NCBI GenBank assembly: GCA_963726455.1
Contig: CAVSCK010000005.1
Span: 320,001 to 384,000, forward strand
From: an uncultured bacterium
GTDB taxonomy: Bacteria; Zixibacteria; MSB-5A5; CAIYYT01
Direction of reading: 5' to 3'
Length of the DNA stretch: 64,000 bases
In this document: positions 1 to 64,000 of the stretch, one piece after another
Numbering within the stretch: the stretch's first letter is position 1
How the letters are laid out: each line of letters starts with the position of its first letter
Notes under the pieces: model-generated
Told to the model about the DNA's origin: nothing
Seen by the model: the letters and a program-made list of their open reading frames with translations, nothing else
The model's database searches: none
Program-made: the position numbers and the translations under genes

Positions 1-45
1 AGTTTGTCATATTTTCAAAACCCATACCTTTACAAGGAGTCCAGA

Positions 46-345
46 ATGAGGTGTATGAGACTGGTCGCAGTCCTGTTGGCTGCGCTATTTGTGCTGAGCG
101 CCGTCGGTCCCGTGTTTGCGGGGGATGGTCGCTTTCTTGCCCACATCGAGCAAACTTTTAGAGATCACCCCTGGCAGGATGACAACTCAAAGGACGGCAA
201 GCTCAAGGTGAAACCGTTCACGTTCGTGCTCGGTCCGTGGGTCATTAACATTAACTATTCGTTGAACTTGACCGCGCAGAAGGCGGCGCCGTCCGTCCCG
301 GCCAAAGTTAAACCGACCACAACTAAACTGGAAAAGGCCAAGTAA
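46..345 (+). CDS. Small secreted protein (99 aa), possible signalling pro-peptide
   Basis: AAGGAG at 34-39 then ATG at 46; Sec-type signal peptide MRCMRLVAVLLAALFVLSAVGPVFA; stop lies 1 nt before the next ATG. Confidence 0.8.
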   Translation: MRCMRLVAVLLAALFVLSAVGPVFAGDGRFLAHIEQTFRDHPWQDDNSKDGKLKVKPFTFVLGPWVININYSLNLTAQKAAPSVPAKVKPTTTKLEKAK

Positions 346-346
346 G

Positions 347-2551
347 ATGAGTAAAGCAGTCGCACATAGTACGGTTGCGATACTCGTCGAACTGCGTCAA
401 TACATTGACGACGGTCTCGTTCAGGAAGCTGCCCAGCGGGTAGCCGAACTGGAACAGGCCGGAATCGTCATCGATAGCAAGATTGACAAAGCTCGTTATC
501 TCGCCCTGAAAAGCGAGATACATTACCGTCGAGCCGAATACAGCAAGGCACTGTCCGAGGCACAGGAAGGATTGGCTCTGGTTAAGACAACCGGAGAGAA
601 TACCCTGATTGCCGAGCTACAGTCCACGGCTGCCCAAAGTCTTACGGAATTGGGCAGAATCGGCGAGGCGGAGAAAGTATATCGCGACCTTGTTTCGACC
701 TACCGGCGTCTGGACAACACGGTGGGAATTATCAGAAGTTTGAATCGTCTTTCCCGCGTTTATTTCATCAAGAGCCAATTCGACAAAGCGGTTGAGTGCC
801 TATTGGAGGCAGGCGATTACGCCCGCCAACATGATGACCGCAAGTGGTTGGCTAGAACCAAAGGCAACCTCGGCACCATCCTGAATCTGACTGGGGAATT
901 CCATAACGCTATCGAGTTTCTGAATGATTCGGCGGCGCTGAACAGATCGCTGGATGACCGCCTGAACCTTTGCAGAACACAGCTTTCGCTGTCGTTTGCG
1001 CAGATGCATGTACGTGATTACGCCTCAGCACAGAAGAGTCTGGCGACCGCTTCGGCGCTGATTGACAGCGGCGATTTTATTGCTGAGCGGGTCACCCTCG
1101 ACCAGTATCGTGCGCAACTGGCGCTTTTGAGATCGGATCCCGAAACCGCGTTGACATACGCGCAATCTGGGTTGCAGCGTGCGTGTGATGCTACGCGTGA
1201 GGGCGCCTCAGTCTGCCAACTTGAGCGACTGATCGCCGAGGCCTACTACAAGTCAGGCGATCTTGGGTCGGCGAAGGAATCGGCTCGTGTGGCACTTTCA
1301 CAGGCAGCCAAACTGGATCAGAAGGCCGAAATCGGCGCCTGCCATCGTTTGCTGGCACTCGTGGCTTCCGACGAAAATCGTTGTAGCGACAGCGACAAGA
1401 GCTTTGCTCAGGCAATCGCGCAATTGACGCAATGTGGCGCGCGGTTTGAGCTGGCTCTGACATATCTGGCCTGGTCGCGTCTGACCGCAGATAACAATAC
1501 CGCGTCGGAGTATCGCTATCTGGCTACCGGCATCCTGTCTTCGCTCAAGCTGTACGAGCTCTACTTGCGGCAGCCGCGGGTGAAGAGTTCTCAAGACCGC
1601 GACGAGGTAGCGCTGGTCGGCGAGGATCAGCAATTTCTCGAGCTTGTGCAACAGGCCCAGGTTTGCGCCGACAGCGATATCCCGGTGCTGTTACTCGGTG
1701 AAACGGGAAGCGGTAAAGATCAGTTCGCGCGCTTCGTACACTATCGATCAAAGCGGCGGAAACAAACCCTGGTTCAGGTAAACTGCGCGGCGATTCCGCT
1801 TGAGCTTGCCGAATCAGAACTCTTTGGCTACGAAAAAGGCGCCTTCACCAATGCGTCAGAGTCAAAGACCGGTCTGATCGAGGCAGCGGATGGCGGCACC
1901 TTGTTCCTGAACGAAATCGGTGACCTGCCGTTGAAACTACAGGCCAAGTTGCTGGCGGCATTGGAGGAGAAACGGTTCTTTAAGCTCGGCAGCACGGCCC
2001 CTCGGCGCGTCGACTTCCGTCTGGTAGCAGCGACGAACGTGGATCTGCTGCAAGCGGTGCGCGATGGAAGGTTCCGGTCGGATCTTTACTATCGACTCGC
2101 TGTCATGACGCTGAATGTCCCGAGACTGGCGGATCGTGGCAATGATGCTTTCCGGCTGTTCCGGCATTTCATGGAGCTGGAGCAGATTGAACTCGACAAT
2201 GTCAATCCGGCGATCATTAATTCTTTGCAGCAGACTTGCAGCCGCCATGATTGGCCCGGCAACGTGCGCGAGTTAAAGAATCACGTTGAACTCTTCAGCT
2301 TGACCGAGCGGCGTGATCCCGAACGTATTTGCCGCCGTCTGATCGCCAAGTTGACCCCAAAGGAAGCTGCCGTCGTCCAACCGGCAACGCAACTGACTTT
2401 GACCGAGGAGTTGGAGCTTCTGGAGAAATCCCGAATCGGCCAAGCCCTTGGCAGTTGCGGTGGAGTGATCCGGCGCGCGGCGAGTTTTCTCGGATTGCCC
2501 GAGGCAACACTGCGGTCAAAGATGAAGAAATATCGGATGAGCGCTGCGTAA
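347..2551 (+). CDS. TPR-domain sigma54-dependent enhancer-binding protein (TPR + AAA+ + Fis-type HTH)
   Basis: About 400 aa of helical TPR-like repeats; Walker A GETGSGKD, ESELFGYEKGAFTNA, GGTLFLNEIG, GRFRSDLYYRL, WPGNVRELKN; C-terminal HTH AASFLGLPEATLRSKMKKY. Confidence 0.95.
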   Translation: MSKAVAHSTVAILVELRQYIDDGLVQEAAQRVAELEQAGIVIDSKIDKARYLALKSEIHYRRAEYSKALSEAQEGLALVKTTGENTLIAELQSTAAQSLTELGRIGEAEKVYRDLVSTYRRLDNTVGIIRSLNRLSRVYFIKSQFDKAVECLLEAGDYARQHDDRKWLARTKGNLGTILNLTGEFHNAIEFLNDSAALNRSLDDRLNLCRTQLSLSFAQMHVRDYASAQKSLATASALIDSGDFIAERVTLDQYRAQLALLRSDPETALTYAQSGLQRACDATREGASVCQLERLIAEAYYKSGDLGSAKESARVALSQAAKLDQKAEIGACHRLLALVASDENRCSDSDKSFAQAIAQLTQCGARFELALTYLAWSRLTADNNTASEYRYLATGILSSLKLYELYLRQPRVKSSQDRDEVALVGEDQQFLELVQQAQVCADSDIPVLLLGETGSGKDQFARFVHYRSKRRKQTLVQVNCAAIPLELAESELFGYEKGAFTNASESKTGLIEAADGGTLFLNEIGDLPLKLQAKLLAALEEKRFFKLGSTAPRRVDFRLVAATNVDLLQAVRDGRFRSDLYYRLAVMTLNVPRLADRGNDAFRLFRHFMELEQIELDNVNPAIINSLQQTCSRHDWPGNVRELKNHVELFSLTERRDPERICRRLIAKLTPKEAAVVQPATQLTLTEELELLEKSRIGQALGSCGGVIRRAASFLGLPEATLRSKMKKYRMSAA

Positions 2552-2662
2552 CTATTCGCGTAGTGCGCGCGAACTATCGCGATTGGCGTAAGCTCCTGAA
2601 AAATCAGGAGCTTACGCAATCAAAAGCCGGTTCGCGATCAAATCGGCGCGCGAAATTCCGCG
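2546..2662. promoter_or_regulatory. Candidate upstream activator boxes (CGCG-N6-CGCG) flanking a long inverted repeat
   Basis: CGCGAACTATCGCG at 2568-2581 and CGCGAAATTCCGCG at 2649-2662, a related copy at 2546-2560, and a perfect 14-bp inverted repeat at 2586-2617. Confidence 0.45.
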
Positions 2663-2793
2663 CAAGAAAAGACAGGTGCGTTGATTTTCTGGACTCATTA
2701 ATCAAAAGGGGGCTTGCACCTCTCTTTTCTAACCCAACTTGTTACAACTGATTAAGTCCTATCCCCCAATCCAGCACGACATTCAGGTATTTC

Positions 2794-2810
2794 TTGGCAG
2801 AGCGGTTGCT
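2794..2810 (+). promoter_or_regulatory. Sigma54 (-24/-12) promoter
   Basis: TTGGCAGAGCGGTTGCT matches YTGGCACGRNNNTTGCW at all but two positions, with exact GG-N10-GC spacing; lies just downstream of an EBP gene. Confidence 0.8.
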
Positions 2811-2820
2811 TTACGTCTAT

Positions 2821-2937
2821 GCGTCGTGATAAGTAACGACAGCTCCAACACGTTTGGGATGGTACCTTTCTTCGGGAGCGAGGGTTGAGGGGATGTCGAA
2901 TCCGCCTGGTTATGCTCGGCCAGGCGGATTCAAATTT
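2821..2937 (+). ncRNA. Candidate sigma54-dependent small RNA
   Basis: Begins at the predicted +1; 5' hairpin (2823-2840), cUUCGg tetraloop (2870-2875), 12-bp stem (2898-2909/2920-2931); no + strand ORF of normal size before the convergent gene. Confidence 0.55.
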
Positions 2938-2997
2938 CGGGTAGGTCAAGAGAACTGATATCTTAATTCGCCCACTTCTCGATTACGTTCGCTTCAG

Positions 2998-3030
2998 GAA
3001 GCCCGGCCGCCAAATCGGCGGCCGGGTTTC
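2998..3030. terminator. GC-rich hairpin between convergent units
   Basis: GAAGCCCGGCCGCC-AAATC-GGCGGCCGGGTTTC. Confidence 0.75.
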
Positions 3031-3054
3031 TGTATGATTGGCAGAAAACGATCG

Positions 3055-5736
3055 TCAGATCTTGAGATTGATGCTGGCGGAAAGTGCGGCGTTAATGCGC
3101 GCCAGCGAGTCCTCAAGGTGTCCGCGCGTTATCGTGTCGAGCGTTCCGCTGGTGAGTGCATTGCTGATGGCGCCCTTCAGCGTGCGCAGGTCGACTCGAG
3201 CGAGTGTTTTGGCATCCTCAGGGACAGGTAGTTGCGTATTGGTCACCATGTCAACGAGAATGTCCAGATGGGCACGCTGCAGATTGCGGCGCATGCTGTT
3301 GACGTTCTTGCCGGCACTGACCTCCGACCAGACTGCGCGCCTGACGTCCTGAAACACATCGGTCATGGTATACACATCCTGGCCCTTGCCGTAGCGCATT
3401 TCGATATCGACCAGACGGGCAAGCGTGATCGGATTGTAGATGTGGTTGAAAGGCGTCCGCTGTACGAGCAATGCCTGGTCATGCAACGGGTAGTCGATCC
3501 TGAGAGTAGTCCAGGCCGAACCCATGAAATCGGAGTTCTTCTCGTTCTGCAGTTTGTTCAGAAACTCAGGAGAAAACTTGAATGCATCGGCTGACCAGAT
3601 GTTGTCGATAATAAACTTCATCGCCTCGCGCTGTTTGGCGGCCGGTACCGGCAAAAACGGCGATCTGCCATTCGGGTCACCGACATGGTCGCGGAAGTTT
3701 TGGATGCCGCCGATGAAGCGGGCAACGTTGTTCGCCGACAGCGAGAAACTGCTCCAGCCATAGGCAAATACCGTCCGCAGTTTGCGATAGTTCTGCCCCG
3801 GCTTTTCGTAATCCTTCTCAATCTTCGACCACAGCTCTTTGGAAAGGTCGACGCGACGTTGCCAGAATTGCAGCGGGTCGGCCGCCAAGTCGCCTTGAGT
3901 TACGTACGGGTCGATTGCGCGCGAACTGTTTCCGAAACAATCCTCGTCGGTGCCGTAGGCCAGCAGCGGTTCGGCAACGCGGGACGCGATCTTTTCCAAA
4001 CCGGCCTTCTCCGCCGGTGGATTGGCGGCGTCAAACGGCGTGTAACCATACTGGATTGTCCAGACGTCCCAGGGTCCAACCTCGGTGTTAAAGAAATCGG
4101 ACTGTGGCTTGCCGGCAGCCGCAATGTTCGGCGGCGTGTATTCCATCACCGTATTGACCACACCATTCTTGGTGACAAATGCGGGGTCGTCCAATTGCAC
4201 CTCGGTATAGACCGTCGACGCTTTGAAATTGTGCCGCAGTCCCAATGTGTGACCAACTTCATGGCAGATCATGTCGTGCAAGTACTGTTTGACATACTTC
4301 TGGGTGATGTCCGACTTGCCTTCCAGCGAGCTGCGCGCTTGCAGGAAAGCGAGCCCTGCTGCTGCCGATTTTGAGGTTTCTTCGGCGTAGTCGCAGACCT
4401 TCTCCCAATTGAAATTGCCGCCGGGAAGATCATTGATGCTGATCTTCTGAGTGCTCTGCTCGTTGGCGCTGGTGTTGCCAACCGGTTCGAGGAAGTTATC
4501 AGCGTAAGCGAAGATATTACGCAGCGTGTTGGCAACGACCATGATATCGGCGTCATAAATTTGACCGGTATACGGATTGACCCGCGACGGACCGACAGCG
4601 CCGTAAGTCTGCGCCGGCCAGATGCACCAGCGGATCACATTAAAGCGAACGTCTGCCGGATCCCAATCGGCGGTATCCGGCATCTCTTTGACGACAATCG
4701 CGTTCTTGAATCCGGCCGCTTCAAAGGCCTTATTCCAGGCCAGCACTCCTTCACGCAAGGCGTCGCGATATTCAACCGGCGTCGTGTTCTCAAGCCAGAA
4801 AACTATCGGTTCCTTCGGCTCGCTGAGAGCCGCTGCCGGATCCTGTTTTTCCAGATTCCAGTGATTGATGTAACGAACGTACGGCGTTTCAGTCGCAAGA
4901 TCGGAATAGTCCTGATAAATCGTCTGGAAAAAGCCGATCCGGTCATCCGCGGCGCGCGGATGGAAATCTCCCTGCGGTAATGCCGAAAGCGAGTAGTGAT
5001 AGGTCAGGAAGAAGCTGTACGGCGACGTCAGCGTAATGCCGCCCGCCGGCTTGTCGGAATGGTAATGCAGAACCACATCAATTTCGCTGTTCAGGGGAAA
5101 CGATTTGACAGTCCCAAAATTGGAGTTGTCCTTGTCGAATCGGAATCCCGTTTTGCCTTCGCTCCCCAGGAAATAACCAATGTTCTCGACGTCGGTGACC
5201 AGGATACTTGACGGGTCGATCAGAATTGCGCCCGAGGAATCAGGAGTGGACAGTACTACCGTGCTGCCGAGCAATCCTTGCGAAATTGAACGCGCCAGCG
5301 ATTTCGACAGTTGGGCCGTCGTGTCGGCGCGCAGACGCGCATTAGTCTGCAGAAACTGAATCTTCTTTCCGACCTGTTTGAGCTCAATCAGAAATTCATC
5401 CCGCATGACGGCGCCTTCTTGAAAAGTGCCGTCACCGGCGGTGCGCGTGATACCGCACATATACTTGGTGCCAAACTGGCTTGGCTTGACTGCCATCAGC
5501 ACCTGCAGGTCTTTCTTGTTCACATAGAAATCGAACAGACCGGGTACTTTGTCGAAGCCCTTGATCACTTCGGCAAACGGTTTCTCGGTGTCTTTCTTGC
5601 CGGCGGACGCAGCCGCGCCGACTTTCTGTTTCTTCTCTTTCTGCTTTTCCCAGTATCCCATGGCTTGAGAATTCGCAACCAGGAATAGAGAAATACCGAA
5701 TGCGAGAAGCGTCAACGTTAGCGTTAGACGACGCAT
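3055..5736 (-). CDS. Secreted zinc-dependent metalloprotease (metzincin; DUF5117/DUF4953 type)
   Basis: Signal peptide; HEVGHTLGLRHNF zinc motif; Met-turn VMEY; family motifs DDRIGFF, WNKAFEAAGF and VNPYTGQIYDADI. Confidence 0.92.
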   Translation of the reverse strand: MRRLTLTLTLLAFGISLFLVANSQAMGYWEKQKEKKQKVGAAASAGKKDTEKPFAEVIKGFDKVPGLFDFYVNKKDLQVLMAVKPSQFGTKYMCGITRTAGDGTFQEGAVMRDEFLIELKQVGKKIQFLQTNARLRADTTAQLSKSLARSISQGLLGSTVVLSTPDSSGAILIDPSSILVTDVENIGYFLGSEGKTGFRFDKDNSNFGTVKSFPLNSEIDVVLHYHSDKPAGGITLTSPYSFFLTYHYSLSALPQGDFHPRAADDRIGFFQTIYQDYSDLATETPYVRYINHWNLEKQDPAAALSEPKEPIVFWLENTTPVEYRDALREGVLAWNKAFEAAGFKNAIVVKEMPDTADWDPADVRFNVIRWCIWPAQTYGAVGPSRVNPYTGQIYDADIMVVANTLRNIFAYADNFLEPVGNTSANEQSTQKISINDLPGGNFNWEKVCDYAEETSKSAAAGLAFLQARSSLEGKSDITQKYVKQYLHDMICHEVGHTLGLRHNFKASTVYTEVQLDDPAFVTKNGVVNTVMEYTPPNIAAAGKPQSDFFNTEVGPWDVWTIQYGYTPFDAANPPAEKAGLEKIASRVAEPLLAYGTDEDCFGNSSRAIDPYVTQGDLAADPLQFWQRRVDLSKELWSKIEKDYEKPGQNYRKLRTVFAYGWSSFSLSANNVARFIGGIQNFRDHVGDPNGRSPFLPVPAAKQREAMKFIIDNIWSADAFKFSPEFLNKLQNEKNSDFMGSAWTTLRIDYPLHDQALLVQRTPFNHIYNPITLARLVDIEMRYGKGQDVYTMTDVFQDVRRAVWSEVSAGKNVNSMRRNLQRAHLDILVDMVTNTQLPVPEDAKTLARVDLRTLKGAISNALTSGTLDTITRGHLEDSLARINAALSASINLKI

Positions 5737-5996
5737 GAAGATTTCCTCCGTTGAGAGTTAGGAATTATTTCTGAGTTCTTTATTATCCAATTGGTGTCGG
5801 GTAGCTTCGCAGTCACAAGATCAAACAGTAGTAAATAGGTCTGTAAACATTCTAATGGATTCGCCGGGCAATGTCAAAGGCCATTTGAATTGCTCGTAGT
5901 GGGCACAACTACACACACTTAAATACTACGGAAAACTGGAGTATCGGTTTTGGGAAAGTGTCGCCCGTGCCGACCAGGATTTGGAGGGCAACCACC

Positions 5997-6680
5997 TTAT
6001 TTGCGGGCTGAGACGAACACAGTATCGGTTTCACAGAGTTGATCTTCGGCCATTTCGGCCCGGAACTCAGCCAAGCGCGCTGGCCAGTAGTCCCTGCGCC
6101 GGCTTTGAGAAGCAAAATGCTCCCAGGGCTCAAAGAAGTAATCAAAAGCTACGAGCTTGTCAGATCTCACTATCTCTACTGCGAATCGCATCCCGCGATC
6201 GCACAGACGCGCCGAGAGAAGTTCAGGTGTGACATATTTGAAGAGGGGATAGCCCACCTCCGCCTGCAACGCCAAGAACAGTTCTTGCGCCTTCATCGTG
6301 CGGCGTTTGGCATCGCTGCGCGGATCGTCAAGCGGCTCCTCGATCAGAACTTCTGATCGCGACACCCGAATAATCTCGTCGAGCGCCTTCTGCCATTCGA
6401 ATATGTGATGAAGTGTTGCCCTTACGACTACCAAGTCGAAGGAGTCGGCGTCGAATTTTAGTTCCCGCGCATCCATACACCGATAATCAACATTGGGATG
6501 GTCGTTTCCAGACCGGCAGCGTTGCACAAGCTGCTCAGAAACCTCAATTGCGGTAATTTGTCCACAGTGGGGGGCCAACTGCGAAGTAAACGAACCACAG
6601 CCACAGCCGATGTCAAGCACGCGATAAGGTTTGAGTTGCTTGACGCGCTCCAATAGCGGTTCATATTCTGACATGGTCAC
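5997..6680 (-). CDS. Class I SAM-dependent methyltransferase
   Basis: Motif I VLDIGCGCG; DSFDLVV...LHH; the start may be the ATG at 6674. Confidence 0.9.
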   Translation of the reverse strand: MTMSEYEPLLERVKQLKPYRVLDIGCGCGSFTSQLAPHCGQITAIEVSEQLVQRCRSGNDHPNVDYRCMDARELKFDADSFDLVVVRATLHHIFEWQKALDEIIRVSRSEVLIEEPLDDPRSDAKRRTMKAQELFLALQAEVGYPLFKYVTPELLSARLCDRGMRFAVEIVRSDKLVAFDYFFEPWEHFASQSRRRDYWPARLAEFRAEMAEDQLCETDTVFVSARK

Positions 6681-6692
6681 CCATTTTGAAGA

Positions 6693-6720
6693 TGTCCCCT
6701 CTCTTCAAAGAGAGGGGACA
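6693..6720. terminator. Hairpin after the Omp85 gene
   Basis: TGTCCCCTCTCT-TCAA-AGAGAGGGGACA, a 12-bp stem without a clear U-tract. Confidence 0.5.
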
Positions 6721-6734
6721 ATAAGCAGCTAGTC

Positions 6735-9700
6735 TTAGAATTCTGCGCCTAAGCTGAAATAGTGGTGCGGCCCGGTCGTTCTTGTAAGGTCCCAGCCCCA
6801 ACCAAGATCGTAGCGCAGCAGGAACAGACCCAGGTTCACGCGCGCGCCAAGGCCAAACCCGCTCTTAATGCCGAGCAGGTGGGTGTGGCCACCTTCTGAA
6901 GTTGCGCCTTTAAATGCAGTATTCTCGCTCCAGGCAGCGCCGGCGTCGTAGAAAACTGCGCCCGTGAGTTGCTGCAACGTCAGTGGCAGCGGGAAACCGA
7001 GCGCCAGATACTCGATAAACGGGTAACGGAACTCAAGATTCACAACACTGTACTTGGAACCCTGGAATTGGAAATAATCGTATCCGCGTAACGGGGTGAT
7101 GATCTTGGAAAAGTAGAAACCCTGCACGGTGTAGACGTCGTTATTTGTCTCAGTCGAGCCGATGTAATTGGTCGTTCCACCCAGATAATATGTCTTCCTG
7201 TTGGAGCCGAACGACGCGCCCGCGGCCGCACGGAAGGCGACCGAGTAAAGCCCTCCGATGTGCCAGTACTTGCGATAGTCCCCTTCCATAGCCCAGTAAT
7301 CACGAGACCTGCCGCCGATCGGTATGGTTCTCTCCAGCGTCAGCTTCCAGCGATTTCCGTTGAGAGGTCCCGTCGGCCCCCACAGCACGGTGTCGTCGAT
7401 CAGCGATAGGGCGCCAGTGGTAGCATCGTCACTGGAGTTGTCATACGGCGGATCGTAATAAGTGCGATCAATATATACCTGCGAGAAATCCAACTGCAGC
7501 CGTTTGTACATACTGAATGGATAGGATGTCGTCGCCAGCGCGCCGTACGTCCGATCCGAGAAAAGCCGGTTAGTCGGGTCAATGAAGTAGTTCTTGTTAT
7601 GGAAAATGCCGAAACCGAAATCAGTCCGGTAAGTGTTGTTCAAATAGATTAACTGCAAGTTCGACTGGCTCAGCGAATTTACCAGATCGGTGGAGATGAA
7701 GAACTGATGATTACCGAGGAAATCGCTGACCACCACGAATGACTGCCCCCGCAAACCGTAGAACGGATCGTAAGAAAGCCCGCCGGAGATGTAGTCGGGA
7801 GAGAACTTCGCTTTATACTTCTTGATCTTGAATTCACCGGTCGGGAGTTTGCGATAGAGCGTGTCACGCCCGTCTTCCTCGCGTTCGAGCGCCGAATACT
7901 TGAGCGTGTCAGGGGATTCCAGCGGACCGTGAGAATGCTCACCCGGTGGCGGTGTAAACACGTAGTCTGGATATTCTTCCTTCGGCTCCGGAAATTCCTT
8001 CTTCTCCTTATCGTTCAACGTCGAATCGGAAGAGTCGGCAGGCGTATCCATCTTGACAAATTCCGCGACCATTTCACCGGCGGCAAACTTCGTCTTGACC
8101 AGCGGCGCACCATCTTTGGTAACCGGCTTGATTTCCTTCATCAGGTAAATGTCGAATCCGCCCTTGAAGAACGCGGAGAACGCAATCTGATCACCGCTCG
8201 GCGACCATGACGGCGAACTCACGCCCGACAGGACATTGGTGACCGCAAACGGTACCGAGCCGTTGTTCAATTCCTTGACGTACAGGTTGTCAATGCCGTT
8301 CGTGTTGGCGACAAAGCAAATCTTGTCGGCCTTCGGTGACCACGTCGGATAGCGGCAAATGTCACCCTGCCGAGTGACAGTGTCGATAACGCCACTGGCG
8401 ATATCCATGACAAATATATTGTAGGTGCCATACCTGTAATGTCCCGCTTGCTCCGCCGATGAGGGGCGGTCAGACGAGAACGCAATTTTCGAACCATCGG
8501 GAGAGTAGCTGGCATCCTTGTCATCATAAAGATCGTCCGTCAATTGTCTCAGTTCCTTGGTCTTGGGATTGACGGTAAAAATATCACTCTGGCCATTTCT
8601 CACTGCCGAGAAGGCGATGTCCCCGTTCTTACCCCAACTGGGTGACTGGATGACGCCGAAACCCTCGCGTATCCGGTCGGAAATTCTCTTATGCTTGACG
8701 TCGTAAATCATCAGCGCGTCTTTGCCTTCAGATTTGGCGACGAATACCAAATCCTTGCCGTCCGGAGACCAACTCATGCCGGATACATAGGAATGCAACG
8801 ACTCCAAATCGCCGGAGCGCTCACCCTTGACCAGTCGTTCGAGAATCTTGCCGTCGATGGCGCTGACCAGATAAATTTCCGTGTAATCCTTCCGATCGGA
8901 GAAGATCGCAATCTTGTCGCCTTGTGGCGAGAAGACCGGCTTTTCGTTGAAGTTGGAATGATCCTTTTCGTGGTTGGTCAGTTGCTTGCCGATATCGGCC
9001 GGTTCCGAACGAATGGCAATCTCCGGCCAGTAGACCTTCTTCAAATACTTCGTGAATTTTTCAAAGAATTCGTCTTCGTTCAGCCCGATCGCGCCCTTCA
9101 TTGCGCGGGACATGGACAGAGTGCGCTTGCCGCGATTGATCAAATCGGGAATTCGTTCTGGGCCGTAGGCCTCGGAGAGATACTTGAGCGCCGCCTGTCC
9201 TTCTTTGTAGGCGAGGAAGCCGCCAACGTATTCCAGCGGCTGCAAATAGCCGTGAATTGTTGCGTCTCGCACAACCATGTCGGCGAAATAATCCCAGCCG
9301 AAGCGGGACGAGTATTCCGCATATCCCTCGGCGAACCAGAGCGGCAGGCGAAAGAGATATTGGCGCGAAGCCAGCGAGCCAAAGAAGCTGCCGTAAATCA
9401 TGTCGTAGGTCACGGCGTGCGTCAGCTCGTGATGCAGCACGTGCCGGAAATCTTCGTAGGAACCGTCGTAGGGAACGACAATTCGGTTCTTGAATGATTC
9501 CGTAAAACCGCCGACTGCTTCCGGCAGAAGATCGGGCACCACGTTGGTCTGTTGAAATTCGTTCGGCGAATTGTAGATCAATACCGGCACCCGGGTGCGC
9601 AATTTGTAGTCGAGTTGCTTGGAGATATAGACGTACGCCGACTCCATCTCCGCAATCGCATATTTCGCTAAATCATATTCGCCGTCGTAGTAGTAGACGT

Positions 9701-9857
9701 CAAAGTTCGGAGACTGGATGTAGTCCCAGGCAAAGCGCTTGTATTGCACCTTGTTCTTGCCGAAAGACTCATCCTGCGCATAACTCGAGGCAGCCAGCGT
9801 CAGCAGCGCAGTGGCGAGAAATATCAGGGTTGTTCGATTCATGTACTTTATACCCAT
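6735..9857 (-). CDS. Omp85/BamA-family outer-membrane protein with N-terminal gluzincin-like peptidase domain and TolB/PD40 beta-propeller
   Basis: Signal peptide (start possibly 9842); HELTH plus WFAEGYAEY; repeated P(S/T)WSPxG units; LRGY loop motif; C-terminal YFSLGAEF beta-signal. Confidence 0.9.
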   Translation of the reverse strand: MGIKYMNRTTLIFLATALLTLAASSYAQDESFGKNKVQYKRFAWDYIQSPNFDVYYYDGEYDLAKYAIAEMESAYVYISKQLDYKLRTRVPVLIYNSPNEFQQTNVVPDLLPEAVGGFTESFKNRIVVPYDGSYEDFRHVLHHELTHAVTYDMIYGSFFGSLASRQYLFRLPLWFAEGYAEYSSRFGWDYFADMVVRDATIHGYLQPLEYVGGFLAYKEGQAALKYLSEAYGPERIPDLINRGKRTLSMSRAMKGAIGLNEDEFFEKFTKYLKKVYWPEIAIRSEPADIGKQLTNHEKDHSNFNEKPVFSPQGDKIAIFSDRKDYTEIYLVSAIDGKILERLVKGERSGDLESLHSYVSGMSWSPDGKDLVFVAKSEGKDALMIYDVKHKRISDRIREGFGVIQSPSWGKNGDIAFSAVRNGQSDIFTVNPKTKELRQLTDDLYDDKDASYSPDGSKIAFSSDRPSSAEQAGHYRYGTYNIFVMDIASGVIDTVTRQGDICRYPTWSPKADKICFVANTNGIDNLYVKELNNGSVPFAVTNVLSGVSSPSWSPSGDQIAFSAFFKGGFDIYLMKEIKPVTKDGAPLVKTKFAAGEMVAEFVKMDTPADSSDSTLNDKEKKEFPEPKEEYPDYVFTPPPGEHSHGPLESPDTLKYSALEREEDGRDTLYRKLPTGEFKIKKYKAKFSPDYISGGLSYDPFYGLRGQSFVVVSDFLGNHQFFISTDLVNSLSQSNLQLIYLNNTYRTDFGFGIFHNKNYFIDPTNRLFSDRTYGALATTSYPFSMYKRLQLDFSQVYIDRTYYDPPYDNSSDDATTGALSLIDDTVLWGPTGPLNGNRWKLTLERTIPIGGRSRDYWAMEGDYRKYWHIGGLYSVAFRAAAGASFGSNRKTYYLGGTTNYIGSTETNNDVYTVQGFYFSKIITPLRGYDYFQFQGSKYSVVNLEFRYPFIEYLALGFPLPLTLQQLTGAVFYDAGAAWSENTAFKGATSEGGHTHLLGIKSGFGLGARVNLGLFLLRYDLGWGWDLTRTTGPHHYFSLGAEF

Positions 9858-9868
9858 AAGGGGACGGT

Positions 9869-11128
9869 TTATTCCGGAACTTTCGCGATCGCTGCGCCGA
9901 CGGACTGAAGCTTCTTCTCCAAATCATCGTAGCCGCGCTCTATATGATATATTCGTCTGACTTCGCTAGTACCTGAAGCCGCCAAACAGGCGGTGACCAA
10001 TCCCGCGCCGGCACGGATGTCAGATGCCATTACCGTTGCGCCGGTCAGTGCCGGTGTTCCCTCAATGGTGGCAACATCGCCGTTGATCGTGATCTTGGCG
10101 CCCAGTCGAATCAATTCCATGCAATAGCTGAAACGGTCGTCGAAAACAGTCTCACGCAGATGGGAGATTCCCTCGGCGCGCGTCGCCAGCGCCACGAAAC
10201 AGGGTTGCAGGTCAGTCGGAAACCCGGGAAAAGGATAGGTAACGAAATCTGTTGCTTTTAGCTTGCCGTCGGAGGCCACCGTTATCGAGTTGGCGCTCGA
10301 CGAAATTTCGCAACCCATTTCGCGCAACTTGAGCAGCACGACTTCCAGGTCGGTGGCAATACCGTCCTCTACCTCCAACCGTCCACCGGTGCCCGCCGCC
10401 ATACAAAGCAGAGTGCCGACTTCCAGACGATCGGCCATCGGACGATACGAAATTGGCTTGAGCTTTTTCACACCATGAATGGTCATGTCGGTTGTGCCAG
10501 CTCCGGAGATATCGGCCCCCATCTGGTTCAGGAAATTGGCCAGGTCAACAACTTCGGGATCGCAGGCAGCATTGACGATGCGGGTGAGTCCCGATGACAG
10601 TGCCGCGCCGATCATGAGGTTCTCGGTACCGGTATGAGATGGACGATCGAAGTAGACCATGCCGCCCTTGACCGAGCCGTGCGCGAGAACGTAACCGGCT
10701 TCTTCATGGATGTCGACACCCAGTTGCGCAAAGCCCTTCAAGTGCAAATTGACCGGCCGCTGCCCCAGTGAACAGCCACCCGGCAACGATACACGCGCAC
10801 GCTGCAAGCGGGCGATCAGCGCGCCCAGCACCAAAAACGAGGCGCGCATCTTGCGAACCAGATCATACGGTGCTTCGTCTTTGTCGATATTGCTGGCGTC
10901 GATTTTCACCAGTTGCGCCTGCTTATCCCAATCGACTTTGGCGCCAAGCTCGCGCAATACCTGCAGCATGATATCAATGTCACGGAGATTGGGGATTCCC
11001 GACAACGTTGTGGTACCGGAATCGGCCAGCAATGCCGCCGCCAGAATCGGCAGGGTCGCGTTCTTGGAACGCATGGCTTTCACCTTGCCGGAGAGTGTCT
11101 TACCCCCTTCAATCACGAATTTGTCCAT
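9869..11128 (-). CDS. murA: UDP-N-acetylglucosamine 1-carboxyvinyltransferase
   Basis: SKNATLPILAA, MRASFLVLG, LPGGCSLGQRPVNLH (catalytic Cys), PFPGFPTDLQ, DIRAGA, HIERGY. Confidence 0.98.
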   Translation of the reverse strand: MDKFVIEGGKTLSGKVKAMRSKNATLPILAAALLADSGTTTLSGIPNLRDIDIMLQVLRELGAKVDWDKQAQLVKIDASNIDKDEAPYDLVRKMRASFLVLGALIARLQRARVSLPGGCSLGQRPVNLHLKGFAQLGVDIHEEAGYVLAHGSVKGGMVYFDRPSHTGTENLMIGAALSSGLTRIVNAACDPEVVDLANFLNQMGADISGAGTTDMTIHGVKKLKPISYRPMADRLEVGTLLCMAAGTGGRLEVEDGIATDLEVVLLKLREMGCEISSSANSITVASDGKLKATDFVTYPFPGFPTDLQPCFVALATRAEGISHLRETVFDDRFSYCMELIRLGAKITINGDVATIEGTPALTGATVMASDIRAGAGLVTACLAASGTSEVRRIYHIERGYDDLEKKLQSVGAAIAKVPE

Positions 11129-11405
11129 ATGTTTCTTGTTACCCTATTTCGCCTGAGGCCCAGTTCCACATAATTCTTAACGTCCAACGCTATGTTTCGG
11201 TGCAATTTAATCTGATAAACGGATTAGACAATAATGGTTTATCGATTTCCACGCACGTCGATGCAAATGGCTCGGCAACAGTGTCTTCAGCCGTCACCGT
11301 AATCCGCGCCTATTCCGACTGATTTAACGTTGTCAGCGGGAATATAGTTGCAGGCCGCCTGTATTGAGGTCAAAGACAAGATCAACCTCAAGACAGGAGG
11401 ACATT

Positions 11406-13471
11406 ATGAATCGCACATTCTGGGCAGGACTCACCCTGATACTGGTGGCATTGGCCCTGTTGAGCTGCAATTTCGGAGGCAATTCCAACAGCGGTGCCAT
11501 CGGCCAAAGTGCGGCCTCAGCCGGCACGCTCGGCTCGATCAGTGGCACCGTGACCGACAGCAAGACCGGCCAGCCGCTGCCAGGCGTAGCGGTACAGGTT
11601 GTGAGCACGACTTACGGCGCTATCACAGATCCGACTGGGAAGTACCACATCCAGAATCTGGCTCCCGGTAGTTACACTGTAAGGGCTACAATGATTGGTT
11701 ATGCCTTCAAAACCGTCACCGCCGTGACGGTGACCGCCGGCAACAACACCACACAGGACTTCCAGCTTGACCAGAAATTCGTTGAAATGCAGTACCAGAT
11801 TGTAACACAGGATCGCGGTTTTTACACACCTCAATCCAGCCCACCTTCCCACGAAGTTAAATCGGCGTTGGATGTCCCCGCGATACAGGAAATCGGAACT
11901 GGCCCCGCCAAGACATCGTCTCCGTCCGAACAAAAATGTCAAATCGGCCTACCCCCGACATCATCCGAGCCGGTTCGCACGCCAAGGGCTTTACTTAAGT
12001 GTATTATGCCTACTCAGTACGGAAATCCTCCAATGGCAAACGGCGGATCGGTTCCGCCCAACGGACAGGCCTATGACGCCATGTTCTTCAAACATTATGG
12101 CGTCAACCCGTTCATCCCGACTGAAGACGACCATCTGTCAACTTTCGCGATCGACGCCGACAATGCCTCCTACACAATGACCCGGTCGTACCTGACGCGC
12201 GGCGAGATTCCGCCGGAAGAAGCCGTTCGCGTCGAGGAATTCGTGAACAATTTCAAGTATCAGTTACAGTCTCCCTCGCGAACGCGCGTTCCGCGTCAAT
12301 CTGGAAGCGGCGCCGTCCAGGTTCGGTGAGCATTATCAGCTTCTCAAAATCGGAATCGCCGGCAGGAAGATCGAGGCGAACCGGCGCCAGGACGCCAACC
12401 TCGTATTCGTTGTCGATGTCTCCGGTTCGATGCAGCGTGAAGATCGTCTCGGCGCCGTGAAACAGGCGCTGCGGTTGCTGCTCGACAATCTCAACTGATC
12501 GCGACCGCGTCGGTATCGTCGCCTACCGGACAGATGCTTTCACCGTTCTGGAACCGACCTCGGCGCGCTACCGCGAGCACATAATGAACGCCATCGAGCA
12601 GCTCTACGCCTCTGGCTCGACGTACGCCGAGGGCGGGTTGCGATTGGGCTACCAGATGGCCGATCGCTGCTTTGACCGGAACCGAATTAATCGGCTTATT
12701 CTGTGCACGGACGGCGTTGCCAATGAAGGGCAAACTTCCGCTGAAGCTATTCTCAAAGAAACCAAGAGATACGCCGACAAGGGCATCACGCTTTCGGCGA
12801 TCGGTTTCGGGATGGGCAACTATAACGACGTGTTGCTGGAACAGTTGGCCGACAAGGGCAACGGGAATTATGCGTACGTCGACAACTGGAGTGAAGCGAA
12901 GCGTGTGTTTGAAGAAAATCTTACCGGCACGCTGCAGGTGATTGCCCGCGATGTCAAGATCCAGGTCGATTTCAATCCTGCAGCGGTCGAACGTTATCGC
13001 CTGCTGGGCTATGAAAACCGCGACGTTGCTGACAACAAGTTCCGCGATGACAAAGAAGACGGCGGCGAAATCGGCTCCGGACATACCGTGACCGCGCTGT
13101 ACGAAGTCCGGCTGAAAGACGAAGCGCACGGCGATCTTGGTACTGTCTTTGTGCGCTACAAAGATCCGGTCACTTTCGCGGTGAGTGAAGTCGCCGAACC
13201 GATTGACCGCTCAGTTCTCAGGTACTCATTCGAGTCGGCTTCTTCCGATTTCAAGTTGGCGGCCGCCGCCGCGGAGTTCGCCGAAATCATGCGCAAGAGC
13301 TACTGGGCCAAAGACGGTCACCTGCGCGACGTGTTGCAGGTAGCGCAGCAGGTCGAGCGCGAAACCGGCAGTGAGCAGGCAAGCGAACTGGTGGATCTGA
13401 TCACCAAGGCCAACCGGCTTATGAAAGACACCGGCGCCGAACCTGAACCGTTTGGAATGGGCGGGGAGTAA
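11406..13471 (+). CDS. YfbK-like von Willebrand factor A lipoprotein with carboxypeptidase-regulatory-like domain; two apparent frameshifts
   Basis: AGGAGG then ATG at 11406; lipobox LLSC; STFAIDADNASY and VRVEEFVN; MIDAS motif VVDVSGSM in the bridging frame; LCTDGVAN and YRLLGYENR. Frame is restored by removing one base near 12264 and one near 12493. Confidence 0.85.
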
Positions 13472-13496
13472 GAGAGGGGGACAACCTTCCAACCGC

Positions 13497-13524
13497 AAGG
13501 GCGCCTGATGTTCAGGCGCCCTTT
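13497..13524 (+). terminator. Rho-independent terminator
   Basis: AAGGGCGCCTGA-TGT-TCAGGCGCCCTTT. Confidence 0.7.
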
Positions 13525-13574
13525 GCATTGCTGCCCATCCTCAAGGATCGCCCAAGCATGTCGATGAATCTAAT

Positions 13575-15005
13575 ATGGCATCGCCCTCCCCAAACCTGCG
13601 GACTGGACTCCTATCCCAGGCGTCTTCTCTATTGGAACAAGGCCGTCATCGCGAGGCCGCCGCCATCTTCGAACAGGTGCTTCGTTTTGAACCGCAGAAC
13701 GCCGAGGCCTGGCGGGGTCTTGGCGAATCACAGTATGCCGAAAACAACAAGCCCGCAGCCGCTCGTGCCTTCGAAAGAGCCCACCAATTGGCGCCGGACG
13801 ATGCCCGCAATTTGAACGATATCGGCGTGATGATGTTCGATGAAGAGCAGTATGAAGGCGCTCTCAGTTGGCTGTGCGGCGCCATCACCAGTGACTCCGA
13901 GTACTGCGATGCTCGGCTCAATCTCTGTTCAGTGCTCGGGCGAGTCACGCTGCAGGATCAGACGACTTCGCTCAAGCCGGCACTATTAATCAGAACCCTG
14001 CGTTGGATATCCGAGAACGCTGCTGACGAACGGCGCTCCGAATTGGTACGCGAGAGTCAACGATTGCGTGAGTCATTACTTGGCGAATTTCGCAACCGCT
14101 ATCAACACAGCAATCAACGAATCCTGCTCTATTCGCCGACCGTTGCAATGGGCGCGCTCTATTACATATTCGAGAGTTGGCAGCAGTGCCTCGAACACAT
14201 GGGAATACCCGCACTCTCGGTCGGAGTCGGCGCGGACTTCACTTCAGCTCTCTCAGAGTGTAAACCGACGGCAATTATCTCAGTCGATAACGAAGCAATC
14301 TGGGGCGACTTGGACGGGTCTGACCGCGATGCCGCGGCGAGTTCCGGCGCGCGCATTGGACTGGTCAGCGAATTTGACAACGACGTCCAGGACGCGGATT
14401 TCTGCATTACGTTCCATCTGCATCCGGAACGTGACGACAAAATCGCTCGCCAGAATAAGCGCGTCATCTCCTTGCCGTTCGCCTTCAATCCACTGATTCA
14501 TCGTGCCTATCCCGCGCGCACGATCTGGGATTATGCTTTTGTCGGCACCAACAGCCCGCTCAAGTGGCAGGAGACGAGCGATTATCTGATTCCGATTGTC
14601 TGCGCACACCCCGGAATTCTCGCAGGCACCGGCTGGCCGGGCAAGTTCGGCAATCTCACGCAGGAAGAATCTGGTCTGCTTTACAACTTCGCCGCCATCT
14701 GCCCGAACTTCCATCTTAAGGCGCAAATCGAAACCGGCAACGAAGTCAACGAACGAACGCACGTCTTGGCCGCTTGTGGCGCCTTCCAGCTTGTCGACAA
14801 TCCGTCCGCCTTGCGCGAAATGTATGGCGAAGACGAAATCGCTAGCGCCTCTTCTCCCGCTGAATACCAGAGACTATTCGAATACTACCTGAATCAACCC
14901 GAGCTGCGCGCCAAGATGGCCTTGAGCGCCATGCACAAAGCGTGGTCGGCACACTCGCAGTTCCATCGGTTGGCGAATTTGATCGAATTTCTGCGGGCGA
15001 AGTAG
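13575..15005 (+). CDS. TPR-containing glycosyltransferase (CgeB-like GT-B C-terminal domain)
   Basis: N-terminal TPRs (EPQNAEAWRGLG, APDDARNLNDIG); PFAFNPLIH, YAFVGT, NERTHVLAACGAFQLVD and YYLNQPELR. Confidence 0.8.
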   Translation: MASPSPNLRTGLLSQASSLLEQGRHREAAAIFEQVLRFEPQNAEAWRGLGESQYAENNKPAAARAFERAHQLAPDDARNLNDIGVMMFDEEQYEGALSWLCGAITSDSEYCDARLNLCSVLGRVTLQDQTTSLKPALLIRTLRWISENAADERRSELVRESQRLRESLLGEFRNRYQHSNQRILLYSPTVAMGALYYIFESWQQCLEHMGIPALSVGVGADFTSALSECKPTAIISVDNEAIWGDLDGSDRDAAASSGARIGLVSEFDNDVQDADFCITFHLHPERDDKIARQNKRVISLPFAFNPLIHRAYPARTIWDYAFVGTNSPLKWQETSDYLIPIVCAHPGILAGTGWPGKFGNLTQEESGLLYNFAAICPNFHLKAQIETGNEVNERTHVLAACGAFQLVDNPSALREMYGEDEIASASSPAEYQRLFEYYLNQPELRAKMALSAMHKAWSAHSQFHRLANLIEFLRAK

Positions 15006-15039
15006 TTAGATATCCCGCGAATTTGCTAAGTCACTCAGC

Positions 15040-15065
15040 GCGGTCAGGATTCCCATCCTGACCGC
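15040..15065. repeat. REP-like palindrome
   Basis: GCGGTCAGGAT-TCCC-ATCCTGACCGC between convergent genes, with no U-tract. Confidence 0.5.
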
Positions 15066-15077
15066 ACCAAGTCGAAT

Positions 15078-16706
15078 CTATTCTTTGCCCATAAACGGAT
15101 ACTTGAAATCCGACGGCGGTACGAAATTCTCTTTGATCGCGCGCGGCGATGTCCAACGAATCATGTTGTGTAGCGCGCCCGCCTTGTCGTTGGTGCCGGA
15201 TGCTCTCGCGCCGCCAAACGGCTGCTGTCCGACCACCGCGCCGGTCGGCTTGTCGTTAATGTAGAAATTGCCCGCCGCATTCCGCAAAATTCCCTCGGCG
15301 ATCTTGACCGCATAACGATCGACGGCAAAGATCGCGCCGGTGAGCGCATACGGCGAGGTCTCATCGCACAATCTCAGCGTTTTCTCGAATTCAGAGTCCT
15401 CATAAACATAGACCGTCATCACCGGCCCAAAGATTTCTTCCTGAATGGTTTTGAATTTCGGGTTCGTGGTCTCGATCACGGTTGCGCTGATGAAATATCC
15501 CTTCGAGTCATCACAATGCCCGCCTGCGATTACCTTGGCATCGGAATTGTTCTTCGCAAATTCGATGTACTCTTTGATGCTGTCGAACGCGCTCCTGTCG
15601 ATCACGGCATTCATAAAATGCGAGAAATCGCAGGGGTCGCCCATCTTAATCTCGGATAACTGCTTGACGACGATCTCTTTGATTTTCGGCCAGAGCGATT
15701 TCGGAATATACGCTCTGGATGCCGCCGAGCACTTTTGGCCTTGATACTCAAACGCGCCGCGTGTGATTGCCGTCGCGACCTGAGCCGGCACCGCGGAATT
15801 GTGCACGAAGATGAAATCCTTGCCGCCGGTTTCCCCGACGATTCGCGGATAGGATTTATACTTGGCGATATTCGCACCGATTGTCTTCCACATGCCCTGG
15901 AACACCGCCGTCGAGCCGGTGAAGTGAATCCCCGCCAGATTCTCGTTGGCAAAAACCACGTCGCTGATTTCCGAGGATTTTCCGGTCACGAAATTGATCA
16001 CACCCGCCGGCAAACCCGCCTCCGTGAGTATCTTCATCAGGAAATGCGATGTATATAGCACACTTGAGGCCGGTTTCCACACGGCGACATTTCCCCACAT
16101 TGCCGGCGCCGTCGGAAGGTTGCCGTTGATCGAGACAAAGTTGAACGGAGTCACGGCATACACGAACCCTTCCAGCGGGCGATAATCAATGCGATTCCAG
16201 ATCGTCGGGTCAGGATTGATCGGCTGTATGTCGGCGATCACCTGCATGTAGTAGGCGTTGAATCGGAAGAAATCCACCAACTCGCAGACGGCGTCAATTT
16301 CCGCCTGGTAAGCATTTTTCGAATGCGCCAGCATCGTCGCGGCATTCATGATATATCGATATGGCCCGGCCAATAGATCGGCGGCCTTCAGAAAAATCGC
16401 GGCGCGGTGATGACGTGGCATCGACGACCAGGTCTGATGCGCGCGCATGGCTGACTCGATCGCCATCTCGGTTTCTTTCTTGCCCCCGTGATAGGCGTAG
16501 CCAAGCACCTGACTGTGGTCGTGCGGCGCGGTCATCGGAACCTTCTTGTCGGTGCGAATTTCCTTGCCGTCAATCACCAGAGGGACTTCGATCTGCTTGG
16601 ACTTCAAGTCGGCCAACGCTGCTTTAAGCTTCTCGCGTTCGGGCGATCCGGGGGCATAACTGAAGATCGGTTCATTGACCGGCTGCGCCATTCGATATGT
16701 ACCCAT
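15078..16706 (-). CDS. pruA: L-glutamate gamma-semialdehyde (P5C) dehydrogenase
   Basis: NEPIFSYAPGSPER, FTGST, GETGGKDF, GQKCSAASR, EEIFGP and QQPFGGARASGTNDKAG. Confidence 0.96.
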   Translation of the reverse strand: MGTYRMAQPVNEPIFSYAPGSPEREKLKAALADLKSKQIEVPLVIDGKEIRTDKKVPMTAPHDHSQVLGYAYHGGKKETEMAIESAMRAHQTWSSMPRHHRAAIFLKAADLLAGPYRYIMNAATMLAHSKNAYQAEIDAVCELVDFFRFNAYYMQVIADIQPINPDPTIWNRIDYRPLEGFVYAVTPFNFVSINGNLPTAPAMWGNVAVWKPASSVLYTSHFLMKILTEAGLPAGVINFVTGKSSEISDVVFANENLAGIHFTGSTAVFQGMWKTIGANIAKYKSYPRIVGETGGKDFIFVHNSAVPAQVATAITRGAFEYQGQKCSAASRAYIPKSLWPKIKEIVVKQLSEIKMGDPCDFSHFMNAVIDRSAFDSIKEYIEFAKNNSDAKVIAGGHCDDSKGYFISATVIETTNPKFKTIQEEIFGPVMTVYVYEDSEFEKTLRLCDETSPYALTGAIFAVDRYAVKIAEGILRNAAGNFYINDKPTGAVVGQQPFGGARASGTNDKAGALHNMIRWTSPRAIKENFVPPSDFKYPFMGKE

Positions 16707-16771
16707 GTGTTACTCCGTTGTGCTATGTAATGGAAAGCCACGCCCTGTCACGGGCATGGCTCGTCGAAATC

Positions 16772-17272
16772 TCACGACTTATTCAGATTGCTCCACTCGG
16801 CATCATCCAGCCAGGTGCGCGGCTCATGCAGGAAATCGAGCACATGCTCGATCAAGTTGACATGCTTGTTCTCCTCATCGGCGATCAATCCCATCGCCTT
16901 ACTGACCTCGGGATCCTTCTCTTCCTGCTGTTTCTGGCGATAGAATTCCTCGGTCTCGATCTCGACATCCTGCGCTTTCTCCCAGGCGTCAAAAATGTCT
17001 TTGGAGAACAGGAAATCATCGTCTTGTGAGGCCAGCTCTTCAAACACGGTCTTGGCTGTGTCGAGAATCGTCGTGCCCAGGGTGGCCATCTTCGACGCTT
17101 CCTTCAACTCGCCATCCTTCATGCGACGGAAAATTTCGTAGTGCTTGGTTTCGTCCTTGGCAAGCTGCTGCCAGATTTTTTTCAAAGCCGGGATCTTCTC
17201 TTTGGCTGCGTGATCTTCGTAATATGCTTTGCCGTCCTTTTCCATCTTCATCGCAAATTCAAATACGTTCAT
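16772..17272 (-). CDS. Ferritin-like / rubrerythrin-family protein
   Basis: Duplicated E...ExxH pattern: FAMKMEKDGKAYY, DETKH, VEIETEEFY, EENKH; GGAGG RBS. Confidence 0.9.
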   Translation of the reverse strand: MNVFEFAMKMEKDGKAYYEDHAAKEKIPALKKIWQQLAKDETKHYEIFRRMKDGELKEASKMATLGTTILDTAKTVFEELASQDDDFLFSKDIFDAWEKAQDVEIETEEFYRQKQQEEKDPEVSKAMGLIADEENKHVNLIEHVLDFLHEPRTWLDDAEWSNLNKS

Positions 17273-17434
17273 GGCTGCTCCTCCGCATTAACAAGTCGTT
17301 GCGCGAATATAATGATTTGCCGGAAGGCAATCAAACGATTCCACCAGGTAGTACGCGCGCCATTGTCGCCACGCCGACATACCGGAGAACGTAGGTGCGA
17401 ATTTATTCTCAAGTCTGCGGACGCCGCCACAGAC

Positions 17435-18484
17435 TTAATAGTTCACGTGCAACTGCACCAGATACCTGCTGGTAAACTTGCTCTGAAACCGCGGCCTCTC
17501 CAGGACGAGTGAAGGCCGCAACTCCACGAACGGCACCGGGAAAAATTCGCAGGAGAACTTGTAAAACTGGCTGACTCCGGTTCTGTTTCGCCAATCCGGA
17601 TCATAGTAGTTGTACTCGGACAAAAGGTAGACACCGTCTATCACGCGTCCTTCGAGTTGCATGTACGCCGTGCGCTGTTCATTGCCCTTGCCGACTGCGC
17701 CCGCCGCCAATAGCAACGTCAGGCGGTCGTAGCTCAGCCCGCCGAAGACTTCCTTGGCGATGGGAAAGTTTCCGTAGCCGATATTGCCGCCCTTATTCTG
17801 CGACTGCCGCCACGATAACCCAACCAGGAAATTCAACGGACCGAGACCGCCGGCCCTGAACGAATGGAAAGTGCCGACACTCTGGCCGTTGGGGCGGTAG
17901 TACTCGACCGTGATATTCGACCCGTCAAAGAAATTTCCGCCGAGCGACAGGCCGTCGACTGACGGCTGCGGCAGTATCTGCGGCACGGTTTCGATGTATT
18001 CGTTGTGGTCGGCATCACGCAATCCGAATGCCGGGAAGAACTCGCCCGCCTTGATCCAATACTTGTCCCCCTTCAGCTTGAGCAGCAGGAAACTCTCGCG
18101 GAAGGTGCCGGGCGAAAAAGTAAGATTGAACGTCGTATGCTTCAGCATTTCCAGCGACAAATAGAAATCTGACTGCATTCTGAAGAATGACAGATTCTTC
18201 TCGTAAAGCAATCGATAGTCGACGCCGTAGGTGACATTGTCGGTCAAACGCGAAGTGGCCTTGTAGTCCCCCAGCAGACTCCTGGTTTGCTGCAGCGCCA
18301 GTTCGTTGTACGCAGTGGCATGGCCGAACTCGTTGCGCATGCCGCCGCCGTTGGGGCTGACATGGCACTTGATACATGGCGCGCCATGCTCGGTGGCCAA
18401 TCGTGGCAGACTGTGAATTGACAGCGACAACATTAGGACGAACAGTGCGCCCGCCGCTGCGATCATTCTCAAATGCACTTTCAT
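17435..18484 (-). CDS. Monoheme cytochrome c fused to a predicted outer-membrane beta-barrel
   Basis: Signal peptide; one CIKCH motif just after it; alternating beta-strand pattern; ends YLVQLHVNY. Confidence 0.75.
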   Translation of the reverse strand: MKVHLRMIAAAGALFVLMLSLSIHSLPRLATEHGAPCIKCHVSPNGGGMRNEFGHATAYNELALQQTRSLLGDYKATSRLTDNVTYGVDYRLLYEKNLSFFRMQSDFYLSLEMLKHTTFNLTFSPGTFRESFLLLKLKGDKYWIKAGEFFPAFGLRDADHNEYIETVPQILPQPSVDGLSLGGNFFDGSNITVEYYRPNGQSVGTFHSFRAGGLGPLNFLVGLSWRQSQNKGGNIGYGNFPIAKEVFGGLSYDRLTLLLAAGAVGKGNEQRTAYMQLEGRVIDGVYLLSEYNYYDPDWRNRTGVSQFYKFSCEFFPVPFVELRPSLVLERPRFQSKFTSRYLVQLHVNY

Positions 18485-18756
18485 AAGTTACCTACCGCCT
18501 TTGCTGAGGTTAACCCCGCTATTGACGCCATGGGCGCCGGAATTGTGCCTGAATAATATCTCAGAATTAATACGCCGATCAACGTTTAAAATTTAGTAGC
18601 GGCTGCGGCCGGGGAATTTGCGCTTGCCAATCTGGCAACCTAAATGGATATTTACTGTTCAGACGTTCCCGGCGGCAACCGTAGAAGTATAATGATCGTA
18701 TCTAAGTCTATGCCGACCGAGCCACTAATTCGAAAGCTTCTTTGATTTCCGGAGGA

Positions 18757-20172
18757 ATGATGAAACAACTTTTCCTGATCGCCGGCATCCTGTCGGCGCT
18801 AATGATCGCCGCATGTACGCAGGCGCCCAAAGAGATTACGGCTACCGCTTATGTCGAGCCGGCTGAGATGCAGGCCTGCACCGATTCCGTCGAAGCGTTT
18901 GCCGCTGCGATGGGACCGAATGCTACATTTGAGGGCTACCAGGCAATCTACGAACATTTCCTGCAGTCCAACCCCACGTCCACGGTTCTGCATCGCGACT
19001 ATCAGTCGCTGTTTGATGGCTACGACAAGAGCGATCTCAAGGTCGCGTACTATAAGCAGCTTGCCGAGAAAAATCCGCAATCGGCAACTTACGCCTACCT
19101 CTATGGTCGTTGCTTGAATGGCGACGAAACGGAAAAGTGGTTCCGCAAAGCCGTCGAACTCGATCCCAAATACTATTGGGGCAATTTCGGCCTTGCTTCG
19201 CGGCTCGCCTCCAAGGCCGCTCCTGACACGACGGCTGCCATCGACTACTTGAACAAAGCGATTGCGATAGACAATTCAAACCCGCTGGCCTTTCAGCTAC
19301 TGGCGACCATTTACCTGCAGCGGGATGATTATACCAACGCTCTGAAATTCGCCGATATGTTTGCCACGGCGCTGCCGAATGAAACGCAGCCGCTCAAACT
19401 CAAGACCGATATTAGCATTGCCAAAGGTGACTATCCCGGCGCGATTGCGTCGCAGCGGAAACTGATCGGACTTGCCAAGGGTAATTCCGGCAGCGGCTGG
19501 TTTGATCTCGCCAAACTGTTCCTGAATTCCGGGCAGAATGATTCGGCACTAAGCGCAATCAGCAGCGCTGCCGACGCCGGTTTTGCCGACTACCGTCGTC
19601 TGGAAAGGGCGCCGATCTTTGCGCCGGTGCGGTCACTACCCAATTACGCGGAAGTTAGCAAGAAAGTGGAAGCCGCCGCAACACAGGAACGCAATCTGCG
19701 GCTCGCCGTGTTGAAAGATAGTACCGACGTCTTCAAGTCCAGAGCGCTGGCGCAGAAGCTTGATGTCCCGGCGCCGGCGTTTTCGTTCACGAATCTCGAA
19801 GGCAAGACCGTGTCATTGGCCGGCCTCAAAGGGAAAGTGGTCGTCATCGACTTCTGGGCGACCTGGTGCGGCCCTTGCCGGATGACGATGCCGCTGCTGC
19901 AGGAATTTGTCGATCGCAAACCGGCCGGAGTCGAATACCTGGCGATGGACGTCTGGGAGCGCGACACCAGTCTGGTGCGGCCGTTCATCGCCGATCAGGG
20001 TTACAATTTCAACGTACTCTATGGCGACCAGAATATCGCCACCCAATACGGTGTGCAGGGCATTCCGACCATGTTCGTAATCGACAAGAACGGCGTGATT
20101 CGTTACCAACACGTCGGCTACGAACCATTGACCGACCAGACACTGGCCTGGGAAACCGAATCACTGTTGTAA
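18757..20172 (+). CDS. TPR + TlpA/ResA-type thioredoxin lipoprotein
   Basis: GGAGG RBS; lipobox IAAC; TPRs; DFWATWCGPC and cis-Pro loop GIPT. Confidence 0.9.
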   Translation: MMKQLFLIAGILSALMIAACTQAPKEITATAYVEPAEMQACTDSVEAFAAAMGPNATFEGYQAIYEHFLQSNPTSTVLHRDYQSLFDGYDKSDLKVAYYKQLAEKNPQSATYAYLYGRCLNGDETEKWFRKAVELDPKYYWGNFGLASRLASKAAPDTTAAIDYLNKAIAIDNSNPLAFQLLATIYLQRDDYTNALKFADMFATALPNETQPLKLKTDISIAKGDYPGAIASQRKLIGLAKGNSGSGWFDLAKLFLNSGQNDSALSAISSAADAGFADYRRLERAPIFAPVRSLPNYAEVSKKVEAAATQERNLRLAVLKDSTDVFKSRALAQKLDVPAPAFSFTNLEGKTVSLAGLKGKVVVIDFWATWCGPCRMTMPLLQEFVDRKPAGVEYLAMDVWERDTSLVRPFIADQGYNFNVLYGDQNIATQYGVQGIPTMFVIDKNGVIRYQHVGYEPLTDQTLAWETESLL

Positions 20173-20201
20173 TTCGATTGTTTTGAGGGGCTAAAATGAT
20201 C

Positions 20202-20227
20202 AAGGGCGAGTCACCGACTCGCCCTTT
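20202..20227 (+). terminator. Rho-independent terminator
   Basis: AAGGGCGAGTC-ACC-GACTCGCCCTTT. Confidence 0.7.
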
Positions 20228-20252
20228 CGTTATGCGGAAATCTGTACGCCGT

Positions 20253-20364
20253 TCAATTGTTGAGTCAGGTCCTGCCCTCTGTTCCTTCAGTGCCCGTCTC
20301 TCAACTGTTGCGTCAGGTCTTGCCGTTCGACTCGTCCCGCGAGGCGAACGGTGTGACCTGACGC
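20253..20364. repeat. REP-like element: imperfect direct repeat plus long hairpin
   Basis: 20253-20276 and 20301-20324 match at 21/24 positions; nested hairpin at 20310-20364. Confidence 0.55.
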
Positions 20365-20379
20365 GTCTCTACTTCAGCC

Positions 20380-22982
20380 CTACTCCTGCGGCGCCCCCAC
20401 TGTCGCCAGCACATAATTCGTCGTATCGAAATACTTCTGCGCAACACGTCTCACGTCGTCCTTGGTCACTTTCTTGAGCGCACCAATCAAATCATCTTCG
20501 ACATCGTACTTGCCGGTCAGGAATTGATTCACCGCCATATAATACGCCTGATTGATCCGCGACAATCTTGAGGTCAACAGCGATCCCCAGAGCGAATTGG
20601 TGGCGCGTTCCAATTCCTCCGGCGCGATATCGAATGACCGCAGCGAATCGATCTCATGCAGCATGCCGGCCTTGGCCTTCTTATAGTTGTCAACGCCGGT
20701 GCCGATCGCGCAACTATACCACCCGAAATTCCGGTCAAACGACACCCCGGCTCCGAGTCGGTAGGCCAAACCCTGCTTCTCCCGCAGATCATCCGCCAGC
20801 CGCTTCGAAAGAATTTCGATCGCCACGCGTAGCGGCACCACATCGGGATCGGATGCGTTGCAGACTTTGCCGCCGAGATAGAAATAGGTCTGCTTCTTTT
20901 CCATCGGGATATTCTGCGTCACTTCACCCGTGACTGTCACCGGTGCGGCAACAGTTGCCTTCGTCAGTTCTGTCTGCTTCATGTCGCCAAAGGCCGCCGA
21001 CAATTTCTGGTACATCATCTCCGGATCCATATCGGTACAAACCGACAGGATCAGATTATTGGGTGCGTAATATTTCCGGTGATACTCTTTCAGATCAGCC
21101 GTCGTAATGGCTTTGACGGACGCCATCGTTCCCGTTTCCGGATTTGTGTACGAAGTGCCCTTGAATAGCAAATCAAAATATTCGTCACGCGCGCGTTGAT
21201 AGGTTGAACCCGTCTTCATACCCAACACTTGCAGCATGTCGCCCCTGGCCTGTTCGACCTCGGCCTCTGGAAACGTGGGATTCTTAATCATCTCCGCCAG
21301 CAAATCAATTCCCTGGTCGGTGAAATCCTTGATCGTCTCGAATTTGACGAACGAATACAGTCGCGAAGTATAGATGTCGTCATAGGGAATCATTGGATCG
21401 TCGGTGTAGGTCAGATGCGCGCCGATTGCCGTCAGTTTCTGCGTAATCGCATTCTTGTCATACTTGGCGGTTCCGCGGGACAACATGCGGTTCACGAAAT
21501 CAGTGATCCCGGCCTTGCCCTCCGGCTCCGAGGCGGCGCGGTCCTTGCCCAACACCATAAATGCTTGCACTTCCGAATAAGGATTCGACTTGATAATGAC
21601 TTGAAGGCCGTTGGGCAGAGCGCGGTCCAGATATTTGCTCTTGATCTGCGTTTCCGTTGCCGACTCGGTCTGCTTCACTGGCGTCGCCACCGCCGCGACA
21701 TAGTTGTATGTCTTGAAATATTTTGCCGCCACGCGCTTGACATCGGCGGTCTTCACCTTGGCCAGATTCGCATTCAGGTTGTCGACAAATTCGTAACCGG
21801 TCGAGACCAGCGTCGGCGCAACCATGATACCGTAATAATGCAGTTTCTCCCGCATGTAGATTTCCTGCGTCTTGGCGCTGACGACGATCGCATCGATATC
21901 GGCCTGGGTCGGCTCCCATGATTGCAGCGTCTTCTCCATCGTCTCATTGACCGAACTGATAATCCGGTCGACGTTCGCTGCCGAATCGGTCTTGACCGCG
22001 ACATCGAAAATCGTGAAATCCTTCTGTAACGTGATCGACGTCGACGCGCTTTGCGCAAGCGGGTTGTCCCCGGATGTCAGTGCCTTCAGTAACGGCGAGG
22101 TCGCGTCCGAATTCATCAACTCATTGAAAATATAGAAGGCAAAATAGTCGGGATCCGAATACAGCGGCCCGGCCGAGGCAAAATCCAGATGCGACGCCTT
22201 GGAGTCGAGCTCTTTTCTGACGATCTTCTTTTCATTCGGAATTGACACCTTGAACGCCGGCACCGGTGGCACCTGTCTGGGCGCTGCATTGCCGAAATAC
22301 TGTTTATACTTCTTGATAAACTCCTGAGTGTTGAAGTCACCCATCACCAGCGCCACCATATTGTTCGGCGCGTAATAGGTCTGGTAATAGTTCATCAACT
22401 CTTCGCGGGTGACCGTGTTGATCAAATTCTCATATCCCAGCACCGGACGCGCATATGGCGTACCCGCATACACCGTCGCGTCATAGAATTTTTCAAACGC
22501 GTTGTCGGGTCGTCATCACTCTGCCTGATCTCCTCGATCACGATCTTCCGTTCCTTCGGAAATCGGTCGTCAGGCAGAATCGAATTGAAGAGCTGATCCG
22601 ATTGGACATCAAGTCCGTAGTCAATGTACTGCGTCGGCATCAACACCAGGTAACCGGTCAGTTCCTTCCGCGTAAAGGCATTGATGTAACCGCCGTGGCG
22701 TTCGATCGCATCATCCAGTTGTTCCTGTGTTTTGGTCTTGGTGCCGTCAAATAGCAGGTGTTCGAGGAAATGCGTCGAACCGTTGTTGAACTCATTTTCA
22801 TAACGGGCGCCCGCGTTGACGAATACAATCGAGGCAATCATCGGCGAGGAGTGATTCTCCACCAGGATAACCTGCATGCCGTTGTCGAGCGTCACTCTGG
22901 TTGACGGCAATCCGGCATAGGCCATGCCGCTTAGCAGAGAAACCAGAATAGCTGTCAGGATCAACTGTAGTCGCAATTTCAT
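20380..22982 (-). CDS. M16 (pitrilysin-family) zinc peptidase; one apparent frameshift
   Basis: Signal peptide; inverted zinc motif HFLEH, GGYINAFT, ERKIVIEE; C-half LREKQGLAY. Adding one base to the run at 22507-22509 joins both ORFs (DDDPDNAFEKFY). Confidence 0.9.
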
Positions 22983-23109
22983 TCACTAGCTCCTTGAGTA
23001 TTCATTGTTTATCAGCGGAAATGAAGCCGGACAATGTGTACCTGTCAAGGCATTAGTGCAGCCGATGACGTCTGGCGGTTCTGCAAAGGGTTGGTCAAGT
23101 ACGGTGTGG

Positions 23110-23667
23110 CTACTTCGTGCGCGTTTTCAACGCCAGCTTGAACTTGGGATCAAAACGTGACGGCGAGCACTTGCCGCACGACGCCGAAATCAGCCGTTTG
23201 CGGCGTGGGTACTCAGTCTTGCACACCCGGCAATAGTAAATATAGCGCGGCGGCAACTTCAGACTCTTATGTGCCTTTGCCTTGTATGACGCGCCGATTC
23301 GCTGGGCTTCCTTGCGGAAATCGGAATCATGGTTGAAGAAAATTATGTGCACCATCTCGTGCTTGAGCGTGTCATCAATATCCTGCGGAAATATTTCGTG
23401 ATAACGCCGCGACAGCACGATCTCCTGCCGATTGCGAACATACAAGCCGGCGGCCAGCAAACGATCGGAATAGCGGATGCGCGGCGTGGGCAGCTTGCCG
23501 GCAAAGAACTGAATATTGTATTGACGAAAGCGGTTGTACAGATCAGTCAATGTCGGCAATAACCCCCGGTCGGTCTTTTCCTCCTGCGGCAGTTCAACTT
23601 CCACCGGTTGCGAGAACAAGTCCAGCATCGTGGGCGCCACCCGGGCAGCCATTTTTTTCCTGTTCAT
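23110..23667 (-). CDS. SprT-like zinc metalloprotease domain protein
   Basis: NIQFFAGKLP, DTLKHEMVH, HDSDF, CRVC and CGKC zinc ribbon. Confidence 0.88.
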   Translation of the reverse strand: MNRKKMAARVAPTMLDLFSQPVEVELPQEEKTDRGLLPTLTDLYNRFRQYNIQFFAGKLPTPRIRYSDRLLAAGLYVRNRQEIVLSRRYHEIFPQDIDDTLKHEMVHIIFFNHDSDFRKEAQRIGASYKAKAHKSLKLPPRYIYYCRVCKTEYPRRKRLISASCGKCSPSRFDPKFKLALKTRTK

Positions 23668-23714
23668 GGTTCGCGAAGTTATGTAGTTTAAACCGATTCG
23701 CAAGTGGAGGATTT

Positions 23715-25052
23715 ATGCGCCAGATCGTGATCGTCTTGGCCACCGTCGGCCTGGTTTTGGCCGCGTCGTGCGCCCAACAATACCATCCTGATCATCAGAC
23801 CATATACGTATCGGCTACGTCCAAAGCGCCGGGCGATGGCTCCTTTGTGAATCCCTTTGCGGACTTGCAGCAGGCCATCGATAGCGCCAAGTCCGGCGAT
23901 GAAATTGTTGTGCTGCCAGGCACTTACACGGCCACGCCTGCGGCCTATGCGGAAGATCTCTGCGGCAACTGTCTCGAGCCCCGTACGACGGTCGCCGCAA
24001 CGCGAGGGTTTTTGATTGCAGAGAAGGCGCTGACAATCACCGGAGTCAATCCCGATTCGGTTATCCTGTCGACCGGGGCCGGATACGGCGTGTTATTTCT
24101 GAATAGCTGGGGATCGACAGTCACCGGTTGCCAAATCACCGGCGGCGTGCGCGACAAGGACGGCAGCGCCACCGATGCCGGCGTTGTTGCCAAGTTCTCG
24201 CGAGTAACCATCCGCAACTGCAAAATCATTAACAACGAGTATCGCGATACTACCGTGGTGGTCGGAATCGGCGGAGTCTTCGGCCGCGAAGGTTCGGAAT
24301 TGTTTATCGAAGGTAACGAAATCTACAACAACGGCTGGGACGGCATCGCTCTGTATCGCGGCGCCAAGGCCTTCATCGCCGACAACCGCATTGACAAAGG
24401 ACGCGGGGCCGGCATCGGCATCACCTGGGATGCTCAGGCAACCGTACTCCGCAACCGCATCAGCCATTATTGGAAAGGCATCGGCAGCTTCGGCACTTCT
24501 CGCGCGGTGGTGCGCAATAACATCGTGCAGGACTGTCTCGGCTGGGGCGTGATCGCCACCGGCACTTCATTCATGGAAGCGACCAATAACCTGATTTACC
24601 GCAACGGCAACTGCGGCTTTGCCAACTGGGGTGATCGTGCCGACACATTGGGTCCGCGCGGAGTGTTCGTCAACAACATCGTTTACAACAACGGCTGGCG
24701 GGATGAGTGGGTCTGTCCCTGCGTCGGTGTCTGGATGCTCGGCAATCCGTCCGATTTTGTAATTGCCAACAACGATGTCTTCGTCGATTCGTCACTCGTA
24801 TTCAACGAACGTGTAAACGCCAATGTTCGCAAGGATCCGCAGAAACCAAAATACAAAGCCAACTACGAAGAGATTCGCGACCTCGCCGGCAGGTCCGGCA
24901 ACCTATCCGTCAACCCGAAATTCGCCGACACCCTTGACTTCCACCTGCTCCCCGACTCCCCTCTGATCAATGCCGGCGATTCTGTACTCACCGACCTCGA
25001 CGGTTCCCGTTCCGACATCGGCCCCCACGGTGGCTCCTCCGCCCACAAGTAA
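23715..25052 (+). CDS. Right-handed parallel beta-helix lipoprotein (DUF1565-like)
   Basis: GGAGG then ATG at 23715; lipobox AASC; GDGSFVNPFADLQQAI; Asn-ladder repeats; DFHLLPDSPLINAG. Confidence 0.88.
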   Translation: MRQIVIVLATVGLVLAASCAQQYHPDHQTIYVSATSKAPGDGSFVNPFADLQQAIDSAKSGDEIVVLPGTYTATPAAYAEDLCGNCLEPRTTVAATRGFLIAEKALTITGVNPDSVILSTGAGYGVLFLNSWGSTVTGCQITGGVRDKDGSATDAGVVAKFSRVTIRNCKIINNEYRDTTVVVGIGGVFGREGSELFIEGNEIYNNGWDGIALYRGAKAFIADNRIDKGRGAGIGITWDAQATVLRNRISHYWKGIGSFGTSRAVVRNNIVQDCLGWGVIATGTSFMEATNNLIYRNGNCGFANWGDRADTLGPRGVFVNNIVYNNGWRDEWVCPCVGVWMLGNPSDFVIANNDVFVDSSLVFNERVNANVRKDPQKPKYKANYEEIRDLAGRSGNLSVNPKFADTLDFHLLPDSPLINAGDSVLTDLDGSRSDIGPHGGSSAHK

Positions 25053-25308
25053 CTACACCCACTAACTATTTGTGGCCGTGCCTCTTAACCGGCCGACCCC
25101 GATAGTGTGGTGCCCTTGCTTTATTTTCACAATAGATACTTGCTTTCTAAGTCCCCGTTTACGACCTTGCGATTGCCATTTCATCCGTAATAGACATCAA
25201 CGTGGGGCCGGCAAACATTCTTGAAGTGAGCGAATCCGTGGGAGAAGCGACGCTCTCGTGTAAGTAATGTCGCCTGACAATCCGAGTCAGTTCGGACAGG
25301 AGGAATCT

Positions 25309-26514
25309 ATGAAATCAAAGTGGGCAGTCTGGGTAATCTCTTTCTGCATTATTGTGGCGGCGGTTTCGCTGCTGGGTCAAATGGCTCCGCCGGGGAAAAT
25401 GGTCGACTACGACAAATTGTCACAGCGAATGGTCGGCCAATGCGCCGGGATCAAGGAAGGAGAAATAGTCAGCATTTACGGCAACGTACGTGACATGCCG
25501 TTGTTGGAGAATCTCGCGGTTCAGGTGCGCAAGGCGGGTGCGTTCCCGCTGCTTCTCGTCGGCAGCGATGACTTGGGAAGGCGCCTGATCGTCGACGTGC
25601 CGGAGAAATACGATTCACAAGCGCCGCGTCTCGATCTCAAGCTTGCGGAATTTGTCGACGCAGCTTTGATACTTGATTGGGGCAGCGACCCTTCGCGGAA
25701 TGCGGATATCCCTGGTCAGCGGCTGGAGGCACTAAACAAGGCGTCGGCTCCGGTGTTTGATGTCTATGCGAAACGCGGAATCCGCGCCGTCAATCTTGGT
25801 AACGGGATGTATCCTTCTTCCTATAACGCCGCACTATACGGCATGACCGTGGAAAATCTCAGCAAACTATTCTGGGATGCGGTGAATCTCGACTACACGC
25901 AGATTCAATCAGTCGGCAAGACCGTTAGCGGGCAATTGGCGCAGGGCAAAGAAGTCAGAATCACAAATCCAAACGGAACCGACCTTAAGTTTCAGATTGC
26001 CGGGCGACCGGTCATAATCAGCGATGGCGTCATCTCTGCGGAAGACCAACAGCGCGGTTTTGCTGCTACACAAGTTTACCTCCCAGCGGGTGAAGTGTTC
26101 CTCACGCCGGTCCCTGGAACCGCGGAGGGTAAAGTTGTTATTGACCGCATGTGGTATTTTGGCAAAGAAATTAATGGGCTGACTTTCATTTTTAAGGCTG
26201 GCAAACTTACCGACATGACCGGCAAACCCGGCTTCGAGGTAGTAAAGGCACGTTACGATCTCGCCGGCCAAGGCAAGGATGAATTCGCTTTCGTCGATGT
26301 CGGCATCAATCCCAAAATGAGTATTCCTGAAGGTAGCAAGCTTCAGAATTGGACGGTGCCGGGAATGATTTCCATCGGCGTTGGCGGCAACGTATGGGCC
26401 GGAGGAACCAACACTTGTCCGTACGGCCTCTCCGGCTTTCTGCCGGGAAGCACCTTGAAAATCGACGGGAAACCGCTCGTGGAATTGGGCAAACTGAAAG
26501 CCGCAGAGATCTAG
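25309..26514 (+). CDS. Exported M29 (AmpS/AmpT-like) aminopeptidase homolog
   Basis: AGGAGG then ATG at 25309; GIKEGEIVSI, ITNPNGTDLKF, YLPAGEVFLTP, AEGKVVID; N-terminal hydrophobic leader. Confidence 0.8.
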   Translation: MKSKWAVWVISFCIIVAAVSLLGQMAPPGKMVDYDKLSQRMVGQCAGIKEGEIVSIYGNVRDMPLLENLAVQVRKAGAFPLLLVGSDDLGRRLIVDVPEKYDSQAPRLDLKLAEFVDAALILDWGSDPSRNADIPGQRLEALNKASAPVFDVYAKRGIRAVNLGNGMYPSSYNAALYGMTVENLSKLFWDAVNLDYTQIQSVGKTVSGQLAQGKEVRITNPNGTDLKFQIAGRPVIISDGVISAEDQQRGFAATQVYLPAGEVFLTPVPGTAEGKVVIDRMWYFGKEINGLTFIFKAGKLTDMTGKPGFEVVKARYDLAGQGKDEFAFVDVGINPKMSIPEGSKLQNWTVPGMISIGVGGNVWAGGTNTCPYGLSGFLPGSTLKIDGKPLVELGKLKAAEI

Positions 26515-26743
26515 AGTTAGTCGCTTCTCCTCTCGGGTTTTTTTCCTTTATTCACTGCCAAGCGGGCGTGCCTTGCCCTGCACCCGCGTTATTGCACGCC
26601 ACATTTCACTCTCGTTCTTTACACCAACCTTCTGCACTGCAACCACTTCCTTCTAAACAAGCCCAAGAAATGCCCATGGACTTCCGAGTATACGTTTCAA
26701 CCTCGGACATAAGTAGAGAGGGTGCTGTCGCCGCTCTGACGGA

Positions 26744-27093
26744 GGTGTGACCCAGGTCGCGCCGCCACAAAGTCCGATAGTCGCCAGCTCTGCGCAGAGT
26801 GACCGTGCGGGTGAGTTGCGTACGTCGTTGTATTCAACCATCCTCGGTAGGATGAACATTCCTGTTTGTCCCCCGATGATGAGTCCACCCGGTAGCCACC
26901 CGAGCTATCCCATTCTTCGGGCACGGTTTGGCCTTTTGGCATCGGGTCTATCGTACCGCGTTGCGGAAACGCAGCGCAGATTGCCGGCTGTATGATGTAC
27001 CCCACAGCTTACTGTGGGTTGTCTCCGACTACCTCAATCTGCGCCACGGCCAACGCACAACCGCCTGGCGACGCACCATGCGTAGCGCTACGC
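26744..27093 (+). pseudogene. Possible decayed REP-associated (Y1/HUH) transposase remnant flanked by hairpins
   Basis: Fragments AYVVVFNH (about 26818) and FWHRVY (about 26934) in different frames; hairpins at 26744-26763 and about 27067-27093. Confidence 0.25.
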
Positions 27094-27312
27094 GCCTCTT
27101 ATTGAAAGGAGAGTGAACCGGAAAGCAACGGACTAATAAAGATCAGACTGAAAACCAATAGGCCGGTTCCGGCCGGCAACCGAATGTGGAAAATTGCCAC
27201 AGCGGAATGTGCCTGACTTTCTGTGACAGGCCACAAAACCCGCAAGTGGCGGCGTCCTGCCCATGTCCAATCGTATGATTGGGCAGGTACGATCAGGAGG
27301 AGCATTATTCCT

Positions 27313-28284
27313 ATGGATGCGTGGAACTCACTTAGCGACCCAGAAATGAAGTCAATCTGGCGGCTGGCCCGATACACTGTCTTGTCACTGATTCTCTTTG
27401 CGCTCGTTACCTCATTTCTATGGGGCAAAAATATTGAACTGACCTCCAAACCGGTCCCGCAGGCAGTCAAAGTGGACGGCCTGATTTCCGACTGGCCGGA
27501 AGGCGCCCTGTCCTATTTGAGCGATCAGGACATCACGGTCGGAATGTGCAACGATACGCAGAACGTCTATATCATGTTGTGCTCGCGCAAACCGGATTTC
27601 GCTCGCGTAATTCGGATGACCGGTTTGACCGTGTATCTCGACGTCACCGGCGAACGTGAAAAGAATTTCAAGCTCCGCTATTTCGGCGGTCCCACGCGCG
27701 ATCAGATTCTCGCCGTTACGGGAGAAACCGGCGGCGACTCTTCGCGCCAGATTTCCCCGGAAGCTCGCGAACGCATGCAACAGCGCGATCGAAATTACCA
27801 GCCCAAGTTCAGTTGCTACGAAAAAGATGTCATTGTCGAAAAGCCGATTCCCATGGATGGCACCGAGGGCCCGTCCGCGGCCTTCGCCGTCGACAAGGGG
27901 TTCTTTGTGTATGAATTTAGCGTACCACTTGCCACCAGCAAGGTGAGGTACTACGGATTGGGCATCCCGCCAAATCGCAAAATCGGAATCGGGTTGATTT
28001 GGGGAGAAATCAACCGCGACGAAATGCGTCAGGCGGCTTCCGACGGCGGTGGAGGGGATTTCGGCCAGGGACGGCCGCCCGGCGGGATGCCTCCCGGTGG
28101 AGTTCCCGGCGGTGGCGGTGAAGGTGGTTGGGGTGGTCGTGGTGGTGGTCATCGCGGTGGCGGCGAAGGTGAAGTAGGTGGTCGCAGCTTCCGTGGCCGA
28201 GAGCTGCCCAAGAAACAAGAAGTGTGGATGAAGGTGCAACTCGAACCACTGGCGGCCGCAACTACGCCGAGCACCGGCCAATGA
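27313..28284 (+). CDS. Secreted hypothetical protein with Gly-rich low-complexity C-terminal region
   Basis: AGGAGG at 27295; hydrophobic leader; VDGLISDW and YEFSVPL (CBM9/DOMON-like pattern); GGG/PPGG tract. Confidence 0.75.
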   Translation: MDAWNSLSDPEMKSIWRLARYTVLSLILFALVTSFLWGKNIELTSKPVPQAVKVDGLISDWPEGALSYLSDQDITVGMCNDTQNVYIMLCSRKPDFARVIRMTGLTVYLDVTGEREKNFKLRYFGGPTRDQILAVTGETGGDSSRQISPEARERMQQRDRNYQPKFSCYEKDVIVEKPIPMDGTEGPSAAFAVDKGFFVYEFSVPLATSKVRYYGLGIPPNRKIGIGLIWGEINRDEMRQAASDGGGGDFGQGRPPGGMPPGGVPGGGGEGGWGGRGGGHRGGGEGEVGGRSFRGRELPKKQEVWMKVQLEPLAAATTPSTGQ

Positions 28285-28289
28285 ATTAA

Positions 28290-28313
28290 TGTTGGAGCGA
28301 CTTCAGTCGCGCC
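28290..28313. repeat. REP-like palindrome
   Basis: TGTTGGAGCGACTTCAGTCGCGCC directly after a stop codon. Confidence 0.45.
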
Positions 28314-28356
28314 GCTCGAATGCGCTGCCGGCGATCACCTGCCTTTGAGACAAATC

Positions 28357-28386
28357 AAAAGGGGCGAGGAAAATTCCTCGCCCCTT
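28357..28386 (-). terminator. Terminator of icd (possibly bidirectional)
   Basis: AAGGGGCGAGGA-AAAT-TCCTCGCCCCTT with flanking A and T runs. Confidence 0.8.
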
Positions 28387-28415
28387 ACTTTTGGGCGTTC
28401 CAATTACGAATAGAA

Positions 28416-29882
28416 TTAATCTTCGCCCTGGGCCTTGGTGAAACCGGGGGCGCCGTCAAACTCCTGCAGCTTCTCGATATGCGCCCAGCGATACTGAGCA
28501 CTGATCTTCTGGATTACGCTGAGGATGGCCTCGTCTGTCAGACCACCGGCTGTCTGGCGCTGCATCAAACGACAACGGAACTGATCGACCGTGTCGGTAA
28601 TCGCACCCATCGCCGGATAGACTTTCGTGCCACGGCTGGCGACCATCTTAAGTTGAACGGCGGTACCATCGACGAGCGAGGTCACATTCTTTCCGATCTC
28701 GTCGGGAGTCTGAGCGCTTTCGATGAAGACGTCGACGCCGACGACGCGACGAGCTGCCGGACGGACAAAATCAGGGCGCTTGTCGATCTCCGGCATACGA
28801 ATCGGCCGGTAATCACGGGCTCTTGAACGGCTGGGGGCCTTTCCGAAGTTATTGATAATCTCATCCGTGTAGGCGGTGGTTGAGGCGGCTTTGGCATCGC
28901 CGACAACGTCGCGCGGCATCACCTTGCCCGCTTCAAGTGTGGCGAGCAACGCGTTTTCGATTGTCGCGGCTTCCTTGAACAGTGTCAGATAGCGCAGCAT
29001 CATGACAGCCGAAAGTATCATGGCCGAAGGATTAATTATGTTCTTGCCGGCATATTTCGGAGCGGAACCATGTACTGCCTCGAAGATAGCAACTTCGTTA
29101 CCGATATTGGCCGACGGGGCAAAACCCAGACCACCGACGAGCGCCGAAGTCAGGTCGCTGATGATATCGCCGTTCATGTTCGTGGTGATGATAACCTCAA
29201 ACTGCTCCGGCTTCTTGACCAACTGATGAGCGCAGTTGTCGATGATGATATGATTGGCTTCGATGTCGGGGTACTCGCGGGCGACTTCCTCGAAAGTCCG
29301 CTTGAGCAGTCCCTCGGTCATCTTCATGATATTGGCTTTGGTAGCGCAATGGACTTTTTTGCGTCCTTCGGCGCGGGCAACCTCAAAGCCGAGGCGCACG
29401 ATCTTCTCGCAACCTTTGCGCGAGATAAGCTTGAGGCACTGGGCAACGCCGGGCGTCTGCATGTGTTCGATACCGGCATATAGATCTTCGACGTTCTCTC
29501 TCACGACGATCAAGTCGATACCGCGACCGGAGTACGGCGTTGGAACGCCGGGAATTTCGCGCACGGGGCGCAGATTGCCGTAAGTCTCGAACAGTTTGCG
29601 CAGGGTGACATTGGCGCTTTTCTCGCCATAGCCAATCGGAGTCTCCAGCGGACCCTTGAGGGCGAGCCGGGTTTTGCGTATCGATTCGATAGTCTCCGGC
29701 GTTACTCCGGAAGGAATTCCCTTCTTAAAGACGCTGGCTCCCGCCTGCCGTTCTTCCCATTCAATCGGCGCGCCGGTGGCCTCGATGATTTTCTTTGCGG
29801 CCGCGGACACTTCCACCCCGATACCGTCACCGGGAATAAGGGTAATCAGTATCTTCCCCGATTCCGTCATATAAGGTTTCAT
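28416..29882 (-). CDS. icd: Isocitrate dehydrogenase (NADP type with C-terminal extension)
   Basis: PGDGIG, LKGPLETPIGYGEKSANVTLRK, VRENVEDLYAG, KANIMK, NMNGDIISD, FEAVHGSAPKYAG; ends FTKAQG. Confidence 0.95.
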   Translation of the reverse strand: MKPYMTESGKILITLIPGDGIGVEVSAAAKKIIEATGAPIEWEERQAGASVFKKGIPSGVTPETIESIRKTRLALKGPLETPIGYGEKSANVTLRKLFETYGNLRPVREIPGVPTPYSGRGIDLIVVRENVEDLYAGIEHMQTPGVAQCLKLISRKGCEKIVRLGFEVARAEGRKKVHCATKANIMKMTEGLLKRTFEEVAREYPDIEANHIIIDNCAHQLVKKPEQFEVIITTNMNGDIISDLTSALVGGLGFAPSANIGNEVAIFEAVHGSAPKYAGKNIINPSAMILSAVMMLRYLTLFKEAATIENALLATLEAGKVMPRDVVGDAKAASTTAYTDEIINNFGKAPSRSRARDYRPIRMPEIDKRPDFVRPAARRVVGVDVFIESAQTPDEIGKNVTSLVDGTAVQLKMVASRGTKVYPAMGAITDTVDQFRCRLMQRQTAGGLTDEAILSVIQKISAQYRWAHIEKLQEFDGAPGFTKAQGED

Positions 29883-30037
29883 ACTAGCTTTACCTCATCA
29901 GATTATGTTTGTGAATCAATTCTCAAAGACATAGCCAATCTGGCGGGCTGAATCTCGGCCCACCGGTAAGCAAGGAATGTAAACGAATCTGGCTTGCATT
30001 TCAAGCGAATTCCCCTGCCAATTGCCGGCGACAGATT

Positions 30038-31117
30038 CTACCGGCTATCGCGCAAATCGTTCAAAATTGACCGGTAAACTGAAGGAAACGGGTAGGATTC
30101 AAGCCGATCGAGGCGCAGCCAATGCCAGCCATCCGCGGGATGTGCAGGCACTCGTTCGAGTTCATAAATCACCGGTGTTAGCCGCTCGGCGTACTGAGTG
30201 TAATGGTGAGTGCGCTTTCTCAAAGAACCGGCGAATGTGGGTGCAAGAGAATCGGGGCAGTTCGCCAACGACTTGATTAGCGAGGAGGCCGAGTGGTTGG
30301 CGGCAACTTTGGGAAGAACCCAAAGTCCGGCGAACAGCCCCTGCTCTTTCTTTGTAGCGAGCAACCGGCCGCGGTTGAGCAACAAAATAAGTTTGCTTTC
30401 ACGCTGCTGTGTGTGACCAGTCCGACTGCCGGGAATACTGTCTTGAAGGCCAAGTTTGTAAGCGCGACAATGTGAATGTAGAGGACAAGTAGAGCACTTC
30501 GGGTTACGATTCAAACAGACAGATTGCCCAAGTTCCATCACGGCTTCGTTGAAGGCGCCCGGATTCTTGTTTGGAATTGCTGCGGCAACGAATGATCGTG
30601 CGCGTCGTTCGGCAGTCTTGCTCCAAGTCCGTTGTCCGAGAAATCGCCTGACCACCCGGCGGACATTCGCGTCGAATACCGGATGCTCTTCTCCGAACGC
30701 GATACTCATAATTGCCGACGCCGTGTATTCGCCGATGCCCGGCAAGGAGCGCAACTGTTCTCTGTCGTTTGGGAGTGCACCAGCGAAATCTGTCACCAAT
30801 ATTCGCGCGGCGCGATGCAGATTGCGGGCGCGCGCGTAATAGCCAAGCCCTTCCCAGAATCTCAGCACTTCCCGTTCGCTTGCTGTAGCCAGTGATTCGA
30901 CGTCGGGGAAGCGTTGGCGCCAGCGTTCGAAATAGGGAATCGCCGTTGCCACGACAGTCTGCTGCAACATGATCTCGGAAACCCAGACGGAGTAAGGCGT
31001 GACATTCTTTCGCCAGGGCAGATCGCGACGATTCGTCGCAAACCACGACAGCAACTTCATTCGAAATCCGAACTGGAGGGATTTCGCGTCAGACTTATTC
31101 GCGCTTGTTGTCGTCAA
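30038..31117 (-). CDS. mutY: A/G-specific adenine glycosylase
   Basis: RDLPWR, VSEIMLQQT, WEGLGYYARARNLH, LPGIGEYTA, DANVRRV; Fe-S motif CxxxxPxCxxCPLxxxC. Confidence 0.96.
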   Translation of the reverse strand: MTTTSANKSDAKSLQFGFRMKLLSWFATNRRDLPWRKNVTPYSVWVSEIMLQQTVVATAIPYFERWRQRFPDVESLATASEREVLRFWEGLGYYARARNLHRAARILVTDFAGALPNDREQLRSLPGIGEYTASAIMSIAFGEEHPVFDANVRRVVRRFLGQRTWSKTAERRARSFVAAAIPNKNPGAFNEAVMELGQSVCLNRNPKCSTCPLHSHCRAYKLGLQDSIPGSRTGHTQQRESKLILLLNRGRLLATKKEQGLFAGLWVLPKVAANHSASSLIKSLANCPDSLAPTFAGSLRKRTHHYTQYAERLTPVIYELERVPAHPADGWHWLRLDRLESYPFPSVYRSILNDLRDSR

Positions 31118-31260
31118 CTTGGAACGCTCCGTACATCAATCCGCAGACTGCCATTAGTTGAGATCCAGACACCGATCTGCTGCGCCAAGTTTAACCTTGA
31201 CGGTCACTGTGGCCTGTGTTATACAACAGCCGGCCGTCGAATTTGTACAGGAGTTTTCCA

Positions 31261-32016
31261 GTGGAAGCATGGCTTTACGCCATAGTAAGTGTTCTGATTA
31301 TCAGTGCGGTGTCGCTGATCGGAGTGGTGACGCTCGGTTTGCGCAGCGAAAAGCTGCAGCGGATCACGCTCTTTTTGGTCAGCTTCGCAGTGGGCGGATT
31401 GTTCGGCGACGCTCTGATTCATTTGTTGCCGGAGTCCTTCCGGAAAGATGACTCGCCACTTCTCGCATCGCTCTTCGTAGTCGTGGGAATTCTCATATTC
31501 TTTGTGCTGGAGAAATTTCTGCGGTGGCGGCACTGTCACCTCCCGGGCGACAAACACGTTCACCCGGTGGTCACGATGAATCTCGTAGGCGAGGGCGTGC
31601 ACAATTTCATCGACGGTGTGCTGGTCGGCGCCAGCTATCTGGTCAGCATTCCTCTGGGGATTACCACGAGTCTGGCGATTGTGCTGCACGAAATCCCCAA
31701 GGAGTTCGGCGGCTTCTGTATTCTGATACACGGCGGCCTGACTACCAAACGGGCGCTGATGTTCAATTTCATTTGCGGACTGGTTTCCGTCGCGGGCACG
31801 CTGGCGGCGCTGCTGATCGGTTCGCATGTGCGCGGTTTTGCCGACGCGCTGGTGCCGATTACCGCCGGAGGATTTCTGTACATCGCCGGATCCGATCTGA
31901 TTCCGGAGTTGCAGCACGATACGAAAGTCACGGCCTCCCTCGGCCAGTTCGCCGGAATCGTGCTGGGCGTTGGGATTATGGCGCTCATGTTGCTCGCGGA
32001 AACCGGCGGGCACTAA
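31261..32016 (+). CDS. ZIP-family metal transporter
   Basis: AGGAG then GTG at 31261; HLLPE, HNFIDG, HEIPKE, GGFLYIAGSDLIPEL. Confidence 0.93.
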   Translation: MEAWLYAIVSVLIISAVSLIGVVTLGLRSEKLQRITLFLVSFAVGGLFGDALIHLLPESFRKDDSPLLASLFVVVGILIFFVLEKFLRWRHCHLPGDKHVHPVVTMNLVGEGVHNFIDGVLVGASYLVSIPLGITTSLAIVLHEIPKEFGGFCILIHGGLTTKRALMFNFICGLVSVAGTLAALLIGSHVRGFADALVPITAGGFLYIAGSDLIPELQHDTKVTASLGQFAGIVLGVGIMALMLLAETGGH

Positions 32017-32136
32017 CAGGTCCTTTCTCTTCACAAATCAGCAAGCGCATAGTACGAATTGGTCTATTCTTCCAGCCAAAAACACCTTGCCGACGTCGAA
32101 AAAAGGTGATATGGTGCGTTTTTGACAGGAGGAAAC

Positions 32137-32529
32137 ATGAAACTGGAACTCAAGAGAATTGGCGTCTGGTCGCTAGTCAAGATTTCATTTGTGGTGAATC
32201 TGATCTTTGGATTTATCCTCGGTATCTTCTATGCGTTTCTGTTCGCACTGATGGCGGCCCTGCCGGTAAACATGGAAGAAGGTTCGTCTGGTATGTTTTC
32301 GGTGTTTGCGGGCGTAGCTGCGATTTTGCTTCCTTTCATCTGCGCTATCGCTTGCGCGGTCTTTAACACGATCCTTGCTGCAATCGGGGGATGGGTCTAT
32401 AACTTAATTGCCAAAGCCACAGGCGGGATTGAACTGGAGTACAGTCCGGTCGTACAAATGGTGCCGGCAACAACGGCGCCCGCGGGATATGAACCACCGC
32501 CGGCAGGAGAACAAACAAGCTCGATATGA
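32137..32529 (+). CDS. DUF3566-like membrane protein
   Basis: AGGAGG RBS; KRIGVWSLVKIS, two TM helices, YNLIAKATGGIEL. Confidence 0.8.
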   Translation: MKLELKRIGVWSLVKISFVVNLIFGFILGIFYAFLFALMAALPVNMEEGSSGMFSVFAGVAAILLPFICAIACAVFNTILAAIGGWVYNLIAKATGGIELEYSPVVQMVPATTAPAGYEPPPAGEQTSSI

Positions 32530-33989
32530 CATTTTCGGAAATCAGAGTTCGCATTGCACCGTCGCCGACCGGATACTTTCATGTCGGCACGGCTCGCACC
32601 GCTATCTTCAACTGGCTGTACGCGCGTCGCATGGGTGGCAAGTTTCTGCTTCGCATCGAAGATACCGATGCCGAGCGCTCGCGTACAGAGTATGTGGACG
32701 TAATCCTTGACGGCCTCCGGTGGCTGGGCATGGATTGGGATGAAGAGATCGTCCACCAATCTTCGCGGCTGCACACCTATAAGCCGTTCGCGATGGAACT
32801 GGTTGAACGCGGCAGCGCCTATCGTTGCTTCTGCAGCGCACAGGACTTGGCACAAAAACGCCAGATGGCGCAGCAGGCCAAAGTGAACTATCATTACGAT
32901 CGCACGTGCCGCAATTTGACGCCGGAGCAGGTCAAAGCGAATCTGGACGCAGGAAAGCCGTTTGTGGTCCGGCTGAAACTGCCATTGCAGGGCATGGCGA
33001 CATTCGACGATGTGGTCCTGGGAAAACTTGAGAAGGACTACTCAGAGCTGGATGATTTCATAATTCTCAAGACCGACGGTAATGCGATTTACAATTTTGC
33101 CGTTGTGGTAGACGACCACGACATGCGGATTTCGCATATCATTCGCGGCAATGACCACATGACCAATACCTTCCTGCAGGTTGAGATTTACAAGGCGCTG
33201 CGATGGGAGATGCCGACCTTTGCGCATCTGTCGATGATTCTCGATATGAACCGCAACAAGGTATCCAAACGCAAAGGCGCCAAGGGAGTCACGGACTATC
33301 AGAAGGAAGGATACCTGCCGCAGGCGCTGTTTAATTTCCTGGCGCTGCTGGGCTGGTCACCAAAAGATGACCGGGAAATGATGTCGCGGGAGGACTTGAT
33401 CGCCGCGTTTACGCTCGAAGGAATCAATTCGGCGAACGCGATCTTTAATCCCGAAAAGCTGCTGTGGCTGAACGGCGAGTATATCAGGGAAATGAGCAAT
33501 CACGAAATTGCCGCCCTGGTGGCGCCGATGCTGGTGGAAGGCGGCCTGTCGACCAAATACTATCTCGAGACCCGCTGGCAGTGGTTGATGAACGTGGTTG
33601 GCCTGCTCAAGGAGCGCTGCAAATTGCTGACGGATTTTGTTGAGATGAGCCGCTACTTCTTTACCGATAACTTTGAATATGACGCCAAGGGCGCCGCGAA
33701 GCATTTCACGGTCGACGCCGCCAGGTACCTGACGGAACTGGCAGTCCGATTCGACGCCGCAGGCGAGTTGACGGAAACGAAATCCGAAGAGATTGTGCGT
33801 TCATATGCCGAGGAAATGAATGTCAAGCCGGCAGTATTGATTCATCCGACTCGTCTGGCGGTCACAGGCCTTACCGGTGGCCCATCGTTATTCGGTTTGA
33901 TGGAAGCGGTTGGCAAGGAACGCGTGGTCAAACGTATTCAACGGGCGATCGGATTCATCGAACAGCAATCACAAAAGAAGGAGGTATAG
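32526..33989 (+). CDS. gltX: Glutamate--tRNA ligase
   Basis: RIAPSPTG, HVGT (HIGH-like), LRIEDTD, VVDDH, IRGNDH, KVSKR. Confidence 0.98.
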   Translation: MTFSEIRVRIAPSPTGYFHVGTARTAIFNWLYARRMGGKFLLRIEDTDAERSRTEYVDVILDGLRWLGMDWDEEIVHQSSRLHTYKPFAMELVERGSAYRCFCSAQDLAQKRQMAQQAKVNYHYDRTCRNLTPEQVKANLDAGKPFVVRLKLPLQGMATFDDVVLGKLEKDYSELDDFIILKTDGNAIYNFAVVVDDHDMRISHIIRGNDHMTNTFLQVEIYKALRWEMPTFAHLSMILDMNRNKVSKRKGAKGVTDYQKEGYLPQALFNFLALLGWSPKDDREMMSREDLIAAFTLEGINSANAIFNPEKLLWLNGEYIREMSNHEIAALVAPMLVEGGLSTKYYLETRWQWLMNVVGLLKERCKLLTDFVEMSRYFFTDNFEYDAKGAAKHFTVDAARYLTELAVRFDAAGELTETKSEEIVRSYAEEMNVKPAVLIHPTRLAVTGLTGGPSLFGLMEAVGKERVVKRIQRAIGFIEQQSQKKEV

Positions 33990-33992
33990 ATT

Positions 33993-34157
33993 ATGCCGGA
34001 CGCCAAGAAAGCACTTGAGACGGAAGTTGAGAATCTGGAAAAGGAATATCAGCAGGCGCAGGCCCGGCCGGTTCCGGACAGAAAACAGGTTGACCATATC
34101 TACAAGCGACTGAAGAAGGCGCGCAAGGAATTGAAGGATCTGGAAGAGAAGAAGTAG
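33993..34157 (+). CDS. Small coiled-coil protein (54 aa), absent from the ORF track
   Basis: AAGGAGGT at 33978-33985 then ATG; MPDAKKALETEVENLEKEYQQAQARPVPDRKQVDHIYKRLKKARKELKDLEEKK. Confidence 0.8.
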   Translation: MPDAKKALETEVENLEKEYQQAQARPVPDRKQVDHIYKRLKKARKELKDLEEKK

Positions 34158-34236
34158 GATTGGCTTCGCAGCCAGTGCTACTTGCCAATCTTCAGGTTTC
34201 CGCGTTGATCGGTGGAATTACTTTCCGATAGACCAT

Positions 34237-34372
34237 AAACGAAAACCGGGATCTACTTAGGGAGCAGTTCCCGGTCTATGCGTGTGGGGGGCAATACACG
34301 CATTTATGGGGCAATCTTAGAATTTTATCTCAAGAGTCAATCGTCGCGGTGTAGCAGATTAGCTCTGTAGCT
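34237..34372 (-). ncRNA. Candidate small RNA with C-rich loops and intrinsic terminator
   Basis: Tandem hairpins at 34278-34303 and 34245-34275, then a U-run on the - strand; TTGACA at 34407-34402; no long ORF. 5' end uncertain. Confidence 0.4.
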
Positions 34373-34415
34373 GCAGACAATTAACTTCCCGATTTCATCA
34401 CTGTCAAGCACTTCG

Positions 34416-34449
34416 TTGATTTTGTCACTTTCACGAGTTACAAAATCAA
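34416..34449. promoter_or_regulatory. Operator-like inverted repeat
   Basis: TTGATTTTGTCACT-N6-AGTTACAAAATCAA (13/14 match), AT-rich, next to a - strand -35 box. Confidence 0.45.
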
Positions 34450-34719
34450 GCCTCTGATCCAATGTACCAGATGCATCTCAGGCGCAACTTGAGTACCACA
34501 AAGAAGTAGCCCGATATTCAACAAACCGTCTTGCTTAAGTCGCAGTAAATATCAGCGAATTTGCTGAAAAGTCAAGTGTTTCGCGAAAAAAAACTTGGTG
34601 AGTCAGGAGCGACTGATACTGAGCATGGGAGAGTGTTTGCGTAAAAAGTGACAAGTTAGATTGTAATTGTCTTCTCTGCTGAATGAAATGCTAAAAGGTT
34701 CGGACAATGTCTGCGGGAT

Positions 34720-35478
34720 TTAGCGGTTTAGCTCATAAATCAGCCGCAGGCCGTCAAGCGTGATGTCGGGAAGGACATCGGAAATGAATTTGGATTTGGG
34801 AGCGATCAGTGTCGCGAGGCCGCCGGTGGCGATGACTTTGGGTTTCTTCCCCCAGTAGGACGCGATGCTCTCAATGATGTAATCCGTTTGGCCAATTGCC
34901 CCTAGGTAGGAGCCGGCTTTCATGGCCTCCTCGCTCGACTTGCCGATCGGAGATTCAGGCGCTTCGAAGGAAATCTTGAACAGTTGTGCGGCACGGTGAG
35001 CCAGGGCAGATTGTGCCGTTTCGATTCCGGGAGCAATCACGCCACCAAAATAGGCGCCTTTTTCGGAAATGATGCTAAAAGTCGTGGCGGTTCCGAAATC
35101 GACAACAATCGTCGGACCACCGAAGCGATCAAACGCGGCAACGGAATCGCAAATTCGGTCGGCGCCGATTTCCGATGGTTGCGGGTAGTCGAAAGTAATG
35201 TTGAGTTTGAGGCGGTGATGCACGAACAGCGGCTCAAGATGATAGTATTCGTCGGCCATGCGGCGAAATATGCCTTCGAGCTTCGGCACAACCGTGGCGA
35301 CAACCATGGCTGAGATCTGCGGCAGGCGCTTGAGTTCCATGAAGTGAGAGACCAGAATAGCTGATTCATCCGCGGTGCGCGCATGATCGGTGGCGACCCG
35401 CAAAGTCGTCAGCAGTGATTTGCCTTTGTAGAATCCGAAAACGATGTTACTGTTGCCAATGTCGACTGCCAGAAGCAT
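34720..35478 (-). CDS. coaX: Type III pantothenate kinase
   Basis: AVDIGNS, IGADR, VDFGTATT, GGVIAPG, VIATGG. Confidence 0.97.
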   Translation of the reverse strand: MLLAVDIGNSNIVFGFYKGKSLLTTLRVATDHARTADESAILVSHFMELKRLPQISAMVVATVVPKLEGIFRRMADEYYHLEPLFVHHRLKLNITFDYPQPSEIGADRICDSVAAFDRFGGPTIVVDFGTATTFSIISEKGAYFGGVIAPGIETAQSALAHRAAQLFKISFEAPESPIGKSSEEAMKAGSYLGAIGQTDYIIESIASYWGKKPKVIATGGLATLIAPKSKFISDVLPDITLDGLRLIYELNR

Positions 35479-35605
35479 GTATCACTCTCCCGGTGGAAGA
35501 ATATAGCGGAAAGTTGTCGGAGCGCAAGTCGCGTCGCATGGCAGCTTTCGGCACAAAGGCAATTTCGCTTGGCTGCAACAGGCAAGTCTATTACTATTGA
35601 GGGCA

Positions 35606-36673
35606 ATGAACTCCTTACATCGGGCACTCGGAATCGGCGTGGCTCTGGCGTTCGGAGCGCTAATCATGGGTTGCCAAACCCAGACCGGCGGTGGCTTTAA
35701 CGCCAGGTCGGGCGTGGTCAGCAGGAACCATCAAATCGAAGGCGACGCGCTCAGACCGGATTCGATTCGACAGGATTCCAAGTTTCAGAATTTCTATATG
35801 AGCGATCATCTGGTGTTTCTGGGACAGGATGACACCGCGCGCTATGCGCTTACGGTCACGTTGGGACGCGGACTCGCGGACAATCGTTTCAAGCGGTCGG
35901 AGCGAGATTTTACCGGGTTTCTGTTTGATGGCAAGGGCTGGACGACGTTACCATATACGAGGATGAAACAGGACTTGATGCGGCTGGACGTGAACTATCC
36001 CTATCTCTTCGGAGGACTCAATTGGACGAAGCCGTACACCGACGGCGAGTTTTCGTATGATCGGCACGACTTCAAATTTGCCCTCACCTTCAGTGATCTT
36101 AAGCCGGTGCAGTCGTTTCGCGATGATGGAACGCGGGTGCGCAACCACGCCATCGGGCAGGGAACGCTGACCTTGCCGGGCATTGAGATAAGAGGCACAG
36201 TCTATTACGAATTGATGGTATTGGAAGGTTACAACCCGCTGGCGAATGTGACAAAAGGAATTACTTACACGAATTATGACTGGCTTGTTGCGATGTCATC
36301 GTCGGGGAAGCAGTTGATTTGTTCGAGTGATTCAACCACTCCGAATGATCGAATCAAGAAGAATTTCCTAGCGTTGCAGACGGCGGAGGGACTTAGGTAT
36401 GCGGACGGCTCGGACCAGGTGCGAGTTGTTTCGGATGAATTGGTTCGTGATCCCAAGATCAATGAACTGCTGGCGCTCAAGAAGACAATCGTAGCGCCGG
36501 AACTGGGAGTCGATGCAAGTCTCAAGCTGACCGAACAGAGAGTCTTCTTGACCAACGGATTCTGTCTATCGCTCGTGGACGGAGCGCTTTCAGTTGATGG
36601 CGCCGCCGAAAATGTCTGGGGAATCGTGGAGCATAAGCAGCAACCGAAAAGTGATGCGGGAGTACTGAAATAA
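35606..36673 (+). CDS. Hypothetical beta-rich lipoprotein
   Basis: Long ORF; hydrophobic leader ending IMGC; no family recognised. Confidence 0.75.
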   Translation: MNSLHRALGIGVALAFGALIMGCQTQTGGGFNARSGVVSRNHQIEGDALRPDSIRQDSKFQNFYMSDHLVFLGQDDTARYALTVTLGRGLADNRFKRSERDFTGFLFDGKGWTTLPYTRMKQDLMRLDVNYPYLFGGLNWTKPYTDGEFSYDRHDFKFALTFSDLKPVQSFRDDGTRVRNHAIGQGTLTLPGIEIRGTVYYELMVLEGYNPLANVTKGITYTNYDWLVAMSSSGKQLICSSDSTTPNDRIKKNFLALQTAEGLRYADGSDQVRVVSDELVRDPKINELLALKKTIVAPELGVDASLKLTEQRVFLTNGFCLSLVDGALSVDGAAENVWGIVEHKQQPKSDAGVLK

Positions 36674-36725
36674 GGTTTCGATCAGCATATGAACGGTGTA
36701 ATTTCGGGACAGCAGGAATATCAAG

Positions 36726-37214
36726 ATGAACGACAAAGTTGATAAAGAACTATTGGAGGATGCCGCCAAACTGTGGCTGGCGCATGACGGGTTGTGGTTT
36801 CTCGAAGTCGAGCGCGAGCTGGGGATGGAAAAGGCGATTGAGTTGGATAAGAACGCCTGGGAGAAGTTTACCGTGATTGAAGCCCGGCGAATTATTGCGC
36901 GGCTGGAGCTGCCACCGAATGGCGGACTGGAGGCATTGAAGAGGGCACTCAAACACCGGCTGTATGCCTATATCAACACCCAGGAAATTGTCGAGGAAAC
37001 TCCGCATAGTCTGGTGTTTCGGATGAACGAATGCCGCGTGCAAACGGCGCGCCAAAAAGCAGGCCGGGAGCCGTTTCCCTGCAAGCAGGTTGGCGTGGTG
37101 GAATATGAAAGATTTGCGACCACGATTGACCCAAGGATCAGGACGCAGTGCGTGCTTTGTCCGCCGGATCCGAAACATCCGAACTACTGGTGCGCGTGGA
37201 AGTTTAGCGTATGA
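36726..37214 (+). CDS. DUF6125-like protein
   Basis: WLAHDGLWF, CRVQTAR, FPCKQVG, CPPD and CAWKF pattern. Confidence 0.8.
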   Translation: MNDKVDKELLEDAAKLWLAHDGLWFLEVERELGMEKAIELDKNAWEKFTVIEARRIIARLELPPNGGLEALKRALKHRLYAYINTQEIVEETPHSLVFRMNECRVQTARQKAGREPFPCKQVGVVEYERFATTIDPRIRTQCVLCPPDPKHPNYWCAWKFSV

Positions 37215-37280
37215 CGGATGAAAACGGGTTCATGACACCCAGACATACAAGAAAAATCAGGGCAATCAGTGATAAAGTCC

Positions 37281-37309
37281 TTGACAAAGTAAGACGACTC
37301 ATACATTAT
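37281..37309 (+). promoter_or_regulatory. Sigma70-type promoter with overlapping operator 1
   Basis: TTGACA-N17-CATTAT; palindrome AAGTAAGA-CGAC-TCATACAT at 37287-37306. Confidence 0.7.
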
Positions 37310-37315
37310 TGAACT

Positions 37316-37750
37316 ATGTACCGTTTAACTGCCAGAGATGAAGACTATTTGGAGTCGATCTACCGTCTCTCCAAGGTCAATGACACGGTGGGGGTTACCG
37401 ATGTGGCCAAGGCGCGCAAGGTGACGGTGCCCACGGCGAGAACGGCAGTGGCACGGCTGGCGAGCGGCGGTTATGTGCGGCAACAGCATTACGGCAAAAT
37501 CGTGCTGAATCCGTCCGGCAACCGTTTGGGAGAGAGGATCTTCGCGGTTCACAAAGCGCTGAGGAGGTTTTTGACCGACGCTCTATTGATCGATCCGCAG
37601 CAAGCGGAACAGGAGGCCTGCAAGATGGAACATGGCCTGTCGCGAACCACACTCAGAAGGTTGACCCTGTTTCTGGAGGCAATCACCAGTTGCAGCGGCG
37701 GCGACCCGAAGTGTCTCAACAATTTCCGAGAGGAAATTGCCAGAGAGTAA
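37316..37750 (+). CDS. DtxR/MntR-family metal-dependent regulator
   Basis: EDYLESIY, HTH, H...RFL, AEQEACKMEHGLS. Confidence 0.93.
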   Translation: MYRLTARDEDYLESIYRLSKVNDTVGVTDVAKARKVTVPTARTAVARLASGGYVRQQHYGKIVLNPSGNRLGERIFAVHKALRRFLTDALLIDPQQAEQEACKMEHGLSRTTLRRLTLFLEAITSCSGGDPKCLNNFREEIARE

Positions 37751-37756
37751 AAAAAT

Positions 37757-37786
37757 TTGCGTTATATGTATGATAATTCTTACATT
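37757..37786 (+). promoter_or_regulatory. feoA promoter with overlapping operator 2
   Basis: TTGCGT-N18-TACATT; palindrome ATGTATGA-TAAT-TCTTACAT at 37766-37785. Confidence 0.7.
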
Positions 37787-37804
37787 GCGTTAGGAGTCTT
37801 AGAG

Positions 37805-38053
37805 TTGGTAAGAGACAAAGAAGAGTTGACGCTAGCCGATCTCAAACGGGGCGACAGTGCGACGGTGGTGAACATCCGGGCAGAGGGGACGATTCGCCAA
37901 CGGCTGCTGCATTTCGGGTTTCGATTGGGCGAGACGGTCAAGGTGGTGCGGTTGGCGCCACTCGCCGATCCTATGGAGTTAAGTCTCAAAGGCGGGTACC
38001 TGAGCTTGCGACGTTCCGAGGCAGCGCTGATTGATGTGAGGAAGACGGCATGA
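37805..38053 (+). CDS. feoA: Ferrous iron transport protein A
   Basis: AGGAG then TTG at 37805; RLLHFGF, APLADP, LSLRRSEA. Confidence 0.93.
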   Translation: MVRDKEELTLADLKRGDSATVVNIRAEGTIRQRLLHFGFRLGETVKVVRLAPLADPMELSLKGGYLSLRRSEAALIDVRKTA

Positions 38054-40200
38054 GCGCTATCCATACCGTCGCCCGTCGCTTCACGGTGGCGCTGGCAGGC
38101 AATCCGAATTGCGGGAAAACCTCGGTCTTTAACGGCCTTACGGGCGCGCGGGCACGCGTGGGCAATTATGCCGGAGTGACGGTGGAGAAACGCAGCGCGG
38201 TTGTCGCCCATGACGGGCGCGAAATCGAGTACGTCGATCTACCGGGTGTGTATAGTCTGGCGGCGATCACACTGGACGAGTCGGCGGCACGCGATTTTAT
38301 CCTGCATGAGCATCCCGATCTGGTAGTGAATGTGGTCGACGCCGGCAATCTGGAGCGCAATTTGCAGCTGACTGCGCAGTTAATGGAAATGGGGGTGCCG
38401 CTGGTCATTGTGCTGAACATGTGGGACGAAGCGTCGCATCAGGGCGTACGCATCGATGAACGTGAGCTGTCTGAGCGTCTGCGCGCGCCGATCATCAAGA
38501 CGGTCGGTCACCGCGGCATTGGATTGGATCGCCTGCGACGTTTGGTGCGACAGATGCTCGACGGCGAAAACGACTCGACGTTCGCTTCGCCGATTAGTTA
38601 TGGAATAATCGTTGATCAGGAAATAGCGGCGATCTCCCGCCAAGTTGCGGCAACATCGTGTAATACCCTGCCGCCCCGCTGGTATGCGGTTAACCTGCTG
38701 GAAAATTCGGTCGTGCTCGAGGAGTTCGCCGAACTGTCATTGGTAGAAAAGGCAAGCATCCTCTCCCAGGTGTCGGCCTCGAAGAAGACGATCGAGCAGC
38801 ACTTGAAATCCAAATCAGATACTGCCATTGACAACGGCCGTTGTGAATACATCCGCCGGACGATTGCTGCAACGATGAGCCAGGGCGGCGACCGGATGGC
38901 GTTGTCGAACCGGATCGATGACATCGTAACGCATCGCATACTCGGATTTCCGATATTTCTGCTGGCGATGTGGCTGCTGTTCCAGGGAACTTTCGTGCTG
39001 GGCAAATATCCGGCCGATTGGATCAGTAAGGGCGTCGGCGTGATTTCGTCGTTGATTGCCGGAATATTGCCGGCTGGTTTTCTGTCGAATTTGTTGACGC
39101 AGGGGGTGATCGGCGGCGTTGGTTCGGTGCTGGTGTTTATGCCGAACATCATGATACTATTTCTCGGAGTGGCGATACTGGAAGATTCCGGTTATATGGC
39201 GCGCGCGGCGTTTATAATGGATCGTTTGATGCGTGTTCTGGGGCTTCAGGGTAAAGCGTTTATCCCGATGTTGATGGGTTTCGGGTGCAATGTGCCGGCG
39301 ATTATGGCGACGCGCACTTTGGAATCACGTCGTGACCGGATACTCACGATCCTGTTGATACCATTCATGTCCTGTTCGGCGCGGCTGGCAGTGTACGTGC
39401 TATTTGCGAGCGCGTTCTTTGCCCGAAGCGCGGGTAATGTGATTTTCCTGCTGTACTTGATGGGCGTCGGAATTGCGGTGTCTGTCGGATGGATTCTGCG
39501 GAAGACGTTATTTGCGGGCAAGAGTGTGCCTTTCATTATCGAGTTCCCTCCCTACCGGCGGCCTTCGCTTAAGACGGGCGCGTTGCACATGTGGGAACGC
39601 GGCAAGGTGTATTTGCACAAGATGGGCGGCGTCATTCTATTAGCGTCGGTGATATTATGGGTACTGGGAGCGTTTCCGAAAGCCAGCCACTATTCGCAAG
39701 ATTACGACGCGCAGATCGCGAATTTGCAGCAGTCAACCGACAGCGGCGCGCGCGAAAGCGTCGCGCGTCTACAGGCGGAAAAGTCAGCGGAGGACATGAG
39801 CTACTCGCTGGTCGGGCGAATCGGCCACGCGGTGGCGCCGGTGCTGCAACCAATGGGACTCAATTGGCAGATGGGAGTGGCACTGGTCACGGGATTTTTC
39901 GCCAAGGAAGTCGTGGTCTCGTCGATGGGTGTGCTCTACAAGGTAGGCGATCAATCGGATCCATCTTCGGCGGGACTGGTTAAAGCGCTACAGAACCCGG
40001 CCAACGGGATCACCCCATTGGCGGCGTTTGCGTTTCTCGTGTTCGTGCTGCTCTACACGCCTTGCGTATCGGTATTGATCACGGTGCGTCGAGAGATTGG
40101 CGCGCGCTGGATGGTTTACGGAGTACTGGCGCAGTTAGTGCTGGCCTGGATGATGGCGTTTTCGGTCTATCAGATCGGGCATTTGCTGGGGATTGGCTAA
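38050..40200 (+). CDS. feoB: Ferrous iron transport protein B
   Basis: GNPNCGKT, NYAGVTVE, DLPG, NMWD; GFGCNVPA, PFMSCSARL, AKEVVV, LYTPC. Confidence 0.98.
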   Translation: MSAIHTVARRFTVALAGNPNCGKTSVFNGLTGARARVGNYAGVTVEKRSAVVAHDGREIEYVDLPGVYSLAAITLDESAARDFILHEHPDLVVNVVDAGNLERNLQLTAQLMEMGVPLVIVLNMWDEASHQGVRIDERELSERLRAPIIKTVGHRGIGLDRLRRLVRQMLDGENDSTFASPISYGIIVDQEIAAISRQVAATSCNTLPPRWYAVNLLENSVVLEEFAELSLVEKASILSQVSASKKTIEQHLKSKSDTAIDNGRCEYIRRTIAATMSQGGDRMALSNRIDDIVTHRILGFPIFLLAMWLLFQGTFVLGKYPADWISKGVGVISSLIAGILPAGFLSNLLTQGVIGGVGSVLVFMPNIMILFLGVAILEDSGYMARAAFIMDRLMRVLGLQGKAFIPMLMGFGCNVPAIMATRTLESRRDRILTILLIPFMSCSARLAVYVLFASAFFARSAGNVIFLLYLMGVGIAVSVGWILRKTLFAGKSVPFIIEFPPYRRPSLKTGALHMWERGKVYLHKMGGVILLASVILWVLGAFPKASHYSQDYDAQIANLQQSTDSGARESVARLQAEKSAEDMSYSLVGRIGHAVAPVLQPMGLNWQMGVALVTGFFAKEVVVSSMGVLYKVGDQSDPSSAGLVKALQNPANGITPLAAFAFLVFVLLYTPCVSVLITVRREIGARWMVYGVLAQLVLAWMMAFSVYQIGHLLGIG

Positions 40201-40370
40201 CTTTCGATGATTTTAGGCGGGCTGGACGCTATCGCAGGAAAAAAGTCGGTGGGTCGATAATTGACGCAACTTTCCACCTCGAATTTAGTTATTATAGCCA
40301 TTTCAGACGACCGCATCACGCAAAGTGATTGACGGAAAAAGGCGAAATCTTATAATACCGAGTTATTGAT

Positions 40371-41570
40371 ATGACGGAATCGCGCCCTGACAATGTCGAT
40401 CTGTCGGCACTGAAGATCGACCGCAAGAAGAAGAACTCCGATGCCCCACGGCGTGGCCGAAAATGGCTGCACTTGCTCTGGCTGCTGGTGCCCGTGGCAG
40501 CCTATTTCGCTTATCAATTTACGGTGAAGTCGGTCGCACCGGCGGTCAAAGTTGAAGGTGCACGTGTTCAGTTACTCACCGGATCGGAATCAGCCGCCGA
40601 GTTGGTCGCCACCGGGTATGTCGTAGCCCAGGTAAAGGCGGCGGTGGCATCCAAAGGCACCGGCCGGCTGGAGAAGCTGATGGTCGAAGAGGGTGACAAA
40701 GTCACGGCGGGCGAGATACTGGCGATACTCGACAACAGCGATATCCGTGCGAGTCTTGATATGGCCAAGGCAAGTTTGCGGGCGGCACGTGCCGATTCGG
40801 TCAATGCGGCGATCACACTGAATCGCCAGAAGGAATTGCTAAAAAAAGACGCGACGACACAGGATGTGGTTGATGTTGCTCAGGCAGGATACGACCGGTC
40901 GGTTGCCAATATGGACGTGCAGCGGGCCTCGATCCAATCGGCAGAGGTGGCGCTGGAGAATACAATCATTCGCGCGCCATTTGACGGCACGGTGCTGACC
41001 AAGAACGCCGATGTCGGCGAAATGGTGGCGCCGTTTGCGTCGGCGTCATCCTCCAAAGGCGCCGTGGTAACGATTGCGGACATGTCGTCGCTGGAAGTCG
41101 AGGCCGATGTATCGGAATCGAATATTTACAAAGTCAAAGTCGGGCAGCCGTGCGAGATCGTGCTGGATGCCTATCCGGGTGTAAGATATCTGGGCTTTGT
41201 CAAGAAGATCGTGCCGACGGCAGATCGGTCGCGGGCGACGGTCATGGTCAAGATTGGTTTCAAGAATATTGATGACAAAGTGCTTCCGGAAATGTCGTCG
41301 CGAGTGAATTTTCTGCCGCCGACGGAGCAACTGGCGTCCGCAGAAGAAAAACCGACTTTGGTAGTGGCAAAGGAAGCGATTACGTCGCGCGGCCAAGGCA
41401 AAGTAGTATTCAAGATAGCGGGCGAATATGTGCAACAGACGCCGATCGAAACGGGACGTGAGTTGGGGAAAGTGACGGAGATTATTTCCGGGCTTGCGGT
41501 CGGCGATCTGGTGGTAATGTCGCCGCCGGGTGGAATGAAGACGGGCGACAAAGTGGAATTGACGAGGTAA
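40371..41570 (+). CDS. Efflux periplasmic adaptor (MacA-like membrane fusion protein)
   Basis: Single TM helix; lipoyl motifs VEEGDKV and IRAPFDG; VEADVSE. Confidence 0.93.
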   Translation: MTESRPDNVDLSALKIDRKKKNSDAPRRGRKWLHLLWLLVPVAAYFAYQFTVKSVAPAVKVEGARVQLLTGSESAAELVATGYVVAQVKAAVASKGTGRLEKLMVEEGDKVTAGEILAILDNSDIRASLDMAKASLRAARADSVNAAITLNRQKELLKKDATTQDVVDVAQAGYDRSVANMDVQRASIQSAEVALENTIIRAPFDGTVLTKNADVGEMVAPFASASSSKGAVVTIADMSSLEVEADVSESNIYKVKVGQPCEIVLDAYPGVRYLGFVKKIVPTADRSRATVMVKIGFKNIDDKVLPEMSSRVNFLPPTEQLASAEEKPTLVVAKEAITSRGQGKVVFKIAGEYVQQTPIETGRELGKVTEIISGLAVGDLVVMSPPGGMKTGDKVELTR

Positions 41571-41572
41571 AC

Positions 41573-42262
41573 ATGAGTGAGAAAACTTCGAACGAAATTC
41601 TAGTACAGGTCAGAAACGTCAGCAAGTCATACTATCGTGATTCGCTGGAAATTCCGGTGTTGCACAATATCAGTTTCGATATACCGCGCGGTGAATTTCT
41701 GGCGTTGATGGGACCATCCGGTTCTGGCAAGACGACCCTGTTGAATCTGCTTTCCGGAATCGACAAGCCAAGTTCGGGCGATTTAGTCGTCGGCGGCGAG
41801 AATGTCTCCAGACTGAACGAAGGGCAACTGGCGAGATGGCGCTCCGAACATATCGGGCTGGTGTTTCAGTTCTACAACCTGCTGCCGGTGCTGACGGCGT
41901 TCGAGAATGTCGAGTTACCGTTGTTGCTCACCAAATTGAGTAAAGCGGAGCGGCGTAAACATGTGGAGACAGCGCTGGCGATCGTTGGTTTGGCGGACCG
42001 CATTGATCATTATCCAAGGCAACTTTCGGGCGGACAGGAACAACGAGTGGCGATTGCGCGGGCAATAGTGTCCGATCCGACGCTCCTGCTGGCAGACGAG
42101 CCGACCGGTGATTTGGACAAGCAATCGGCTGAAGATATCATGACGCTGTTGTCGCGGCTGAATAAAGAATTCGATAAGACCATTATCATGGTGACACACG
42201 ATCCGCGTGCCGCCGACAAAGCACATTTGATTCGCCATCTCGACAAGGGAGAACTTGCCTGA
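41573..42262 (+). CDS. ABC transporter ATP-binding protein (MacB/LolD type)
   Basis: GPSGSGKT, LSGGQEQRVAIARA, LADEPTGDLD, VTHD. Confidence 0.96.
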   Translation: MSEKTSNEILVQVRNVSKSYYRDSLEIPVLHNISFDIPRGEFLALMGPSGSGKTTLLNLLSGIDKPSSGDLVVGGENVSRLNEGQLARWRSEHIGLVFQFYNLLPVLTAFENVELPLLLTKLSKAERRKHVETALAIVGLADRIDHYPRQLSGGQEQRVAIARAIVSDPTLLLADEPTGDLDKQSAEDIMTLLSRLNKEFDKTIIMVTHDPRAADKAHLIRHLDKGELA

Positions 42263-43419
42263 TGATGGTCTTTCGCCTGATTATCAGGAATGCGCTGCGG
42301 CACAAACTGCGGACGTTTCTGACGATTCTCGGAGTAGCGGTAGCGGTAATGGCGTTTGGCCTGATTCGGACAATTCTGGCCGCCTGGTACAGCCAGGTAG
42401 AATCGTCCTCGCCCGATCGTCTGGTAACGCGAAACTTAGTGTCGATCATTTTCCCACTGCCGTTGTCATACCGCGAACAGATCCTGAAAATCGACGGTGT
42501 CAAGCAGGTTACATACGCAAACTGGTTTGGCGGGACGTACATCAACCCCGACAATTTCTTCCCCCAATTTGCGGTCGATAAGGACACCTATTTTGAAGTG
42601 TTTCCCGAGTTCGTGACTCCGCCGGATCAATTCGAGGCGTGGAAGAACGATCTGCGCGGCGCGATCGCCGGCCGAAAACTGGCGGATCGGTTCGGTTGGA
42701 AGGTTGGCGATCACATCACGCTGATCGGAACCGTATTCTCAGGCGACTGGGATTTCGACCTCGTGGGAATTTACACCGGCAAGGACCAGACGATTGACGA
42801 AGGCAGCATGTTCATACGCTGGGATTACATGGATGAATGGATTAAGAAGAACTGGCCGGGTTATGGGGCGTGGGTCGGCTGGTATGGCCTCAAGTTGAGC
42901 GATCCCGGCAAGGCGACTGAGGTGACCAAGACAATTGACGCGCGCTTTAAGAACTCCTCCTCAGAAACGCTTACTGAGACGGAGAAGGCGTTCGCGCTGA
43001 GTTTCGTGCAGATGTCGGGCGAAATACTGGTGCTGCTGCAGGTGATGTCGGTTCTGATCATCGGGATTATTCTGATGGTGCTGGTTAACACGATGGGAAT
43101 GGCGGGCCGCGAGCGCACAGCGGAACATGCCTATATGAAATCGATGGGTTTTCGCGGGTTCCACCTGATCGGAATAATCGGCGGCGAGTCATTATTGATT
43201 GCTGCGCTTGGTGGCGGCCTGGGGTTGCTGCTGCTGGCGGGTGTAACGAACATCGTGAAATCAGCGGTGGCCATGTGGTTCCCGGTGTTTAATGTCACCT
43301 TGGCAACCTTCGTGCTGGTGGTCACGGTGGCTATCGTGGTTGGATTGTTGGCGGCCATCTTCCCGGCGCAACGAGCCGTGCGGATGAAGATCGTCGATGG
43401 ATTAAGAGTAGTTGACTGA
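42262..43419 (+). CDS. ABC transporter permease (MacB/FtsX type)
   Basis: RNALRHKLRTFLTILG; periplasmic domain; three C-terminal TM helices. Confidence 0.93.
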   Translation: MMVFRLIIRNALRHKLRTFLTILGVAVAVMAFGLIRTILAAWYSQVESSSPDRLVTRNLVSIIFPLPLSYREQILKIDGVKQVTYANWFGGTYINPDNFFPQFAVDKDTYFEVFPEFVTPPDQFEAWKNDLRGAIAGRKLADRFGWKVGDHITLIGTVFSGDWDFDLVGIYTGKDQTIDEGSMFIRWDYMDEWIKKNWPGYGAWVGWYGLKLSDPGKATEVTKTIDARFKNSSSETLTETEKAFALSFVQMSGEILVLLQVMSVLIIGIILMVLVNTMGMAGRERTAEHAYMKSMGFRGFHLIGIIGGESLLIAALGGGLGLLLLAGVTNIVKSAVAMWFPVFNVTLATFVLVVTVAIVVGLLAAIFPAQRAVRMKIVDGLRVVD

Positions 43420-43429
43420 GGGATAATTC

Positions 43430-44593
43430 GTGATACCGGCAAGCTATACATTCAGGAATCTGTGGAATCATAAGGTAACGTCGGCGCTGACGCTCTTCGG
43501 CATTACGCTGGTTGTATTTGTATTCGCGGCAGTTCTGATGCTGGCGGATGGAATGATCAAGACGCTGGTGTCATCGGGAGCCGACGACAACGTGATAGTG
43601 ACACGTAAGGCCTCGCAGACGGAAGTCATGTCGGTGTTATTTCGCGATCAGGCGGATATAGTCAGCACTTACCCGGAAATCAAGACCGGCGCCGATGGGC
43701 TGCCGATGTATACCAATGAGCTATACGTGCTGATCGCACTGGACAAACGAACCGGTGTGGGCAATTCCAACGTAGTCGTGCGGGGAGTGACCGACCAGTC
43801 GATGGCGCTGCGACCAAACGTGCACCTGATCGAAGGACGGATGTGGAAGCCGGGCACGGCCGAGGTTATTGCCGGCAAAGCGGTCGCGAAGAAATTCAAA
43901 GGTTGTGGCCTTGGAGAAACGGTCAGGTTCAGTTCGCGTGATTGGACGGTGGTCGGGATATTTGACGCCGGCGGATCGGCGTTCGACTCGGAAATCTGGG
44001 GCGACATCGACCAGATGATGGACGCTTTTCGACGCCCGGTTTATTCCTCGGTGACCTTCAAGCTGGCGGATGCGACGAAGTTTGATGCGGTCAAGCAGCG
44101 TGTTGAAGGCGACCGGCGTCTGTCTTTGGATGTCAAACATGAGAAAGAATATTATGCCGATCAGTCGCGCAGCACGACGAGCTTCATTAAGATCGTGGGC
44201 ATGGTGATTTGTATTGTCTTCAGTTTCGGCGCGATCATCGGCGCGATGATCACGATGTATGCCGCGGTGGCAAAACGCACCAAGGAAATCGGGACTTTGC
44301 GGTCGCTCGGATTTTCGCGCTCGGCCATTCTCAATACATTCCTCTTTGAGTCGATAGTCATAGCTATCGTCGGCGGCGTACTGGGGCTGGTCGCCGCATC
44401 GTTTCTGGACCTGATTACGATTTCCACGACGAATTTCAACACCATGTCGGAACTGGCCTTCAACTTCAGTATGACGGTTCGGACGGCGATGTTTTCGATG
44501 GTGTTTGCGCTGCTCATGGGAATCGTGGGCGGGTTCCTGCCGGCGGTGCGTGCTTCACGCTTCAAGATCGTCGACGCCTTGCGCGCGACTTAA
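43430..44593 (+). CDS. ABC transporter permease (MacB/FtsX type)
   Basis: RTKEIGTLRSLGF and PAVRAS; four-TM topology. Confidence 0.93.
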   Translation: MIPASYTFRNLWNHKVTSALTLFGITLVVFVFAAVLMLADGMIKTLVSSGADDNVIVTRKASQTEVMSVLFRDQADIVSTYPEIKTGADGLPMYTNELYVLIALDKRTGVGNSNVVVRGVTDQSMALRPNVHLIEGRMWKPGTAEVIAGKAVAKKFKGCGLGETVRFSSRDWTVVGIFDAGGSAFDSEIWGDIDQMMDAFRRPVYSSVTFKLADATKFDAVKQRVEGDRRLSLDVKHEKEYYADQSRSTTSFIKIVGMVICIVFSFGAIIGAMITMYAAVAKRTKEIGTLRSLGFSRSAILNTFLFESIVIAIVGGVLGLVAASFLDLITISTTNFNTMSELAFNFSMTVRTAMFSMVFALLMGIVGGFLPAVRASRFKIVDALRAT

Positions 44594-44712
44594 GCCATCA
44601 CGGGGGCGACTTTAGACCGTATCTCTGAAGATGAGCGTTTTCAATTCGTTCCGTCTAACATTCAAAGCTGTCATGCCGATATCAAGACTATGACTCAAAC
44701 TCAGGAGTAACT

Positions 44713-46899
<2,187 letters not shown>

Positions 46900-47571
46900 C
46901 CAGCAAGCGCGATATCATCGACCGGGCGTGCGTCGCAGGCCAGTATAGTTTGTCGCAACGCGGACAATAGAAGATGCGGGGCTGCGTATCGGCGACGAAT
47001 TTCCACAACCTGTCGCGGAATTTCTCCTTATCAGCTTTCTCAAGTAGCTCGTTGCATTCCAGACAGCGAGTCAAGAAGTTACCGGCTTCAAGCTGCAATC
47101 CAAAGGCCGTCACGACGGAACGGAATTGCTCGAACGGATCGTCAGCGGCCAAGTGAAAGAACTGATCGGCCAATCGTAATTCGCCAAATTGGGAATTACG
47201 AGATAAGATCATGCGGTTTTCCTCTTTGGAGATACTCAGTACCGCCGACAGGTCGTCCTTCTTGACGTAAGCGGTGTCGAATCCCGCCATTCGCAGAAAG
47301 CGTGCGAGTTTGCCGACCGTGCTATCACAGACGAAACGCATAAACCACTTGAGATTAGTGCCATACCTGCTATGTTGTTTAAGTAAATGTACGGAAGGTG
47401 ATTCTGGTGTCAAGGAGCCAGATGTTCCGCGCTATGGTGTTTTTGGCCGACGCGAAAATGAACACAAAGAGTCACGCAAGATTTCCTATGTGATCGTACA
47501 CCTTAGAGGCGTTAGAAGAGATAGAGTTGTGTTCGAACTTCGAACGAAAAGACTGGGTTGATTGATACTCC

Positions 47572-49410
47572 GTGGCTAATCTGAATCCGTTTGCGCGACA
47601 ACAGACTATACTGAAATACTACCGCAAGTATCGCGCCTATTACATTTGGGGCTTCCTGGTGCTGGCCGGATCAAGCGGCTTAGCTGTGCTGGCTCCGTTG
47701 CTGCTCAAGGAAGGTGTCGATGCGGTGACCTTTATCGTGACGGCAGGCGCCGGCAGTTTCCGCCCAAAGCTTCTGTGGTATCCTGACGTAGCGATCTATA
47801 GTGCGCTGTCCGACGCAGTCAAATCCCTGTTGTTGAAATACGCTTTGGCGATCATCGTCCTGGCGGCAATCTCAGGTGTGTTCCGTTTCTGGGCACGGCG
47901 GACAATCATCTGGGGATCGCGGCACATCGAGTACGACTTGCGCAATGAGTTGTTCGGGCACCTGCTCAAATTGTCGGCGACCTACTACAACCGCACTCCC
48001 ACCGGTGACATCATTGCCAGAGGATCTAACGACATCGAAGCCGTGCGAATGATGGTCGGCCCGGCAATTATGCAGTTTGCGAACACGATTATCATTGCCT
48101 TACTGGCATTCGTGTCGATGGTGATTATCTCGCCCCGCTTGACCCTGTATTCCCTGCTGCCACTGCCGCTATTATCGCTAACCATGTGGCTGGTCGGGCA
48201 ACAGATACACCGGCGGTTCATGAAGATTCAGGATCATTTCTCCAAAATGTCGGCCTTCGTTCAGGAATCGTTGGCGGGAATCAGGGTGGTCAAGGCGTTT
48301 AGGCGTGAAGCGCATCGCGAGGATCGATTCAAGGATGTCAACCGCGAGTATGTGCGGCTGAACATGAGACTGGCAAAACTCAGGGCGCTGTTTATGCCGA
48401 CGATTCAGATTCTGATCGGCATGGTGACGTTGATTGTGTTGCTTGCGGGAGGATACCAGGTTATCCACAAGTCGATCACGCTGGGCGAATTCGTGGCGTT
48501 CATGGTGTATCTGCGGATGTTGATTTGGCCGATGCTGGCGATCGGCTGGGTGATTTCACTTTATCAACGCGGCACGGCATCACTGGAACGTATCGACGCA
48601 GTGTTGCACGAAGTGCCGGATGTTTTCGATGGCGCGCAACTTGCGAAAGCGGTTGGTGAGGGCGCGATCCGCTACGAACACCTTTCGTTTACCTACCCGA
48701 ACACAGAGCGCCAGGTACTGCATGATATCAACTTCGAAATCGAGCCGGGCGAGATTGTGGCCATCGTTGGGCCGACGGGATCGGGCAAGTCGACTTTGAT
48801 TTCGCTGCTGGTGCGCAAGTATCCGGTGGCAGATGGCGCGATATTTATCGATGGAACCGACGTCAACCGGATGGCGCTTGATGATCTGCGGACGATGGTC
48901 GGGCTGGTGGCGCAGGACCCCTATTTGTTTTCCGATACGGTAGCGGCGAACATTGCGTTCTCGCAAGGCGAGATTGACCAACGAGCCGTGCACGATGCCG
49001 CAGTCAGGTCGGCGCTGGACAAGGAGGTTGATTCGTTCCCGAACGGCTACGATACGATACTCGGTGAGCGCGGAATAACATTGTCGGGCGGCCAGAAACA
49101 ACGGGCCGCAATTGCCCGGGCGCTATTGAAGAAACCGGCGATCATTGTTTTCGACGATGCGTTTTCGTCGGTCGATACGCAGACGGAGGAACTGATACTG
49201 GAGCATCTATCGTCTCTCGATCACAAAATGACAACGCTTCTCATAAGCCATCGTCCCTCCACCATCCGGCGCGCCGATCGAATTCTGGTTCTTGACCGCG
49301 GCACGATTGTCGAGTCGGGCACACACGACGAGTTGATTGCGCGCCAGGGTCGGTACTACGAGATCATCCGCCGCGAACTTCTGGCCAGTGAATTGGAGTC
49401 GTTGAACTAG
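47572..49410 (+). CDS. Heterodimeric ABC exporter subunit A (MdlA/YheI-like)
   Basis: TM domain; GPTGSGKS, LSGGQKQR, degenerate Walker B FDDAFS. Confidence 0.95.
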   Translation: MANLNPFARQQTILKYYRKYRAYYIWGFLVLAGSSGLAVLAPLLLKEGVDAVTFIVTAGAGSFRPKLLWYPDVAIYSALSDAVKSLLLKYALAIIVLAAISGVFRFWARRTIIWGSRHIEYDLRNELFGHLLKLSATYYNRTPTGDIIARGSNDIEAVRMMVGPAIMQFANTIIIALLAFVSMVIISPRLTLYSLLPLPLLSLTMWLVGQQIHRRFMKIQDHFSKMSAFVQESLAGIRVVKAFRREAHREDRFKDVNREYVRLNMRLAKLRALFMPTIQILIGMVTLIVLLAGGYQVIHKSITLGEFVAFMVYLRMLIWPMLAIGWVISLYQRGTASLERIDAVLHEVPDVFDGAQLAKAVGEGAIRYEHLSFTYPNTERQVLHDINFEIEPGEIVAIVGPTGSGKSTLISLLVRKYPVADGAIFIDGTDVNRMALDDLRTMVGLVAQDPYLFSDTVAANIAFSQGEIDQRAVHDAAVRSALDKEVDSFPNGYDTILGERGITLSGGQKQRAAIARALLKKPAIIVFDDAFSSVDTQTEELILEHLSSLDHKMTTLLISHRPSTIRRADRILVLDRGTIVESGTHDELIARQGRYYEIIRRELLASELESLN

Positions 49411-49412
49411 CT

Positions 49413-51191
49413 ATGAGTGACTACCGCGAAGAAGACAAGCTCGGCAAGGCGTACGATTCCAAGTTGATGAAGCGGCTGCTGACCTATCTGGGGCCGTACC
49501 GCAAGTTCGTCGCGCTCGCACTCGTTCTGCTGTTGATCAGCGCCGCCTTTGGACTCGCGGGGCCGTACCTGCTCAAGATTGCGGTCGACAGTAATATCGC
49601 CACGGGCGATTACGACGGCCTGCTGTTGATCGGGGGAATTTACTTGCTCGTGCTGTTCGTGCAATTCGTCGCGGGATTCAGCCAGATCTACATCATGGAG
49701 TGGATCGGGCAACAGGCGATGTTCGATTTGCGGCGGCAGGTGTTTGGCCACATTCAGTCGATGCATCTGCAATTTTTCGACAAGAATCCTTCCGGCAGAC
49801 TGCTCACCCGAGTGACCACAGATGTCAACGCGTTGAATGAATTGTTTGCCTCGGGAGTAGTGGAAATACTCGGCAATATCGTAACGCTGGCCGGAGTGAT
49901 GTTCGCGATGTATTACATCTCACCGCGATTGGCGCTGATCACGTTTCTGGTAATTCCACTTATTTTCACGGCCACGATGATATTTCGCAACAAAGTGAGA
50001 GACGCCTATCGGCAAATCAGAATCATCATTGCCAGACTGAATGCGTACACGCAGGAGCATCTGGCGGGCATTAACGAAGTCCACGCCTTCGTGCAGGAGA
50101 AGAAGGTGATGGGACGGTTCCGCGATATCAACGGCGACTTGCGCGCGCAAAACCAGCGATCGATCTATTACTACGCCATCTTCTTCCCGGTGGTGGAATT
50201 GATCGGCGCAGTGGCGACCGCGTTGATTCTGTGGTACGGCGGCGGATCCGTAGTGCAGCAGGCGGTGAGTATCGGTACACTGGTGGCGTTCCTGCAATAC
50301 GTGGAAATGTTTTTCCGTCCGATGCGCGATCTCGCAGAAAACTATAACGTGCTGCAATCGGCGATGGCGGCGTCCGAGCGAATCTTCAAGGTGTTGGACA
50401 CACAAGCCGAAGTGACAGCGCCGGCAGAACCAAAGTCGCTGAATGGCTTCGCGGGCAATATCGATTTTGAGCAGGTCAATTTCTCGTACGATAAAGACAA
50501 CCGGATATTGCATGACATCAATTTCCGGGTCAGGCCGGGCGAAAAGATAGCGCTCGTCGGCGCAACCGGCGCAGGCAAGAGTTCGACTGTGGGACTGTTG
50601 TGCAGGTTCTATGACGCGGGGTCGGGCAAAATCAAGTTAGATGGCATCGATATTGACGAGCTTGATCCGAAGGAATTGCGTAACCATTTCGGATTGGTTT
50701 CGCAGGATATCTTCTTATTCTCAGGCACTATCAGAGATAATATCTCGCTGGGGGCCGAGGATATTACGGAGGCACAGGTAAAGAAGGCAGCGGAACAGGT
50801 TGGACTGTGGCCGTTCATTAACCGGTTGGAGCGCGGCCTGGATCACAATGTCGGCGAACGCGGCAGTTCGCTGTCGGTTGGACAGCGCCAGTTGATCAGT
50901 TTTGCGCGGGCATTGGTGCGCAATCCGAAGGTGCTGATTCTGGACGAGGCAACGTCATCGGTGGATAATGAGACCGAACAGGTCATCCAGCAGGCAGTCA
51001 AGAAGATGTTCGAGGGAAGAACTTCGGTGATCGTGGCACATCGCCTTTCGACGATCAAGGAAGCGGACAAGATATTGGTGTTTCATAAGGGGCGGATCGT
51101 CGAAGAAGGCAGACACGAGGAATTGTTGCGCCAGCGTGGTGTCTACTGGAGATTGTACCAGCTTCAGTATCAGGATCAGGAGGTGGTGTGA
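49413..51191 (+). CDS. Heterodimeric ABC exporter subunit B (MdlB/YheH-like)
   Basis: TM domain; GATGAGKS, LSVGQRQ, LDEATS, AHRLST. Confidence 0.95.
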   Translation: MSDYREEDKLGKAYDSKLMKRLLTYLGPYRKFVALALVLLLISAAFGLAGPYLLKIAVDSNIATGDYDGLLLIGGIYLLVLFVQFVAGFSQIYIMEWIGQQAMFDLRRQVFGHIQSMHLQFFDKNPSGRLLTRVTTDVNALNELFASGVVEILGNIVTLAGVMFAMYYISPRLALITFLVIPLIFTATMIFRNKVRDAYRQIRIIIARLNAYTQEHLAGINEVHAFVQEKKVMGRFRDINGDLRAQNQRSIYYYAIFFPVVELIGAVATALILWYGGGSVVQQAVSIGTLVAFLQYVEMFFRPMRDLAENYNVLQSAMAASERIFKVLDTQAEVTAPAEPKSLNGFAGNIDFEQVNFSYDKDNRILHDINFRVRPGEKIALVGATGAGKSSTVGLLCRFYDAGSGKIKLDGIDIDELDPKELRNHFGLVSQDIFLFSGTIRDNISLGAEDITEAQVKKAAEQVGLWPFINRLERGLDHNVGERGSSLSVGQRQLISFARALVRNPKVLILDEATSSVDNETEQVIQQAVKKMFEGRTSVIVAHRLSTIKEADKILVFHKGRIVEEGRHEELLRQRGVYWRLYQLQYQDQEVV

Positions 51192-52000
51192 AGATCGGCA
51201 TTACAGATAGGCGACACGTTGCGCGGTTGCTTCCGGAAGTGATCGACACAGCTGCGGCTGCGGGCAAGCTGTTGATGAAGAATGTGAATCGGCGTCGGCA
51301 GGTTGAATTCAAGGGCAAGGTCGATCTCGTGACCGAAATGGATGTCAAGAGCGAGAAGCTGATCGTGGCGCGACTGGGAAAGCTGCTGCCGGAGGCGTCA
51401 TTTCTGACTGAGGAAGGAAGTGAAGCTGAGGGGAATTCTGTGTGCAAGTGGGTTATCGATCCGCTGGATGGCACGACGAATTATGCGCATCGATTTCCGG
51501 TGTGGTGCGTTTCGATCGCGCTCGAATGGGAAGGCGAAATCGTGCTGGGATGCGTGTACGATCCCAATCGTGATGAATTGTTTGCTGCCGTCGTTGGCAA
51601 GCCGGCCAAGCTGAACGGGAAAGCAGTTCATGTCAGTGATGCCGATGAATTGTGCAATTCCCTGTTGGCGACCGGATTTCCGTATGATATTCAAACCAGC
51701 AACGTGAATAATCTCGATCACTTTGCCAGGTTCGCAGTGACTGCGCGCGGGATCAGGCGAGCCGGATCGGCGGCGCTGGACTTATGCTATTTGGCGACGG
51801 GACGATTCGACGGTTTCTGGGAATTGAAACTTCATCCGTGGGACACGGCGGCTGCGATTTTGATTGTGGCGCAAGCCGGCGGAACGGTCACCAATTTTGA
51901 GGGCGGGCAGTTCTCGATCTACTCCGACAGCATTCTGGCATCGAACGGCAAGATTCACAGACAGATGATGCAGGTGTTGGCACAAAGTCCGACCGACTAA
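51188..52000 (+). CDS. suhB: Inositol monophosphatase
   Basis: DLVTEMD, WVIDPLDGTTNY, RRAGSAALDL, LHPWDTAA. Confidence 0.93.
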   Translation: MKIGITDRRHVARLLPEVIDTAAAAGKLLMKNVNRRRQVEFKGKVDLVTEMDVKSEKLIVARLGKLLPEASFLTEEGSEAEGNSVCKWVIDPLDGTTNYAHRFPVWCVSIALEWEGEIVLGCVYDPNRDELFAAVVGKPAKLNGKAVHVSDADELCNSLLATGFPYDIQTSNVNNLDHFARFAVTARGIRRAGSAALDLCYLATGRFDGFWELKLHPWDTAAAILIVAQAGGTVTNFEGGQFSIYSDSILASNGKIHRQMMQVLAQSPTD

Positions 52001-52045
52001 CCAGCTATTTTGTATAAGTCTTGAGGGGAGCGATTGGGAGAGTTG

Positions 52046-52802
52046 TCAGGCCTTTACTTTGCAGGAGGCGACGACGTCTTCCAGTTCTTTGAAGTCAACG
52101 GGCTTGGGAAGAAATTTGCTGACGCCGGATTCCTTGATTCTCTCCAATAGATCATCAGTTGCATACGCGCTGACCATGATGACGGGCAGGTTCGGGTACC
52201 GCTGATGTATTTTGCTGAACAGCGTGATGCCGTCGCCGTCGGGCATTTTGAGGTCGGTGATTACGAGGTCGACGGTGTTGTCTTCGAGAAAGGCCGCCGC
52301 AGAAGATACTGTGCTGGCGGTGTGGACGGAGTTATCCGCGGCTTCGAGGCGTTGTGCCATGCTGGTCAGGAATTCGGTGTTATCATCGATCAAAAGGATG
52401 CGGGTGCGCCTGATTCCCGCAAGCAATCTGCTGATTTCACTTTCAATCGTTCCAATGCGGAACGGTTTGGCGAGGAAACTGTCGGCGCCGCTGGAGAAAG
52501 CGCGATCCTTGATCGTGTCAGTTCCGATGCCGGTAATCAACATGACGGGCAGTTGCTTATTGGATCTTCTTGATTTCTTCGAGCAATTCGATTCCCGACA
52601 TGGCGGGCATGTTGATATCCGAAATCACCAGATCGATTTCTTCACGTTCAAGGACTTCGAGCGCGGTTTTGGCGGATTCAGCGGCATAGGCCTGATAGCC
52701 AATGACAACCAGCGTATCCACCAACAACTCGGTGAGGTTGGGGTCATCGTCTACCACGAGCACTTTGATCATATGTTCCGCCACATTACTATAATCGTTC
52801 AT
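52046..52802 (-). CDS. Tandem double receiver-domain response regulator; one apparent frameshift
   Basis: REC1 VVDDD/ISDINMP/KPF and REC2 LIDDN/ITDLKMP/KPV; removing one base at 52562-52563 gives EIKKINKQLPVMLITG. Confidence 0.85.
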
Positions 52803-52970
52803 TTGGCCGGAATCTTTAGCCCCCCGGCAGAGGTGGCACCGTGGAAAAAGCTTTCCCTTTGGGAAAACAGAGTGTTAACTTGCAGCCAGGGTGGAGAATA
52901 GGCGCCCCATTCGAGGCAATTTCATGAATTCCTATACAGAATAGAAGGTTTCAAACCAAGGAGTAGACGG

Positions 52971-54683
52971 ATGAAACAGGCACGTATGGCAGGATGGTTG
53001 TTTATGGCAATCCTGCTGTTGGCTGTAACAGCGCTAACCGCCGCGGAACAGTCACCGCTGGTGACGGCGATGAAGACCGAGCTGGACCGCTCGGTGAAAG
53101 CATACGCGCACGCTGATTCGGTGCCCATGTACTTTCTCAGCTATGAAGTTACGGAGACCGATATGCGCAATTTGAGCGCCTCGTATGGCGCCATTAATAA
53201 CGATGACCATACGCGCAGCCGCATTCTCGATATCGACCTGCGAGTGGGAGACTACCGGATGGACAATACCCGCGAAATTCGGGGCTCTTATGACTACGGA
53301 CGGTTTGGGTTCAATATCACGCAGTTGCCATTGGAAGATGACGACAAAGCGATCCGCACCGCCATTTGGGAAGCCACGGACGGTGAGTACAAGTCGGCGC
53401 TGGAACAATATACCAAGGTCAAGACCAATCAGCAGGTGATGGTGGAGCAGGAAGACACGTCGGCAGATTTTTCGATCGAGAAACCGAACGTATTCATCGG
53501 CGCCACGGCGGCAGAAACGTGCGATTCCACGGCGTGGGAATCGCGCCTGCGGGAGTTGAGCGCCCTGTTCAAAGAGTATCCGTTCGTCGAGAGGTCGAGC
53601 GTCAGTCTCACGGTGACGAATGACAATCGCTATTTCGTGTCGAGCGAAGGCACGTTGATTCAGGAAGGCCAGCCATACATCCGACTCGGGGTGCAGTGCT
53701 CCGGGACGTGCAGTGACGGCATGAGAATTCAGAGATACGAGAGTTTCGACGCGGCGTCGGTCAGCGGACTGCCGGCGGATACCACAGTCATCAAGACCAT
53801 TCATCGGCTGGTCACTGAACTGGAAACGTTGCTGAAGGCACCGCTGGCGGAGCCATACACGGGTCCGGCAATCCTGGTCAACCGCGCCACAGGCGTCTAT
53901 TTCCATGAAATCTTCGGGCACCGCATCGAGGGACACCGGCAGAAATCGGAATCGGAAGGACAGACATTCGCGAAGAAGGTTAACCAGAAGATTCTCCCCG
54001 ATTTTATCAGTGTCTATGATGATCCGACCGAAACTCAGTACAACGGCGAATTCCTGCGTGGGCATTATCAGTATGACGACCAGGGCGTCAAGACTGAGAA
54101 GGTCACGGTGGTCGACGGTGGAGTTCTGAGAAACTTCCTGATGTCGCGGTCGCCCATCAAAGGATTTTCCGAATCGAACGCGCATGGCCGCAAACAAGCG
54201 GGTATGTCGGTGGTATCGCGGCAGGGAAACTTGATTGTTCGTTCGAGCAAGGAAGTGCCGTTCGACTCGCTGCTGGCGCAAATGAGGGACGAGTGCAAGA
54301 AACAGGGCAAGCCCTACGGCTTGATCTTCTACGACATTTCCGGCGGCTTTACCCAGACCGGGCGGTACGGTCCGCAGGCATTCAAGGTCATTCCGCTGCT
54401 GGTGTACAAGTACTACACTGACGGTAGACCGATGGAAGCGATCCGGGGTGTCGACATTGTAGGGACGCCACTGGCGAGTTTCGAGCAGATCGTTGCCACC
54501 GGCAATGACTACGATGTTTTCAACGGCACCTGCGGCGCGGAGTCGGGTTGGGTGCCGGTATCGGCGGTAGCACCCAGTATTCTGGTTGCATCGCTGGAAG
54601 TCGAGAAAAAGTTCAAGGAGCAGCAGAAACCGCCAATTTTGCCGCCTCCATACAAACCTGTCAAAACCAGCGGGCTTTACTAG
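52971..54683 (+). CDS. TldD-family metallopeptidase with signal peptide
   Basis: FHEIFGHRIEG, VYDDPT, YDDQG, GTCGAESGWVPVS. Confidence 0.92.
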   Translation: MKQARMAGWLFMAILLLAVTALTAAEQSPLVTAMKTELDRSVKAYAHADSVPMYFLSYEVTETDMRNLSASYGAINNDDHTRSRILDIDLRVGDYRMDNTREIRGSYDYGRFGFNITQLPLEDDDKAIRTAIWEATDGEYKSALEQYTKVKTNQQVMVEQEDTSADFSIEKPNVFIGATAAETCDSTAWESRLRELSALFKEYPFVERSSVSLTVTNDNRYFVSSEGTLIQEGQPYIRLGVQCSGTCSDGMRIQRYESFDAASVSGLPADTTVIKTIHRLVTELETLLKAPLAEPYTGPAILVNRATGVYFHEIFGHRIEGHRQKSESEGQTFAKKVNQKILPDFISVYDDPTETQYNGEFLRGHYQYDDQGVKTEKVTVVDGGVLRNFLMSRSPIKGFSESNAHGRKQAGMSVVSRQGNLIVRSSKEVPFDSLLAQMRDECKKQGKPYGLIFYDISGGFTQTGRYGPQAFKVIPLLVYKYYTDGRPMEAIRGVDIVGTPLASFEQIVATGNDYDVFNGTCGAESGWVPVSAVAPSILVASLEVEKKFKEQQKPPILPPPYKPVKTSGLY

Positions 54684-54698
54684 GTGGAGGCGATGAAG

Positions 54699-56448
54699 AT
54701 GAAAACAAGAAATTCCAATCGGCTGATTTTCTGCGGTATCATTGCCGCCCTATTGAGCATGACAACGTTCGCATTCGCCCAGCAGACCGGGGATGTAATT
54801 TTCAAGGCGATGCAGGACGAACTGGATCGCAACATGTCGCAACTGGTGATGGAGAACCTGGAACACCCGTACTTCATCAGTTACACCATTGACGACGCGC
54901 AGCAACTGGACGTAAGCGCCAGTCTGGGGACACTCTCGCGTTCTCAGTTGGATCGCGGGCGTTATCTATCCGTGGATTTGCGAGTCGGCGACTACGCGCT
55001 GGACAATTCCAATTTCGTTTCCGGCTTTTCCGGATTCGGGGCCGATTATGCACCGCTGGCTCTGGATGACAATTACGACGCCATTCGGAATCAGATTTAT
55101 CTCGAGACCGACCAGGCATACAAGAATGCGCTGGAGACGATTTCCAAAAAGCGCGCCTATTTGCAGACACGCGTGATTACCAACCGCCCTGACGATTTCC
55201 TGAAGCTGCCGGCCAACCGGGTTATTGGCAAGCCGGAGCCGTTCGACCTCGACAAGGCGAAATTCGCACAGATGGCGGAAACGGCCACGGGGCTTTTCCG
55301 CGAATTTCCAAATATTATTTCCTCGGAGCTGAAAGTGCAGGGGGGAGTATCCAATCAATACCTGGTAAACTCCAATGGAACGCGCACTCTGCGCGGAGAC
55401 CGAATCTATGTGTTCGAGCTGTCGATGATGGGCAAAGGCAAAGACGGCGAGGACATTCTGGACGGTGACCGCATCATTGCCAAGAGCGCGGCGGAAATTC
55501 CATCCGCTGCCGACCTGACTGTCTGGGCCCGGAATAATGCGGAACGGATGAATCGGCTGCTTCAGGCCGACACGCTCGATGAATATGTCGGGCCAGTCTT
55601 GTTCACTGATGCGGCAGCCGGGGAATTTTTCCGGCAATTGTTCGTTCGCAATATCACGAACATACCGCAGCCGCTGTACGAGAACGAACAGATGGCCTCG
55701 GTTATGCAGGCAGCCGGCGGCGCATTCGGTGAAAAACTGAATCGCCGGGTTCTGCCGACTACCTTCACGGTTTACGATGACCCGACGGTGAACAAGGTCG
55801 GCAACAAAACCGTAGTCGGCGGATATTCGGTCGACGATGCCGGCGTGACTCCGCAGAAGGTCACTCTGGTACAGAACGGCAAGCTGGTAAGTCTGCTGAT
55901 CGGTGTGACACCGACGAAGAAGGTGAAGAGAGGCCAACGGGCATGCGCGGGGCGCTGTCGGCAAGGAAATCGCTGCCAAGCCGTCGAATCTCGTGTTCGA
56001 ATCGACTGACAAGGTATCGTACGACAAGCTCAAGGAGCGTATGATTACGTTCTGCAAGGATGTGGATCTTCCCTACGGGTTGATTGTGAAGCGCCTGCGC
56101 GATCCGAATGCGTCCAGTCCGGCATTTGCTTACAGTAACATGTTCATGCAGCGATCCGGCGCGGCGGAAGAATTGAGCGCACCCTGGGAGATTTACAAGC
56201 TGTACCCTGACGGACGTGAGGATCCGGTTCGCGGTTTGCAGTTCAATGACGTGACGACACGCATACTCAAGGACATCGATCAGACCGATGATCAGACGTT
56301 CGTTTACAGTTATCTTCTGAACAATGATCCTGAGATGGCATCGTCAATCGTTACACCGTCGGTGCTGGTAGAGGAAATGGAACTGAAGAAGAGCGAAGAA
56401 AAGGTCAAGAAGCCGCCGATTCTTCCCTCGCCTCTCGCGACGAAGTAA
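54699..56448 (+). CDS. TldE/PmbA-like partner subunit with signal peptide; one apparent frameshift
   Basis: Paralogous to the upstream gene (DLRVGDY, VYDDPT) but no HExxxH; removing one base near 55929 gives ANGHARG...PSNLVFES. Confidence 0.85.
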
Positions 56449-56468
56449 TTTCTTGTAACACAGCAACT

Positions 56469-56514
56469 AAGCCGGATTTCCGATGCAGGCAACACCTGCC
56501 GAAAATCCGGCTTT
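56469..56514 (+). terminator. Hairpin after the tld pair
   Basis: AAGCCGGATTT...AAATCCGGCTTT with an inner GCAGG/CCTGC stem. Confidence 0.55.
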
Positions 56515-56643
56515 CTGGTTACGTTAAAATTTCCGCAAAATTGCCGAATAGACTTTACAGAGGCAAGCGTTCTGAACGCACAGCGCTCTAAGGTTGGGCT
56601 AGCAGAAAGCTCTGGTGATTATTGTTCTCGGGGAGTACTCGAA

Positions 56644-57534
56644 TTGGCAGATAACGGGTTTGACCAGACTTCGGTCACGACGACTTTACAAAAGCCGGCC
56701 GCCATGGCCAACGAAACGCAAAACCCGATGCTGGTCGTTCTGAACGGACCTCTGCTCGGCAAAGCATTTACAATTGACCGGCCGGTGCTGACAATCGGTC
56801 GCGCCAGCAACTGCGATATACATATTGATGACGAAAACGTCAGCCGCAATCACGCGGAACTATCGCTGCGGGACAAGCTGGTCTGGATCAAGGACAACGA
56901 GTCCACCAACGGCACGTTCATCAACTCCAAGAAGATAAGTGAAGTTCCGCTCAACGACGGCGATCTGGTACTGATCGGCCAGGTATTGTTCAAGTTCATA
57001 TACTCCAGCCCGGTTGAGAATCGTTTTTTCGGTCAGATGTATTCGCTGGCGACCACTGATTTCCTGACGGACATCGCCAACCGCCAACAGATAATCAATC
57101 TGCTGGAGCAGGAATTCCATCGCGCCCGCCGGTACGCAAGGGCGCTCAGTATCCTGATTTACGACATTGATCGTTTCAAGAGAATCAATGATACCTACGG
57201 GCATCTGGTCGGGGATCAAATGCTGATCGAGAGCAGCCGCATCGTCAAATCACACCTGCGTTCTGAAGATCATTTCGGACGCCTGGGCGGCGACGAGTTT
57301 CTCGTGATTTGTCCGGAAACCCAGGTCGACAATACGCTGGCCCTGGGCAAGCGATTACAGGTAGTATTGAGCAGAACCGACTTCGTGGTCGGCGACCGAT
57401 CAATCTTCTTCACCATCAGCGCCGGTGTTGCGCAAGTGACCTCCAAGGTCGCAACGCCGGACGAATTCATTGTGCTGGCAGACCAGGCGCTATACCGCGC
57501 CAAGAATGCCGGACGAAATCAATGTTCAAGCTGA
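56644..57534 (+). CDS. FHA-domain diguanylate cyclase
   Basis: FHA motifs IGR, VSRNHA, STNGT; DIDRFKRINDTYGH, I-site RSED, GRLGGDEF. Confidence 0.95.
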   Translation: MADNGFDQTSVTTTLQKPAAMANETQNPMLVVLNGPLLGKAFTIDRPVLTIGRASNCDIHIDDENVSRNHAELSLRDKLVWIKDNESTNGTFINSKKISEVPLNDGDLVLIGQVLFKFIYSSPVENRFFGQMYSLATTDFLTDIANRQQIINLLEQEFHRARRYARALSILIYDIDRFKRINDTYGHLVGDQMLIESSRIVKSHLRSEDHFGRLGGDEFLVICPETQVDNTLALGKRLQVVLSRTDFVVGDRSIFFTISAGVAQVTSKVATPDEFIVLADQALYRAKNAGRNQCSS

Positions 57535-57652
57535 GCCGACGCACAACTCTCTAATTCCGAATCACATTACGAACTGAGCGGTCGAAAAGCTGTTCTTGAA
57601 GTACGGAGACTCGCATTCCTTGTATCGAATGCGAGTCTCTCGATTTCGATTC

Positions 57653-59752
57653 TTACTTGCAGGTGGCGCAGGGCGCCGGTCCGCCGCCGAAAATGTAGGA
57701 TATCAAATAGACGGCGTCAGAGATATCAACTGCCTGATCGCAATTTCCATCGCCGGCTATAAGCGGGCTGGGCGCCGGTCCGCCGGAGAAGATGTAGCCG
57801 ATCAGGAATACGGCGTCGGAAATATCTATCGACGAACTGTTATCGGCATCGCCACAGGCATACGGGGGTTGCGCGACTGTCATGATGATGTCGGTCGTGT
57901 CTGATTTGACAGGGCTGCCGGTATCATCACAGGTGATAGTGAAGTAGAAGGTAGACTTGTAGGTCGGCGCACCGTAAAGTCTGCCGGCGCTGCCACCCTC
58001 GAAGGTCATGCCGTACGGCAAGTCTCCGCCCAACATTGCCCAAGTATATGTCCCTGTTCCTCCCACGGAGTGGAAATTGTAGTCGAGGTTCTGTCGGTAC
58101 CAAACAGTGTCGGGCAGGTCCTGACGATGGATGTGCACGAATCCGTCGCAGGCATCGCCGACGCCATCGCCGTTCTCATCATACTGGTCATTGTTGGGAA
58201 CCGTGGGGCAGTTGTCGCAGGCGTCGCCGAGAGTGTCAGCATCGCTCGCTTGTTGATCGATGTTGACGACGAAATCGCAATTGTCGGACAAGTTCAACAA
58301 TCCGTCGCCGTCTATGTCAGGATCGCAGACATCGCCGAGGCCGTCGCCATCAACGTCGCCTTGATTATGATTGGCGACACTCGGGCAATTGTCGCAGACG
58401 TCGCCGACACCGTCCTGATCCGCATCCGCCTGATTGGCATTCGCGATCATCGGGCAGTTATCGGAAGCGTTGAGAACGCCATCACCGTCAAAGTCGGGCT
58501 GGGGTTGAATGTGAGTGTAGATCGCTTCCTGGCTGGAATTGCAGCCCCAGTCGCAGAAGTAGTTGTCGACGGCGTACCAGGCATTGTTCGAGTTGGCCCA
58601 GCCGTAGTTCAGGTGGTACCGGTTGACTCCACCGGTGTTGTTCCAGCCGTCGATCACCAGCGCGTGACTGGTGATTTGCAGATAGATCGGACGCGATGCA
58701 TCAATTTCGGCTTTGATCAAGTTGAACCACTGGGTCGCGTTGTAGCTGTTGCGGCCGTAAACAGCGATGCTGTTTTGATAGCGAAAGTGATTTATCAGAG
58801 CTTCCGGGACATCCATGCTGTACGCGCCGGACGCACAGGCGCCGTACATCATATTGACCACGACGCCGGCTTCGTAATTGAGCTCGGCAACTGCGTTCTT
58901 CTGCGCCACTGTTGAGGCGCCGTTCACTGTATCTTTGATGTTCGCCCAATCGTAAGGATCACTGCAGTCGACCTGCAAATTCCCACCGGGAGTGTTGCCA
59001 CCCGTACAGGAGTAATCGCCGCTCCAGTAATAGTAATGCGTAGCGGCGCCCGCAGGCGGGCATTTCCAGTAATTCATTATCTGAGCCATCGTTGTCGCCA
59101 CACAGCCGACGACGCATTGACCGCCATAGCCTTGCGGACAGAACTGGTTGTACGGATAGTCCTGATGCCAATTAGAAGTCAGGAGTGGACCGACCTGCGT
59201 TTGAGGCGACATGGGGGTCTTGGCCATTGCCTGCTTGAACGTCCGGCTGTCGACAGAGAAACGATTCCACTCGTCGCGCTCCTCGCGTGAGAAGATTGCC
59301 GTACTGGAAGCGGGCTGAGCGGCGTCGATGCTGCCGTAATTCTGAATGAAGAGACGCATCTGATGAATCAGATTTTCGCGCACGAGTTGAACCAGTCCGC
59401 CGGTCTCATTGACGTCGAAGCCGGAGGTCAAGCCGTACAGTTTCACAGGCGCCAATTCTTTCATCACCGGAACCAGCACAAAACCGCGCGGGGACACCGA
59501 GTAGACTTTGGCGAGTAGCGTGTCGTTCCAGGTCAAATCGTTCAATGAACTAATCTGCGGCGAATTTTCCCCAGCCCAACTTCCCGGCTGGTTGCCGACA
59601 AAGGTCAGCCAGTTGGCGGCGACATTGTTCATTTCAACGACTGACGCTCTTTCTCCCAGCAGTCCGGGCGCCCAGCACAGCGAAAGCAGGACGAATACCA
59701 GAAGTGCCAATTTCGGGAGGATGTTGTTACAAAGCTTTGGCAGTTTGGTCAT
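57653..59752 (-). CDS. C10 (streptopain-family) cysteine peptidase with prodomain, thrombospondin type 3 repeats and dockerin-like domain
   Basis: [13 protein letters not shown] (Cys), HALVIDG (His), NYGW; DNCP...GDVCD repeats; duplicated DISDAVxLIxYIFxGGPAP. Confidence 0.93.
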
Positions 59753-60099
59753 ATCTTCGAAGCTCCTTTTGGTACCTTATTTTCTATATGCAAATTCGAC
59801 CGTAACGCGGTCAGCAGATAAGCCGGCCACCGCGATTCAGTCCAGGAAATTGTATTTACAGTTCGCCTCGCGAATGTATTCGAGCAAGTATATATCCACA
59901 ATATAGTTAATCGACCAATAAGTCAAGTTGTTTTGCCCTGATTCGCCGATTTCGCAGGTTATGGTTGCGGTATTATGGCTGTCTCATTCTGCGACAGTAC
60001 TGCATAGCTGCGCGAATCAACTTGAGGTTTGTCTTCTCTGAATGAAACGTGCGGGATGGTCGGATGGATGAAGTGTAGAGAAGATTGATAGCAGACCAG

Positions 60100-60133
60100 A
60101 AACAAGAAAGGGACAGCCGCTGCAACTGTCCCC
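60100..60133 (-). terminator. Rho-independent terminator
   Basis: On the - strand: GGGACAGTT...GGCTGTCCC-TTTCTTGTTT. Confidence 0.75.
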
Positions 60134-60157
60134 TAAATTCACATGAGTGTGAGTCCC

Positions 60158-60283
60158 CTACTTCTTGCCTTTGTGCAAGTGACAGTATTTAGCCGGCGGG
60201 GCAACCATCAGGGCGCACTTCTTGCCTTCCCTGGTCTTGCCGGCGCACCGGATTTTCTTTGCTACTTTCTTAGCTTTGCGCAA
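60158..60283 (-). CDS. Small basic Cys3-His zinc-finger-like protein (41 aa, DUF5763-like), absent from the ORF track
   Basis: AAGGAGGTG RBS then TTG; MRKAKKVAKKIRCAGKTREGKKCALMVAPPAKYCHLHKGKK; own terminator. Confidence 0.82.
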   Translation of the reverse strand: MRKAKKVAKKIRCAGKTREGKKCALMVAPPAKYCHLHKGKK

Positions 60284-60531
60284 CACTCACCTCCTTGAAA
60301 TTAGGGTTAGGTTGGTATTAGTTTGCCAGTGTTGAAAAATGGTGTCAACAAAAACATTGTCTTTGATTCCATCTTTCGCGCGTCCGACCTGAGACATTCT
60401 TCGGCTTAATGTCCGCCGAAACAACACCAATCTGACCGCGATAGTCAGGAGTGAGCGAATGAATTGTTGAATTACTTCTGCCGAAACAATAAGTGCTTGG
60501 AACGAATGGCGGGAAATGGTATGAATAAAAT

Positions 60532-61920
60532 ATGAAGATCGTATCCACCGTTGATGAAGCAATCAATCCCTCGATATTGAAACCCGGCAAGGTAATCTAC
60601 ACCTCCGGCAACGCCGCTACTCCGCAAGTGTTGTTGGGACAGATCGCGAAAGACAAGTCGATCAAAGGCGTGTCGATATACGGCGTGCTGCTGTTGGGCG
60701 AGTCGTTGCGTCCGTTGTTTTCCGAAGAACGTTGCCGCGACATCACGCATCGGGTGATCTTCGCAAGCTATCTCACTCGCGAAGCAGTTAACAACGGTTG
60801 GGCGTTCTACCATCCGATGCATTTATCGGAAATTCCGAAATTCATGAAGTTGAGAATGAAGCCCAACGTTGCAGTTGTCTCAGTTTCGGGCCCGGACATT
60901 GGGGGACGTTACAGTCTAGGGACAACAGTTGAGGGAGTTCTTTCGGCTGTTGAGTACTGCAATGCCAACGGGGGGATCGTCGTCGCCGAACGCAACAAAC
61001 AGATGCCGTTCGTGCTTGGCACGACCATACCGGAAGAAAGCATCGACTACCTGGTGGAAGCAGATTACCCTCTGCCGACAAGCCCCACCAAACAGGCGGA
61101 CGCTGTTGCCACGCGAATCGGCGAGATCATCGCCGCGCTTTATGTTGAGGACGGTTCCCGCGACAAACCGGGTTCGACCTTGCAGTACGGCATCGGCGAG
61201 GTCCCTGAAGCGGTAACGACGGCGATTCTGGAAAAGGGGGTTCGCGATCTCGGAATACATACCGAGTTGTTTTCCGGCGCGCTGGCCCGGCTGGTCAAGG
61301 CGGGCGTGGTGAGCAATCGCTGGAAGAAACATCTCAACTTCGCGGTGTCGTCGATATTTCTGGCTGAAGACCAGGCGGGTTACGATTGGCTGGCCTACAA
61401 CAGCGCAGTGCAAAGCCGTCCCAGCAACTACACCAACAGCGTATTCAAAATTGCGGAGCATCCGAAAATGGTTTCGATAAACAGCGCCATCGGAGTTGAT
61501 CTCCACGGCAATATCTGGGCGGATTCGCTGGATGCCCGCAAGATATATTCGGGAGTCGGCGGGCAAAGCGACTTCATCCGCGGAGCACAATATTCAGACG
61601 GTGGTTTGGCGATTATAGCGCTCAAGTCGATCACCAAGGACGGCGTTTCGAAGATTATTGATCGTTCACCGGCAGGCATAACGACTACCGCGATTCCTGC
61701 CGATCAGGTAATTCTCGTGACTGAAAACGGGGCATTTGATCGACGCGGTTTGAGTTTAGGGGAGCGTGCGATCGGGATTGCACATCTGGCACAACCGGAA
61801 CATCGCGACCAATTGCTCAAGACGATTGCCGATGATCCGGCGTTTCATAAGCCGGCGTACTCGGTCACGCGCGGTATTCCCGGATTTACGCCTTACGAGG
61901 AAGCTGTAAAACATCTGTAA
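60532..61920 (+). CDS. Acetyl-CoA hydrolase/transferase family protein (4-hydroxybutyrate CoA-transferase-like)
   Basis: STLQYGIG, LGIHTELF, MVSINSAIGVDL, SGVGGQSDFIRGA, VTENG. Confidence 0.92.
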   Translation: MKIVSTVDEAINPSILKPGKVIYTSGNAATPQVLLGQIAKDKSIKGVSIYGVLLLGESLRPLFSEERCRDITHRVIFASYLTREAVNNGWAFYHPMHLSEIPKFMKLRMKPNVAVVSVSGPDIGGRYSLGTTVEGVLSAVEYCNANGGIVVAERNKQMPFVLGTTIPEESIDYLVEADYPLPTSPTKQADAVATRIGEIIAALYVEDGSRDKPGSTLQYGIGEVPEAVTTAILEKGVRDLGIHTELFSGALARLVKAGVVSNRWKKHLNFAVSSIFLAEDQAGYDWLAYNSAVQSRPSNYTNSVFKIAEHPKMVSINSAIGVDLHGNIWADSLDARKIYSGVGGQSDFIRGAQYSDGGLAIIALKSITKDGVSKIIDRSPAGITTTAIPADQVILVTENGAFDRRGLSLGERAIGIAHLAQPEHRDQLLKTIADDPAFHKPAYSVTRGIPGFTPYEEAVKHL

Positions 61921-61962
61921 AGAGCCGGAACCGCATCCGCACGTAAATCACCAGCTGCCCGC

Positions 61963-63975
<2,013 letters not shown>

Positions 63976-64000
63976 ACTGAGTCCATCCTTGTCCTTCTTA

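What the first reader, a model, noticed from the sequence alone, without database searches (positions are those of the whole stretch)
46..3030. Candidate peptide signal / TPR-sigma54 activator / small-RNA circuit
Seen in sequence, in order and co-oriented: a small secreted protein coupled to a TPR-AAA+-HTH activator, repeated palindromic boxes, a near-consensus sigma54 promoter, and a short structured transcript with no normal-sized ORF, closed by a hairpin. Established: RRNPP receptors (Rap, NprR, PlcR, AimR) bind re-imported peptides through TPRs and sit beside their pro-peptide gene. Sigma54 activators LuxO and CbrB drive sRNAs (Qrr, CrcZ) encoded next to them. Inference: this cassette merges both logics, giving peptide quorum-like sensing with a sigma54-dependent sRNA output in a probable diderm. 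I do not know of a described system with this architecture.
Basis: partly seen in the sequence, partly recalled or inferred. Interest (0 to 1): 0.85.

Follow-up and report, generated by a model that had tools for sequence, protein, structure and literature searches.

The report
Zixibacteria TPR activator driving small RNA
An uncultured sediment and soil bacterium carries a conserved three-part switch (a small exported protein, a regulator predicted to grip one short motif of that protein, and a small RNA the regulator probably switches on), which looks like peptide sensing of a kind so far described mainly in Gram-positive bacteria.

Summary
The window comes from a Candidatus Zixiibacteriota genome. 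Genes 46-345 (99-aa signal-peptide protein) and 347-2551 (TPR / sigma54-AAA+ / HTH_8 activator) are one base apart. Next come two GCGCGA-N4-TCGCGC boxes (2567-2582, 2648-2663), a TGGCAG-N5-TTGCT sigma54 promoter (2795-2810) and a ~210-nt structured RNA (2821-3034) that ends in a terminator. The RNA has no conserved ORF and no Rfam match.

All 24 RNA copies found lie 13-16 nt after a GG-N10-GC promoter, downstream of the orthologous activator gene. The RNA is single-copy and was found only in this family (12 of 12 other family genomes, 0 of 138 others in the phylum).

New here:
- The only invariant stretch of the small protein is HPWQD(D).
- A second TPR activator in the same genome also has an upstream signal-peptide protein, with DHPWDD.
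- 18 of 18 further TPR loci across the class have such a partner.
- A complex model docks residues 39-46 (RDHPWQDD) in the TPR groove: score 0.63, best control 0.01.

The EBP-to-sRNA step is well supported. Motif-TPR binding is modelled only. "Quorum sensing" is unproven. The activator has an odd Walker B (Asn for Asp).

The parts
46..345 (+). Gene for a 99-aa small exported protein, the predicted ligand-bearing partner
   Evidence: ORF. AAGGAG lies 7 nt before the ATG. Orthologous ORF upstream of the activator in 21 of 21 loci. No Pfam or NCBIfam family. Only 35 clusters in 5.8 billion proteins, none with an informative name.
46..120 (+). Predicted Sec signal peptide (aa 1-25, cleavage after V-F-A)
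   Evidence: Read by eye from the translations: basic n-region, hydrophobic core, small residues at -3/-1. No signal-peptide program was available.
166..183 (+). Codons of the HPWQDD motif (aa 41-46)
   Evidence: Apart from Met1, these are the only invariant columns in 17 orthologs: H41 P42 W43 Q44 D45, with D46 >=90%. The predicted interface is residues 39-46. Position confirmed.
347..2551 (+). Gene for the 734-aa TPR / sigma54-AAA+ / HTH_8 enhancer-binding protein
   Evidence: Pfam domains. Orthologs of 732-738 aa at 45-68% identity. Walker A at residues 451-457, GAFTNA at 498-503, Walker B FLNE at 520-523, RSDLYYR at 577-583.
347..1561 (+). N-terminal TPR superhelix (about aa 1-405), the predicted sensor
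   Evidence: AF2 model with mean pLDDT 92.9, pTM 0.85 and 21 helices. Foldseek best hits: LGN/Pins, MalT domain III, NprR, RapI. PDB sequence search: Pins E 9.8e-19, RapJ E 2.1e-4.
1613..2113 (+). Sigma54-interaction AAA+ domain (aa 423-589), with Walker B Asn522 at nt 1910-1912
   Evidence: PF00158 E 6.2e-65. FLNE in 22 of 22 proteins of this group: 19 f1 orthologs, L051 and the window. The other 14 EBPs that the same script caught in this genome have D-E.
2411..2533 (+). Fis-type HTH_8 DNA-binding domain (aa 689-729)
   Evidence: PF02954 E 1.6e-10.
2567..2582 (.). Distal UAS box GCGCGA-N4-TCGCGA, centre 221 bp upstream of the promoter GG
   Evidence: A box at the same place, 14-16 nt after the stop codon, occurs in most family loci.
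2586..2617 (+). 11-bp perfect hairpin between the two boxes, with no T-run; possibly the 3' end of the operon mRNA
   Evidence: Sequence. A hairpin of differing sequence sits at the same place in the orthologous intergenic regions (read by eye).
2648..2663 (.). Proximal UAS box GCGCGA-N4-CCGCGC, centre 140 bp upstream of the promoter GG
   Evidence: Both boxes are present in 13 of 19 family loci and at least one in 19 of 19.
2795..2810 (+). Sigma54 (-24/-12) promoter TGGCAG-N5-TTGCT
   Evidence: Conserved in 20 of 20 loci and in 24 of 24 RNA copies, 13-16 nt before the first conserved RNA base. rpoN is present once in the genome.
2821..3034 (+). Predicted ~210-nt sigma54-dependent small RNA; both ends are inferred, not mapped
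   Evidence: Fold z = -5.8. No Rfam match at E <= 10. ATG frames differ between the window and its orthologs, so there is no conserved ORF.
2823..2932 (+). Conserved 5' domain of the RNA: three helices, with conserved single-stranded G-rich and loop segments
   Evidence: Covariance model R1 hit of 105.8 bits. 99.1% of cells paired and 3 pairs with compensatory change across 15 distinct sequences.
2999..3033 (+). Intrinsic terminator: GC-rich hairpin plus T-run on the + strand
   Evidence: Comparable hairpin plus T-run in 14 of 20 aligned loci (read by eye).
3055..5736 (-). Convergent neighbour: secreted DUF5117/DUF4953 Met-zincin. It may or may not belong to the system
   Evidence: Pfam DUF4953 E 2.6e-78. 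The same neighbour is present in 13 of 20 loci with downstream sequence, matched by eye from N- and C-terminal sequences.

Best explanation
This is a dedicated sigma54 circuit in one Zixibacteria family.

Output. The TPR / AAA+ / HTH activator binds two GCGCGA-N4-TCGCGC boxes just downstream of its own gene. From there it activates a -24/-12 promoter that makes a ~210-nt structured, non-coding RNA ending at an intrinsic terminator. This RNA is the activator's main, perhaps only, direct product.

Input. The activator's input is the small protein translated just ahead of it. The protein's one invariant element, HPWQDD, lies as an extended peptide in the concave groove of the TPR superhelix, on a ladder of invariant Asn, Ser, Gln and Arg residues. 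Ligand occupancy switches the AAA+ domain.

Route. My preferred route is this: the protein is exported by Sec, cut by signal peptidase and further proteases, and a motif-bearing fragment is taken up again, for example by the OPT transporter. The cassette would then report the extracellular or periplasmic fate of its own product, with RRNPP-like or AmpR-like logic.

What is shown by sequence comparison: the gene order, boxes, promoter, RNA and motif, and their conservation. What is inferred: transcription from 2821-2823, activation by this EBP, motif-TPR binding (model only), the re-import route, the sign of regulation and the RNA's targets.

Sub-odds: EBP/sigma54 drives the RNA, 0.85. The motif binds the TPR, 0.6. 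The re-import route, about 0.3 absolute.
For: Output:
- Promoter in 20 of 20 loci, 234-305 nt after the stop.
- Conservation begins at the expected start site, while the 12 nt before it vary.
- 24 of 24 RNA copies have a GG-N10-GC motif 13-16 nt upstream and the orthologous EBP gene upstream; 3 of those genes are cut by contig ends.
- The RNA is single-copy: present in the window's own genome and 12 of 12 other family genomes, and in 0 of 138 genomes of 18 other families of the phylum, searched with strict filters.
- Boxes occur in 19 of 19 family loci, against 0.0055 expected. This is the only place in the genome with two boxes next to a sigma54 motif.
- rpoN is present.
- Orthologs in a second family (L051, L109) also have a sigma54 promoter followed by a different ~125-nt terminator-ended RNA.

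Input:
- The signal-peptide ORF is upstream in 21 of 21 ortholog loci.
- Its only invariant residues besides Met1 are HPWQD.
- Only two ORFs under 260 aa in the genome combine a signal-peptide-like N-terminus with an HPW[QD]D motif. They sit upstream of the only two strong matches to this TPR domain in the genome, both EBPs.
- 18 of 18 further TPR-EBP loci from other families have an upstream signal-peptide ORF with x-P-W soon after the cleavage site.
- Complex model: score 0.63 (runs 0.79, 0.61, 0.63), best of 3 controls 0.01. That mark was reached by 58 of 80 solved complexes and 2 of 110 mismatched pairs. The runs agree in >=40% of contacts and the partner's pLDDT is >=37. I supplied my own alignments, so those counts hold only roughly.
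- The interface is partner residues 39-46 only. On the TPR side it includes N133, N174, S214 and Q291, which are invariant in 26 of 26 orthologs and paralogs.
- The lowest-error contact (TPR 207 with partner 44) co-varies. Q or N after the Trp goes with N207 (10 of 10), D with S207 (14 of 15) and G with G207 (1 of 1). On the tree this is about two coupled changes and one uncoupled.
- The TPR fold resembles peptide-binding TPRs: LGN/Pins, NprR, RapI.
- Omp85 genes are present, so the cell is probably diderm. One OPT transporter gene exists.
Against:
- The Walker B motif has Asn in place of the canonical Asp in all 22 proteins of this group. PspF D107A lowers Vmax from 39.5 to 0.23 per min (PMC3419264, Table 1, read). 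The protein may therefore be a poor ATPase.
- Topology: the motif lies in the exported part, while the TPR protein has no signal peptide.
- No Opp-type binding protein (PF00496) and no PTR2 transporter were found in a genome rated 100% complete.
- The motif is almost invariant across the class and between the two paralogs in one genome. This argues against a specific diffusible signal and predicts cross-talk.
- The mature proteins keep about 55 further residues (a hydrophobic stretch and a basic tail) that a simple pheromone would not need.
- LGN-peptide complexes are solved, so the complex score may partly reflect memory.
- Covariation in the RNA is thin: 3 of 22 pairs, and the sequences are close kin.
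Confidence: 0.55

Rival explanations
1. Secretion monitor. The TPR binds the HPWQDD motif on the not-yet-exported precursor in the cytoplasm. When Sec export keeps pace, the ligand is removed. When export or the membrane fails, precursor accumulates, occupies the TPR and switches the sigma54-dependent sRNA. No processing or re-import is needed.
For: It has the same binding evidence as the main reading. It explains the near-invariance of the motif across class and paralogs, the one-base or overlapping stop/start coupling, the missing Opp and PTR2 systems and the motif's position 2 residues after the A-x-A site in the paralog group. Sigma54 control of envelope stress has a precedent in PspF/PspA (recalled, not looked up here).
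Against: Nothing here shows that precursor accumulates. The conserved signal-peptidase site and the frequent secreted Met-zincin neighbour (13 of 20 loci) fit extracellular processing at least as well. The activator is translated after the small protein, whose export would normally be fast.
Confidence: 0.2
2. The small protein is not the ligand. The two genes are co-transcribed for another reason, for example an envelope protein whose level the regulon adjusts. The TPR would then sense something else: another protein, or a metabolite as in MalT.
For: MalT domain III is among the best fold matches (1hz4, E 3.3e-8, TMq 0.62), and PF17874 TPR_MalT is recorded for several orthologs. Binding rests on one modelling job with my own shallow alignments (17 rows). 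The partner's pLDDT is under 50. In a third group of TPR proteins the upstream small ORFs mostly lack HPW (1 of 8).
Against: This reading does not explain four observations. The only invariant stretch of the partner is the stretch that docks. The docking surface is the most conserved part of the TPR (interface conservation 0.67 against 0.48 overall). The best contact pair co-varies. The pairing recurs in 21 + 18 loci and in both paralogs of one genome.
Confidence: 0.2
3. The activator cannot activate on its own. With Asn in Walker B it binds ATP but hydrolyses it poorly, so it acts as a repressor or placeholder at the boxes, or only in mixed rings with another EBP, as HrpR and HrpS do.
For: FLNE in 22 of 22 proteins of this group, against D-E in the 14 other EBPs caught in the genome. 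PspF D107A is about 170-fold down in Vmax (PMC3419264). HrpR/HrpS co-dependence is described in PMC3105312 (abstract only, in the listing). About 20 other EBP genes are available as partners.
Against: Walker A, the GAFT loop, the R-finger region and the lid are all kept. The boxes and promoter are conserved at enhancer-like distances. Asn is not Ala and could still hold Mg2+ or water. No second EBP gene is linked to the locus.
Confidence: 0.15
4. The 2821-3034 region is not a trans-acting sRNA. It would instead be a tiny-protein mRNA, or a cis element such as convergent-transcription insulation for the Met-zincin gene.
For: A 21-codon ATG frame with a possible Shine-Dalgarno sequence lies at 2894-2959 (read). 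The terminator is 25 nt from the stop of the convergent gene.
Against: The ATG is in a different frame in the orthologs, while the nucleotides stay nearly identical. The RNA stays with the EBP in the 7 of 20 loci that lack the Met-zincin neighbour. The helices are kept by compensatory changes.
Confidence: 0.05

Closest known systems
NtrC / NrsZ of Pseudomonas aeruginosa (PMC4253122, passages read)
   Same: An sRNA gene lies in the intergenic region between the EBP gene and a tail-to-tail neighbour. It is transcribed from a TGGCAC-N5-TTGCW-type promoter and depends on RpoN and that EBP. The layout is the same as here.
   Different: NtrC is a phosphorylated response regulator, not a TPR protein. 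NrsZ is unrelated in sequence (no Rfam hit here) and is processed into repeats. The organism is a proteobacterium that has Hfq; no Hfq was found here.
LuxO / Qrr (Vibrio; PMC10162802, seen as listing and abstract only) and CbrB / CrcZ (recalled; CrcZ's RpoN box is mentioned in PMC4253122)
   Same: A sigma54 EBP has an adjacent regulatory sRNA as its main output. In Vibrio the input is a cell-cell signal.
   Different: Their inputs arrive by phosphorelay from membrane kinases. Here the sensor domain is fused to the EBP and the putative signal is gene-encoded next to it.
RRNPP peptide receptors (Rap, NprR, PlcR, PrgX, AimR; signature in PMC10075063, passages read)
   Same: An adjacent small Sec-type propeptide gene and a cytoplasmic TPR receptor. 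The TPR fold matches NprR (5dbk_A, TMq 0.63, TMt 0.73) and RapI (4i1a_B). A peptide in the groove is predicted.
   Different: The receptor is 734 aa rather than 250-500. The TPR is N-terminal, with an AAA+/sigma54 output rather than an N-terminal HTH or phosphatase. The propeptide is upstream and 99-120 aa. The active motif is near the N-terminus of the mature part and is almost invariant. The phylum is diderm. No Opp binding protein was found.
LGN / Pins TPR domains with NuMA, Inscuteable or Frmpd peptides (6hc2, 3sf4, 4wnd, 5a7d)
   Same: These are the closest solved relatives by sequence (Pins E 9.8e-19) and by fold (E 7.6e-10). They bind extended acidic peptides along the inner groove, which matches the predicted mode here.
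   Different: They are eukaryotic polarity proteins with no regulatory-ATPase fusion. The similarity may inflate the complex score through memory.
MalT domain III (1hz4)
   Same: A bacterial transcription activator with a TPR-like sensor superhelix (E 3.3e-8, TMq 0.62). Pfam TPR_MalT hits are recorded on orthologs and on the paralog.
   Different: MalT senses maltotriose and belongs to the STAND/LuxR class, not the sigma54 EBPs. It has no partner peptide gene.

Membership tests
Bacterial enhancer-binding proteins (sigma54 activators) | Sigma54-interaction AAA+ domain (PF00158) | tested here: met
   E 6.2e-65, residues 423-589, profile positions 1-167 of 168.
Bacterial enhancer-binding proteins (sigma54 activators) | GAFTGA loop that contacts sigma54 | tested here: met
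   GAFTNA at residues 498-503. The fifth position also varies (G, S, N, D) among other EBPs of this genome. F and T are kept in nearly all proteins of the group; one has Y in place of F.
Bacterial enhancer-binding proteins (sigma54 activators) | Canonical Walker B hhhhDE | tested here: not met
   FLNE (Asn522) in 22 of 22 proteins of this group. The 14 other EBPs caught in the genome have DE.
Bacterial enhancer-binding proteins (sigma54 activators) | C-terminal DNA-binding HTH, with a cognate UAS and -24/-12 promoter, in an rpoN-bearing genome | tested here: met
   HTH_8 E 1.6e-10. Boxes and promoter. rpoN E 2.8e-58.
Bacterial enhancer-binding proteins (sigma54 activators) | ATP-dependent open-complex formation | not testable with these tools
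   This needs a biochemical assay.
RRNPP quorum-sensing systems (five-point signature of PMC10075063) | Small propeptide (10-100 aa; validated examples 21-50 aa) | tested here: inconclusive
   99 aa in the window, but 99-120 aa in the orthologs. This is at or beyond the upper limit.
RRNPP quorum-sensing systems (five-point signature of PMC10075063) | Propeptide secreted by Sec | tested here: inconclusive
   Signal-peptide features were read by eye in 21 + 18 sequences. No SignalP was run.
RRNPP quorum-sensing systems (five-point signature of PMC10075063) | Receptor of 250-500 aa with TPRs C-terminal to the effector domain | tested here: not met
   734 aa, with the TPR N-terminal and the AAA+ and HTH domains C-terminal.
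RRNPP quorum-sensing systems (five-point signature of PMC10075063) | TPRs bind the mature peptide | tested here: inconclusive
   Model only: score 0.63 against a best control of 0.01. The mark was reached by 58 of 80 solved and 2 of 110 mismatched pairs. Run agreement is >=40% of contacts and partner pLDDT is >=37.
RRNPP quorum-sensing systems (five-point signature of PMC10075063) | Receptor and propeptide genes are direct neighbours | tested here: met
   One-base gap in the window and a 4-nt overlap in most orthologs.
RRNPP quorum-sensing systems (five-point signature of PMC10075063) | Re-import of the peptide by an oligopeptide permease (recalled as Opp in Firmicutes) | tested here: inconclusive
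   PF00496: 0 hits. PTR2: 0 hits. OPT: 1 gene.
Known RNA families (Rfam 15) | Match to a curated covariance model | tested here: not met
   No match in 2810-3034 at E <= 10. The only two weak hits (U12, isrK) lie at 2566-2705 and are far below their gathering scores.
Sigma54-dependent sRNAs encoded beside their EBP (NrsZ, Qrr1, CrcZ type) | -24/-12 promoter, no ORF, own terminator, EBP gene adjacent | tested here: met
   This is a likeness of layout only, not homology.
Sigma54-dependent sRNAs encoded beside their EBP (NrsZ, Qrr1, CrcZ type) | Transcript shown to exist and to depend on rpoN and the EBP | not testable with these tools

The most novel reading that the evidence does not exclude
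Zixibacteria use a family of gene-encoded peptide signals. These are small Sec-exported proteins whose HPW(Q/D)D motif, after processing and re-uptake, is read by cytoplasmic TPR domains fused directly to sigma54 activators. There are two or three parallel channels per genome, and one of them has a dedicated small RNA as output. This would be the first RRNPP-like, re-imported-peptide sensing system in a diderm phylum, and the first on a sigma54 chassis.
Probability: 0.3. Interest if true: 0.85.

Novelty: new variant of a known kind. Interest (0 to 1): 0.72.

Why it matters
Cytoplasmic TPR receptors for gene-encoded peptides are described in the papers I read as a Gram-positive speciality (abstract of PMC10075063). 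Sigma54 activators are known to sense through phosphorylation, small-molecule domains or partner proteins.

Here a peptide-type TPR sensor is fused to a sigma54 ATPase. The putative ligand is encoded one base upstream, and the pair is conserved across a whole class of a diderm candidate phylum. One branch feeds a new small RNA that no database holds.

If binding is real, three things follow:
- A compact, portable sensor-to-RNA module of four parts (peptide motif, TPR-EBP, two boxes, promoter) that can be rebuilt in E. coli, which has sigma54.
- A handle on regulation in an uncultured phylum.
- A natural Asn variant of Walker B for studying how EBP ATPases are tuned.

If binding is not real, the well-supported remainder is a new member of the known 'EBP plus neighbouring sigma54-dependent sRNA' layout.

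Tried and rejected
- Known RNA family: Rfam at E <= 10 over 1-6000 gave nothing in the transcript region.
- Tiny ORF in the RNA: rejected, because the ATG frame differs between the window and its orthologs while the bases are conserved.
- Single-protein scan of genome contigs found no relatives. The alignment-based scan found 17 relatives, which gave the taxon names, plus one Bacteroides hit (L069). That hit is a TPR histidine kinase and is irrelevant.
- sRNA targets: a scan for complements of the G-rich segment gave 32 near-matches and no convincing site apart from the RNA gene itself. A whole-molecule duplexfold scan over 4702 crude start regions gave long meaningless duplexes (mean -56.6 kcal/mol) and was dropped. 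An earlier version timed out. No target is claimed.
- CsrA sponge: CsrA is present, but the RNA has only about five GGA and they are not kept in loops (read by eye). Not pursued.
- Hfq was not found.
- Terminator-finding scripts missed obvious hairpins, including the window's own. The terminator count of 14 of 20 is therefore by eye.
- The paralogous TPR-GAF-EBP has no sigma54 promoter directly downstream, so the sRNA output is specific to the 734-aa group.
- Protein atlas for the small protein: best score 0.77, below the useful range.
- Literature searches for a TPR-EBP, RRNPP with sigma-54, or a Zixibacteria small RNA found nothing relevant. Supplements of the cited papers were not seen.

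Full report
WHAT IS THERE

The window is G000:C5:320001-384000 of a 3.64-Mb, 5-contig genome rated 100% complete. Record titles of the closest relatives name Candidatus Zixiibacteriota MAGs. Omp85-family genes are present, as expected for a diderm.

On the + strand, in order:
- A 99-aa ORF at 46-345, with a signal-peptide-like N-terminus and no Pfam or NCBIfam family.
- One base later, a 734-aa ORF at 347-2551 with N-terminal TPRs, a sigma54-interaction AAA+ domain (E 6.2e-65), a lid domain and a C-terminal HTH_8.
- A 503-bp intergenic region.
- A convergent secreted DUF5117/DUF4953 Met-zincin gene at 3055-5736 on the - strand.

The gene upstream of the window is divergent and ArgZ-like/LOR-SDH. 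The two + strand genes therefore form their own unit.

THE OUTPUT SIDE

The intergenic region holds, in order:
- Two GCGCGA-N4-TCGCGC boxes at 2567-2582 and 2648-2663, with a perfect 11-bp hairpin between them (2586-2617).
- TGGCAG-N5-TTGCT at 2795-2810.
- From about 2821, a stretch that folds far better than shuffles (-97.6 kcal/mol, z = -5.8).
- A GC-rich hairpin with a T-run on the + strand, ending the stretch at 2999-3033.

I looked for orthologs of the TPR domain among relatives. They are present at E <= 1e-80 in 19 of 20 other genomes of the family; the exception, G006, is 89% complete and in 660 contigs. I fetched all 19 loci plus one from another family.

A GGCA-N6-TTGC promoter lies 234-305 nt after the activator's stop in 20 of 20 loci that have enough downstream sequence; L012 is cut by its contig end. 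In the alignment, the 12 nt after the -12 element vary. Near-identity begins exactly where a sigma54 start site is expected and continues for about 110 nt. This is much higher conservation than in the flanking proteins, which are 45-68% identical.

A covariance model of this 5' domain gave these results:
- One copy in the window's own genome and in 12 of 12 other family genomes sampled, and none in 138 genomes of 18 other families of the phylum, with strict filters.
- One metagenome scan added five copies.
- All 24 copies have the promoter 13-16 nt upstream and the activator gene upstream.
- The three modelled helices are paired in 99.1% of cells, and 3 of 22 pairs show compensatory change. 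That is thin, because the sequences are close kin.

The only ATG frame in the region is in a different frame in the orthologs, and Rfam has no match. This is therefore a new non-coding RNA.

The boxes occur in 19 of 19 family loci, both in 13 of them, at fixed positions. The expectation is 0.0055 per shuffled intergenic region. In the genome, this is the only place with two boxes and the only place where a box lies next to a sigma54 motif. rpoN is present once, and about 20 EBP genes exist.

Orthologs in a second family (L051, L109) also carry a sigma54 promoter about 225-235 nt after the stop. It is followed by a different RNA of about 125 nt that ends in a terminator. The 'EBP then sRNA' arrangement is therefore older than this RNA sequence. 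The layout equals that of ntrC-nrsZ in Pseudomonas (PMC4253122).

THE INPUT SIDE

The small ORF is upstream of the activator in 21 of 21 loci. Across 17 aligned orthologs at 20-43% identity, the only invariant residues besides Met1 are H41, P42, W43, Q44 and D45.

The genome's only other strong match to this TPR domain is a 973-aa TPR-GAF-EBP on contig C4. It also has an upstream signal-peptide ORF, with V-D-H-P-W-D-D directly after an A-x-A site. A scan of all six frames found no other ORF under 260 aa that combines a signal-peptide-like N-terminus with HPW[QD]D.

I fetched 19 further TPR loci from other families of the class. One (L104) gave no TPR hit and was dropped. The other 18 all have an upstream signal-peptide ORF with x-P-W soon after the cleavage site: 13 fit PW-x-D, and 5 carry variants such as PWN, PWG and PWDN.

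An AF2 model of residues 1-418 is a confident 21-helix superhelix (pLDDT 92.9). Its closest solved relatives are:
- LGN/Pins TPRs, which hold extended peptides.
- MalT domain III.
- NprR and RapI.

The one complex job put the mature small protein (residues 27-99) against the TPR. The score was 0.63 (runs 0.79, 0.61, 0.63) and the best of three controls was 0.01. That mark was reached by 58 of 80 solved complexes and 2 of 110 mismatched pairs. The runs agree in at least 40% of contacts and the partner's pLDDT is at least 37. I supplied my own alignments, so those counts hold only roughly.

Only residues 39-46 (R-D-H-P-W-Q-D-D) touch with confidence. They lie on TPR residues that include N133, N174, S214 and Q291, all invariant in 26 of 26 orthologs and paralogs. 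Interface columns are more conserved than the domain as a whole, 0.67 against 0.48.

The contact with the lowest expected error, TPR 207 with partner 44, co-varies:
- Q or N after the Trp goes with N207 (10 of 10).
- D goes with S207 (14 of 15).
- G goes with G207 (1 of 1).

On a FastTree this is about two coupled changes and one uncoupled, so it is suggestive rather than statistical. Because LGN-peptide complexes are solved, part of the score may be memory.

WHAT DOES NOT FIT

The motif is in the exported part of its protein, while the TPR protein is cytoplasmic. No Opp-type binding protein and no PTR2 transporter were found; one OPT gene was.

The motif hardly varies across the class or between the two paralogs of one genome. 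That is unlike strain-specific pheromones, so 'quorum sensing' is not supported as such. A cell-autonomous report of export or of envelope proteolysis fits at least as well.

The activator's Walker B is F-L-N-E in 22 of 22 proteins of this group, whereas 14 other EBPs in the genome have D-E. In PspF the D107A change lowers Vmax about 170-fold (PMC3419264, Table 1). The sign and strength of activation are therefore open.

No expression data could be obtained.

VERDICT

The sigma54-EBP-to-sRNA half is a new member of a known layout, with a new RNA family. The [exported HPW(Q/D)D protein + TPR-EBP] pairing appears undescribed: no relevant paper turned up. It is RRNPP-like in logic, but it fails the RRNPP signature on receptor length and domain order (PMC10075063).

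I put 0.85 on the EBP driving the RNA and 0.6 on the motif binding the TPR. I split the route roughly 0.3 re-import, 0.2 pre-export monitor and 0.2 no direct binding.

Noticed in passing
window 1904-1915 (EBP residues 520-523): The Walker B motif reads F-L-N-E. Asn replaces the canonical Asp in all 22 proteins of this group (19 f1 orthologs, L051 and the window), while the 14 other EBPs caught in the same genome have D-E. A conserved natural variant at a residue whose loss cripples the PspF ATPase is unexplained.
   Followed up: partly
G000:C4 about 1447215-1450500 (- strand; L029): A paralogous 973-aa TPR-GAF-sigma54 EBP has its own upstream 112-aa signal-peptide protein. The motif V-D-H-P-W-D-D starts right after the A-x-A cleavage site, so the mature N-terminus would be x-x-His (an ATCUN-like metal site, recalled). 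No sigma54 promoter lies directly downstream, so its target is unknown.
   Followed up: partly
L116-L123 (eight genomes of the class): A third group of TPR proteins (open frames of 719-779 aa, 22-25% identical in the TPR) also has a small signal-peptide-like ORF just upstream in 8 of 8 loci. Only 1 of the 8 carries HPW. The C-terminal domains of these proteins were not examined.
   Followed up: partly
L051:1434-1663(-) and L109 (reverse strand, about 224-370 nt after the EBP stop): Orthologous EBPs of another family have a sigma54 promoter followed by a different RNA of about 125 nt. The two copies share a 3' G/U-rich segment and a terminator. Model R1 gives only a weak hit (E 0.025) in L051.
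   Followed up: partly
L035-L049 intergenic regions (e.g. about 85-125 nt after the EBP stop): In the sister genus the proximal UAS box sits inside a long GC-rich inverted repeat followed by a T-run. The likely terminator of the EBP operon and the enhancer site therefore overlap.
   Followed up: no
window 2586-2617: A perfect 11-bp hairpin without a T-run lies between the two UAS boxes. Hairpins of different sequence, often with TAAG/CTTA at the stem base, sit at the same place in the orthologs.
   Followed up: no
window 3055-5736 (-): A secreted DUF5117/DUF4953 Met-zincin gene is convergent with the sRNA in 13 of 20 loci. It could be the processing protease for the small protein, or an sRNA target. 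Neither idea was tested.
   Followed up: no
G000:C5:203489 and 205197 (outside the window): Two identical 45-nt stretches, each containing a perfect TGGCAC-N5-TTGCA sigma54 promoter, lie 1.7 kb apart just downstream of a 408-aa-frame EBP gene (C5:202291-202788).
   Followed up: no
G000:C5:317504-319799 (just upstream of the window, - strand): The divergent neighbours are an ArgZ-like/LOR-SDH protein (Pfam) and what looks like an agmatinase-type gene (read by eye only). The ArgZ-like gene keeps its place in all family loci examined.
   Followed up: partly
G000:C5 about 319845-319872 (128-155 nt before window base 1): TTGACA, a 16-17 nt spacer, then TATCTT: a plausible sigma70-type promoter for the small-protein/EBP operon (read by eye).
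   Followed up: no

Follow-up and report, generated by a model that had tools for sequence, protein, structure and literature searches.

At its left end, the window, i.e. the whole stretch of 64,000 nucleotides that was analysed, carries two closely spaced genes on the + strand, for a small exported protein and for an enhancer-binding protein (Table 1). These are followed by an intergenic region (2552-3054) without a long open reading frame (ORF), and then by a convergent gene on the - strand (3055-5736) that encodes a DUF4953 met-zincin. The enhancer-binding protein, hereafter the activator, is composed of an N-terminal TPR sensor region, a sigma-54 AAA+ domain and a Fis-type HTH domain; a receiver domain is absent. 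Full-length orthologues of the activator were found in 19 of the 20 other genomes of f1, the family of the window's own genome, and its N-terminal 420 residues have matches in 139 of 151 sampled genomes of the phylum, often several per genome. The genes downstream of the intergenic region vary among relatives of the locus.

No Pfam family was found for the small exported protein or for its equivalents in other genomes. When its sequence was searched with tblastn, a weak syntenic match (E<=0.003) was obtained immediately ahead of the activator gene at 17 of the 19 other f1 loci. Equivalent ORFs of 112-130 amino acids, with an invariant PW within the motif [HD]PW[QGD], precede activators in other families too, namely at both f19 loci (2/2), at the three f5 loci viewed (3/3) and at the six f7/f12 loci fetched (6/6); the pair of TPR activator and small exported protein is kept in five families.

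Table 1. Features of the locus (positions in the window; a dot in the strand column means no strand assigned)
Feature	Positions	Strand	Basis or remarks
Small exported protein gene, ~100 aa	46-345	+	translation; predicted signal peptide, HPWQDD motif; stop 1 nt before activator start
Enhancer-binding protein (activator) gene, 734 aa	347-2551	+	Pfam: Sigma54_activat (6e-65), TPR_12, AAA_lid_14, HTH_8
Candidate upstream activating sequence 1	2555-2583	.	overlapping palindromes TTCGCG-N7-CGCGAA and CGCGA-N4-TCGCG, directly past activator stop codon
14-bp hairpin after activator gene, probable activator terminator	2586-2617	+	sequence; same-place hairpin in f1 alignment
Candidate upstream activating sequence 2	2647-2664	.	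18-bp palindrome CGCGCGA-N4-CCGCGCA, 148 nt before promoter
Sigma-54 promoter TGGCAG-N5-TTGCT	2795-2810	+	exact -24/-12 match: GG 2796-2797 (-24), GC 2808-2809 (-12)
Predicted small RNA, ~213 nt	2821-3033	+	both ends inferred: start from promoter geometry, 3' end from terminator
P1, 5-bp 5' hairpin, GTCGT 2823-2827 / ACGAC 2836-2840	2823-2840	+	95.7% of cells paired, 23 sequences
P2, GCUCC 2842-2846 / GGAGC 2875-2879, closing a 28-nt loop	2842-2879	+	RNAalifold; 96.5% paired
G-rich linker, GGGUUGAGGGG-type	2880-2897	+	kept in 23/23 family sequences
P3, 12-bp stem 2898-2909 / 2920-2931	2898-2931	+	100% of cells paired, two compensatory pairs; two G-U pairs extend the stem
P4, weak hairpin here, second pyrimidine-rich loop 2969-2980	2963-2986	+	RNAalifold, 15 full-length sequences
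Intrinsic terminator, G+C-rich hairpin 2997-3011 / 3017-3031, UUUCUGU tail	2997-3033	+	sequence, fold

Promoter and candidate enhancer sites

Sigma-54 promoters have the consensus TGGCAC-N5-TTGCW, with GG at -24 and GC at -12 in fixed spacing. Transcription starts about 12 nt past the GC element, and the upstream activating sequences, to which the enhancer-binding proteins bind, lie about 80-250 nt upstream. The original prediction had proposed a promoter of this kind in the intergenic region, with a start at about 2821, and both proposals agree with the sequence. The loose pattern TGGC-N8-TGC occurs 21 times in the window, against 11.2 ± 3.1 expected, and the site at 2795-2810 is the only one of the 21 that has both TGGCA and TTGC. 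From its GC element, promoter geometry gives the predicted start of about 2821; BLAST matches to genomes of the same genus begin at 2823, two bases past this point. The pattern YGGCA-N6-TTGCT was found 232-303 nt past the activator stop codon in all 19 f1 loci with downstream sequence, a count that omits genome G002, where the contig breaks and the RNA lies on another contig. The same promoter pattern is present in five of five metagenome loci. The genome also encodes rpoN, which was recognized by its Sigma54_DBD domain at C5:497391-497867.

Upstream of the promoter there are two candidate activating sequences, separated from each other by the probable terminator of the activator gene (2586-2617). 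The first block is kept in an alignment of 19 f1 intergenic regions, and the palindrome of the second is perfect (7-N4-7) in several relatives. Judged by sequence, these conserved palindromes, at -148 and at -229 to -250, fit the range expected of sigma-54 upstream activating sequences. In families f7 and f12 the palindrome differs from that of f1: TCGTA-N6-TACGA stands at about -105 to -116 and at -192 to -206, and it was found in 13 of 13 f7/f12 loci, whereas the remaining sequence of these loci, about 25 kb, gave a single match.

The window's own genome was scanned for further sites of this kind. It contains 220 YGGCA-N6-TTGC sites, 13 of which have at least one enhancer-like palindrome (up to three mismatches allowed) within 300 nt, and the promoter of the small RNA (sRNA) is the only one of the 220 with three such palindromes in that distance. 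Six other palindrome sites were checked, four with one mismatch and two with two, and no strict sigma-54 promoter was found near any of them; two have merely loose GG...GC matches nearby. Since the sRNA promoter is the sole three-palindrome site and the six other sites lack a strict promoter, the sRNA gene looks like the main, perhaps the only, target of the activator. It is likely that the sRNA gene is under the control of the adjacent activator, and this protein would bind the palindromes upstream of the promoter.

Conservation and structure of the predicted transcript

The sRNA region is present in a single copy in its own genome, the other BLAST matches being 16-28 nt long. On searching 41 genomes with BLAST, the region was found in the three other genomes of the same genus, where it is 84-89% identical, as compared with 67-68% identity for the activator protein among the same genomes. 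When the f1 loci were aligned from the promoter, a variable spacer of 10-12 nt was seen to be followed by about 120 nt of conserved core sequence and then by a 3' part that varies more and ends in a terminator; divergence affects the promoter spacer and the 3' flanks, and the conserved part is the putative transcribed region. No ORF of conserved length was found on either strand.

A covariance model of the f1-type RNA (R1) detected the RNA in the window's own genome and in every one of the 12 other f1 genomes sampled from the phylum, once in each and on the + strand. The second R1 matches seen in most f1 genomes lie at the same place on the opposite strand and are due to the palindromic P3 stem. 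Outside f1, the only R1 match falls inside a 600-aa ORF. Scanning of genome contigs with an exact pattern gave 18 loci, of which 17 duplicate f1 loci and the remaining one matches a coding region by chance; five loci were obtained from metagenomes and three of these are new variants. A weak R1 match (E 0.005) was also seen in genome G014.

The RNA has no counterpart in Rfam. In a search of window positions 2400-3200, the best match overlapping the RNA had an E-value of 5.3 and scored 16.5 bits, whereas the gathering score is 55, and the lower E-values (0.01, 0.04 and 0.28) were all located upstream, within 2562-2705. None of 20 homologous loci gave a match at E<=0.5, and no Rfam family, including Pxr, Qrr, GlmY and CrcZ, matches the RNA of the window.

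The stretch had been described from its letters as structured, and this was confirmed by folding: the + strand of 2821-3036 reaches -97.6 kcal/mol (z -5.8), a value that was equalled by none of 200 shuffled sequences, and the complement folds with a z of -3.7. Two of the structural elements named at the outset, the 5' hairpin GTCGT/ACGAC and the 12-bp stem that G-U pairs extend on the + strand, correspond to P1, which is kept in relatives, and to P3. The extent first assigned to the unit (2794-2958) proved too short, because the unit runs on to the terminator hairpin (2997-3031) and its U-rich tail. This hairpin was not listed by a consensus terminator scan of the window; in relatives its stem covaries, with four double changes in each of two pairs.

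In 23 distinct sequences, 98.2% of 504 pair cells are paired, compared with 33-47% when the partners are slid. P1 has one compensatory pair and many U-G/U-A switches among these sequences. P2 was recovered across f1 as GCUCC/GGAGY with RNAalifold (20 and 15 sequences), with a loop of 28-34 nt; its closing pair is G-U in 15 of the 23 sequences and G-C in six, and in the window its loop holds the pyrimidine-rich tract ACCUUUCUUC at 2864-2873. The P3 loop, GCUCGG, is invariant in all 23 sequences. In P4, one of the five pairs is a mismatch in the window. Closing pairs are G-U in 15 sequences (position 2 of P1 and position 1 of P2) and, hence, these pairs fit the + strand only.

The covariation sought as a check on the original prediction is present and thin: among the 23 sequences, pairs with double changes number three, one in P1 and two in P3, they go back to a small number of independent events, and in P3 8 of 12 pairs are invariant. 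Moreover, three of the 23 rows come from a metagenome pattern that fixed P3 and are, therefore, not independent evidence for this stem. A conserved secondary structure with covariation has modest support on this basis. A rival long-range helix, GGAGYGA/UCRCUUC, is 87.6% paired and has one double change; equally good values were reached by 130 of 500 shuffles. As for the cUUCGg tetraloop that had been picked out at 2870-2875, the letters CUUCGG are there; they overlap and compete with the conserved P2 helix GCUCC/GGAGC, and relatives have CUUCAG or CUCGG in their place.

It had also been suggested that the region might encode a peptide, and an ATG ORF of 21 codons does run through P3 (MSNPPGYARPGGF..., 2893-2958). 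If it were translated, the locus would be a small-protein gene or a dual-function RNA. The frame NPPGxARPGGF is accompanied by an in-frame start in 19 of the 23 sequences, the sequence GAGGG stands 8 nt before the ATG, and the three independent substitutions seen in the stem are without exception at third codon positions of the frame. The ORF is, however, not conserved across the family: four of the 23 sequences have TAG directly before the frame and no start, and in two the frame is shifted within the loop and the hairpin is retained. Where a start is present it lies at -3, -6 or -18, and the lengths range from 19 to more than 72 amino acids with unrelated tails. Furthermore, the codons GCU CGG are invariant even at their third positions, the conserved stretch coincides exactly with the hairpin, and the homologues in f7 and f12 have no such ORF. 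Translation of this frame is, hence, considered very unlikely.

Even less credence is given to a cis-acting leader or to a chance structure without function. A point in favour of these readings is that a search of public sequencing runs listed no RNA run containing the stretch. Against them, the unit closes with a terminator and faces a convergent gene (3055-5736), and the genes found downstream are not the same from one relative to the next; promoter, stems and terminator persist throughout the family, and several families share the layout. We regard it as highly probable that the predicted unit at 2821-3033 on the + strand is a real non-coding RNA gene dependent on sigma-54.

Related loci and proposed mode of action

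The closest activator relatives outside f1 that were examined belong to f19 and f5, and 20 further homologues of about 750 amino acids were fetched. In f19 (2/2) and f5 (5/5), a sigma-54 promoter lies 209-234 nt past the activator stop codon, and the predicted RNA behind it measures 115-145 nt and has a strong terminator. The promoter was found at 186-313 nt in f7 (8/8) and f12 (5/5), ahead of a terminated RNA of 90-143 nt. None of seven activator relatives in f15 has the promoter, nor do the single relatives in f18 (0/1) and f14 (0/1), where merely 240-345 nt of sequence is present; these promoter-less relatives may be paralogues.

A second model, R2, which describes the f7/f12 type of RNA, found one copy in 52 of 55 f7 genomes, 10 of 10 f12 genomes and 3 of 3 f13 genomes, and it did not detect any in f1. 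When coordinates of RNA and activator were compared by eye in 21 genomes that had not contributed to the model, the RNA was on the same strand in 21 of 21, at 1313-1636 nt beyond the match to the activator N-terminus. The model matches the f19 RNAs at E 0.003-0.008 and the f1 loci at E 0.05-5, in the latter case mostly on the terminators. Common to the RNA types are a 5' GUC, the motif (A/G)CUCC, a pyrimidine-rich tract (UCCUUUUUUCUCGG in f12 as compared with UUCUUUUUCUCGG in the window's genus) and a stem of the CCGCCCG type. On account of the shared layout and these short motifs, and despite the weak model matches between the f1 RNA and the others, all these RNAs were treated as one syntenic, probably homologous group, of which the f1 RNA is a putative member.

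The best explanation of the locus as a whole, to which we assign a probability of roughly 0.6, is a stand-alone regulatory RNA gene of about 213 nt that is read by sigma-54 RNA polymerase, activated by the TPR protein and acts in trans by base pairing. According to this explanation, the polymerase would bind TGGCAG-N5-TTGCT at 2795-2810 and the TPR enhancer-binding protein (347-2551) would bind the palindromes at 2555-2583 and 2647-2664. On triggering of the TPR sensor, the activator would open the promoter; the co-transcribed small exported protein (46-345) may have a part in the input to this sensor. The resulting RNA would fold into P1, P2, P3 and P4, end at the intrinsic terminator and act in trans. 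The preferred mode is a pairing independent of Hfq, in which the loops at 2864-2873 and 2969-2980 would contact purine-rich ribosome-binding regions of target mRNAs.

Both loops resemble the 3' end of 16S rRNA, i.e. they are anti-Shine-Dalgarno-like. Strong AAGGAG Shine-Dalgarno sequences occur in these genomes and, hence, pairing partners exist for the pyrimidine-rich loops. Hfq was not found with PF17209 in the genome, which is rated 100% complete. These conserved loops make the base-pairing sRNA that had been proposed at the outset plausible; the target searches found no target. In a scan of 5845 putative translation-start regions, in which accessibility was ignored and starts were guessed, the real loop formed 207 duplexes at or below -22 kcal/mol as against 315-595 for five shuffled loops, i.e. 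fewer strong duplexes than every one of the five. Pairing with the two mRNAs of the module itself gave z-scores of -2.5 to +1.3 in six genomes and no consistent site.

One candidate target was rejected. An S8 protease gene of genomes G001 and G002 has, in its 5' coding part and in antisense orientation, a match of 30-34 nt to the P2 loop. The orthologue in the window's own genome (63% identical) lacks the complementarity and the RNA of G001 itself differs in that loop, and the match was, therefore, dismissed as chance.

Because no target emerged, a protein-binding role remains a serious rival. The RNA would in that case be a decoy, titrating or sequestering an RNA-binding protein by means of invariant unpaired motifs, for which GCUCCAA, the G-rich linker and the P3 loop GCUCGG are the candidates. 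Several unpaired motifs are indeed invariant over the 23 sequences while neighbouring positions vary, as is typical of protein/RNA recognition, and the absence of an mRNA target signal in the translation-start scan points the same way. Known sigma-54 RNAs that adjoin their activators include decoys, viz. CrcZ and GlmY. However, no candidate protein was identified, each motif occurs once, unlike the repeats of known sponges, and Hfq was not found in the genome. We consider a protein decoy rather unlikely, and our preference for a base-pairing regulator over a protein-binding RNA is itself tentative, at somewhat below even odds.

A more specific form of sequestration, a sponge for CsrA/RsmA, had been put forward in view of the GGA motifs. 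Sponges of the CsrB/RsmY/RsmZ type are rich in GGA (ANGGA) motifs, which are exposed in loops or single-stranded stretches and kept in homologues, and it is these loop motifs that would sequester CsrA. The genome does encode csrA, and GGGA or GGA occurs five times in the RNA, two copies being GGGAUG; the GGGA at 2856, 2874 and 2890 and the GGA at 2926 are all present as originally noted. This is, however, not an enrichment: five GGA in 213 nt compare with 3.9 ± 1.7 in shuffled sequences, 34% of which reach five. The motif ANGGA is absent from 14 of the 23 family members and occurs once in each of the other nine, the f7/f12 homologues have one to three GGA, and one GGA of the window RNA lies inside the P3 stem. 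The genomic setting of csrA also argues against a sponge, the gene being flanked by flgK and a flagellin gene, and fliW lying 2.3 kb further on. In such flagellar arrangements of the FliW type, known from Bacillus and Campylobacter, it is the FliW protein that antagonises CsrA. That the RNA serves as a CsrA sponge is, accordingly, most improbable.

The observations of the original prediction have thus survived in part, with the promoter, the P1 hairpin and the 12-bp stem upheld and the GGA richness and the UUCG tetraloop given up. Its interpretation fared similarly: a sigma-54 promoter reading into a structured, non-coding + strand RNA is supported, and the sponge, the peptide and the tetraloop are not.

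Possible signalling role and comparison with known systems

In peptide sensing of the RRNPP-like kind, a cytoplasmic TPR receptor adjoins the gene of a small exported protein, which is processed, re-imported and bound by the TPR domain as a mature peptide; the pair at 46-345 and 347-2551 has this arrangement as regards gene layout. It is conceivable, though we think it improbable, that the locus is a three-part cassette, conserved across Zixibacteria, in which the TPR domain senses the exported HPW-motif protein or one of its fragments and the sRNA gene is the only promoter target of the activator. If true, the cassette would amount to a circuit that senses a peptide or protein and possibly acts from cell to cell, and it would join the receptor logic of RRNPP systems (Bacillota) with the LuxO-Qrr logic of Vibrio, in a phylum without cultured members.

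The locus can be regarded as a putative compact circuit, in which sensor protein, enhancer sites, sigma-54 promoter and RNA output are contained within 3 kb. Such a circuit, kept in most sampled genomes of the phylum with lineage-specific enhancer sequences, would be a phylum-wide addition to the short list of sigma-54 activators that have a small RNA as their main output. The R1 and R2 RNA families are candidates for RNA family databases, and the circuit could be reconstituted in a laboratory host carrying a reporter. To our knowledge, Zixibacteria have no cultured representative, and a literature search combining Zixibacteria with small or noncoding RNA found no described regulatory RNA.

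CrcZ of Pseudomonas is a sigma-54-dependent sRNA encoded right after cbrB, the gene of an NtrC-type activator, and it sequesters Hfq/Crc by means of repeated A-rich motifs. The position of the sRNA gene right after the activator gene is the same in Zixibacteria; unlike CrcZ, the Zixibacteria RNA is without repeated motifs, and Hfq was not found in its genome. Quorum sensing in Vibrio by LuxO and the Qrr RNAs resembles the present locus in that a sigma-54 activator has one or more small RNAs as its regulatory output. The Qrr RNAs are Hfq-dependent, about 100 nt long and often present in several copies, in contrast to the single-copy Zixibacteria RNA, whose genome gave no Hfq match and whose activator has another kind of sensor.

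GlmY and GlmZ of the Enterobacteriaceae are expressed from sigma-54 promoters that need an activator bound at three conserved upstream sites (PMC3045617), and glmY adjoins the regulator operon (PMC8745638). The three enhancer-like palindromes upstream of the Zixibacteria promoter are reminiscent of this GlmY/GlrR (QseF) system. In contrast, GlrR is a response regulator and GlmY is a decoy for RapZ, and GlmY has no sequence relation to the Zixibacteria RNA.

The Pxr/Nla19 locus of M. xanthus consists of the activator gene, an intergenic region of 262 nt with a predicted sigma-54 promoter and then an sRNA of about 108 nt with multiple stem-loops, and this synteny is kept across genera (PMC5568312). 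The layout, i.e. activator gene, sigma-54 promoter and sRNA in this order, is the same in Zixibacteria. Nla19 is a two-component response regulator, unlike the Zixibacteria activator with its TPR sensor and no receiver; the Zixibacteria RNA comes from another phylum, has no Rfam match and, in f1, is about twice as long. The arrangement is already known from other bacteria, with Pxr/Nla19, CrcZ/CbrB and GlmY/GlrR as the nearest analogues, and the putative RNA family is undescribed. The differences from the known systems are the TPR sensor in place of a receiver, the co-transcribed exported protein, the new RNA family and its occurrence in an uncultured phylum.

TPR-type activators and the neighbouring exported protein

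A search of 151 Zixibacteria genomes with the N-terminal 420 residues of the activator, the TPR-type sigma-54 enhancer-binding protein, revealed an expansion of such activators in this phylum; in some families a single genome has as many as 7-8 N-terminal matches. The proteins fall into two size classes of ~750 and ~975 aa. The activator gene is translationally coupled to that of a small exported protein, to which no Pfam family corresponds; like ORFs are located 5' of the activator gene in five Zixibacteria families.

Elsewhere in the window, at 6735-9857 (-), a 1040-aa protein is encoded, an unusual fusion of Peptidase_MA_2 and PD40/beta-propeller repeats with an Omp85 barrel at the C terminus.

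Features of the window and of its genome (G000)
Feature	Position	Strand	Description
Small exported protein gene	46-345	+	Signal peptide, HPWQDD motif, short hydrophobic stretch, basic tail
Block AAAGGGGGCTTGCACCTCTCTT	2705-2726		Between second enhancer site and promoter
csrA locus (L088, L202)	G000:C4:300121-305944		flgK, csrA, flagellin gene, fliW

DNA between the activator gene and the RNA promoter

The block in this interval is kept across the genus and also in the relative G005; it folds as a small hairpin, appears as terminator-like in the scan listing, and might be a binding site for a bending protein. In relatives of genus g2 (L046-L050, L052, L054 and L058), a long perfect hairpin bears the second enhancer palindrome at its tip and is followed by a T-run, and the activator site therefore overlaps a terminator-like structure.

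RNA domains and S8 protease genes

R2, the covariance model of the short RNAs of families f7 and f12, aligns weakly (E 0.06-0.1) to RNAs of f1, the window's own family (L057 4114-4202; L059 4145-4233). Because this alignment covers the 3' domain (P4 and terminator) rather than the 5' core, the 5' 120 nt could be an f1-specific addition.

In two relatives (L038, G001:C205; L039, G002:C408), an S8 protease mRNA is, where its coding region begins, 86-90% complementary to the P2 loop of the window RNA over 30-34 nt. This complementarity is absent in the window's own genome, and the RNAs of G001 and G002 themselves lack complementarity to the S8 protease mRNA. An enhancer-like palindrome with one mismatch (G000:C4:784802) lies ~60 nt 5' of a second S8 protease gene; a sigma-54 promoter was looked for beside it and not found.

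The csrA locus

In the window's genome, csrA has flgK on one side and a flagellin gene on the other, and fliW follows ~2.3 kb downstream; this Zixibacteria locus is of the FliW-CsrA-flagellin type.
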